The notes: generated by a model not told the origin, from the letters alone. Counted from the first letter of the stretch, positions 1-39,119 are shown. The stretch is DNA of 39,119 bases from Candidatus Omnitrophota bacterium (GCA_023247195.1 JAHFGY010000007.1:1-39119); one strand, 5' to 3'. A program made the numbers and translations.

Positions 1-1
1 A

Positions 2-232
2 GAAGCTAACGCGCGCTACGCGGTGAATCAAGGCGCTGCGATTCTGGAACCCAACCCGCAGCGCGCGGCGGATGCGGTTAAAAACCTGCTACTCGACCCG
101 AAAGCTTTCGAGCGTCTTCGCGCGCGCGCCGAAGAACTGGGGCAGGGCAATGCCGCGCAGCGCATCGCATCCGAGGTCGTGGCCCCGTTGGTGGCTCATT
201 TTTATGAAACGCGCCCTGAAACAGCACGTTGA
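2..232 (+). CDS. C-terminal fragment of a GT-B glycosyltransferase (MGDG synthase/MurG-like, GT28 C-terminal region), 5'-truncated by the window
   Basis: Frame is open from base 2: EANARYAVNQGAA...L..RAEELGQGNAAQRIA, resembling the (GQE)EANA...GAA...NAA..IA tail of MGDG synthase/MurG-type enzymes. Confidence 0.6.
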   Translation, partial: EANARYAVNQGAAILEPNPQRAADAVKNLLLDPKAFERLRARAEELGQGNAAQRIASEVVAPLVAHFYETRPETAR

Positions 233-914
233 GTCATTGGCCCAGATGGGGGTCACGCACGTGCCCCGCTCAAAGATCAAACCCCGGGCCAAAGTCAGCT
301 CTCAGCCGGCCGTCCATGAGCCCGGCGAGCCTCGCTCCGCCGATCCCGAGAACCTCATGGCTGAAATCGTCAAAGAAGCCCGCGCCTGCCGCGCGTGCCC
401 GCTTTACAAGGACGCGACCCAGGCCGTGGTGTTCGACGGCACGCCGCGCGCCCGGCTTGTTTTTGTCGGGGAAGCGCCGGGGTTCGAAGAGGACAAGCAA
501 GGCGTTCCTTTTGTCGGCGCAGCGGGCCAATTGCTCACCAAGATGATCCAAGCCATGGGCATGCAGCGCAGCGATGTTTTTATCTGCAACGTCGTGAAAC
601 ACCGGCCGCCGGGAAACCGCACACCTGAACCGGATGAAGCGGCCGCGTGCTTGCCGTTCCTGCAGCGTCAGCTTGCCATCGTGCAGCCAAAGCTGATTTG
701 CGCGCTCGGCTCGGTCGCGGCCAAAGCGTTGCTCGGCCCCGGTATTTCCATCATGAAAATCCGCGGCTCCGTTCAACAATACGCGGGCATCCCGCTCGTG
801 CCGACTTTCCATCCGGCTTATCTGCTGCGAAATCCGTCCGCCAAGAAGCTCGCGTGGGCCGATCTTCAGCTCGTCAAGCGACTGATCGATCAGCCAAGCG
901 ATTCCAGCGGCTAA
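204..914 (+). CDS. udg: Uracil-DNA glycosylase, family 4 (Fe-S type)
   Basis: CRACPLY, GEAPG, GVPFVGAAGQLL, NVVKHRPPGNR, HPAYLLRNP motifs; ATG 204 chosen over the longer ORF start at 72. Confidence 0.93.
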   Translation: MKRALKQHVESLAQMGVTHVPRSKIKPRAKVSSQPAVHEPGEPRSADPENLMAEIVKEARACRACPLYKDATQAVVFDGTPRARLVFVGEAPGFEEDKQGVPFVGAAGQLLTKMIQAMGMQRSDVFICNVVKHRPPGNRTPEPDEAAACLPFLQRQLAIVQPKLICALGSVAAKALLGPGISIMKIRGSVQQYAGIPLVPTFHPAYLLRNPSAKKLAWADLQLVKRLIDQPSDSSG

Positions 915-927
915 GGCCGTTTTCCCG

Positions 928-2895
928 ATGATCGCCCGTGTCGTATTCAACTTGCCGCTTGATCGCTCCTTCGATTATGCCGTGCCTCAAGAGTTGAGCG
1001 ACCGGATCCGTCCCGGCGTCCGGGTCGCGGTTCCGTTCGGCCGCCGGCAGATGATCGGATTCGTGTCCGAGTCCGCGGAAAAAAGCGAGTGGGCCGAGCT
1101 CAAGCCGGTGCGCCGCGTGATCGACCCTTGGCCTGTCATCAGCGCGGACCGATGGGACCTGGCGCGCTGGCTCGAGCGCCGGTACGCATGCAGCTTGGGC
1201 GAGGCACTCGCGGCCATGGTGCCTCAAGGCCTGCGGCTCAAGCCGGACGCGGCTGCGCCGTCCTTGGCCGCAGACGCCTCTGCTCTTGAGAAACCGCCGG
1301 CATTGACCGCTCACCAGGCGCGCGCCTGGGCCGCGATCCGCGGCGCGCTGGCAAAGGGAAGCTCGCTTCTTCTCCATGGCATCACGAGCTCAGGCAAGAC
1401 CGAGCTCTATCTGCGCGGCGTGGCCGAAGTGTTGGAAGAAGGCCGCTCGGCCATTTGCTTGATCCCGGAAATTTCGCTCACCCCCCAAACGCTTGAGCGC
1501 TTCCGCGCCCGGTTCGGCGCTGACCGTGTGATTTTATGGCACAGCCGGCTCAAGGCGCGCCAGCGGGGCATCGCGTGGCTCGCAGCCGCAAGTGACCAAC
1601 GGCCGCATGTGATTGTCGGACCACGCTCGGCCGTGTTCGCTCCGGTGCGGCGGCTCGGGCTAATCGTGATCGACGAAGAGCACGAGGCCACCTATAAACA
1701 AGAAGACGTTCCGCGCTACCACGCGCGCGACGTGGCCGAAGCCCGCGCTCGCTTGGCCGGCGCGGCCGTGATCCTCGGCAGCGCAACACCCGCTATTGAG
1801 ACGTACTACCGCGCTGAGCAGGGCACGCTTGAGCGCGTGACGCTGCCCGAGCGCATCCACGAACGGCCGCTGCCGCAAGTCGACATCGTGGACATGCGCG
1901 GCGAAGCCGGCGGCCGGCGCGGCGTGTTCTCCGTTCCGCTGCGCATGCGGCTCGAGCAAGCTCTTTCGCGCAACGACCAAGTCATGCTGTTGCTGAATCG
2001 CCGCGGTTTTGCCCGCACGGCGCTCTGTACGTCGTGCGGCTGGATGGCGCAGTGCCCGGCTTGCTCCATTCCGATGATTTACCACGCGGACCGCAAGCAG
2101 CTCATCTGCCACCATTGCAACAAGGAACAAGCGGTTCCGGACGACTGCCCGGCTTGCGGCAAAGGCTATTTGCGCATGCGCGGATCCGGCACGCAAAAGA
2201 TCGAGTCCGAGCTCCATCGTTTTTTTCCCGCCGCGAGCGTGGCCCGGATGGATTCCGACAGCATGAGCGATCCCGCCAGCCACGATTCTCTCTACTCCGC
2301 CTTTAAGAATCGCGACATCGGCTTGCTGGTCGGCACGCAGATGATCGCCAAAGGCCTGGATTTTCCGGCGGTCACGCTGGTGGGCATTGTTTCCGCGGAC
2401 ACCTCGCTCCACTTGCCTGATTTCCGAGCGGGCGAGCGAACCTTCACGCTGCTGACCCAGGTCGCGGGCCGGGCCGGGCGAGGGGAGAGCCCGGGACGCG
2501 TGATCCTTCAGACGCATCATCCCGAGCACCCGGCGATCCAAGCCGCGGCTAAACATGACTACACCGGATTTTACGCTCAGGAAATCGTCGAGCGCCGTCG
2601 CCTTGGGCTTCCGCCTTTCCGGCACTTGGTCGAGCTCACGGTGCTTGGCCGGCAGCACAAGCGGGTGGAGGAAGCGGCCGCGGCCTTGGCGGATGGGCTG
2701 GCCAAACAACTCGATCCTTCCATGGAATTATTGGGCCCGGCGCCGCACCGCATTCCTAAGTTGCGGGGCACGTACCGCGTTTGCCTACTTGTAAAAGGAC
2801 CGGCTCCCGAAGCGCTCGTGCAAACGATCCAGCGGTGTTTGGAGCCCGGCCGAAAATTCCAGGGCTTGCCGGTCGGCGTGGATGTGGACCCCTAG
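928..2895 (+). CDS. priA: Primosomal protein N' (replication restart helicase)
   Basis: N-terminal FDY/VPFG 3'-binding domain, GITSSGKT Walker A, DEEH, SATP, two Cys4 zinc-site patterns, QVAGRAGR, C-terminal DVDP. Confidence 0.97.
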   Translation: MIARVVFNLPLDRSFDYAVPQELSDRIRPGVRVAVPFGRRQMIGFVSESAEKSEWAELKPVRRVIDPWPVISADRWDLARWLERRYACSLGEALAAMVPQGLRLKPDAAAPSLAADASALEKPPALTAHQARAWAAIRGALAKGSSLLLHGITSSGKTELYLRGVAEVLEEGRSAICLIPEISLTPQTLERFRARFGADRVILWHSRLKARQRGIAWLAAASDQRPHVIVGPRSAVFAPVRRLGLIVIDEEHEATYKQEDVPRYHARDVAEARARLAGAAVILGSATPAIETYYRAEQGTLERVTLPERIHERPLPQVDIVDMRGEAGGRRGVFSVPLRMRLEQALSRNDQVMLLLNRRGFARTALCTSCGWMAQCPACSIPMIYHADRKQLICHHCNKEQAVPDDCPACGKGYLRMRGSGTQKIESELHRFFPAASVARMDSDSMSDPASHDSLYSAFKNRDIGLLVGTQMIAKGLDFPAVTLVGIVSADTSLHLPDFRAGERTFTLLTQVAGRAGRGESPGRVILQTHHPEHPAIQAAAKHDYTGFYAQEIVERRRLGLPPFRHLVELTVLGRQHKRVEEAAAALADGLAKQLDPSMELLGPAPHRIPKLRGTYRVCLLVKGPAPEALVQTIQRCLEPGRKFQGLPVGVDVDP

Positions 2896-2899
2896 CGCC

Positions 2900-2927
2900 T
2901 TGCTTTTTCATCCGACGCCGTTAGAAT
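2900..2927 (+). promoter_or_regulatory. Putative sigma70 promoter for def-fmt-galT
   Basis: TTGCTT (2900-2905), 16 bp, TAGAAT (2922-2927) in the priA-def gap. Confidence 0.5.
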
Positions 2928-2957
2928 AACGAAAGTCGCCCTGCGGCCGCGAAACCC

Positions 2958-3455
2958 ATGGCAGTCTGTCCTCTATCGCTTGAACCGGATCCGGTGCTGC
3001 GGGGTCCGGCTGGAAAAGTGAGCGCTTTTGGCCCGCCGATTAAGCGCCTGGTCCGAAACATGCTGGATACCATGTACGCGAACGACGGGATCGGCATTGC
3101 CGCGCCGCAGATCGGCCAGCCGGTTCAAGTGTTTATCGCCAATCCGTCGCGCCGCCGGGGAGAAGAGCTCGTGGCGATCAATCCGCAACTGACACTGGGC
3201 CGCAGCCGCACCATCGGCACGGAAGGGTGTTTGAGCCTGCCAGACATTTGGGGAAAAGTGCGGCGCTTCTCTGAGGTGCGCATGAAAGCGCACGATCTGT
3301 CCGGCAAACGCTATGAAGTCGAGGCAGGCGGTTTGATGGCTGTTGTTCTGCAGCATGAGTTTGATCACCTTCAAGGAACCTTATTCATCGACCGGTTGTC
3401 TTGGATCGAGAAGCACCGTCTCCGGCGCGCGCTCCGAATACTGGCATGCGAGTGA
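2958..3455 (+). CDS. def: Peptide deformylase
   Basis: GIGIAAPQIG, EGCLS, QHEFDHLQG motifs; next to fmt. Confidence 0.97.
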   Translation: MAVCPLSLEPDPVLRGPAGKVSAFGPPIKRLVRNMLDTMYANDGIGIAAPQIGQPVQVFIANPSRRRGEELVAINPQLTLGRSRTIGTEGCLSLPDIWGKVRRFSEVRMKAHDLSGKRYEVEAGGLMAVVLQHEFDHLQGTLFIDRLSWIEKHRLRRALRILACE

Positions 3456-4375
3456 TTTTCTTCGGCACGTCCGCTTTCGCGGTTCCGAGCCTTGAGCGGC
3501 TCGTGGCCAGCGGCCACGCGGTCGTGCTCTGCGTGACGCAGCCGGATAAACCCAAAGGCAGGGGATTGAACGTGGAAGCTTCCCCCGTAAAGCAAGCGGC
3601 GCTAAAACTTAGCGTGCCGCTTGCGCAACCCGAACGCCTGAAGCGCGAATCCTTGGGTCCTGTCCAGGCCGACATCGGCGTGGTTGCGGCTTACGGCCAG
3701 CTCATCCGCCGCGACGTGCTGGACTTACCCGCTCAGGGCATTCTTGGCGTGCACCCGTCGCTCTTGCCTCGCCACCGCGGCGCGGCGCCGGTTGCTTGGG
3801 CGCTCCTAAACGGCGACCCGCTCACCGGCGTCACGATTTTCCGGCTGAACGAACGGCTCGATGCCGGCCCCATGCTTCGCACGCAAGCGTACCCGGTGCA
3901 TGAAACCGACACCACGGAAACGCTCACCGAACGCCTCGCGCTTTTTGGCGCGGATCAGCTTATTCTCACCTTGTCCGATATTGCGGAGGGCCTTGCCAAG
4001 GATGCGCCGCAAGACGATTCCGCGGCCACGCTTGCCCCGAAACTGACAAAGGAGCAAAGCCGAATTCATTGGAAGAAGGATGCCCCCGCGATCGCCCGCC
4101 AGGTGCGCGCCCTCTGGCCTTGGCCCGGAGCCCTGACCGAGCTCGGCGACACCCGCTTGAAAATCGCTTCCGCCGAAGCGCTGCCGGTTAATGCCTCAGG
4201 CCCGCCGGGCACGGTGCTGCAAGCCTCGGCGGCTGGACTCGACATTGCCGCGGGAAGCGGCGTGGTCCGCATCCGCGAGTTGCAACCCGCGGGCAAGCGG
4301 CGCATGAGCGCCGCGGCCTTTTTGGCCGGCCACCCGATCGCCCCTGGAACCTGTCTTGGAGGATCGCATGCCTGA
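3446..4375 (+). CDS. fmt: Methionyl-tRNA formyltransferase
   Basis: MRVIFFGT, TQPDKPKGRG, HPSLLPRHRGAAP, LDAGP, LQPAGKRRM; ATG 3446 overlaps the end of def. Confidence 0.96.
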   Translation: MRVIFFGTSAFAVPSLERLVASGHAVVLCVTQPDKPKGRGLNVEASPVKQAALKLSVPLAQPERLKRESLGPVQADIGVVAAYGQLIRRDVLDLPAQGILGVHPSLLPRHRGAAPVAWALLNGDPLTGVTIFRLNERLDAGPMLRTQAYPVHETDTTETLTERLALFGADQLILTLSDIAEGLAKDAPQDDSAATLAPKLTKEQSRIHWKKDAPAIARQVRALWPWPGALTELGDTRLKIASAEALPVNASGPPGTVLQASAAGLDIAAGSGVVRIRELQPAGKRRMSAAAFLAGHPIAPGTCLGGSHA

Positions 4376-5402
4376 ACTACGCAAAGACCCCTTGACCCGA
4401 CGCTGGGTCATCATCGCCACCGAACGCGCGAACCGGCCGCTCGACTTTAGCGCCTCACAGCCCGCTCCGCTGCCCGCGGCCGACTGCCCGTTCTGCGAGG
4501 GCCGGGAAGGCGACACGCGCAAAGAAATTTTTGCGGTCCGCTCCAAGGCCGGCTCGGCCGCGAACAGCGGCGGCTGGCAAGTACGCGTGATCCCGAGCCT
4601 GAACCCGGTGCTCCGCGTCGAGGGCAACCTGAACCGCCGCGCGGAAGGCATGTACGACGTTATGGACGGCGTGGGCGCCCATGAGATGATCATCGAATGC
4701 CCGCATCACGAAAACAACTTGGCCGAGCTCTCGATTGAGCAAATCGCCGCGGTTCTTACGACCGCCACCACGCGCATGGAAGATCTTTCCAAGGATCAAC
4801 GATTCCGCTACGTGCTTTGGTTTAAAAACCACGGATCCATCGCCGGCGCGGGCCGCATCGCGCACGCGCGCTCGCAGCTCATCGCCACACCGATCACGCC
4901 AAAGCTCGTCAAAGAGGAGCTCATCGGCGCTCGCCGCTATTTCGAGGAAAAAGACCGCTGCCTTTTGTGCGACCTGATCCGCCAGGAGCAAGAGGGTGGC
5001 TCGCGCATTGTCCTTGAGTCGCGCGAGATGATCGCGCTGTCGCCGTTTGCGGCCCGGTTTCCTTTTGAAGTCTGGATTTTGCCGAAAGTCCACAGCTGCG
5101 ATTTTCAGAAAGCATCGGCGGCCGTGCTGGTCGACATGGCGGGCGTGTTAAAGGGAGTGCTCTTGCGGCTCAAATCCGTGCTGGATAATCCTTCTTATAA
5201 CATCGTCCTCCACACCGCGCCGTTGCGCCACCAACGCGAGCGTTTGGGCCATTGGAAAACGCTCGAGGACGATTTTCATTGGCACTTGGAACTGATTCCT
5301 CGGCTTGCCCGTGTGGCCGGCTTCGAATGGGGGAGCGGCTTTTACATCAACCCCACGCCTCCTGAGCAAACCGCCAACTACCTGAGGAACGCGAATGTCT
5401 GA
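4368..5402 (+). CDS. GalT-family nucleotidyltransferase paralog A (catalytic His replaced by Arg)
   Basis: ELRKDPLTRRWVIIATERANRP, CPFC, HARSQ instead of HxHSQ, HWHLE, AGFEWG; SD GGAGG upstream of ATG 4368. Confidence 0.88.
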   Translation: MPELRKDPLTRRWVIIATERANRPLDFSASQPAPLPAADCPFCEGREGDTRKEIFAVRSKAGSAANSGGWQVRVIPSLNPVLRVEGNLNRRAEGMYDVMDGVGAHEMIIECPHHENNLAELSIEQIAAVLTTATTRMEDLSKDQRFRYVLWFKNHGSIAGAGRIAHARSQLIATPITPKLVKEELIGARRYFEEKDRCLLCDLIRQEQEGGSRIVLESREMIALSPFAARFPFEVWILPKVHSCDFQKASAAVLVDMAGVLKGVLLRLKSVLDNPSYNIVLHTAPLRHQRERLGHWKTLEDDFHWHLELIPRLARVAGFEWGSGFYINPTPPEQTANYLRNANV

Positions 5403-6405
5403 GCTGCGGCGAGATCCGATCACGGGCCGGTGGACCATCATCGATATGCAGGAAGGCCCGGCTCCTGAACCGCCTGCGGAAACGGAAACCCAGACTCCCG
5501 GCGTGGGGCCGCAGCACTGCCCGTTTTGCCCGGGTCATGAAAATCTCACGCCGCCTGAAATCTACGCTCAGCGCCAAGCCGGCTCGGCTCCAAACGCTGG
5601 CGGCTGGGACGTGCGCGTTGTGCCGAACAAATTCCCGGCGCTCCAAATCGAGGGAACGCTCAGCCGGCGCGGTTTTGGCGTGCTTGACCAGTGCACGGGT
5701 ATCGGCGCGCATGAGGTCATTATCGAAACGCCGAACCATACGCGCCAAACCGAAGACTTCACCGTGGATGAGCTCCTCAAGGTGCTTGAGGCTTACAAGG
5801 CTCGCTCGCTCGACCTGCGGAACGATGCGCGGTTGAAGTACTCGCTTATTTTTAAGAACGTCGGCACCGCTGCCGGGGCAACGCTCGAGCACGCGCACTC
5901 GCAGCTCATTGCGCTGCCCATCGTACCCAAACGCGTTCAAGAAGAGCTCAATGGTGCCGAGCGCTACTACGATTTCCGCGAGCGCTGCGTGTTCTGCGAC
6001 ATGCTCCACCAAGAGCTTCAGCAGGACGAGCGCATTGTTTGCGAGAACCACAGCTTTGTCGCGTATTGTCCCTTTGTGTCGCGCTTTCCTTTTGAGACGT
6101 GGATCCTGCCCAAAATCCACAACGTGGATTTTGACGCAACGCCCACCGAAGCCCTTCGCGACCTCAGCCGCCTGCTCAAGGAGGTCCTGGAGCGCCTGCG
6201 CGCTGCGCTAAACAGACCTTCCTATAACTTCATGATCCACACCGCGCCCATCGACAGCCGCCAGCGCGACACCTACCACTGGCATATCGAGCTGATACCG
6301 GCGCTTACGCGCATCGCCGGATTCGAATGGGGCACAGGCTTTTACATCAATCCCACCCCCCCGGAACAAGCCGCCGATAGGCTTCGCGGGGCGGCCATTG
6401 ATTGA
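5395..6405 (+). CDS. galT: GalT-family nucleotidyltransferase paralog B (catalytic HxH intact)
   Basis: CPFCPG, VPNKFPAL, GAHEVIIE, HAHSQ, HWHIE, AGFEWG; lacks the N-terminal RAxRP motif; start overlaps the paralog A stop. Confidence 0.9.
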   Translation: MSELRRDPITGRWTIIDMQEGPAPEPPAETETQTPGVGPQHCPFCPGHENLTPPEIYAQRQAGSAPNAGGWDVRVVPNKFPALQIEGTLSRRGFGVLDQCTGIGAHEVIIETPNHTRQTEDFTVDELLKVLEAYKARSLDLRNDARLKYSLIFKNVGTAAGATLEHAHSQLIALPIVPKRVQEELNGAERYYDFRERCVFCDMLHQELQQDERIVCENHSFVAYCPFVSRFPFETWILPKIHNVDFDATPTEALRDLSRLLKEVLERLRAALNRPSYNFMIHTAPIDSRQRDTYHWHIELIPALTRIAGFEWGTGFYINPTPPEQAADRLRGAAID

Positions 6406-6430
6406 CGACGCTGAAGCGCACTTCTATAAT
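6402..6430 (+). promoter_or_regulatory. Sigma70 promoter for gap
   Basis: TTGACG (6402-6407), 17 bp, TATAAT (6425-6430); SD AAGGAGG at about 6469-6475. Confidence 0.8.
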
Positions 6431-6479
6431 AGGTGATTGAGTACACGGCTTTTCATCACCATTTTCTTAAGGAGGTTTG

Positions 6480-7490
6480 ATGGCTATTCGGGTCGGTATT
6501 AATGGATTTGGACGCATCGGTCGGAACGTTTTCCGCGCAGGCCTCAACCGCAAAGACATTGAGTTTGTCGCGATCAACGATCTGCCCACGCCCGCTGAAA
6601 CAATGTACTACCTGCTCAAGTACGACTCGATCCTCGGCACCCTCAACGCTGACGTCAAGGTCACCGAAGGCGCGCTAACGGTCAACGGCAAGACCGTCAA
6701 GCTTTTCACCAGCAAGAACCCGGCTGAGATCCCCTGGGGCGACCTCAACGTCGACCTCGTCGTGGAATCGACCGGCGTGTTCACCGAGGCGGAGAAGGCC
6801 AAAGGCCACATCAATAAGAGCGTCAAAAAAGTCATCATCACCGCGCCGGCCAAGGGCGAAGATTTCTCGGTTGTGCTGGGGGTGAATGACAAGAACTACG
6901 AGCCGACCAAGCACCACATCATCTCGAACGCCTCATGCACCACAAATTGCGTGGTGCCCATGGCAAAGGTGCTGCACGAGACATTCAAGATCGTGCGCGG
7001 CTATATGACTACGATTCACTCGTACACCAATGACCAGCGGTTGCTGGACTTGGCGCACAAAGACGTTCGCCGCGCGCGCGCGGCCGCGCTCTCGCTGATC
7101 CCCAGCTCAACCGGAGCCGCCAAGATGGTCGGCGTGGTGTTTCCGGAGCTGAAGGGCCGAATCGACGGCACTTCCATCCGCGTTCCCACTCCGAACGTTT
7201 CTCTCGTCGATTTCAGCGCGCAGGTTGAGAAAGAGGCCACGGTCGAGTCCATCAACGCCGCATTCAAGACCGCCGCGGCTGGGCCCCTTAAGGGAATCCT
7301 TCAATATCAAACGGACCAGCTCGTCTCTCGAGACTTCAACGGCAACCCGCACTCCTGCATCTTCGACTCCACGATGACCGCTGTCGTTGATAAGAACCTC
7401 GTTAAGGCCTTTGGCTGGTATGACAACGAGTGGGGTTATTCGAACCGCGTCGTGGATTTGATCGAGTTCATCGCCAAGCGCGGCGTGTAG
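6480..7490 (+). CDS. gap: Glyceraldehyde-3-phosphate dehydrogenase, type I
   Basis: GINGFGRIGR, SNASCTTNC, WYDNEWGYS; strong SD. Confidence 0.98.
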   Translation: MAIRVGINGFGRIGRNVFRAGLNRKDIEFVAINDLPTPAETMYYLLKYDSILGTLNADVKVTEGALTVNGKTVKLFTSKNPAEIPWGDLNVDLVVESTGVFTEAEKAKGHINKSVKKVIITAPAKGEDFSVVLGVNDKNYEPTKHHIISNASCTTNCVVPMAKVLHETFKIVRGYMTTIHSYTNDQRLLDLAHKDVRRARAAALSLIPSSTGAAKMVGVVFPELKGRIDGTSIRVPTPNVSLVDFSAQVEKEATVESINAAFKTAAAGPLKGILQYQTDQLVSRDFNGNPHSCIFDSTMTAVVDKNLVKAFGWYDNEWGYSNRVVDLIEFIAKRGV

Positions 7491-7527
7491 CCGATCGTTC
7501 GGGACCGGCAAACAACCGGGAGGCGCT

Positions 7528-7863
7528 ATGATACAGGAACGTCGGCAAGTTCCTCGCGCTCGAACGTATCTGCCTGTCCGGATCCAGCCAGCGAATGGCG
7601 GCCCCGCTGTCGAAACATTGACGCGGGATATCGGCTATCACGGCATGCGCTGCCTGTGTTCAACGCCGATCGCGGCCAACACGCCTGTGCGGATCTTTTT
7701 GACGCTGCCGCTGCGGCGAACGGTTGTGGCTCTGCAAGCCCAAACGCAATGGCTCCGCGAGCTGCCGCACTGCGATCAGTTTGAGGTGGGAATTGTTTTT
7801 GTAACGGAGCCGCCCGACGAGTACCGGCAGGTATTGACCAGTTATTTCAGCGCCGCGGTTTAG
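7528..7863 (+). CDS. Stand-alone PilZ-domain protein
   Basis: ERRQVPR (RxxxR), DIGYHG (variant DxSxxG), C-terminal GIVF; SD GGAGG. Confidence 0.75.
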   Translation: MIQERRQVPRARTYLPVRIQPANGGPAVETLTRDIGYHGMRCLCSTPIAANTPVRIFLTLPLRRTVVALQAQTQWLRELPHCDQFEVGIVFVTEPPDEYRQVLTSYFSAAV

Positions 7864-8386
7864 ATTTTTGTCGGGCACGTTTGCGTAAGACAGACGCTAA
7901 AACCGCTTCCGCGCCTTTTTCTTCCAGCAGGAAATCCCAGAGCTGGAGCAGCAGCCGGGAGAATTTCTTCGCCGGCCCTTTGCGCGAACGGCCTTCGGTC
8001 TGCTTGATCGCTTGCCAGCTTTGATAAGCTTCCGCTGCGTTCTTTGCGCTGCTCTTTCCAAAGACATGCGGGTGGCGGCGGATCATCTTTTCACGGGTGC
8101 GCGCCAGCATGCGCCCCAGCGAAACCCGTCCGGCCTGCTCGCCGCGCATGGCCATGAACACAACGGTGTACAGCAGGTCGCCGAGTTCTTCTTCCAGGGC
8201 GTCGGTTTGGTGCCCGTGCTTGCGCGCGGCTTCAAGCACTTCCCATGATTCTTCAACGAGGCAGGGAAGTAGGCTATCTAACGTTTGAGCCCGATCCCAC
8301 GGGCACCCTCCCGGGCCCTGCAATAGCTGAGAAGTAGCTACCAGGCCCCAGAAGGGATCTTCGGCGTGTTTGTTGGTTTGACCCAT
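7847..8386 (-). CDS. mazG: Short MazG-family nucleoside triphosphate pyrophosphohydrolase
   Basis: GCPWDRAQT, EESWEVLEA, EEELGDLL, KMIRRHPHVFG, WQAIK; ATG 8386 with GGAG upstream. Confidence 0.88.
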   Translation of the reverse strand: MGQTNKHAEDPFWGLVATSQLLQGPGGCPWDRAQTLDSLLPCLVEESWEVLEAARKHGHQTDALEEELGDLLYTVVFMAMRGEQAGRVSLGRMLARTREKMIRRHPHVFGKSSAKNAAEAYQSWQAIKQTEGRSRKGPAKKFSRLLLQLWDFLLEEKGAEAVLASVLRKRARQKSKPRR

Positions 8387-8406
8387 CTCGAAGTCTCCAT
8401 TATAAT
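8378..8406 (+). promoter_or_regulatory. Sigma70 promoter for the small protein-HIT-PilZ-GDPD-patatin run
   Basis: TTGACC (8378-8383), 17 bp, TATAAT (8401-8406). Confidence 0.75.
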
Positions 8407-8450
8407 AAGGGTTCTTGTTCGGCACAATCACAGTGAGGAGTGAGGGCAAC

Positions 8451-8621
8451 ATGGGACTGAATACACGCCCCGCGGCTTGCAGCAGCACCGGCAAACGCCT
8501 GCGGCGCAAGACCTGGTACTACCGGGACGGAAAGTATTTCTATAACAAGCGCGCCTGGGATGCTGAGAAGAGCAAGGCGGCTGAAAAGGCTGAGTCCGGG
8601 GGTGAGGCAAAGGCTGCATGA
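8451..8621 (+). CDS. Small basic hypothetical protein (56 aa), possibly a degenerate TRASH/zinc-ribbon-like fold
   Basis: Downstream of a consensus promoter, SD-like GAGGAG/GAGGG, stop overlaps the HIT start (ATGA). Confidence 0.7.
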   Translation: MGLNTRPAACSSTGKRLRRKTWYYRDGKYFYNKRAWDAEKSKAAEKAESGGEAKAA

Positions 8622-8962
8622 GCCTTTCCTGCCTCTTCTGCCGGATCGCCAAGCGCGAAATACCGGCGGAGTTTCTCGAAGAAACCGACGATTTTGTCGC
8701 GTTCAAGGATACGAATCCCCAAGCGCCTCAGCATATCCTGATCATCCCTCGCGAGCATATCGGCTCGTTGTCAGATGCCGCTGATTCCCACGCACCTTTG
8801 CTCGGCCGAGGGCTCATGCTCGCGCCCAAGCTCGCAAAGCGCTTTGGCCTGGAAACCGGCTTCCGCGTGGTGATCAACTCCGGCGCGCAAGCAGGTCAAA
8901 CCGTTTTTCACCTGCACATCCATGTTCTGGGCGGCCGTACGTTTCGGTGGCCCCCGGGATGA
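8618..8962 (+). CDS. hinT: Histidine triad (HINT-type) nucleotide-binding protein
   Basis: CLFCRI, DTNPQAPQH, GQTVFHLHIHVLGG, WPPG terminus. Confidence 0.95.
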   Translation: MSLSCLFCRIAKREIPAEFLEETDDFVAFKDTNPQAPQHILIIPREHIGSLSDAADSHAPLLGRGLMLAPKLAKRFGLETGFRVVINSGAQAGQTVFHLHIHVLGGRTFRWPPG

Positions 8963-9309
8963 GCAGTTCCCGCCAGCCCGAGCGACGTCGCGCGGTTCGT
9001 GTACCGCAGCGCGTTTCGCTCTCCATCGTCAACCCGCGTGAAGTGATCAAAGCCGAGACGCTCGACCTGAGCGCTTCCGGCGTTTACTGCACCTTGAGTA
9101 AGTTCGTGCCCGTGATGTCAAAGCTCGATCTGCATTTTGCCCTGCCGAATGATGCCGGCTCGATCCACTGCACCGGCGTGATTGTCCGTGTCGACCCGCC
9201 GAACGCTCAGCCCGGCCGCGACAACTACGAAGCGGCAATTTTCTTTTCCGACCTTCCCGAGAAAGATCGTCACGCGATCGAAACCTTTGTGCAATCCCGT
9301 TTGGCTTAA
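8959..9309 (+). CDS. Stand-alone PilZ-domain protein
   Basis: ERRRAVR and DLSASG c-di-GMP-binding motifs; ATGA overlap with HIT. Confidence 0.85.
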   Translation: MSSSRQPERRRAVRVPQRVSLSIVNPREVIKAETLDLSASGVYCTLSKFVPVMSKLDLHFALPNDAGSIHCTGVIVRVDPPNAQPGRDNYEAAIFFSDLPEKDRHAIETFVQSRLA

Positions 9310-9314
9310 CCCGC

Positions 9315-10037
9315 ATGCGCACGGGCGTCTTTGCTCACCGCGGGGCCTCGGCCGTGGCTCCTGAAAGCACCGCTTCCGCCATCACCGAAGCGGTCCGCTG
9401 CCGTGCGGATATGATCGAACTGGATGTTCAACTCTCCGCGGACGGACGGCTGGTCATCTTTCATGACGACCGGTTGGACCGCACGACCAACGGCCGCGGA
9501 TTGCTCAGCCGCGCTCCTTACCGGGAATTGGCCCGCTTGGATGCCGGCGCTTGGTTCCATCCTCGATTTGCGGGCCAGCGCATCTTGCTGGCTTCACAGG
9601 TTCTGGCGCTCGTGCCCAAGTCAATCCGCATCAATTTTGAGCTCAAGCGGACGCCGCGGAAGCAGCTCCTGATCGAAACCATCCGCCGGCTTTTGACCCG
9701 CCACCACGCTTGGTCGCGCGTCCTGATCTCCTCATTCGACAAGGATCTCATCCTTCCTTTAAAGGGCACAGCGGCGCGCCTGGCATTGATCACGCGCCAT
9801 CAAGCGGACGCTGGGCTATCACTTGCTATTGAAGCTAAGCTCAATGCATGGCATCCTTTCCATATGTTGCTTAATTCAGCTCGCTTGCAACGCGCGCATG
9901 CCGCGGGTTTGCGCGTGCATGCCTGGACCGTGGACACAGCCGCTCAAGCCGAGAAGCTGATTCGGCTCGGAGTAGACGGTCTCTTTACGAACGACCCGCT
10001 GCGATTGCGCAGCCGGCTGAGGATGAATCGGCCATGA
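9315..10037 (+). CDS. Glycerophosphodiester phosphodiesterase (UgpQ/GlpQ family), cytoplasmic
   Basis: AHRGAS..APE, IELDVQLSADG, HDDRLDRTT, ISSFD, WTVD, GVDGLFTNDP. Confidence 0.93.
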   Translation: MRTGVFAHRGASAVAPESTASAITEAVRCRADMIELDVQLSADGRLVIFHDDRLDRTTNGRGLLSRAPYRELARLDAGAWFHPRFAGQRILLASQVLALVPKSIRINFELKRTPRKQLLIETIRRLLTRHHAWSRVLISSFDKDLILPLKGTAARLALITRHQADAGLSLAIEAKLNAWHPFHMLLNSARLQRAHAAGLRVHAWTVDTAAQAEKLIRLGVDGLFTNDPLRLRSRLRMNRP

Positions 10038-12265
10038 GTTTGACCGAGTTCCCGAATCCAAAGGACAAGGCCGGCTTACTCCGCCGCATTCCTGTTTTTT
10101 CCTCCTGCACCGACCAGCAGCTTTCGTTGATCGCCGAGCGCACGCGCCTCCTCGAGGTTAAAAAAGGCGAATACGTTTACCGGGAAGGCGAGACCGCGGA
10201 CGCGCTGTACATCGTCGTGTCGGGCCGCATGCGCGTGCTCGCCCGATCCGGTAACCAGGAAGTAACGCTCGCCACGCTGCATAACGACGACTCCTTCGGC
10301 GAGATCTCGCTCCTGACCGGCGAGACCCACTCAGCCAGCATGCAGGCGGTCAATGACACGCTCATTCTGCAATTGGAAAAAGCCGATTTCGACGATGTCA
10401 TCAACCGGATTCCTTCGCTCGTCCTGCACTTGAGCCGGCTGCTTTCCAAGCGACTGCGGCTGCGCGAACGCGACGGCGCTTTTCCTGAGGCAACGATCGT
10501 TTCGGTCTACAGCGCTGCTCCCGAAGTCGGCTGTACTTTGCTGGCCGCGTGCTTGGCTGCGAGCCTTCGCCGGGAAACAGGCAGAGCCACGGTGATCGTT
10601 GATCTCGTGAATGAGGAAGGCGCGGATCCTTTGCTCTACGACGGCGCGACCGCCGTAACCGGCGCCGAGGCTTTGGATCTGCCGGTTGAAATGGCGGCCA
10701 TGTTTCGTCCGCACGTACTCGAGCATCCGCTGGGTTTTCACTTGGTCCCGGCCGGCCACCTGCGGCGCCTGCCGCGCGGAGAAGAGCTTGTCGCTCCGCT
10801 GCTGAGCGCGCTCACCAAACGCTACGGCTATATCCTGCTTGACCTGCCATCCGAGCTCTCGCCCGCGGTTTTCAAATCGCTGACCCAATCGGATCAGATC
10901 TATTTCGTCACTGATCCCGACCCGGACGGCGTCACGCGCACGAAAGCGCTGCTCGAGCGTATGCGCGAAACCGTGTCCGTCGGGCTGGGGCAACCGGTCA
11001 AATTGGTGTTCAACCGCAGACGCGATCCGGATAGCGAGCACCCACCGGAAGCGGCGCTTGGCCTGGCCGACGTCGCAACCCGGCTCGAGCGATTGATCGA
11101 CTACGTATTGCCTCACGTGGATTTCCCCACCCAGGAAGCTTCACGCCAGGACGTACAAGACATGTTGGAGAAGCAAGAATCACTCTATGCGCTCACGGTT
11201 CGCCGCATGGCGCGCGAGCTCAGCGGACGGCTGGTCGGCCTGGCTCTTGGCTCCGGCGCGGCGCTTGGCCTGGCACACATTGGCATTCTCAAAGTCCTTG
11301 AGCGCGAAAAAATCCCAATAGACATGGTGGCAGGAACCAGCATCGGCTCTCTGGTCGGCGGGCTTTGGGCCGCCGGCATCCCGGCCGCCGATCTGGAAAA
11401 GATGGCCATGCGCTTCAAAAGAGGATGGGAATTCCGACAACTTTTTATCTTGGACGTGGGTCCTCCTTTTCCCAGCCTGCTGTTTGGAGCGGCGGTCGGC
11501 GCGCTTCTATACTTTTTTACCGGATTTTGGGTAGCCCTTTTCTTCGGGATTCAGGCAAGTCTCATCGTGGGCCTTTTGCTTGGGCCCTTGGCGGGCGGCC
11601 CGATCCGCGGCGTGAACCTCATGCGCCGCATTGAAGAAGATTTCGGCGGCCGGCGCTTTGAAGACACGCGCATTCCCCTGAGAGTGGTTGCCGCGAACCC
11701 GATTTCGCGCGAGGAAGTGATCTTCGACTCCGGTCCGATCGCGGATGCGGTGCGCGCCTCGGTTTCCATTCCGGGAATCTTCAAGCCGGTCATCCGCAAG
11801 GGCAAGCTCTGCCTCGATGGTGGTATCCTGAATCCCGTACCTGTAAACGTACTCAAGCGCGCTGGCGTTCACCGTGTTATCGCGGTCAATGTTTTTCCGA
11901 CCGGAACCGAACTGGCCCAAACGCTCGAGGAAGCTCGGCTGCGCCGGGAGGAGAAAGACGCTCAACTGGCCACGCGTTCGTTCCTGATTCGTCTTTTTGC
12001 GTGGCTCCGCCAAGAAATTATCCGATCGGTTTCTCCGCTGGTCTTTGACGTGATCATGCGCTCGATGCAGACCATGGAGCACCAGATCGCCGAGGTGGCT
12101 TGCCTCCAGGCTGATTTAACCCTCCGTCCGACCGTGCCCGGTTCGCATTGGCTGGAGTTCTTCCACCCCGAGAAGTTCATTCAAAAGGGAGAAGAAACCG
12201 CGCTGCAACATCTGCCGGAAATCCGCCGCATCGCCGGGGTGCGGGACGTTGACATTTCATCGTGA
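10034..12265 (+). CDS. Cyclic-nucleotide-binding domain + degenerate P-loop domain + patatin phospholipase (NTE/RssA-like)
   Basis: N-terminal CNB (LYIVVSG, FGEISLL), MinD/CpaE-like middle (VSVYSAAPEVGCT, YILLDLP), patatin GSGAALG, GTSIG, DGG; hydrophobic insert inside the patatin domain. Confidence 0.88.
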   Translation: MSLTEFPNPKDKAGLLRRIPVFSSCTDQQLSLIAERTRLLEVKKGEYVYREGETADALYIVVSGRMRVLARSGNQEVTLATLHNDDSFGEISLLTGETHSASMQAVNDTLILQLEKADFDDVINRIPSLVLHLSRLLSKRLRLRERDGAFPEATIVSVYSAAPEVGCTLLAACLAASLRRETGRATVIVDLVNEEGADPLLYDGATAVTGAEALDLPVEMAAMFRPHVLEHPLGFHLVPAGHLRRLPRGEELVAPLLSALTKRYGYILLDLPSELSPAVFKSLTQSDQIYFVTDPDPDGVTRTKALLERMRETVSVGLGQPVKLVFNRRRDPDSEHPPEAALGLADVATRLERLIDYVLPHVDFPTQEASRQDVQDMLEKQESLYALTVRRMARELSGRLVGLALGSGAALGLAHIGILKVLEREKIPIDMVAGTSIGSLVGGLWAAGIPAADLEKMAMRFKRGWEFRQLFILDVGPPFPSLLFGAAVGALLYFFTGFWVALFFGIQASLIVGLLLGPLAGGPIRGVNLMRRIEEDFGGRRFEDTRIPLRVVAANPISREEVIFDSGPIADAVRASVSIPGIFKPVIRKGKLCLDGGILNPVPVNVLKRAGVHRVIAVNVFPTGTELAQTLEEARLRREEKDAQLATRSFLIRLFAWLRQEIIRSVSPLVFDVIMRSMQTMEHQIAEVACLQADLTLRPTVPGSHWLEFFHPEKFIQKGEETALQHLPEIRRIAGVRDVDISS

Positions 12266-12288
12266 CGTCAGTACGATGAAGTTTCATC
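12249..12288 (+). promoter_or_regulatory. Sigma70 promoter with overlapping inverted repeats ahead of the beta-oxidation genes
   Basis: TTGACA (12249-12254), 17 bp, TACGAT (12272-12277); IRs TTCATCGT/ACGATGAA and GATGAA-GT-TTCATC. Confidence 0.65.
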
Positions 12289-13482
12289 ATGCTGAGTGAC
12301 ATTGTCATTGTCGACGGCGTCCGAACGCCTCAAGGTATTTTCGGCGGCGCGCTGCGCCAAATGACCGCGCAGGATCTCGGCGAGACCGCGGTTCGCGCGC
12401 TGCTGGCCCGCACCAACCTCAAACCCTCTGAAATTGGCGAAACCATCCTCGGATGCGTCGGGCAGGGATCCGACGCCCCGAATATCGCGCGTGTCGTGGC
12501 GCTTCGCGCGGGCGTTCCCATGCAGGTTCCGGCATTCACGGTTCAACGCAATTGCGCATCCGGCTTGCAAGCCATTGTGAGTGCGTACCAAAATATCCGG
12601 TGCGGCGATCGCGATATCCAGATCGCGGGCGGCACGGAGTGCATGAGCGCCGCGCCTTATGTCAGCCGGGATTTGCGCTGGGGCAAGCGGCTGCGCCATT
12701 CGGAAATGATTGACTCGGTCTGGGAAGGCCTCACAGACCCGGTCTGCGGCCAAGTCATGGGACGCACCGCCGAGAATTTGGTTGAAGAATTCGGCCTCAC
12801 CCGCGCGGACCAAGACCGCTTCGCGATTCTTTCTCACCAGCGGGCTTTCCGCGCGACGCGCGAGGGTCGCTTCAAAGACGAGCTGACGCCGATCATGATC
12901 CCCAAGCGCGCCATGGGAAAGGACCTGCCGCCTGAGCCCTTCACGCAAGACGAGGGCATCAACCCCGCGCTCAATGAGCAAATGTTGACCCAGTACCCGG
13001 CCGTATTTAAGGAAGGCGGCACGGTTACTCCTGGCAACGCCTGCTTCAACGCCGATGGCGCCGCGGCGGTGCTTGTCATGTCCGCCGATCAAGCCACCGC
13101 GCTTGGCTACACCCCGCTTGCCGCGATCCGCGCGTACGCGTTCGCGGGCCTTGAGCCGCAGCGCATGGGCCTGGGCCCGACGCTCGCGATCCCTTCCGCT
13201 CTCAAGAAAGCAGGCCTATCACTCAAGGATGTCGGGCTGTTTGAGATCAATGAAGCGTTCGCCGCCACCTACCTTGCCTGCGAAAAAGTGCTCGGCAACA
13301 ACCGGGACATCACCAATGTCAATGGAGGCGCTATTGCCTTGGGACACCCGGTCGGCGCCAGCGGCTGCCGCATCGTCGTCACGCTGCTTCATGAAATGAA
13401 GCGCCGCAAGATCGGCATCGGCGTCGCATCCGCCTGCGTCGGCGGAGGCCAGGGCGCCGCGATCGTGTTGGAGCAGGTTTAA
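12289..13482 (+). CDS. fadA: Acetyl-CoA C-acyltransferase (thiolase)
   Basis: NCASG catalytic Cys, NEAFA, GGAIALGHPVGASG, CVGGGQG. Confidence 0.95.
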   Translation: MLSDIVIVDGVRTPQGIFGGALRQMTAQDLGETAVRALLARTNLKPSEIGETILGCVGQGSDAPNIARVVALRAGVPMQVPAFTVQRNCASGLQAIVSAYQNIRCGDRDIQIAGGTECMSAAPYVSRDLRWGKRLRHSEMIDSVWEGLTDPVCGQVMGRTAENLVEEFGLTRADQDRFAILSHQRAFRATREGRFKDELTPIMIPKRAMGKDLPPEPFTQDEGINPALNEQMLTQYPAVFKEGGTVTPGNACFNADGAAAVLVMSADQATALGYTPLAAIRAYAFAGLEPQRMGLGPTLAIPSALKKAGLSLKDVGLFEINEAFAATYLACEKVLGNNRDITNVNGGAIALGHPVGASGCRIVVTLLHEMKRRKIGIGVASACVGGGQGAAIVLEQV

Positions 13483-14709
13483 ATGTATATCTACAAGGCG
13501 GCCGTTGTCGGCGCCGGCACCATGGGCGCGGAAATCGCGCAAACCATCAGCTTCAGCGGCATCCCGGTGCTGCTTAAAGACGTTGACCGAGCGCGCGTCG
13601 AGCAGGGCTTGGCTACTGTCCGCAAAATTTATCAGCGCCGCGTTGACCGCGGAAAAATGACTGTCGATGAGATGGAGTCCAAGCTCACGATGGTGCAGGG
13701 AGCGACCGATTACAGCGGTTTCAAAGATGTGGACCTCGTTGTGGAGGCCGTGCCTGAGAAACTCGCGCTGAAGCAGCAAATTTTCCGCGAACTGGACGAG
13801 GCGCTTCCGCAGAACGCTATTCTTGCTTCGAACACATCCTCCTTATCGATCTCCGCGCTCGGCGGCGCAACCAAGCGGCCGCATCAAGTGGTTGGCATGC
13901 ATTTCTTTTATCCCGCGCACATCATGAAATTGGTTGAGGTCATCCCTGGGCTTGAAACATCCGAGGAAGTCGTTGCCGATACCATCGCTTTTTCCGAAAG
14001 CCTGCGCAAGCTGCCGATCCGCGTCAACGAATGCGCCGGATTCCTGGTGAATCGGATCTTGATGCCGTACCTGAACGAGGCGGCGTTTTGCCTTCAAGAG
14101 GGAGCCGCGTCGCTTCGCGAGATCGACGATGCCATGGTCTCTTTCGGCTTTCCCATGGGACCGTTCACGCTCGTCGACAACCTCGGCTTTGACGTATGCG
14201 CCGAAGTGGTAAAAATTTTGATGGATGCTTTCGGCGGCCGCATGGCGCCTGCGCCGATTTGGGCGCGCATGGCTGAATTGAAACGCCTGGGCGTAAAGTC
14301 AGGCGCGGGCTTCTATCAATACGGCGACCGCAGCGGCCAGCCCGACCCGGATCTGGACAAAGTCCTCGCGTCGTTCAAGGCAACAGCCAACAAGAAGCCG
14401 ACTCCTTTTTCCGTGCACCGGCTGGTGCTTCCCATGATCAACGAAGCGATCCGCTGCCTGGAAGAGCATGTTTGCACCGCAGCCGACGTGGATCTCGCGG
14501 TGATCGCCGGGCTTGGTTTTCCCCAAGCAAAGGGCGGGATCTTGCATTACGCCGATGAAGTCGGTTTGCCGAAAGTTCTCTCGGAATTAGAAGGGCTTGT
14601 TCAAATACACGGCGAGCGTTTCTGGCCGTCGCCGCTGCTCAAGCGCAAGATAGCCGCCGGCCATGCGGGCGTGTCCGCTAAAAAGGGATTTTTCGACTAC
14701 ACCAGTTAG
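13483..14709 (+). CDS. 3-hydroxyacyl-CoA dehydrogenase with duplicated C-terminal domain
   Basis: GAGTMG, EAVPE, SNTSS, GMHFF, GFLVNR, PMGPF; second C-domain (MINEA...GFP..GG). Confidence 0.93.
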   Translation: MYIYKAAVVGAGTMGAEIAQTISFSGIPVLLKDVDRARVEQGLATVRKIYQRRVDRGKMTVDEMESKLTMVQGATDYSGFKDVDLVVEAVPEKLALKQQIFRELDEALPQNAILASNTSSLSISALGGATKRPHQVVGMHFFYPAHIMKLVEVIPGLETSEEVVADTIAFSESLRKLPIRVNECAGFLVNRILMPYLNEAAFCLQEGAASLREIDDAMVSFGFPMGPFTLVDNLGFDVCAEVVKILMDAFGGRMAPAPIWARMAELKRLGVKSGAGFYQYGDRSGQPDPDLDKVLASFKATANKKPTPFSVHRLVLPMINEAIRCLEEHVCTAADVDLAVIAGLGFPQAKGGILHYADEVGLPKVLSELEGLVQIHGERFWPSPLLKRKIAAGHAGVSAKKGFFDYTS

Positions 14710-14718
14710 GAGAGGCGC

Positions 14719-15510
14719 ATGCCGCTGACGTCCGGGGAGCATGTCAAAGTCACGGTTGAAGACCGTATCGCTATTGTCACGATCGATCATCGTCCCGTAA
14801 ATGCCCTGAATCGCAAAACGATTGAAGAGCTCAAGCGCGGCGCGGAGGAATGGCGCCAGGATCCGGCTGTGAAAGTGGTAATCCTAACAGGCGCTGGCTC
14901 GCTCGCCTTTGTCGCCGGCGCGGACATCAAGGAAGTGTCTGAGCTCAAATCCTCGGCAGATGCAAAAGCCATGGCCTCGCTGGGCCAGCAGGTTTTTCTC
15001 GCGATCCAGCGCCTCGGCAAACCCGTGATCGCGGCTATCAACGGCGTATGCCTCGGCGGCGGCTGCGAATTAGCCATGGCCTGCCACCTTCGGATCAGCG
15101 GCGATCGCGCGCGCTTCGGCCAACCGGAGATCGGCCTGGGCATTATCCCGGGTTGGGGCGGCACCCAGCGCTTGCCGCGCCTTATCGGCAAAACAAAAGC
15201 CATGGAATGGATCCTGACCGGCGATGTTTACTCCGCTCAGGAAGCGCTTCGCCTCGGTCTTGTGAATCAAGTGGTCCCGCAGGACCAAGTGCTCAAGGCC
15301 GCTAAAGACCTTGCCCGCAAACTGGCAGGTAAGAGCGCGGTGGCGCTCAGCCAATGTCTGCGCGCTATAGAGGAAGGCCTCGAACTGCCGCTTGAAGCCG
15401 GTCTTGCCAAAGAAGCGGACGCTTTTTCGAACGTTGCCAACAGCGAAGACAGCCGGGAGGGGGTTCGGGCGTTCGTTGAAAAACGCCAACCTAAATTCGC
15501 CGATCGCTGA
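14719..15510 (+). CDS. Enoyl-CoA hydratase (crotonase family)
   Basis: FVAGADIKE, GGGCELA, GQPEI..GIIPGWGGTQRL, EGVRAFVEKR; SD AGGAG. Confidence 0.94.
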   Translation: MPLTSGEHVKVTVEDRIAIVTIDHRPVNALNRKTIEELKRGAEEWRQDPAVKVVILTGAGSLAFVAGADIKEVSELKSSADAKAMASLGQQVFLAIQRLGKPVIAAINGVCLGGGCELAMACHLRISGDRARFGQPEIGLGIIPGWGGTQRLPRLIGKTKAMEWILTGDVYSAQEALRLGLVNQVVPQDQVLKAAKDLARKLAGKSAVALSQCLRAIEEGLELPLEAGLAKEADAFSNVANSEDSREGVRAFVEKRQPKFADR

Positions 15511-15547
15511 CTTTCACCCGCTGATAGGCAAGGGGTCGCCCGAGGCT

Positions 15548-17356
15548 TTGGAAATCACCGAAGCCGCTCGCGAAACCGAGTGGCATTACCCGAGTTTTGT
15601 GGCCGATCTCTTTCTCGGGAAGCTCCGTACAGACTTGCTTCTGCCTTTCCCCGAACAATCGCCCGCCGACCGCGAGATCGGTGACGCCTTCCTTAAAAGC
15701 CTTGAAGCGTTTCTCAAGGCTCATGTCGACCCGGATGAAATCGACCGCACCGGCCAGATCCCGCCGGAAACCCTCGCTGGCCTTGCGCGCCTCGGTTGCT
15801 TCGGCATGAAGATCCCCAAAGAATATGGGGGATTGGGTTTCTCCCAAACCAACTACAGCCGCGCGATCCAGCTCATCGGCAGCTACTGCGGCTCGACCAC
15901 GGTCTGGCTAAGCGCTCACCAGAGCATCGGCGCCCCGCAGCCTCTGATGCTTTTCGGCACTGAGGAACAGAAGCGACGGTACCTGCCAAAACTCGCGCAG
16001 GGCACGATTTCCGCCTTTGCGCTCACCGAGCTGGACGCCGGGTCAGACCCGGCCGGAATGTCGACCACCGCCGTACCGGTCGACAACGGCGAAGCCTACG
16101 TGATCAACGGGCAAAAACTCTGGTGCACGAACGGCCCTGTGGCCGAAGTGCTGATCGTCATGGCGCGCACGCCGTCGCTGACCGTAGGCGGCCGAGAGAA
16201 AAAACAGATCACGGCGTTTCTAGTCGAGCGTTCCGCGCCGGGATTCGAAGTCGTGCATCGCTGCGACTTCATGGGGCTTAAGGGCATTCAAAACGGTGTG
16301 ATCCGCTTTACGAACGTCCGCGTGCCCAAGCAGAACATTGTTTGGGGCTTGGGCATGGGGCTAAAGCTTGCGCTCACCACCCTGAATGCCGGACGCATCG
16401 CGATTCCCGCGGCCAGTGTGGGCACCGCCAAACGCTGTTTGCAGATCGTGCGCGGCTGGGCCAATGAGCGCAAGCAATGGGGCGGCCCGATCGGCACCCA
16501 TGAGGCTGTCTCCTCTAAGATCAGCCGCATGGCCGCGGAAACGTTTGCCATGGAAGCCATGGTTGAGCTGACATCCGAACTGGTCGGCCGCAAAACCATC
16601 GACATCCGCCTGGAAGCCGCCATGGCCAAGCTCTATTGCTCCGAGCTCTGCTGGCGCATCGTGGACGACACGGTGCAGATCCGCGGCGGCCGAGGCTATG
16701 AAACAGCTAACTCTCTGCGGGGCAGAGGAGAGGCTCCGATTCCGGTGGAACGCATGCTGCGCGACTCCCGCATCAACCTGATCATTGAAGGCACATCTGA
16801 AATCATGCACCTTTTTATCGCTCGCGAAGCTCTGGACGCCCACATGCGGCGGCTGAACCGCTTGCTGGACCCGCGGCTGTCGATTCCGAAGCGTGCAAGC
16901 GCTTTGCTCAAGATGGGCTGGCACTACGCGCGGTGGTACCCCAGGCTGTACCTGCCTTCCTTTGGTCTGAGTGTTCCGGGAAACCTGCATGCTACCCTGC
17001 GCTCTCACCTGCGTTTTGCGCAGCGCACAAGCCGCCGATTGGCGCGCAAACTGTTCCATGGCGCCATGCGCCACCAAGCCAAGCTGGCTTATCGCCAGCA
17101 ATTGCTCAGCCGGCTTGTGGACGTCGGCGCCGAACTATTCGCCATCAGCGCGGTCTGCGCCCGCGCGCAGTCCTATCAACAAGGCGACACCTATCCACAG
17201 GCGCTTGAGCTTGCCGACTTTTTCTGCCGCCAATCGCGCAGAAAGATAGCCGGCCTCTTCCGCCAGCTTGAAGACAATGACGATCGCTTCTCAACCCGGC
17301 TCGCCAAAGCCGTGCTGGCCGGAGAAGCCCGCTGGCTGGAGCGCGGCATTTTATAA
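15548..17356 (+). CDS. Acyl-CoA dehydrogenase, long (VLCAD/ACAD9-like) form; start codon uncertain
   Basis: IPKEYGGLG, FALTE..AGSD, NGQKLWCTNG, RKQWG, GGRGY, IIEGTSEI; no ATG near the 5' end (TTG 15548 or ATC 15503 possible). Confidence 0.92.
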   Translation: MEITEAARETEWHYPSFVADLFLGKLRTDLLLPFPEQSPADREIGDAFLKSLEAFLKAHVDPDEIDRTGQIPPETLAGLARLGCFGMKIPKEYGGLGFSQTNYSRAIQLIGSYCGSTTVWLSAHQSIGAPQPLMLFGTEEQKRRYLPKLAQGTISAFALTELDAGSDPAGMSTTAVPVDNGEAYVINGQKLWCTNGPVAEVLIVMARTPSLTVGGREKKQITAFLVERSAPGFEVVHRCDFMGLKGIQNGVIRFTNVRVPKQNIVWGLGMGLKLALTTLNAGRIAIPAASVGTAKRCLQIVRGWANERKQWGGPIGTHEAVSSKISRMAAETFAMEAMVELTSELVGRKTIDIRLEAAMAKLYCSELCWRIVDDTVQIRGGRGYETANSLRGRGEAPIPVERMLRDSRINLIIEGTSEIMHLFIAREALDAHMRRLNRLLDPRLSIPKRASALLKMGWHYARWYPRLYLPSFGLSVPGNLHATLRSHLRFAQRTSRRLARKLFHGAMRHQAKLAYRQQLLSRLVDVGAELFAISAVCARAQSYQQGDTYPQALELADFFCRQSRRKIAGLFRQLEDNDDRFSTRLAKAVLAGEARWLERGIL

Positions 17357-17406
17357 AGTTGCATTTCTGACCCGCTGTCAGGCATTATCATAGGAAGTTA
17401 ACAATT

Positions 17407-17808
17407 ATGGATAAACAGGTTACAGCAGGTAAGAAAATCCTGGTTGTCGATGATGATCAGGCCATGTTGCTCTCGGTTGAGCAGCGCCTCAAGAGCTGGG
17501 GGCTGACCGTCTTCACCTCTTCTACCGGAGAAGACGCGTTGCGCCTTGCCAAGGAGCACGTGCCGCACTTGATTCTTTTGGACATCATGCTTCCCCGGAT
17601 GAAGGGCAGGGAGGTCTGCGACAAGCTCAAAGCTGATCCATCGACCAAGGCCATCCCGGTTATCTTTTTGACCGCTCTTGGCCTTGCGGACCATATCCGT
17701 GCCGGCATGAATCTCGGAGCCGATGATTACTTGGTCAAACCGTTCGATCCCGAAAGCCTGAAAGAGCGCATCGAGGTCTGCCTGATGCGCCAAGGACCCG
17801 CAAAGTAA
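17407..17808 (+). CDS. Single-domain response regulator (receiver)
   Basis: ILVVDDD, LDIMLP (phospho-Asp), FLTA, YLVKPF. Confidence 0.92.
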   Translation: MDKQVTAGKKILVVDDDQAMLLSVEQRLKSWGLTVFTSSTGEDALRLAKEHVPHLILLDIMLPRMKGREVCDKLKADPSTKAIPVIFLTALGLADHIRAGMNLGADDYLVKPFDPESLKERIEVCLMRQGPAK

Positions 17809-17824
17809 GCAAGGAGAGCCGCCT

Positions 17825-18199
17825 ATGTCCAAGCGAAAGATTCTCATCGTTGACGATGAAGTCGGATTCACTCGGCTGCTCAAGCTTAATCTCGAAAGCA
17901 CAGGCCAGTTCGAAGTGCGCATCGAGAACAGCGGCTCAAAGGGCTATTCCGTGGCCAAAGAATTCCAGCCCGACTTGATTTTTCTGGATGTGATCATGCC
18001 TGACCGAGACGGCGGGGAAGTAGCCGCCGAGCTCTCTTCGGATCCTAAGATGCAGCGAACGCCCATTATCTTTCTAACGGCTGTCGTATCCAAGGAAGAA
18101 GCCGATGCCCGCAACGGCATCATCGGCAGCTACCCGTTCCTCGCAAAACCCGTCAGCGTTGAAACCGTTCGCGAGTGTATCCAAAAGTACCTGGCATAA
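17825..18199 (+). CDS. Single-domain response regulator (receiver)
   Basis: ILIVDDE, LDVIMP, FLTA, FLAKP; SD AAGGAG. Confidence 0.92.
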   Translation: MSKRKILIVDDEVGFTRLLKLNLESTGQFEVRIENSGSKGYSVAKEFQPDLIFLDVIMPDRDGGEVAAELSSDPKMQRTPIIFLTAVVSKEEADARNGIIGSYPFLAKPVSVETVRECIQKYLA

Positions 18200-18209
18200 G
18201 GACCCGCAG

Positions 18210-18575
18210 ATGCGCACAAAAACTATCCTGCTCGTCGATGATGAGGTCGATTTCAGCCGGCTGCTCAAGCTCAACATCGAAGACAGCAAAGAATACAAAG
18301 CCCTCACCGCGAACGACTGGCAAACCGCGCTTGCGCTCGTTGAGCAGCACCACCCGGATTTGGTTCTCCTGGACATGATGATGCCCGGGATGACCGGGAT
18401 CGAGCTTCTCGGCCGCATCAAGAAACTGGCTCCGGAAATTCCGGTTGCGATGATCACCGCTGTTTGGAACGAACAAGAAGCCAAGCGGGCCTTTGATGCC
18501 GGCGCCTATGAATACATCACGAAGCCTGTGGACTTCGAGTACCTGCGCACAGCGCTGCTGGTGAAGCTGCTTTAG
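18210..18575 (+). CDS. Single-domain response regulator (receiver)
   Basis: ILLVDDE, LDMMMPGMTG, MITA, YITKP; ATG 18210 with AAGGA upstream. Confidence 0.92.
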   Translation: MRTKTILLVDDEVDFSRLLKLNIEDSKEYKALTANDWQTALALVEQHHPDLVLLDMMMPGMTGIELLGRIKKLAPEIPVAMITAVWNEQEAKRAFDAGAYEYITKPVDFEYLRTALLVKLL

Positions 18576-18579
18576 CCGC

Positions 18580-20382
18580 ATGCCGGCTCTTTCCGACCAA
18601 ACGCTCCCCGCGCTCTTCTTTCGTCAGTCCGAAAACTTTTCCGACAAACCGCTCTTTTATGTCAAAGAACCGACGCTGGGAAGCTGGATAACCATCAGCT
18701 GGTCCCAAGCCCGGGAAACCATCCGTGATTTCGCCTCTTACCTTTTGGCCTCCGGGATCGCCGCCGGCGACCGTATCCTCATTCTTTCCGAAAACCGGCC
18801 GGAGTGGGGAATCACGGACTTGGCTGCGCAGTCGATCGGCGCATGGAGCGTCCCTCTATACCCGAGCCTGCGCGAGGAAGATATCCGGCGAATTGCCGAA
18901 GATTGCCAACCGGTCGCGTGCGTCGTCTCCTCCGCCGAGCAGTTGGCCAAGATCCTGCCTCTGAAACAAAGCGTTCCCAGTTTACGGCTCATCGTGCACA
19001 CGGAAAAACTTGCCGGTTCCGGCACCGTGTCCTGGCAGGATGCCGTGGCCCAAGGGAGGCAGGGCAAGCACCAGCAGGAATCCCAGTTAAAGGCAAGATT
19101 GAATCAAGTGAAGCAGGACTCCATCGCCACGCTTATCTATACTTCCGGGACGACCGGCGAGCCGAAGGGGGTCATGCTTTCGCACGGCAATTTTTTGTCG
19201 AACGTGTACGCGTGCCTTTCAGTCATCCCCATCACGTCCGTTGACCGCCACTTATCGTTTCTGCCGCTTTCCCACGTCTTTGAACGCATGGCCGGCTGGT
19301 ACCTGATGCTGGCGGCCGGCGCTTCCATTGCCTTTGCCCAGAACATAGACACGGTGCCCGACGACATGCGCGCGATCTCGCCCACGGTCATGCTCGGCGT
19401 GCCGCGGTTTTTCGAAAAGCTTTACAGGCGTATCCAGGAAAGCTTCCAGACTTTGACAGGCCTGCGGCGCAAACTCATGCTCTGGTCGCTGGATGTGGCC
19501 CGGCGCCGCTCCGAGCGCATCTGCCGCGGAGAACCGGTACCGGCCGTGCTGCAAACCCAGTACGCTCTTGCCAGGCGGCTGGTGTTCGAGAAGCTCCACA
19601 AGCGTCTCGGCGGCAGGCTGCGCTTTTTTGTCTCCGGCAGCGCCCCATTGTCCAAAGAAATCGGCGAGTTCTTTCACGGCATCGGCGTCACGATAATCGA
19701 AGGCTATGGGTTGACCGAAACCTCGCCGGTAATAGCGGTCAACCGCTTGAGCCAGCCCGTGTTCGGCACCGTGGGACCTTTGATTCCCGGCGTCGAGGTT
19801 TCGATCGCGGCCGATGGGGAAATCCTCACGCGCGGGCCGCACATTATGCAAGGCTACTACGGCAAACCCCAACTGACCGAAGAGGCGATTCAAGACGGGT
19901 GGTTCCATACCGGCGACATCGGGCATGTCGACTCTTCGGGGCGGCTCCACATCACGGACCGAAAGAAGGACTTGATCAAGACCGCGGGCGGCAAGTTCGT
20001 GCCGCCGCAGAAATTGGAAGGATTGTTTTCCTCGGATTCGCGCATCAGCCAAGTGATTGTTTACGGCGACCGCAAACCATTCTGCGTGGCTTTGGTCGTT
20101 CCGAACCGGCAGGCGGCGGAGGTTTTTGCGGCGCAGCAGGGGCTTTCCGGGCTTCCTTATGCTCAACTCCTGGCCAATCCCAAAGTCCACGCGTACTTTT
20201 GGTCGATCATCGAAGCTAAGCAGCGTGACCTTCCCAGCTTTGAGCAAGTGAAGAAGATTGCGCTGCTTGATCAGGAATTCAGCCTCGCGTCAGGGGAGCT
20301 TACGCCCACCCTCAAGGCAAAACGGCAAGCCATCGCCTCGAAGTACGACGCCCTGCTTCAATCGCTTTATCCTCCGTCATGA
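18580..20382 (+). CDS. fadD: Long-chain fatty acid-CoA ligase
   Basis: YTSGTTGEPKG, LPLSHVFER, EGYGLTE, GWFHTGDIG, DRKKDLI, ELTPTLK. Confidence 0.94.
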   Translation: MPALSDQTLPALFFRQSENFSDKPLFYVKEPTLGSWITISWSQARETIRDFASYLLASGIAAGDRILILSENRPEWGITDLAAQSIGAWSVPLYPSLREEDIRRIAEDCQPVACVVSSAEQLAKILPLKQSVPSLRLIVHTEKLAGSGTVSWQDAVAQGRQGKHQQESQLKARLNQVKQDSIATLIYTSGTTGEPKGVMLSHGNFLSNVYACLSVIPITSVDRHLSFLPLSHVFERMAGWYLMLAAGASIAFAQNIDTVPDDMRAISPTVMLGVPRFFEKLYRRIQESFQTLTGLRRKLMLWSLDVARRRSERICRGEPVPAVLQTQYALARRLVFEKLHKRLGGRLRFFVSGSAPLSKEIGEFFHGIGVTIIEGYGLTETSPVIAVNRLSQPVFGTVGPLIPGVEVSIAADGEILTRGPHIMQGYYGKPQLTEEAIQDGWFHTGDIGHVDSSGRLHITDRKKDLIKTAGGKFVPPQKLEGLFSSDSRISQVIVYGDRKPFCVALVVPNRQAAEVFAAQQGLSGLPYAQLLANPKVHAYFWSIIEAKQRDLPSFEQVKKIALLDQEFSLASGELTPTLKAKRQAIASKYDALLQSLYPPS

Positions 20383-21656
20383 AGCCGGCCGTTTGGATCG
20401 TCTTCTGCGCCGCTCTTATGCCGGTTGTTGCGCCCGCAGCCGAGGACGGAAGCAAAGCCGCGATCGAGAGAGATTCACGCGACTGGCCCGTGATCATTTC
20501 CACGCTTAAAGAGTCGCTCTGGCGTTCGCCCAATGATGGTTCGGTCAAGACTCAGCTTTCGATCGCCCATAACAACTACGGCGTCAAGCTCGGCGATCAA
20601 GGGAAGTGGCAGCTCGCGATCGACGAACTCGAAGAAGCCGTGAAGTTGGATCCTCAAACAACCGACTTCCGCAAGAATCTCAGCCGAATGTACCTGCAGC
20701 AAGCGGCATCGCTGCGGACTGAAGCCGCCAATCGCAGCACTTCCCGACAACAGGACGTCAAGGTTGCCGGTCTTGTCCGCAAAGCGCTCACCTATGACCC
20801 GACTGCGGCCGAGGCCTATGCCATGCTTGGAGAAATCGAATATGAAAACCAACGGCTTAAGGAAGCCAAGCAAGCGTGGGAAAAAGCCAGCAAGCTGAAT
20901 CCCAATCTGCCGGGCTTGCGCGAAGCCATGCAAAAACTCAGCGAGGAGCTGCCGGTTGAAGGCGACTTTGACCGGCTCACGCATTTGTATTTCGACATCC
21001 GCTACGAGGAATCGCAAGTTAATCGCAGTGTGGGCTTCGACGTGCAAGAAACGCTTCTGCAAGCGCGCCGGGACGTGGGCAATGCTTTCCGCTATTGGCC
21101 GAGCAACAAGATGATCGTGCTGGTATACAGCGCCCAAACCTTCCATGCAATGCGCCAAAATACCCCTGAATGGGTGGGCGGCCAATATGACGGCAAGATC
21201 CGCCTGCCGCTTCCCGGCGGCGAATTGGATGCCTCAGTCGTGCGGCAGATTCTCTACCATGAGTACACGCATGCTTTGGTGCGCGACCTCGCAGCCGGCA
21301 AATGCCCTGTTTGGCTCAATGAAGGGCTGGCCGAATACCAAGGAGCCAGGGCAGGGAGGCGCTATACCGAGCTTCTCGCCGATGCCTTGAAAAAAAATCA
21401 GCTTTTTCCATGGAAAGAGCTTGACGCTCACTTCTCGCCGTCATTGTCAGCCGCGGAAGTGGGCCTGGCCTACCAAGAAGCGCACAGCATTGTGGCGTAT
21501 TTATCCGATCGCTATGGATTTTGGCGGCTTCGCAAGGTCCTGGCAAACGTGGGCGGCGGGATGCCGGTTGACCAGGCCTTGAGCAAGGAATTCCACACGC
21601 CCCTTGAACGCTTGGAACGAAACTGGCGCGACTGGCTGCCCGGATTTGCGCGGTGA
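20379..21656 (+). CDS. Exported TPR-repeat protein with C-terminal peptidase MA-like (gluzincin) domain
   Basis: Signal-peptide-like N-terminus, TPR-like helices, HEYTH followed by WLNEGLAEY. Confidence 0.82.
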   Translation: MKPAVWIVFCAALMPVVAPAAEDGSKAAIERDSRDWPVIISTLKESLWRSPNDGSVKTQLSIAHNNYGVKLGDQGKWQLAIDELEEAVKLDPQTTDFRKNLSRMYLQQAASLRTEAANRSTSRQQDVKVAGLVRKALTYDPTAAEAYAMLGEIEYENQRLKEAKQAWEKASKLNPNLPGLREAMQKLSEELPVEGDFDRLTHLYFDIRYEESQVNRSVGFDVQETLLQARRDVGNAFRYWPSNKMIVLVYSAQTFHAMRQNTPEWVGGQYDGKIRLPLPGGELDASVVRQILYHEYTHALVRDLAAGKCPVWLNEGLAEYQGARAGRRYTELLADALKKNQLFPWKELDAHFSPSLSAAEVGLAYQEAHSIVAYLSDRYGFWRLRKVLANVGGGMPVDQALSKEFHTPLERLERNWRDWLPGFAR

Positions 21657-21663
21657 GCCTGCG

Positions 21664-22563
21664 ATGACAACTCCGGCGAAATCTTTCCGATCAGGATTTG
21701 TAGGCATTGTCGGCCGGCCGAATGTCGGCAAATCGACGCTGGTCAATCAACTCGTCGGCCAGAAAGTAGCCATCACATCGCCCCATCCGCAGACAACGCG
21801 GAGCCGCATCCTCGGGGTCCTGACGCGCGACGATGCGCAGATCGCCTTTCTCGACAGCCCCGGGTGGCATAAACCCGAGCATGCGCTCGGCCGGTCCATG
21901 ACCGAGGCGGCCAAAGCCGTGTTGGAAGAAGCGGATGTGCTTATCGTGGTGATCGACGGCCGCGCGGGGCTGACCAAAGAGGACGAGAGACTCTTTAGCC
22001 GCCTGAAAGAAATCAGCAAGCCGGTTATCTTGGCGATCAACAAAACCGACATCGCTAAAAAGCCGCTGCTGCTTCCGCTCCTTCAGCGGTGCGAGGCCAC
22101 GAAGCTGTTCAGCGAACTGATACCGATTTCCGCTCTCACGGGCGACCAGACCTCGGTCCTGCTCAAGAGAATCCTTGAGCTATTGCCCGAAGGGCCGCAA
22201 TGGTATCCGCCGGAGCAACGCACGGATCAAACATCGGAACAGCTCACCACGGAGCTCATCCGCGAACAGGTGCTGCGTGCGACTCACCAAGAGGTCCCGC
22301 ACGCCGTAGCCGTTGTCTTGACACAAATGCAGGAAGGTCCAAAAGTATTGGAAATCGAAGCCACGCTTGTCGTTGAGCGCAACGGCCAGAAAGCCATCCT
22401 GATCGGGAAGGGCGGCGCGATGCTCAAGCGCATCGGCGAAAAAGCCCGCAAGGAAATCGAAGCGCTGCTCGGCAGGCACATTTACCTGGGACTGTGGGTG
22501 AAAGTCGAGCCTGACTGGCGGACAAACGCCGCCCGGCTGCGCGAATATGGTTTCAACGCATGA
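21664..22563 (+). CDS. era: GTPase Era
   Basis: GRPNVGKST, QTTR, DSPG, NKTD, EVPH, KH domain IGKGG. Confidence 0.96.
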   Translation: MTTPAKSFRSGFVGIVGRPNVGKSTLVNQLVGQKVAITSPHPQTTRSRILGVLTRDDAQIAFLDSPGWHKPEHALGRSMTEAAKAVLEEADVLIVVIDGRAGLTKEDERLFSRLKEISKPVILAINKTDIAKKPLLLPLLQRCEATKLFSELIPISALTGDQTSVLLKRILELLPEGPQWYPPEQRTDQTSEQLTTELIREQVLRATHQEVPHAVAVVLTQMQEGPKVLEIEATLVVERNGQKAILIGKGGAMLKRIGEKARKEIEALLGRHIYLGLWVKVEPDWRTNAARLREYGFNA

Positions 22564-23108
22564 AAGTCCCTTTTCAGCTCCTCGGACGCAAGGTAATTTA
22601 TGAAGGACGCGTGATTCGGCTCGTGCGTGAAGAGCTGGTGGCCCGCGGCGTGCGTCTTATCCGCGAAACTGTCGAGCATCCCGGCGCGGTGGTGATCGTG
22701 CCGATCTTGCCCGACGGGCGGGTGCTGTTTGTCCGCCAGTACCGTAGGGCCATCAAAGAATACTTGTTGGAGCTTCCCGCCGGCACCCGCGACCGCGCCG
22801 AATCGCCGATGGCATGCGCCAAGCGCGAGCTCGTTGAGGAAACAGGCTGGCAGGCGCGCAAAATGAGCCTCTTAGGCTCGTTCTACAGCGCACCGGGATT
22901 CACCTCTGAGCGCATGATCCTGTACCTTGCCCAAGACCTGAAACCCACTCAGGCCAATCCTGAGCCGGATGAATTCGTGACGCCCGTAAAAATGAAGCTC
23001 GAGGATGCGATAAAGAAAGCGCTCAACGGCGAGATCGAAGATGGCAAGACGATTATCGGCCTCTTGCGAGCCCGCGAGCAATTGTGTAGACTAACTCGTC
23101 GACGGTAA
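22560..23108 (+). CDS. nudF: Nudix hydrolase, ADP-ribose pyrophosphatase-like
   Basis: HPGAV, RQYR, ELPAG...AKRELVEETG Nudix box, DGKT. Confidence 0.88.
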   Translation: MKVPFQLLGRKVIYEGRVIRLVREELVARGVRLIRETVEHPGAVVIVPILPDGRVLFVRQYRRAIKEYLLELPAGTRDRAESPMACAKRELVEETGWQARKMSLLGSFYSAPGFTSERMILYLAQDLKPTQANPEPDEFVTPVKMKLEDAIKKALNGEIEDGKTIIGLLRAREQLCRLTRRR

Positions 23109-23110
23109 CC

Positions 23111-23551
23111 ATGCCAACGCTCCAAGAACGCATTGAATCCGACTATAAGGAAGCGCTCCGCGCCGGCCAACGGCTGCGGGTGGATACGCTGCGCCTGATC
23201 AAAGCGGCGGTCCAACGCATCGCCATGGACAAGCGCAAAGACAATCTGGATGATTCCGAGATCCAGCAAGTCCTCTCGCACCAGGCCAAGCAGCGCCGCG
23301 AAACAATCGAGTCCGTCAAAGATTCCGGCCGCCAGGATATTATCGATCAGTCCACGCAAGAGCTGGCGCTCATCGAAGCCTATTTGCCGAAGCAATTACC
23401 GGACGATGCCTTGATTCGTTTTATCGACGAGGCTATTCAGTCCGTTGGAAAAAACCAAGGTCAGATCATGAAGTTTGTGATGGGCAAGGCGGCCGGCGCC
23501 GCTGACGGCAAGCGCGTCAGCCAGCTGGTCGCGACCCGGCTGAAAGCGTGA
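23111..23551 (+). CDS. GatB/YqeY domain protein
   Basis: LRLIKAA, KQRRETIE, YLPKQL, GQIMK, ADGKRV. Confidence 0.9.
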   Translation: MPTLQERIESDYKEALRAGQRLRVDTLRLIKAAVQRIAMDKRKDNLDDSEIQQVLSHQAKQRRETIESVKDSGRQDIIDQSTQELALIEAYLPKQLPDDALIRFIDEAIQSVGKNQGQIMKFVMGKAAGAADGKRVSQLVATRLKA

Positions 23552-23555
23552 CGAG

Positions 23556-23843
23556 ATGGCTGTGACAACGGCTCAGCCGCGTAAAGGACGCCCGAAAGCG
23601 ATCATCAATCCGGACAGCTGCACCGGGTGCGAAGTATGCGTCGCGGTGTGTCCGGTCGATTGCATCAGCAAGCAGCCCGGGCCTGAATACCCGGGCTTGA
23701 ACCCGACCTGCATCATTGATCAGCCGAAATGTATCGGCTGCTGGCTGTGCGAAAAAATCTGCCCCTGGGAGGCGATCACCATGGTACCTGCTCAAGACAC
23801 ACCGCCTGTAACGGCTCCTGCGCAACCGGCCAAACCGGCATGA
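23556..23843 (+). CDS. 2x[4Fe-4S] ferredoxin
   Basis: CTGCEVCVAVCP and CIGCWLCEKICP. Confidence 0.9.
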   Translation: MAVTTAQPRKGRPKAIINPDSCTGCEVCVAVCPVDCISKQPGPEYPGLNPTCIIDQPKCIGCWLCEKICPWEAITMVPAQDTPPVTAPAQPAKPA

Positions 23844-24277
23844 CCGTTCCCTCTCCGGATCCGGTAGGGAAGAGCGAGCCCCCCGTAAAAGCACCGTCTC
23901 CCGCGGCTGAAGTCCCGGCCGCGGCATCCGCCTCCGTCGGACCAACTACCGAAATCACCTTGCAGGATTTTCAGCGAATTCAGCTTCGCGTAGGCGTGAT
24001 CCGCGCCGCTGAAATTCATCCGCAAGCCGACCGCTTGTTGGTCCTACAGGTTGACCTGGGCGAGGCGCAACCGCGCCAGGTCGTGGCAGGTATTCGCGCC
24101 ACCTACCAACCCGCGGATCTGATCGGCAAGCAAGTCGTCGTGGTCGCGAATCTGAAGCCAGCGCTTTTGCGCGGCGTAGAAAGCAAAGGCATGGTCTTGG
24201 CCGGTTCCGATGCCGCCGCAGGCATCGTCATCCTGAGCCCTGAACGCGCTCTATCTCCGGGCAGCCCGGTCAAATAG
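23840..24277 (+). CDS. Stand-alone tRNA-binding OB-fold protein (MetRS C-terminal/Trbp111/CsaA-like)
   Basis: ITLQDF..LRVG, HPQADRLL, RQVVAGI, NLKPA.LRGVESKGM; ATGA overlap with the ferredoxin stop. Confidence 0.88.
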   Translation: MTVPSPDPVGKSEPPVKAPSPAAEVPAAASASVGPTTEITLQDFQRIQLRVGVIRAAEIHPQADRLLVLQVDLGEAQPRQVVAGIRATYQPADLIGKQVVVVANLKPALLRGVESKGMVLAGSDAAAGIVILSPERALSPGSPVK

Positions 24278-24284
24278 CGCGGCT

Positions 24285-25139
24285 GTGGTTGTTGAAGCCT
24301 GTTTTTTAGCTGCCTTCTGGATCTGGACGGTCAGCGCCGCCGTCTTCCTTTCAAACACAATCCCTCCTCGAGAAAAATACGCGCCCATTGCCGGCGCTGA
24401 ACCGGTCGGCTTCGCGTCCACGGACGGCATACCGCTCCATGGCTGGATCCTTCGAGGCCGCGCGGACGCGCCCTGGATCGTGTTCTGCCACTCCTGGAGG
24501 CATTCCATCGCCGAAACCGCGCCCATTGCCAAGGAGCTGAACCGAGCGGGCTTCAACGCATTGCTCATGGACGCGCGAGCCCATGGGAGAAGCGGCGGGC
24601 AAAGCACATCCTTCGGATTCCGCGAGATCAATGACGTGTTCGGCGCACTGGTCTATCTTTCGCAGGTAGCGGATACGGCGCCTAAACCCATCGGCATTCT
24701 GGGAATTTCCATGGGAGCGACAACGGCTCTGCTAGCCGCGGCCTACGACGACCGCCTGGCCGCGGTGGTCGCAGATAGCCCCTGTGAAACGCTCGGCCAT
24801 CTTCTCACCGACTACGCACGTTCCGGAGCCGGGCCGTTTTCCGCGCCGTTGGCCGCATCACTCATCGCGACCTACCGGATGCGGTTCGGGAAATGGCCTG
24901 GGCAGATCTCGCCCAGGGTAGCCGCCGCGCGGCTCGCGCCCAGACCCTTGATGCTCATCGGAGGAAAACAAGACAAGAAAACACCGGCGCGGGGCGTTCA
25001 GGCAATCTTTGAATCAGCAGGAGAACCGAAGCAATTATGGTTGGTAGATGGAGAACACCGCGAGGCGTACCGAAAGAACCCAGAGGACTATATAAAGCGG
25101 GTAACGGTATTCTTCGAGCAATCGCTTAATTTAACATAA
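24285..25139 (+). CDS. Membrane-anchored alpha/beta hydrolase
   Basis: Hydrophobic N-terminus, DARAHGRSGG, GISMG nucleophile elbow, DSP, D and H near the C-terminus; GTG start uncertain. Confidence 0.85.
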   Translation: MVVEACFLAAFWIWTVSAAVFLSNTIPPREKYAPIAGAEPVGFASTDGIPLHGWILRGRADAPWIVFCHSWRHSIAETAPIAKELNRAGFNALLMDARAHGRSGGQSTSFGFREINDVFGALVYLSQVADTAPKPIGILGISMGATTALLAAAYDDRLAAVVADSPCETLGHLLTDYARSGAGPFSAPLAASLIATYRMRFGKWPGQISPRVAAARLAPRPLMLIGGKQDKKTPARGVQAIFESAGEPKQLWLVDGEHREAYRKNPEDYIKRVTVFFEQSLNLT

Positions 25140-25156
25140 GATATATTATAGGACAT
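25129..25156 (-). other. dif: dif site (XerC/XerD chromosome dimer resolution site)
   Basis: Minus strand ATGTCCTATAA-TATATC-TTATGTTAAAT: 11-6-11 layout, XerD arm identical to the E. coli arm TTATGTTAAAT; lies at the gene-orientation switch. Confidence 0.9.
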
Positions 25157-25459
25157 TTATACATCCACCAAAACCCAGTCCTCAGCCACGCTTACCGGGT
25201 ACTTTTGAAGCCGAAATGCTGACGGCGGTATGCTCTCTCCGGTCATGAGATCGAATTCCCACCCGTGTTGCCGGCATTTGATTTCATCTTTTCGCCGAAT
25301 CCCCTCGCTCAGCGGAACGCCGGCGTGCGGGCACCGATCATCGCATACAAAGACGTTTCCGCCGGCTCGGCCAACAAGCAACCGCCGGCCCTCGAGTTCC
25401 ACAGCCTTCATGCCGTGCTCCGGCACGTCACTTAGGCTGATCAGCCTTTTCAGCGCCAT
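25157..25459 (-). CDS. Rieske [2Fe-2S] ferredoxin
   Basis: CPHAGVPL and CRQHGWEFDLMTG. Confidence 0.9.
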   Translation of the reverse strand: MALKRLISLSDVPEHGMKAVELEGRRLLVGRAGGNVFVCDDRCPHAGVPLSEGIRRKDEIKCRQHGWEFDLMTGESIPPSAFRLQKYPVSVAEDWVLVDV

Positions 25460-25907
25460 CTAGCTCTTCCTCTAGTAAGATCGTCACAGGCCCGTCATTC
25501 ACCAGCGCCACCCGCATCTGAGCCTGAAAAACCCCTGTCTTCACAACCGGAATTTTCGCGCGCACTTCCGTTACAAAGGCTGCAAATAGCCCCTCGGCCT
25601 TGGCTGGCGCGGCCGCGGTGTGAAAACTGGGACGGTTGCCGCCTTCCATACTGGCGGTCAATGTAATTTGTGGTACCAGCAGCAGTTCACCGCCGATGTC
25701 GCTGATCGAGCGGTTCAAGCGGCCCTCCGCGTCATCAAATACGCGCAGCGCCGCTAGCCGCCGGGCCATCCGCTGCAGTCCGGTCCTGGACATGGTATCG
25801 GCCGCTCCGAACCCGACCAACGCCAATAGTCCTGGCCCAATGGCCGCCACACGGTCCGAGTCAATTGTGACCGATGCTTCAAGGACCCGCTGCACAACCA
25901 GCCGCAT
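25428..25907 (-). CDS. dtd: D-aminoacyl-tRNA deacylase
   Basis: MRLVVQRV, LRVF, PQITL (SQFTL variant), GNRPSF, NDGPVT; SD GAGGA. Confidence 0.93.
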   Translation of the reverse strand: MRLVVQRVLEASVTIDSDRVAAIGPGLLALVGFGAADTMSRTGLQRMARRLAALRVFDDAEGRLNRSISDIGGELLLVPQITLTASMEGGNRPSFHTAAAPAKAEGLFAAFVTEVRAKIPVVKTGVFQAQMRVALVNDGPVTILLEEELDGAEKADQPK

Positions 25908-26694
25908 AATCTTCCTCACGCGCTTTTTGAATGGATTCCTCGTCGAGGACAGCGCTCATCGGGCCCCAGGGCGTCGTTGCTTTGATCATCAAAGGCAGCC
26001 GCCGCCGGTCAGGCGTCAGGTATCCCCAGAGCCGGCCGCGTTTTACCAAGATGCCTTTGAACACGGCCTTTGGCTCAACCATGAATGACTGAAATGTGCC
26101 ACGGCCTCGCAATTCAAGATCGACCAGGTCACCGACCACGATTTTCGTGTTATAAATTTTCTCGTCGGTATACAAGTCGGCTATCTTCTCGGTGTTTGGA
26201 TCCAGCGGCTGGTTCCTAAACCAGTAAATAGCGGCCAGGAGGTCATAGATCGGCGGCGTGAACCGAACAGGCTTCTTCTCTCCGTTCAAGAGCGATTCAT
26301 ACTCGGCTTCGCCCTTCTCAGGATTGAAAATAACCCGTTCGTCCGATCGATACCGCCCTTCCCTTTGCTTTTTCTCGAATTGCAACGGCTGCAGCGTTTT
26401 TCTGTCGACATAACTGTGGATCTCATCCTGGATGGGATAAAACTTTGAAAGCACTTCGTTCGTGCGACCTTCGGCGACCAGGTGAACCGCTTCGCGATTT
26501 TGAATCGTGGCCAGTTCCTTGACGGTGATTATCCCTGAGCCTACATGGAGCCCGATCCATCGTCCCTGAAAACGAAGCTCTTCGCCGAGCTTCGGGTGAG
26601 GCTGGCACGCCGGCTGGCTGTCCTCCGCGCATGCGGCCCGGGAAAATACCGCCAGCAAAAGAACCAGTAAACCGGCGAACTTATTCCCACGCAT
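25879..26694 (-). CDS. Exported DUF3108-like protein
   Basis: Signal peptide, GEELRF..W.G..VG, YPIQD.IHSY, REGRY, D.LAAIY..R, TPDRRRLP pattern. Confidence 0.7.
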   Translation of the reverse strand: MRGNKFAGLLVLLLAVFSRAACAEDSQPACQPHPKLGEELRFQGRWIGLHVGSGIITVKELATIQNREAVHLVAEGRTNEVLSKFYPIQDEIHSYVDRKTLQPLQFEKKQREGRYRSDERVIFNPEKGEAEYESLLNGEKKPVRFTPPIYDLLAAIYWFRNQPLDPNTEKIADLYTDEKIYNTKIVVGDLVDLELRGRGTFQSFMVEPKAVFKGILVKRGRLWGYLTPDRRRLPLMIKATTPWGPMSAVLDEESIQKAREEDYAAGCAAGP

Positions 26695-27109
26695 ACTCTC
26701 TGAGCCCCCAGTGGGCATAAGGCGGCTCGTAGGCCCTTGGATAAGGGATAGGAAATGTGGCTGTTTCATAAGCTCCCAGAGCCAAGCGCAGAGCAACCGC
26801 TTTGCTGCCTGACCATAACGCATCTGCAAAAGCCTGAGCGGGTTTTGGGGCGCGGCATGAGTCGCTCATGCGGCGGGGCCACTCCAACCATGCGGTGATG
26901 ACATTGGTCACCCCGCGCCCAGCCTTGGTCAACGGATCGCGGCCATAGAGCGGTGGATTTTGCGCAGACTGGGCTGTTGCCTCGTTGTTGGCTGTTATGC
27001 TGTCGACGGAGGGGATCGATTCTTCAGCGTACGCTCGCGATACGGCTAAACAGGCCAGAAGTGACCCAGTCAGAATCATTCGTGCCAGACCATTATCTCT
27101 TACCGGCAT
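26681..27109 (-). CDS. Exosortase-system-associated (TIGR04073-like) protein, divergent copy
   Basis: Signal peptide then KAGRGVTNVITAWLEWP...GAYETATFPIP; SD GGAGG. Confidence 0.72.
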   Translation of the reverse strand: MPVRDNGLARMILTGSLLACLAVSRAYAEESIPSVDSITANNEATAQSAQNPPLYGRDPLTKAGRGVTNVITAWLEWPRRMSDSCRAPKPAQAFADALWSGSKAVALRLALGAYETATFPIPYPRAYEPPYAHWGLREYAWE

Positions 27110-27782
27110 GTTCCCTCCGCATTGAACCGACGACCGATTCTTGAAGACGTTTCCTGAGCGCCGAAGGCGTAAGACAGATCTCATCCGCGGCTTGCAGGTA
27201 GGAAGGCGGCAGCGAGCTGGCCAATGCAAGGATATAGCCGGCTCCGGCGGAGCGCGCTGATTCAATCCCATACGGCGCGTTCTCAATGACGATCGCGTCT
27301 CTTGGCCGCACCCCGAGCCGCCGGCAAGCCGTCAGGTAAGGTTCCGGGTGGGGCTTTCCTCGCCTGACCGCATCGCCGGTTATGATCACGGTGAAACGGG
27401 CGAGCGTTTCCTTTGGAACGACCCGATCAACTTCGCGACGAGACGTGCCCGTTACTAAGGCAAGCGGCAGGCGGCTCTGTAACCACCGGAGCGATCGCTG
27501 CCAGCCCGGTTTTACGGTTATAGCGCGTGCGGAAGCGGCGAAGAGCGCTTCTTTGTCCCGGAGTATCTTCTTGGCGCTGTCGGCCGGCAAATGGCCATTG
27601 GGAGCGTTCTTTAAGAGCCTCTGCACGGTCAAGTGACCCGGCTCTCCTTCGCATGCATAGATAAGCGCCCTGTCAACGGATCGCCCGACGCGGCGAAACG
27701 CCGCCTGCCAGGCTCGCGCATGCAAAGGCATGGTATCGATCAGCACACCGTCGAGATCAAATAAAACAGCTTTAGGCTTCAT
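27093..27782 (-). CDS. HAD-superfamily phosphatase (beta-PGM-like, subfamily IA)
   Basis: FDLDGVLIDT, VTGT, GKPHPEPY, IENAPYGI. Confidence 0.9.
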   Translation of the reverse strand: MKPKAVLFDLDGVLIDTMPLHARAWQAAFRRVGRSVDRALIYACEGEPGHLTVQRLLKNAPNGHLPADSAKKILRDKEALFAASARAITVKPGWQRSLRWLQSRLPLALVTGTSRREVDRVVPKETLARFTVIITGDAVRRGKPHPEPYLTACRRLGVRPRDAIVIENAPYGIESARSAGAGYILALASSLPPSYLQAADEICLTPSALRKRLQESVVGSMRREHAGKR

Positions 27783-28287
27783 CGGGCTTGATCCATCGCT
27801 TGCGCAACTCTTCCGTTATCTCCCGCTCGCGCGGTGCTGAAAGCGGTCTGTCTTGCGACCTATCGACGTCCGCTCCGCTCCTGCCGACGCGCTTGCCTGC
27901 TGCATGTTGCATCAACCACGCGGTTGAGAAGCACAGGCTGCCATGGATCTTGGCCGTGTGAAGAATCTCTCTATCGTCTGAAACGACGATGAAGCGGGAT
28001 CGGCCGGCGGCGGTTTGGATCTTTTCCCGTATGAAGGCGTCCGCGCTCGGGTGAGCGTACTGGACATGCAAATGAGCGCGCGGCGAAAGACGAGAGCTCT
28101 CAGGCGCGTCAAAAACAACAATCACCTGGCTGACAACGATCGGCCAGCGCACCTGCGGCAGCAGCGCGATAAGCTGCTTTCTCGACGCTTCTAAGGAAAG
28201 CCTGTCAAAAACAGGGGTGCGCTTGATGACGTTGTAGCCATCGATGAGCGCCGTGCAGTTACTTGTCTTGCTGTCCCCAGCTGCCAT
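27772..28287 (-). CDS. NYN/YacP-like (PIN-fold) ribonuclease domain protein
   Basis: LIDGYN, VVFD, SADAFI, VVSDDREI; start uncertain. Confidence 0.82.
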   Translation of the reverse strand: MAAGDSKTSNCTALIDGYNVIKRTPVFDRLSLEASRKQLIALLPQVRWPIVVSQVIVVFDAPESSRLSPRAHLHVQYAHPSADAFIREKIQTAAGRSRFIVVSDDREILHTAKIHGSLCFSTAWLMQHAAGKRVGRSGADVDRSQDRPLSAPREREITEELRKRWIKPDEA

Positions 28288-28636
28288 TCGCGAACACAAA
28301 TTCCGGATAGATCATGGGCTCGAAATGGCGAGGGATCTCGGCATAAAACGTGGCCACTTCAAAAAGCCCTACGCCTTCTCTTAAGACCGTGCGCCAGAGA
28401 CCTTGGATAATGCCCACGGTGATGCCTGCAAGATAGCCGTCCTTCTGCCCGACAATTTCCGTCATGCGCACAACTTCCCCGGGCGCGGTGAAGACGTTCG
28501 CCACGCCTCGGCCCAGCTTGCGCATGCTGCCGTCAATGTACGGCGTTTCCACTTCCGCGGCAAACGCCGCCAAACTCGCTCCGAACACGATTCCCGCGAC
28601 GACAGCGACAATGCCGACACGCCGAAGGCTGTTCAT
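28259..28636 (-). CDS. Exosortase-system-associated (TIGR04073-like) protein
   Basis: Signal peptide then KLGRGVANVFTAPGEV...G...R...G.FEVATF...P...PEFV. Confidence 0.82.
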   Translation of the reverse strand: MNSLRRVGIVAVVAGIVFGASLAAFAAEVETPYIDGSMRKLGRGVANVFTAPGEVVRMTEIVGQKDGYLAGITVGIIQGLWRTVLREGVGLFEVATFYAEIPRHFEPMIYPEFVFANGSWGQQDK

Positions 28637-29454
28637 GCCTGCCCTACCCCCCTTTTGCGGTTCAAGACAAGCCCGATGGCCAGCGCCACTAAGATGAGCG
28701 AAACCCAGCCCGCCGCGCCGTTGATAAGCCGCGATGTTCCCATCAACCAGGCGGGGTCCAAATGAGCGATTCCCAGGACAAGCTTATTCACGCGAGCGCC
28801 GTAAGCAAGCACGGCATGCAAACCGATTGCGAGCCAAAGCCGTTTTGTCCAAAGATAACTGAGGCATAGGATCGATCCGAGCAGGAAGAGTCCGATTAAT
28901 TCCCGCACGACGCTCGCCTGAAATTCAAACGTCCTTAAGTGGACGATGGAATAAAGGGCGCTTGAGAGAATAACCGCGAGCTTCGGCGAAAGAAGTTTGA
29001 GATTGCCGAAGAGGTATCCCCTGAAGAAGAGTTCTTCCAGGACGCCCACAAGCAACGCCATGGGCATAAAAGTAATGAGGACGCGCCAGAGTTTCAGCCG
29101 GTCGGGATACAGAGAAATATGATATGCCCCGGTCAGGAAACCGACAGCCAGCAAAAACCCCAGCCCGATAGCTCCGGCGGCGATGCCCATCTGAAGCTCT
29201 CCTAATGCGCTCCGCGACCACGCGAGGCCATAAGACGCCAGCGAGCGGTTTTCCTTGAAGTGGACGCACCAAAGGAGAGAGAGCGTAGCGCTGATAGAAG
29301 CACACCGCCGCAGTATTTTCCACCACGGCATGTCAAGAAAAGGCAGCGCGAGCAGGCTCAGAACAAACGCAATAAATACGGTTACCAAGAGCAAGCGCAA
29401 CGCCGCATGCAGGCCATTACGGCCCGCCGGCGCATCAAGTGTCGCTGTCCCCAC
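28633..29454 (-). CDS. CPBP (CAAX/Abi, Rce1-like) intramembrane glutamic endopeptidase
   Basis: Multiple TM segments, EELFFRG, YSIVH, LWLAIGLHA; GTG start. Confidence 0.88.
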   Translation of the reverse strand: MGTATLDAPAGRNGLHAALRLLLVTVFIAFVLSLLALPFLDMPWWKILRRCASISATLSLLWCVHFKENRSLASYGLAWSRSALGELQMGIAAGAIGLGFLLAVGFLTGAYHISLYPDRLKLWRVLITFMPMALLVGVLEELFFRGYLFGNLKLLSPKLAVILSSALYSIVHLRTFEFQASVVRELIGLFLLGSILCLSYLWTKRLWLAIGLHAVLAYGARVNKLVLGIAHLDPAWLMGTSRLINGAAGWVSLILVALAIGLVLNRKRGVGQA

Positions 29455-30541
29455 TGATAAATGCCTCTACGCGCTGGCGCGCTTCTTCGTCCGTCATAGG
29501 CTTGGGCGGGTGCTTCATTGTCCAAGCGGACACAGAAAGGATAGGACCGCTCAGGCGGCGCTCACGCGCCAGCCGCAACGAGCGAATAGCATCAATAGTC
29601 ATGCCGGCGCTGTTCGGGGAATCCTCTACGGAGAGCCGCGCCTCGATTTCAATCGGGCAATCGCCGAATCCCCGGCCTTCCAAGCGTAAGAAACAGACCT
29701 TACGGTCCCGTTGCCAAGGCACATAGTCGCTGGGCCCCACATGAATTTCCTGATCTTCCAGCCGCTTGAAAAGCACCGATTGCACCGCTTCTGTCTTAGA
29801 GATCTTCTTGCTCGCCAAACGATCGCGGCTGAGCATATTCAAGAAATCCGTGTTGCCGCCCACGTTCAACTGATACGTCCGGTCCACCACAGCGCCCCGC
29901 TCCATGAAAAGCCGCGCAAGCGTCCGATGGAGGATCGTGGCCCCGACCTGCCCCTTAACGTCATCGCCGATAAGCGGGATACCTTTTTTGGCAAACCGCT
30001 CGGCCCATGCAGGCTCGGAAGCAATAAAAACCGGGATGCAGTTAATCAGGCTGACACCGGTCTCTAGACAGGCCTCTGCATAAGCCTCCGTGGCCTTCTG
30101 AGAGCCGACCGGCAGGTAGTTCAAGAGGATCTCTACGCCGGCTTTTTTTAGAATTTGGGCGATATTCGCGGCCTTTTCAGAGGAAGGCGCAAAGGTGCGC
30201 TCCTTGGGGAACTGCTTCATATGCGGAGCTACCCCATCGAGCACAGGCCCCATGTGAACCGTAACGCCAAATTTGGGGAAACGCTTTAGAAATTGGGTGG
30301 TGCAGTTCGGATCAGCCATGCAGGCTTCTTCTAACGATTTGCCCACCTTGCGCTCGTCGATATCAAACGCAGCGACGATCTTGATGTCGCCCGGAGAGTA
30401 GCCGCCAACCTTGGGGTGCAGTAAGCCTGCGGTCGCGAGTCCGTTTTGGTTCGAGCGCGCCTGCGCGTAGTAGGTGAGGCCTTGCAGCAAGGAACTGGCG
30501 CAGTTCCCCACTCCAGCAACAGCAATGCGAATCGATGTCAT
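29435..30541 (-). CDS. ino1: Myo-inositol-1-phosphate (inositol-3-phosphate) synthase
   Basis: GVGNCASSL, YLPVGS, GDDVKGQVGAT, QLNVGGNTDFLNM, SKKISKT, GPSDY, DSPNSAG. Confidence 0.95.
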   Translation of the reverse strand: MTSIRIAVAGVGNCASSLLQGLTYYAQARSNQNGLATAGLLHPKVGGYSPGDIKIVAAFDIDERKVGKSLEEACMADPNCTTQFLKRFPKFGVTVHMGPVLDGVAPHMKQFPKERTFAPSSEKAANIAQILKKAGVEILLNYLPVGSQKATEAYAEACLETGVSLINCIPVFIASEPAWAERFAKKGIPLIGDDVKGQVGATILHRTLARLFMERGAVVDRTYQLNVGGNTDFLNMLSRDRLASKKISKTEAVQSVLFKRLEDQEIHVGPSDYVPWQRDRKVCFLRLEGRGFGDCPIEIEARLSVEDSPNSAGMTIDAIRSLRLARERRLSGPILSVSAWTMKHPPKPMTDEEARQRVEAFISGDSDT

Positions 30542-30604
30542 CGTTGGTTGAGTGCCGCTTTTCCCTTCAACTGTTCACTTTACGCTTCCTAAACAACTTG
30601 GTGC

Positions 30605-30633
30605 ATTATAGGAATGTTTATGGGTGAAATCAA
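30605..30633 (-). promoter_or_regulatory. Sigma70 promoter for the ino1 operon
   Basis: Minus strand TTGATT (30633-30628), 17 bp, TATAAT (30610-30605). Confidence 0.7.
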
Positions 30634-30656
30634 GCAATCGTCGACGGATCGAGCAT

Positions 30657-30696
30657 AAAAAAGCCCCCCTGCTTCGTAACGAAGCAGGGGGGCTTT
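30657..30696 (-). terminator. Rho-independent terminator after the porin gene
   Basis: Perfect IR AAAGCCCCCCTGCTTCG-taa-CGAAGCAGGGGGGCTTT with a T6 tail on the minus strand, 20 bp after the stop. Confidence 0.92.
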
Positions 30697-30715
30697 GCGA
30701 TCGACTCCGCGTGAA

Positions 30716-32134
30716 TTAGAACTTCACGCTGACAGACGTCACAAGTTCTTGAGCCGCGTTGTCAGTCGGCTTGTGGTACTCGTTGCCCGGAGCGAACAAG
30801 GCGTAGATCAGGCCAAGCTGCACATCCGAGGTGTAATCGTAGGTCAGGATCGTGTCCCACTCAAAACCAGCGTAGGTCTGGCGCTTGCCCATCGTACTTC
30901 CATTGGTGCCGCCGTTCGGACGAGCACCGACGGGCAGGAAGAACAATGAGAAACGCTGGTCAACCGTCAAGTCCTCGATCGGCTTGAGGCTGCCGTAGAG
31001 CGACACTTGCTGCTGGTTCGACGCCGATCCCACACAGGTGTTGGACGTTTGGGAATTGGTACACGTCTGGTCCGGTGTGTTGAACGGAGCCGGGTTGTGG
31101 AACTCGCGGATCACGGTCGTGAAGTAACCGCGGGCCATCGGGTCCCATCCCGGAGCAGCACCATCGATATCGTCGCCTGAGTAGTAGATCCACTCAGCAC
31201 CCAACTTCGGGGTGAAAGAGACGTCATTGAAGGTGTACTCAGCGCCAATGTCGAACGCCCATGCCTGCATCGGGTTGCCCGGCGTGGAGATGCCGAACGG
31301 ATCCGTAGCGCGGCGGCCAAACTGATAGGCCCCTTCAGCGTAGATGTAAGAACCTTCAACCGGACGAACGCTGCCTCGAAGGCCGAAGGTGTTGACGGAA
31401 CCATCTCCGGTGTTCTCCACTGCCGCGCCAGCCGCGTTGAGCGTGTTCTTGTCCCGCTTGTTGAGGTAATAGGCTTCGAACTCCGAGTTCATGTCATCGA
31501 GCTTGGTGCCGACGTTCACACCCTGAATGTTCACATCATCGGCCTGGCCGGTGACATTCTCATTCAGCTTGATGTAAACATAGTCGACCGTCCACGGCAT
31601 GCCGGCGACGCCTGAAAGGTCCAGAGTCGCGCGAACGGCATCGAACGCCGTGAAGTCCGTGAACTCATTGGCGGTAATAGCCGCGTTGCGGTCATTGCCA
31701 CCGTTGAGGAGCCCAGGGATCAAGTTGCTGCCAAGCACGAAGCCGCGGCCCCAGACAATGGGCTGCGCACCCACGCGAACCGTCAAAGGCGAGTAAAAGA
31801 GCTCCTTCAACGTCACGTAGGCCTGGCTGATGTCCACGTCCCCGGTGTTTCCGCCGTCCACGTTCCAGTCACGCTCATTGGCCAAACGGATGAAAGTCGA
31901 AACGTTCTCCGTGAGGTCCGCGCCAACATTAAGACCGGTGGTGGTCATGAAGAAGTCATCACCGTCTTGCGTGCCGTTGGCTGAGTCGTTGTCGTGGAGA
32001 TCCAGGTTATTCCGCACAAACGCACGAACTGTCACGTCCCCGCCCACACGAACGTTCTGGACTTCAGCATAGCCAGGTACTGACCAGGCCAGAAGCCCAA
32101 GAAGGACTGCGCCTTGCAGCGTAGCCTTCACCAT
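30716..32134 (-). CDS. Outer-membrane beta-barrel, alginate-export (AlgE-like) family; probably an abundant porin
   Basis: Signal peptide (AYA-like ..GYA/E), QAYVTLKE...LTVRVGAQ...GRGFVLG, amphipathic strands, C-terminal Phe (VSVKF); SD AGGAGG, own promoter and terminator. Confidence 0.8.
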   Translation of the reverse strand: MVKATLQGAVLLGLLAWSVPGYAEVQNVRVGGDVTVRAFVRNNLDLHDNDSANGTQDGDDFFMTTTGLNVGADLTENVSTFIRLANERDWNVDGGNTGDVDISQAYVTLKELFYSPLTVRVGAQPIVWGRGFVLGSNLIPGLLNGGNDRNAAITANEFTDFTAFDAVRATLDLSGVAGMPWTVDYVYIKLNENVTGQADDVNIQGVNVGTKLDDMNSEFEAYYLNKRDKNTLNAAGAAVENTGDGSVNTFGLRGSVRPVEGSYIYAEGAYQFGRRATDPFGISTPGNPMQAWAFDIGAEYTFNDVSFTPKLGAEWIYYSGDDIDGAAPGWDPMARGYFTTVIREFHNPAPFNTPDQTCTNSQTSNTCVGSASNQQQVSLYGSLKPIEDLTVDQRFSLFFLPVGARPNGGTNGSTMGKRQTYAGFEWDTILTYDYTSDVQLGLIYALFAPGNEYHKPTDNAAQELVTSVSVKF

Positions 32135-32254
32135 ATACGCTCCTCCTTTCCCTATTTTCCCCTTCACCGTGCCCCTCCGCCCTTGCCCCTGCTTATCCGC
32201 TCCGACTAACTGCGGATAGAAGATGGGCACTTGGAAAGGGCGTCCTTTTTGCCT

Positions 32255-32283
32255 AAGTTACTGATGTGCCTCAGCCTTGTCAA
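32255..32283 (-). promoter_or_regulatory. Sigma70 promoter for the porin gene
   Basis: Minus strand TTGACA (32283-32278), 17 bp, TAACTT (32260-32255). Confidence 0.6.
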
Positions 32284-32355
32284 GGCTTTTTTCTACAATT
32301 GCTTGTGATCGGACGAGTTCTGCCGACATCCGGCATGCAATTTTGAGTCAAAAAC

Positions 32356-32428
32356 TGCGCCTGGCCGGAGTCGAACCGGCGGCACGAGGTTTAGGAAACC
32401 TCTGCTCTTCCAACTGAGCTACAGGCGC
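32356..32428 (-). tRNA. tRNA-Arg (anticodon CCT), CCA not encoded
   Basis: GCGCCTG acceptor stem, TAGCTCAGTTGGAAGAGC D arm, GAGGT-TTCCTAA-ACCTC anticodon arm, GGTTCGACTCC T arm. Confidence 0.96.
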
Positions 32429-32433
32429 GCAAG

Positions 32434-33318
32434 CTATGCCTTCCGTTTTCGCGGACCCCGCTTCGCCTTCTTCTCCGGAAGCGGTCCGGCTCGCTTGCCG
32501 CTGGGGTCGGCTTCTTCTTGGTTGATCATCGCGCGCAGCTTGGCCATGGCGGATACTTCGATCTGCCGCACCCGCTCGCGCGTAATGCCGAAAAACTGAG
32601 CGGTTTCGCCGAGCGTGCGGCTGATGCCGTCGTCCAAACCGTAACGCAGCGAAAGCACGCGGCGCTCGCGTTCGCTCATATTCTGAAGCAGCGAAGCGAT
32701 GCGCTCGTGCTGAAGGAAGCGGGCGATGTCCTCTTGAGGCGAGTTCGCGTCCTCGTTCTGAAGCAGATCAATCATCTCGGTCTCGCCTTCTTCCCCGACC
32801 GGCGTTTCCAGCGACGTCGTCTGCGACGACATGACCAGCTCCTGAAGCCGCTCAACGCGCTCGATCGGCAGGCGCATGCGGCGCGACAGCTCGCGCGGGC
32901 TCGGTTTGCGGCCGAGCTTTTGTGTCAGCTCCTCGGTCACGCGTTTGAACTTGGAGAGCATCTCCGTCATGTAAACCGGGATGCGAACCGTTTTGCCTTG
33001 GTTAGCGATGGCGCGGGTGATGTACTGGCGGATCCACCAAGCGCCGTAAGTCGAGAACCGGAAACCTTTGTTGGGGTTATATTTTATAACCCCTTTCATC
33101 AGCCCCAGGTTGCCTTCCTCGATCAGATCCAAGAGAGGGACCCCGAGATGCGCGTAGCGCTTGGCGATGTTGATGACCAGCCGGAGATTGGACAGGATCA
33201 TCTGCCGTCTGGCTTTTTCGTCGCCTTTGCGGATCTTGGTGGCCAACTCGATTTCTTGCTTGGCCGTTAAGAGCGGAATCGACTTGATATCGCGCAAGTA
33301 CGAGCGTATGGGGTCCAT
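32434..33318 (-). CDS. RNA polymerase sigma70 factor, RpoD/RpoS family, lacking region 1.1
   Basis: DPIRSYL (1.2), NLRLVINIAKRY, DLIEEGNLGL, FSTYGAWWIRQ, SLETPVG, TRERVRQIE; ATG 33318. Confidence 0.92.
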   Translation of the reverse strand: MDPIRSYLRDIKSIPLLTAKQEIELATKIRKGDEKARRQMILSNLRLVINIAKRYAHLGVPLLDLIEEGNLGLMKGVIKYNPNKGFRFSTYGAWWIRQYITRAIANQGKTVRIPVYMTEMLSKFKRVTEELTQKLGRKPSPRELSRRMRLPIERVERLQELVMSSQTTSLETPVGEEGETEMIDLLQNEDANSPQEDIARFLQHERIASLLQNMSERERRVLSLRYGLDDGISRTLGETAQFFGITRERVRQIEVSAMAKLRAMINQEEADPSGKRAGPLPEKKAKRGPRKRKA

Positions 33319-33337
33319 CGTCTCGCTTTTGGCCGCC

Positions 33338-36061
33338 CTAGGCCTTCTTCTGCTGTTGTCGGAGAACCGCTTGCGCCGCGGCCAAACGGGCCACGGGAAC
33401 GCGGTAAGGCGAGCATGAAACATAGTTCATGCCGGCGCGGTGGCAGAAGTCAATCGACGAAGGCTCACCGCCATGCTCTCCGCAGATGCCTACCTTAAGG
33501 TTCTTGCGCGTCTTGCGTCCACCCTGGATTCCGAGCTTGATGAGCTCGCCCACGCCTTCTTGATCGAGCTTCACGAACGGATCCGCAGGCAGGATATTCT
33601 TTTCCAGGTAATGAGGCAAGAACTTGCCGATGTCATCGCGCGAAAAACCGAACGTCATCTGCGTGAGATCGTTCGTGCCAAAGCTGAAGAATTCGGCTTC
33701 TTTGGCGATCTCGGCCGCGACCACGGCGGCGCGCGGCACCTCGATCATGGTGCCGACAAGGTAGTTCAGTTTTACTTTGTAGCGCGCCAGGGTCCGCGCC
33801 CCGACTTCATCGATGTTCGCTTTGGCCGACCGGAACTCGTTCGGGTGCCCGACGAGCGGCACCATGATTTCCGGCACGATGCGGTGGCCGTCACGCGCCA
33901 ACTCGCAAGCGGCTTCGAAAATAGCTTGCGCCTGCATCTCATTGATTTCAGGGTAAGTGACGCCGAGACGGCAGCCGCGGTGGCCGAGCATGGGATTGAA
34001 CTCATGCAGGCTGTTCACGGTGTCGCGCAAGTCGCGCACGTCCACGCCAAGCTGCTTGGCCACGCGCTCCTGATCATCGGGGGTGTTTGGGAGGAACTCG
34101 TGAAGCGGCGGGTCGAGCAGCCGGATCGTGACCGGAAGGCCTTTCATCTCCTTGAAGATGCCGATAAAGTCGGCCTTTTGGAACGGTAGAAGCTTGGCCA
34201 GCGCCGCCTTGCGCGCGTTCACGTCTTTGGCCAGGATCATCTCGCGGACGGAAAGCAGCCGGTCCTCGGCAAAGAACATGTGCTCGGTGCGGCACAACCC
34301 GATGCCCTCGGCGCCGAAGTCGCGCGCCACGCGGGCATCTCCGGGCGTGTCCGCGTTGGCGCGGATGCTGAGCTTGCGGATGCTGTCGGCCCAAGCGAGA
34401 ATTTGGCGGAACTCACCGGTGAGCTGCGGCTGCACCAATGGGACTTCGCCAAGAATGACCTCGCCGGTCGTACCATTGAGCGAAATGAAATCACCTTTCT
34501 TCACCGTGACATCGCCTGCCTTAAACAGGTTCTCTTCTTCGCGCACGAGGATCTCGCTGCAGCCGGCCACGCAGCACTTGCCCATGCCGCGCGCAACAAC
34601 CGCGGCGTGGCTCGTCATGCCGCCGCGCGCCGTCAAAATACCCTCGGCCGACGCCATGCCTTCAATGTCTTCAGGTGAGGTTTCCTCGCGCACGAGAATC
34701 ACGCGTTCCGACGCTTCTTGCGTCAGCTCAACCGCCTCATGCGCGTGGAATACGACTTTACCGACAGCGGCGCCCGGCGATGCGGGCAAACCGCGAGCAA
34801 TGACTTTGGGCTTGGCCTTTGGGTCGACCGTGGGATGCAACAATTGATCGATCTGCGCCGGGTCGATCTTCAGGATAGCCGCATCGCGGCTGACCATTTT
34901 CTCTTTCACAAAATCCGTTGCGAATCTCACAGACGCCTTGGCCGTGCGCTTGCCGGTGCGCGCCTGGAGCATGTACAGCGTTCCCGCTTCGGCCGTGAAC
35001 TCGAGGTCCTGCACTTCCTTGAAATATTTCTCGAGATTCTTGCCAAAGGTGAAAAGTTCTTTGTAGATGCGCGGGAATTCCTTCTTGAGCTCCGCGATCG
35101 GCTTGGGCGTGCGGATGCCGGCCACCACGTCTTCGCCCTGTGCGTTTACGAGATACTCGCCGTAAAACACGTTCTCGCCGGTGCTGGGATCGCGCGTGAA
35201 GCACACGCCGGTCAGCGATGTGTCGCCCATGTTGCCAAAAACCATGGACTGCACATTCACCGCGGTGCCGAGAGCCGCTGAGATGTTATTTAAGCGGCGG
35301 TAAATAACGGCGCGGTCGTTGTGCCAAGATGTGAACACGGCATCAATGGCGCCGCGGAGCTGCTCCATCGGGTCTTCGGGAAACTCGCTTCCCTTTTGCT
35401 GTTTTACGATCTGTTTGTACTCGGCGACAAGCGACTTGAGCGCTTCAGCCGGCAGCTCCGCGTCGGTCTTTACACCGGCGGAGGCGCGCTTCTTGGAGAG
35501 CGCGGCCTCAAACAGGTGATGGTCCAGCTCGAGGACCACGCTGCTGTACATCTGGATAAAACGGCGGTAGGCATCGTACGCGAACCGAGGATTCTTGGTC
35601 TTGGCGATCAGGCCTTCGACGGTGGTGCTTGTCAAACCGAGGTTCAGGATCGTGTCCATCATGCCGGGCATAGAGACCGGCGCGCCCGATCGCACGGAAA
35701 CAAGGAGCGGGTTGGTCGGATCGCCGAAACCTTTTTTGGATACGCCTTCGAGCCAGCGTAATTTTGTTTGGAGCTCCTGGTCCAGCCCCGCGGGCCAGCG
35801 CTTGCCGCTCTCATAGAAAAGGTTGCACACCTCGGTGGTGATGGTCAGGCCAGGCGGAACCGGCACGCCGATGTTGGTCATCTCGGCAAGGATCGCGCCT
35901 TTGCCGCCCAAGAGTTGCTTCATCTTGGAGTTGCCGTCGGCTTTGCCGCCTCCGAAAGTGTAGATGAATTTTGTTTTGGTGCGCGCCGAGCGCTTAGGCG
36001 CAATGCTCTTGCGCGATGACGCGGCGCGGCGCGGCCGTGCCATGACAGAAGACTTCTTCAT
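33338..36061 (-). CDS. ppdK: Pyruvate, phosphate dikinase
   Basis: LGGKGA, SVRSGA..SMPGMMDT, GEDVVAG, GGMTSHAAVVARG, GIGLCRTEHM, FSFGTNDLTQ, GICGEHGG. Confidence 0.98.
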   Translation of the reverse strand: MKKSSVMARPRRAASSRKSIAPKRSARTKTKFIYTFGGGKADGNSKMKQLLGGKGAILAEMTNIGVPVPPGLTITTEVCNLFYESGKRWPAGLDQELQTKLRWLEGVSKKGFGDPTNPLLVSVRSGAPVSMPGMMDTILNLGLTSTTVEGLIAKTKNPRFAYDAYRRFIQMYSSVVLELDHHLFEAALSKKRASAGVKTDAELPAEALKSLVAEYKQIVKQQKGSEFPEDPMEQLRGAIDAVFTSWHNDRAVIYRRLNNISAALGTAVNVQSMVFGNMGDTSLTGVCFTRDPSTGENVFYGEYLVNAQGEDVVAGIRTPKPIAELKKEFPRIYKELFTFGKNLEKYFKEVQDLEFTAEAGTLYMLQARTGKRTAKASVRFATDFVKEKMVSRDAAILKIDPAQIDQLLHPTVDPKAKPKVIARGLPASPGAAVGKVVFHAHEAVELTQEASERVILVREETSPEDIEGMASAEGILTARGGMTSHAAVVARGMGKCCVAGCSEILVREEENLFKAGDVTVKKGDFISLNGTTGEVILGEVPLVQPQLTGEFRQILAWADSIRKLSIRANADTPGDARVARDFGAEGIGLCRTEHMFFAEDRLLSVREMILAKDVNARKAALAKLLPFQKADFIGIFKEMKGLPVTIRLLDPPLHEFLPNTPDDQERVAKQLGVDVRDLRDTVNSLHEFNPMLGHRGCRLGVTYPEINEMQAQAIFEAACELARDGHRIVPEIMVPLVGHPNEFRSAKANIDEVGARTLARYKVKLNYLVGTMIEVPRAAVVAAEIAKEAEFFSFGTNDLTQMTFGFSRDDIGKFLPHYLEKNILPADPFVKLDQEGVGELIKLGIQGGRKTRKNLKVGICGEHGGEPSSIDFCHRAGMNYVSCSPYRVPVARLAAAQAVLRQQQKKA

Positions 36062-38247
36062 CGAGACTCCTCGTGTTGTGGTTGCAAAAGGGTCAATTTC
36101 GAGAGGTCGGCAACCCGGTCAGTATACAACGCCTGAATTGCCTGCATCAAGGCGAGCCGGTTTTGCTTCACTCGCTCGTCCGGAACATTCACCATCACCT
36201 CGGCAAAAAACGTGTGGAGCGGTTCACTGAAAGCCTTGGCAAAAGCGGCGGTCGCCTCTTGGTACGATCCGGCACCGGCGAGTTTCCCCACCGTCGCTCC
36301 TTGCTCTTCCAACGCTTTGTATAGCCGCTGCTCGGCGGGCTCGGTGAGGTGCGCCGACTCGACCGCGCTTTGGGTCAGCTTGGCCGATCGCAGCATGTTG
36401 CGCGTTCGCTCGATAATTTTAGCGGCCTCCAAGAGCTCCGGACGGCCGGACATCTGCTTCAACGAGCAAGCGCGCTGCATCACGCCCCAAAGATCGTGCG
36501 CAGATTGCGGGCTGGCCAACACGGCGTCAATTATATCCCGCGTGGGCGCTTCGCCGTTCTCGCCGGCTTTTCTATCCGGCCAGCCGAACGAATAAAGCCT
36601 GTCCAGCAGGTAACTTTGAACCCGCTTCGCCACGTCTGGATTCGGTTTCACCTTCAGCGTTTGCTCCATGGCTTGGGACCAGGCTTCAAACAACGCGGCA
36701 AACGCCAGTGGCTTTTGATTCATCCAAACGATTTCCACAATTCCCTGCGCGGCGCGGCGCAGGCCGAACGGGTCTTGATCGCCGGTGGGCTCGATACCGA
36801 CGCTGAAATAGGCGGCGAGCGTATCGTATTTGTCGATCAGCGCCAGTGCGGAGCCGGCAACGGACTCGGGACGCTTACCGGCCAGTGGCAGGTAATGCTC
36901 TTCGACGGCTTTTGCCACGTCCGGCCCCAATCCGGAGTCGAGGGCATAATACTTGCCCATCACGCCCTGCAGTGTCGGAAACTCCCGCACGAGCGTGGTG
37001 AGCAGATCATGCTTAGCGCAGCCGCTGGCCGCTTCCAGCGTTTGCTTCTGCGCCGCGTCGAGCTGCCATTGAGCCGCGATTAAGGCGCCCAGAACACGCA
37101 ACCGCTCCGTTTTTTCTTTCATGGAGCCAAGCTTTGCGTGCATCGCGACGCCCGAAAGGTCGCCCTTGCCGAGCGGCAGATGGCGCTGGTGATCTTGATT
37201 CCAGAAAAAGAGGCTGTCGGTCAACCGCGCGTTCAGAATGCGCTCGAAAGTGCGCTGCACCGCCGCAGGCTTAGCGGTCTTGCCGTCCAGCACGGCAACG
37301 AACTTGGGCAGGAGCTTGCCGGAAGAATCCTCGATAGCAAAAACCCGCTGGTGCTTCGACATGCTTGCCAGCAGCACTTCGCGCGGCAGCGAAAGGTATT
37401 TGGCGTCGAACTGGCCGACAAAGGCATTCGGCGATTCGGTCAAAAAACAGACCTCTATATCAAGACCATAGAGCATTAGCTCCGCGCACGGCTTACCCTT
37501 AATCTTCTGCGCCGCGGCTCGAACCATCCGGTTGACCGCCAGATGGCGTTCGGTATGGTCGTAAATGATACCGGCAGTTTTGAGCTTGGCAAAATAGCCG
37601 GGGATGGAAGCGAAGGAAACTTTACGAGGCTTCAGCGGAAGGCCGACCCACGTCGAGGCCGCGCTCTTGAGCGCGCCGTAGCGAACGGCCAGCGGCTTTG
37701 TTCCGCTCATGGCGGCGAGCCAACGCACCGGCCGGGCAAAACGCGTGCCTGTCGCGTCCCAACGCATGGCCTTGGGAGTCCGCAGCGAACCGATGATCTG
37801 CGAAAGGATTTCCGGAAGAATCGCGGCTGAAGGACGCGTGCTGGCCGGAATCGACAGATAAACGTACTCGCCTTTTTTGTCGACGCTGACAATTTTTGTC
37901 TGCGCCTGAGTAGAATTGCGCGACCGCAAAAAGCCTTGCAGCGCCGGCGTGGGCTTTCCCTGCGCGTCGAATGCGGCGGCTTTGGCCGGGCCTCTCACAT
38001 CTTCCGCCGGGATCGCCTGCGAAGCTGAAAGACCGTCAATGCAAAGGATCAGCCGACGAGGCGTCGCGTACGCCCGCACATCGCCGAAAGAAAGGTGCTG
38101 CTCGCTCAGCTTCTGCTTCGTAGATGTATTGAGTTGCGTGAGCAGGTCCGGAATATACGCGGCCGGCAGCTCTTCGGTGCCGATCTCGAAAAGAACGTCC
38201 TGCGCCGCCACGCGAACAGATTTGGTTTTAGCCGAACGCGTGCTCAT
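36058..38247 (-). CDS. glyS: Glycine-tRNA ligase beta subunit
   Basis: [17 protein letters not shown]....[31 protein letters not shown]; ATGA overlap with glyQ. Confidence 0.96.
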
Positions 38248-39119
38248 GCGGCGACCGCCTCTTTCTTGGGAGCGAAACGGGTCAAATAAAGCTCGGCGCA
38301 TTGCTTGGCCAATTTGCGGATGCGCAGCACGTACCCCGGCCGGTCCGACTGGCTTATCGCGCCGCGCGCGTCCATCATATTGAACGCATGGCTGCATTTG
38401 AGCATCTGCTCATAGGCCGGCAATAGCACGTCCGATCCCACGGCCAAGAGCTTGGCGGCTTCCTTCTCGTGCTGCTCAAAGACCGATCGATAGAGCGCCA
38501 CCTCCGCGTGCTCGAAATTGTACCGCGATCCTTCCTGTTCGGAAACGCGGTGCAATTGGCCGTAGGTCGTGTGCGGGCCCCAGGCAAGCGAATACACGTC
38601 TTCCTTGCCCTGCACGAACATGCCGATGCGCTCGAGGCCGTACGTGATCTCGCACGAAATAGGATTCAAATCCAGCCCGCCGACCTGCTGGAAATAAGTG
38701 AACTGCGTGGACTCCAGGCTGTCGATCCAGACTTCCCAGCCAAGCCCCCAAGCGCCGAGCGTGGGCGATTCCCAGTCATCCTGCACGAACCGCAGGTCAT
38801 GGTCTTCCAAGCGCAGCCCGCACCGCCGCAAGCTCTCCAGATAGAGCTGCTGCACATTGTCCGGGCTCGGCTTGAGGATCACCTGGTACTGGTAATAGCG
38901 CTGCATCCGAAGCGGATTTTCGGCATAGCGGCCGTCGGTCGGGCGGCGAGACGGCTGCACATACGCCGCGCGCCACGGCTCAGGGCCCAGCGCGCCGAAA
39001 AACGTGGCCGGGTGGAATGTGCCCGCGCCCATTTCGATGTCGTATGGCTGTACGATCGCGCAGCCCTGTTTTGCCCAGAAGGCGTCGAGGGCAGCGATCA
39101 TGTCCTGCAAATTTGGAGG
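38244..39119 (-). CDS. glyQ: Glycine-tRNA ligase alpha subunit (start at or beyond the window edge; TTG 39110 possible)
   Basis: [58 protein letters not shown]. Confidence 0.97.

What the first reader, a model, noticed from the sequence alone, without database searches (positions are those of the whole stretch)
4368..6405. Two GalT-family paralogs with complementary active-site losses: candidate obligate heterodimer with one composite active site
Seen: paralog A keeps the N-terminal RANRP motif (4425-4439) but has HARSQ instead of HxHSQ (CGC at 4869-4871). Its preceding loop is one residue longer (GAGRIAH vs GATLEH), and PSLNP replaces PNKFP. Paralog B keeps PNKFP (5623-5637) and HAHSQ (catalytic His codon 5896-5898) but has lost RAxRP (IIDMQEGPAPEPP). 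Both keep the CPFC zinc motif, HWH and AGFEWG, and the genes overlap by 8 nt. Established: GalT is a dimer with shared active sites. The nucleophilic His (E. coli His166) and the Asn77 region come from one chain; as I recall, Arg28/Arg31 and the GYE segment come from the partner. Inference: A lost only the catalytic-chain residues and B lost only the partner-chain arginines, so neither homodimer should work while A:B rebuilds one site. The dead site could be regulatory. No galK or galE is adjacent, so the substrate may not be Gal-1-P (for example an ADP-glucose phosphorylase-like activity).
Basis: partly seen in the sequence, partly recalled or inferred. Interest (0 to 1): 0.85.

Follow-up and report, generated by a model that had tools for sequence, protein, structure and literature searches.

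The report
Split GalT-like enzyme: catalytic plus helper subunit
Two neighbouring copies of a sugar-nucleotide enzyme in a groundwater Omnitrophota bacterium have each lost the opposite half of a shared active site, so they most likely work only as a mixed pair with one live and one dead site.

Summary
A (4368-5402) and B (5395-6405) are 48% identical. Both are most similar to Arabidopsis ADP-glucose phosphorylase At5g18200, not E. coli GalT.

The reciprocal pattern is conserved across one class of Omnitrophota.
- In 57 distinct A, 55 B and 65 single-copy relatives, the first Arg of RAxRP is kept in 57/57 A, 0/55 B and 65/65 singles.
- The nucleophile His is kept in 4/57 A (53 Arg), 54/55 B and 65/65 singles.
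- A also lost the PNKFP Asn (5/57) and the phosphate-binding Ser/Thr (6/57).

A is as conserved as B: 72 invariant columns each. A tree places one duplication inside the class. The pair lies A then B in all 30 two-match relatives.

A charge swap (A's dead loop +2, B's N-terminus -1) would favour A:B over A:A and B:B. One metagenomic protein fuses a gutted A-like half, still carrying RAKRP, to a B-like catalytic half.

The A:B model passes its controls, but solved homodimers of relatives exist. Binding and activity are untested. I judge this a new variant of a known kind, the pseudoenzyme-complemented shared active site. It is apparently undescribed for the GalT/HIT family.

The parts
3401..4375 (+). 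fmt (methionyl-tRNA formyltransferase). Its stop overlaps the start of A by 8 nt. The exact start codon was not checked.
   Evidence: Pfam Formyl_trans_N and Formyl_trans_C; ORF list
4368..5402 (+). Paralog A, 344 aa: non-catalytic helper subunit of a GalT-like / ADP-glucose-phosphorylase-like pair
   Evidence: Translation; Pfam PF01087 and PF02744; 1z84 E 2.3e-67; 57 orthologs
4425..4439 (+). A R20-A-N-R23-P24, equivalent to E. coli GalT Arg28..Pro32. Proposed to reach into B's active site in trans.
   Evidence: R20 in 57/57 A, R23 in 55/57, P24 in 56/57; trans position from PMC5081055 passages
4485..4496 (+). A C40-P-F-C43 zinc motif, retained
   Evidence: C40 and C43 in 57/57 A
4593..4607 (+). 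A P76-S-L-N-P80, the degenerate PNKFP motif. The Asn equivalent to E. coli Asn77 is Ser.
   Evidence: Asn in 5/57 A against 54/54 B and 62/65 singles; the Phe column is variable in A; BLASTP alignment of B to E. coli GalT
4845..4877 (+). A loop G160-A-G-R163-I-A-H166-A-R168-S-Q170. It carries a one-residue insertion. Ser161(Ec) is Gly and the nucleophile His is Arg (CGC 4869-4871). The loop is net basic.
   Evidence: R168 in 53/57 A and 120/120 close homologs; G162 in 45/57; insertion R/K in 40/57; loop mean net charge +1.98 against -0.96 in B
5316..5333 (+). A A317-G-F-E-W-G322, the sugar-binding segment given to the partner's site (E. coli Tyr316/Glu317 region)
   Evidence: F319 and E320 in 57/57 A; residues 315-319 and 321-325 lie in the confident interface of the model
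5395..5402 (+). 8-nt overlap ATGTCTGA: start of B and stop of A
   Evidence: Sequence. 11 of 26 ortholog pairs overlap, 7 of them by 8 nt; all gaps are 128 nt or less
5395..6405 (+). Paralog B, 336 aa: catalytic subunit
   Evidence: Translation; Pfam; 1z84 E 1.9e-66; TIGR00209 107.8 bits, over the 102.1 cut-off
5437..5475 (+). B I15-IDMQEGPAPEP-P27, the degenerate and acidic N-terminal segment in place of RAxRP
   Evidence: R28(Ec) column Arg in 0/55 B; R31(Ec) column Arg in 4/55; mean net charge -1.02 against +1.93 in A and +2.05 in singles
5623..5637 (+). B P77-N-K-F-P81, intact
   Evidence: Asn in 54/54 B, Phe/Tyr in 54/54
5890..5904 (+). B H166-A-H168-S-Q170, the intact HIT motif. The nucleophile His codon is 5896-5898.
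   Evidence: H168 in 54/55 B, Q170 in 55/55
6402..6430 (+). Sigma-70-like promoter match (TTGACG, 17 nt, TATAAT; 11 of 12) at the end of B, upstream of gap
   Evidence: Consensus scan only: 2 sites found against 1.4 expected in shuffles
6477..7490 (+). gap (glyceraldehyde-3-phosphate dehydrogenase), the conserved downstream neighbour
   Evidence: Pfam; gap follows B in 5 of 8 other loci examined and pgk follows B directly in 1

Best explanation
A and B are the two subunits of an obligate heterodimeric nucleotidyl-transferase/phosphorylase of the class I GalT / ADP-glucose phosphorylase branch of the HIT superfamily. They arose by one tandem duplication of a homodimeric enzyme inside one class of Omnitrophota.

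In the homodimer each active site is composite. One chain gives the Zn site, the PNKFP Asn, the phosphate-binding Ser and the HxHxQ nucleophile. The partner chain gives the N-terminal RAxRP arginines and the C-terminal AGFEWG sugar-binding segment.

After duplication, A lost the first set and kept the second. B kept the first set and lost the arginines. An A:B dimer therefore has one complete site (B's His168 with A's Arg20/Arg23) and one dead site.

The dead site has been rebuilt electrostatically. A's loop became basic (R/K163, R/K165, R168) and B's N-terminal segment became acidic. As a result A:B pairs plus with minus at both sites, whereas A:A and B:B pair like charges.

The likely reaction is ADP-glucose (or another NDP-hexose) plus phosphate or sugar-1-phosphate, going through a nucleotidyl-His168(B) intermediate.

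Shown here: the sequence pattern, its conservation, the duplication, the co-inheritance and the charge swap.
Inferred: physical heterodimer, trans action of A's arginines, inactivity of the homodimers, and the substrate.
For: 1. Reciprocal states in 57 distinct A, 55 B and 65 single-copy relatives:
   - Ec Arg28 column: Arg in 57/57 A, 0/55 B, 65/65 singles.
   - Ec Arg31 column: Arg in 55/57 A, 4/55 B, 62/65 singles.
   - Ec Asn77 column: Asn in 5/57 A, 54/54 B, 62/65 singles.
   - Ec Ser161 column: Ser/Thr in 6/57 A, 55/55 B, 62/65 singles.
   - Ec His166 column: His in 4/57 A, 54/55 B, 65/65 singles.

2. A's arginines and Pro24 stay nearly invariant although A's own nucleophile is gone. This makes sense only if they serve another chain's site.

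3. A is as constrained as B.

4. In all 30 of 30 relatives with two matches, the genes are adjacent on the same strand with A upstream. Of same-class genomes with a match, 98 of 111 have two or three matches. Of other-class genomes with a match, 18 of 22 have one. Thirty of 80 loci from named genomes carry the pair, all labelled Omnitrophota, Planctomycet* or plain 'bacterium'. The other 50 loci, from other phyla, carry one canonical gene.

5. In the tree, A+B form a clade (SH-aLRT 99) and A forms a clade (99). The canonical singles lie outside.

6. The unbiased column scan puts the paralog-specific changes in exactly these motifs.

7. Charge swap: N-terminal segment net charge is +1.93 in A, +2.05 in singles and -1.02 in B. 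Active-site loop net charge is +1.98 in A, -0.94 in singles and -0.96 in B.

8. Cis/trans assignment from PMC5081055 passages. The bioRxiv preprint 10.64898/2026.09.13.751320 (passages) states that class I GalTs and At5g18200 are homodimers with active sites between the subunits.

9. P0123 (599 aa) is an A-like half with RAKRP but no CPFC, PNKFP or HxH, fused to a B-like half that starts at CPFC and has PNKFP and HPHTQ.

10. The A:B complex model scores ipSAE 0.76, with the best of 3 controls at 0.00.
   - That mark was reached by 58 of 80 solved complexes and 2 of 110 mismatched pairs. These counts hold only roughly, because my own alignments were used.
   - The runs agree in at least 54% of contacts, and the partner's pLDDT is at least 81.
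   - The interface is pseudo-symmetric: each chain's active-site loop and Gln170 face the other's AGFEWG segment.
   - Homodimers of relatives are solved, so the pass may reflect likeness only.

11. The own genome holds only these two family members.
Against: - No measurement of binding or activity exists.
- The confident interface of the model does not include A residues 20-24 or B residues 17-27. The trans contact of the N-terminal segment therefore rests on passages of one paper, which for Arg48 cites a homology model, and on my recollection of the E. coli structures.
- There are exceptions. Four of 57 A keep His at the nucleophile position (L030, L057, L071, L074). One of 55 B has Tyr there (L010). 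In B, the Arg28 column is Lys in 5/55, and the Arg31 column is Lys in 9/55 and Arg in 4/55.
- B keeps the trans-acting AGFEWG segment, which the model says it no longer needs for catalysis. That segment is also part of the interface.
- P0123 is a single cluster representative of unknown origin and could be an assembly artefact.
- The substrate is inferred from homology and gene content only.
Confidence: 0.7

Rival explanations
1. Two separate homodimers. B2 is the working enzyme, having replaced the arginines' role by other residues. A2 is a non-catalytic sugar-nucleotide or sugar-phosphate binding protein, acting as a sensor or regulator, that merely stays in the operon.
For: Both keep the full fold, the Zn ligands, Asn153(Ec), Gln168(Ec) and the AGFEWG segment. 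Relatives are homodimers. Some B carry Lys at the Arg columns. A's strong conservation shows function but does not say which one.
Against: - A2 would put two basic N-termini (+2) against two basic loops (+2), and B2 two acidic segments against two -1 loops.
- A's nucleotide pocket has degenerated: Asn to Ser and Phe to variable.
- Both arginines are kept in 62 or more of 65 canonical relatives yet absent from nearly all B.
- The fusion P0123 keeps only the trans-acting parts of A.
Confidence: 0.15
2. A:B heterodimer in which A is mainly a regulatory subunit. The rebuilt basic pocket of A (R/K163, R/K165, R168) binds phosphate, a sugar phosphate or a nucleotide and tunes B's site allosterically. 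This would resemble catalytic/regulatory paralog pairs in ADP-glucose pyrophosphorylase (recalled, not checked here).
For: Arg168 is specifically conserved (53/57 A; 120/120 close homologs) rather than being any residue. Basic residues were gained at positions 163 and 165. The pair sits next to gap and pgk.
Against: No ligand evidence exists. The same basic residues are explained by pairing with B's acidic N-terminus. Canonical nucleotide contacts in A are lost. This rival is compatible with the best explanation rather than exclusive of it.
Confidence: 0.1
3. A is a decaying duplicate, or the His-to-Arg codon is a sequencing or assembly error.
For: None found beyond the loss of the nucleophile itself.
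Against: - 120/120 close homologs have Arg168.
- A has 72 invariant columns, as does B.
- There are no stops in any of the 57 A orthologs used.
- Contigs of three runs from two studies cover the codon with no listed difference.
Confidence: 0.01

Closest known systems
Arabidopsis At5g18200 ADP-glucose phosphorylase (PDB 1z84, 2h39)
   Same: It is the best solved relative of both A (E 2.3e-67) and B (E 1.9e-66), aligned end to end. It shares the double HIT-like fold, CPFC, RAxRP, an N-x-[FY]-P motif and HxHSQ. It is a dimer with sites between the subunits.
   Different: It is a homodimer from one gene with two equal sites. Here two genes each hold half of the motif set. Its enzymology (ping-pong through the His) is recalled; the paper was not held.
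Class I galactose-1-phosphate uridylyltransferase (E. coli GalT, human GALT)
   Same: Same fold and composite active site. Arg28/Arg31, Asn77, Ser161, His166 and Gln168 map onto the columns that differ between A and B.
   Different: Only 25% identity between B and E. coli GalT. Both proteins score far below the PRK11720 cut-off (122 and 125 against 448 bits). No galK was found in the genome, which is 95.65% complete. The pair is probably not a Leloir enzyme.
Trypanosomatid deoxyhypusine synthase DHSc/DHSp
   Same: [quoted passage not shown]
   Different: It is an unrelated fold and chemistry, is eukaryotic and forms a heterotetramer. The GalT-like pair also shows a reciprocal charge reversal, and it is bacterial and operon-encoded.
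AdoMetDC/prozyme, and homomer-to-heteromer transitions after duplication
   Same: A dead paralog is needed for the activity of the live one (abstract start of PMC6221367). An experimental model of the transition by compensatory mutations exists (abstract start of PMC10888846).
   Different: I saw only the search listings of both papers. These are different families. In prozyme the dead partner activates allosterically rather than supplying site residues (recalled).
Avian HINTW (ASW) / HINTZ
   Same: A HIT-superfamily paralog lacking the catalytic His, proposed to heterodimerise with the active paralog. This is recalled from memory and no call supports it.
   Different: It is proposed as a dominant-negative inhibitor, not a complementing subunit. 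It is a small single-HIT protein of vertebrates.

Membership tests
Class I GalT / ADP-glucose phosphorylase (HIT superfamily, double HIT-like fold) | N- and C-terminal GalT domains (PF01087 and PF02744) over the gathering scores | tested here: met
   A scores 40.6 (cut-off 22.1) and 40.7 (cut-off 29.2). B scores 39.3 and 38.9.
Class I GalT / ADP-glucose phosphorylase (HIT superfamily, double HIT-like fold) | HxHxQ motif with the second His as nucleotidyl-accepting nucleophile | tested here: not met
   Not met by A (HARSQ; Arg in 53/57 A). Met by B (HAHSQ; His in 54/55 B). A is a non-catalytic member by descent. B is a full member.
Class I GalT / ADP-glucose phosphorylase (HIT superfamily, double HIT-like fold) | Zn ligands: Cys-x-x-Cys plus two His (E. 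coli C52, C55, H115, H164) | tested here: met
   All four are kept in 57/57 A and in at least 54/55 B.
Class I GalT / ADP-glucose phosphorylase (HIT superfamily, double HIT-like fold) | N-terminal RAxRP arginines (E. coli R28, R31) | tested here: not met
   Met by A (57/57 and 55/57). Not met by B (0/55 and 4/55).
Class I GalT / ADP-glucose phosphorylase (HIT superfamily, double HIT-like fold) | Dimer with active sites between the two subunits | tested here: inconclusive
   The model of A:B scores ipSAE 0.76 against a best control of 0.00, with a pseudo-symmetric interface. Solved homodimers of relatives exist, so the pass may be from likeness. No experiment was done.
E. coli-type GalT equivalog (Leloir pathway) | Score over the NCBIfam equivalog cut-offs, with galK and galE in the genome | tested here: not met
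   PRK11720: 122.3 and 125.2 against a cut-off of 448. TIGR00209: A 98.3 (below 102.1), B 107.8 (above). No galK match, and no galE over its cut-off, in a genome that is 95.65% complete.
ADP-glucose phosphorylase activity | ADP-glucose + Pi gives ADP + glucose-1-P through an adenylyl-His intermediate | not testable with these tools
   Only indirect evidence. The closest solved relative has this activity (recalled). glgC is over its cut-off and a GlgA-type domain is present. Family members are fused to GlgA and GH57.
Pseudoenzyme-complemented shared active site (DHSc/DHSp kind) | Paralogs derived from a homo-oligomer with inter-subunit sites, each lacking a different part of the site | tested here: met
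   Duplication shown in the tree. Reciprocal losses. Inter-subunit site from the literature passages.
Pseudoenzyme-complemented shared active site (DHSc/DHSp kind) | Activity only in the heteromer | not testable with these tools
   Needs co-expression and assay.

The most novel reading that the evidence does not exclude
The dead site is not just debris. It has been rebuilt into a conserved basic pocket (R/K163, R/K165, R168 of A, capped by B's acidic N-terminus). That pocket both enforces heterodimer assembly and senses phosphate or a sugar phosphate. The enzyme would thus become a half-of-sites, allosterically gated valve between ADP-glucose/glycogen and the adjacent gap-pgk glycolytic genes.

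The same split may also have arisen repeatedly. Of the 145 closest family representatives, 44 lack one or both motif sets, scattered over the tree. If so, heteromeric GalT-like enzymes would be common and overlooked.
Probability: 0.15. Interest if true: 0.75.

Novelty: new variant of a known kind. Interest (0 to 1): 0.62.

Why it matters
GalT-type enzymes are textbook homodimers with two equal composite sites. How far each site depends on the partner chain is usually studied with human disease alleles.

Here nature has done the experiment. One duplication was followed by clean reciprocal loss and an interface charge reversal, and the result has been kept across a whole class of uncultured bacteria.

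- It gives a directly testable case of a homomer turning into an obligate heteromer, whether by subfunctionalisation or by a constructive neutral ratchet.
- It assigns trans function to the RAxRP arginines.
- It warns that annotating both genes as 'galactose-1-phosphate uridylyltransferase', as public records do, miscounts the enzymes and probably misnames the substrate in Omnitrophota metabolic reconstructions.

Tried and rejected
- Sequencing error or strain-private change: rejected.
- Relaxed selection on A: rejected.
- 'A has an insertion before HWH': rejected. The single-copy genes carry the longer loop, so B has a deletion. The loop length also varies among canonical relatives, so I gave it no weight.
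- RNA evidence: no RNA holder was listed, and the one metatranscriptome laid gave 0 contigs. This says nothing either way.
- The At5g18200 paper could not be read. PMC4303218 held none of my search terms. Supplementary files were not consulted.
- Literature searches for a heteromeric GalT-like enzyme found nothing relevant in the held library. The terms were uridylyltransferase/heterodimer/histidine triad/paralog/inactive subunit, DUF4921/DUF4931/GalT-like/ADP-glucose phosphorylase and Omnitrophota/Omnitrophica/uridylyltransferase/galT. Subscription journals are mostly missing from that library.
- The MAFFT alignment to E. coli GalT misplaced Asn77 to Phe79. I replaced it with the BLASTP and HMMER alignments.
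- Midpoint rooting of the 217-row FastTree made the A+B ancestor test useless. Only the A-clade content and the scatter of degenerate representatives were taken from that tree.
- A:A and B:B models were not run, because the cap allows one complex job.
- Whether the scattered degenerate representatives elsewhere in the family occur as gene pairs was not followed, since that library gives no genomic context.
Full report
**Observation.**
The window holds two same-strand genes. A is at 4368-5402 (344 aa) and B at 5395-6405 (336 aa). They overlap by 8 nt and are 48% identical.
- A has R20-A-N-R-P24 at 4425-4439.
- A has PSLNP where B has PNKFP (5623-5637).
- A has a one-residue-longer loop, GAGRIAH, followed by H166-A-R168-S-Q, with CGC at 4869-4871.
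- B has HAHSQ with its nucleophile His codon at 5896-5898.
- B has IIDMQEGPAPEPP in place of RAxRP.
- Both keep CPFC, HWH and AGFEWG.

**Family.**
Both proteins match the two GalT Pfam domains over their cut-offs. Both lie far below the E. coli-type equivalog cut-off: 122 and 125 bits against 448. The best solved relative of both is Arabidopsis At5g18200, E 2.3e-67 and 1.9e-66. E. coli GalT reaches only about 1e-22. Depositors call At5g18200 a GalT-like protein; I recall it as an ADP-glucose phosphorylase, and a 2026 preprint names it so (passages). Source names of close homologs show that the organism is an Omnitrophota MAG. Its 2.16-Mb genome holds only these two family members.

**Distribution and origin.**
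- Among 41 relatives searched, 34 have a match. Thirty of those have exactly two matches, in every case adjacent, on the same strand, with A upstream.
- In a phylum sample of 251 genomes, 134 have a match.
- By my count of that table, 98 of 111 same-class genomes with a match have two or three matches.
- In the same table, 18 of 22 genomes of other classes have one match.
- Fifteen single-copy genes that I fetched are all canonical: RxxRP, PNK[FY]P and HxH.
- A scan of one genome per species returned 80 loci. Thirty carry A then B, all titled Omnitrophota, Planctomycet* or plain 'bacterium'. Fifty, from Acidobacteriota, Nitrospirota and other phyla, carry one canonical gene.
- A maximum-likelihood tree of 72 sequences (quick search) puts A+B in one clade (SH-aLRT 99) and A in one clade (99). 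B is one side of a branch, but that branch has only 44 support. The singles lie outside the A+B clade.

So one duplication inside the class produced the pair, and both copies have been co-inherited since.

**The reciprocal pattern.**
After removing duplicates there are 57 A, 55 B and 65 single-copy sequences.

| E. coli residue | A | B | Single-copy |
|---|---|---|---|
| Arg28 | Arg 57/57 | Arg 0/55 | Arg 65/65 |
| Arg31 | Arg 55/57 | Arg 4/55 | Arg 62/65 |
| Asn77 | Asn 5/57 (Ser 51) | Asn 54/54 | Asn 62/65 |
| Ser161 | Ser/Thr 6/57 (Gly 45) | Ser/Thr 55/55 | Ser/Thr 62/65 |
| His166 | His 4/57 (Arg 53) | His 54/55 | His 65/65 |

The Zn ligands, Asn153, Gln168 and the C-terminal Phe/Glu/Tyr are kept by all three groups. 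All 120 best database homologs of A have Arg168 and Arg20.

An unbiased scan of all columns finds only six A-specific changes, all inside the PNKFPA motif or the loop before HxHSQ. It finds five B-specific changes, two of which are the arginines.

A is not decaying. It has 72 invariant columns and 62.0% mean pairwise identity. B has 72 invariant columns and 60.5%.

**Which chain gives what.**
Passages of the human GALT structure paper (PMC5081055) state four things.
- The sugar-1-P site is formed by K334-Q346 of one chain plus Gln188 and Asn173 of the other.
- E. coli Arg28 and Arg31 contact UDP-glucose.
- Arg48 (E. coli Arg28) lies on the chain opposite Gln188.
- Asn97 interacts with Gln188 within one chain.

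The preprint says that class I GalTs and At5g18200 have their active sites between the two subunits, and that the Ser hydrogen-bonds the alpha-phosphate.

Hence A lost only residues of the 'catalytic' chain and B lost only the partner-chain arginines. The near-invariance of Arg20, Arg23 and Pro24 in a protein with no nucleophile of its own is itself an argument that they act in trans.

**A charge swap (new here).**

| Segment | A | Single-copy | B |
|---|---|---|---|
| N-terminal segment (E. coli 24-32), mean net charge | +1.93 | +2.05 | -1.02 |
| Active-site loop, mean net charge | +1.98 | -0.94 | -0.96 |

A gained R/K at the inserted position 163, R/K at 165 (Glu in B and in the singles) and Arg168.

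If the segments meet across the interface as in GALT, A:B pairs plus with minus at both sites. A:A and B:B pair like with like. That would drive heterodimer assembly, but it is an inference.

One weak hint of co-variation exists. In 3 of the 4 pairs where A keeps His168, B has Lys at the Arg28 column. The same is true in only 2 of 51 other pairs. The four pairs are few and partly related.

**Fusion.**
The top hit of an exhaustive profile-free search is P0123 (599 aa).
- Its first 285 residues align to A and keep RAKRP and the whole C-terminal half.
- That part lacks CPFC, PNKFP and HxH.
- The rest aligns to B from CPFC onward, with PNKFP and HPHTQ.

It looks like the heterodimer in one chain. 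The A part is stripped to exactly what the model says it contributes. It is a single representative of unknown origin.

**Model of the complex.**
A:B, each given as an alignment of 27 orthologs, scored ipSAE 0.76. The best of 3 controls scored 0.00. That mark was reached by 58 of 80 solved complexes and 2 of 110 mismatched pairs. These counts hold only roughly, because my own alignments were used. The runs agree in at least 54% of contacts, and the partner's pLDDT is at least 81.

The interface is pseudo-symmetric. Each chain's loop 158-162 and Gln170 face the other's AGFEWG segment. Homodimers of relatives are solved, so this pass shows likeness, not proof. The N-terminal segments are not in the confident interface list.

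**Context and likely reaction.**
- The gene order priA-def-fmt-A-B-gap recurs across families.
- fmt overlaps A by 8 nt, as A overlaps B.
- A-B spacing in 26 pairs is 128 nt or less, and 11 pairs overlap.
- gap has its own promoter-like site.
- The genome has glgC over its cut-off and a GlgA-type domain, no galK match, and no galE over its cut-off.
- Other family members are fused to GlgA or GH57.

An ADP-glucose (NDP-hexose) phosphorylase or transferase role is therefore more likely than Leloir GalT. This is not shown.

**Reads.**
Contigs of three DNA runs from two studies cover 4869-4871 with no listed difference. One of them is a strain with 69 differences over 1,061 bases. That table left 49 differences unshown, and the best holder may be the source sample.

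**Rivals.**
- Separate homodimers, with B2 active and A2 a binding protein, remain possible (0.15). This fits badly with the charge pattern, with A's degenerate nucleotide pocket and with the fusion.
- A mainly regulatory A subunit is compatible with the main reading (0.10).
- Decay or sequencing error is excluded.

**Comparison and novelty.**
The kind is known: a dead paralog completing a shared active site. Trypanosomatid DHSc/DHSp is the example (PMC7581365 passages). My three literature searches found no such case for GalT-like or HIT enzymes in the held library. I rate it a new variant of a known kind.

The exceptions are four A with His and one B with Tyr. In addition, 44 of 145 close family representatives lack one or both motif sets elsewhere in the family. 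Both groups deserve follow-up.

Noticed in passing
P0123 (protein; no window coordinates): Natural single-chain fusion. A gutted A-like half (RAKRP kept; CPFC, PNKFP and HxH gone) is followed by a B-like catalytic half that starts at CPFC.
   Followed up: partly
P0124-P0272: Of 145 closest family representatives under 480 aa, 101 are canonical, 27 lack the RxxR arginines, 7 lack the nucleophile His and 10 lack both. The arginine-less ones are scattered over the tree (22 label changes). Similar splits may exist in other lineages.
   Followed up: partly
P0143, P0259, P0182, P0148: GalT-like domains are fused to glycoside hydrolase family 57 (twice) and to a GlgA-type starch/glycogen synthase. 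P0148 holds two full GalT-like units, both with HxHSQ.
   Followed up: partly
L153 (G065:C1) and L154 (G060:C9); L147, L148: Some genomes with the A-B pair carry a third, canonical paralog of a different subtype (GFE[IV]GSG instead of GFEWG). The same subtype is the only copy in another family of the phylum. The window's genome lacks it.
   Followed up: partly
L032 (G037:C10): A single-copy gene in a same-class genome has all canonical motifs but sits on a very long branch (2.01) inside the A+B clade. Reversion, transfer or misplacement was not resolved.
   Followed up: no
L010 (G024), B ortholog: The B ortholog has Tyr instead of the nucleophile His (HSYSQ), while its A partner has the usual Arg. 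It could be an error or an inactive pair.
   Followed up: no
L149/L152 (G045:C39:3135-4046): A GalT-like frame is interrupted by one in-frame TAA in a small (0.9 Mb) Omnitrophota genome.
   Followed up: no
window 4368-4375 and 6402-6430: The fmt stop and the A start overlap by the same 8-nt ATGnnTGA arrangement as A and B. A near-perfect sigma-70-like promoter (11 of 12) lies at the end of B, before gap.
   Followed up: partly
window 7528-12265: Downstream lie a PilZ protein (7528-7863), a MazG pyrophosphohydrolase on the minus strand (7847-8509) and a small Hint-type HIT protein (8618-8962). A GDPD phosphodiesterase (9315-10037) and a cNMP-binding patatin-like phospholipase (10034-12265) follow.
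   Followed up: no
L050, L053, L054, L057, L064, L069, L072, L078, L079: Records titled 'uncultured Planctomycetales/Planctomycetia bacterium' carry the Omnitrophota-type A-B pair at 51-67% identity to A. The titles probably reflect coarse automatic labels.
   Followed up: no
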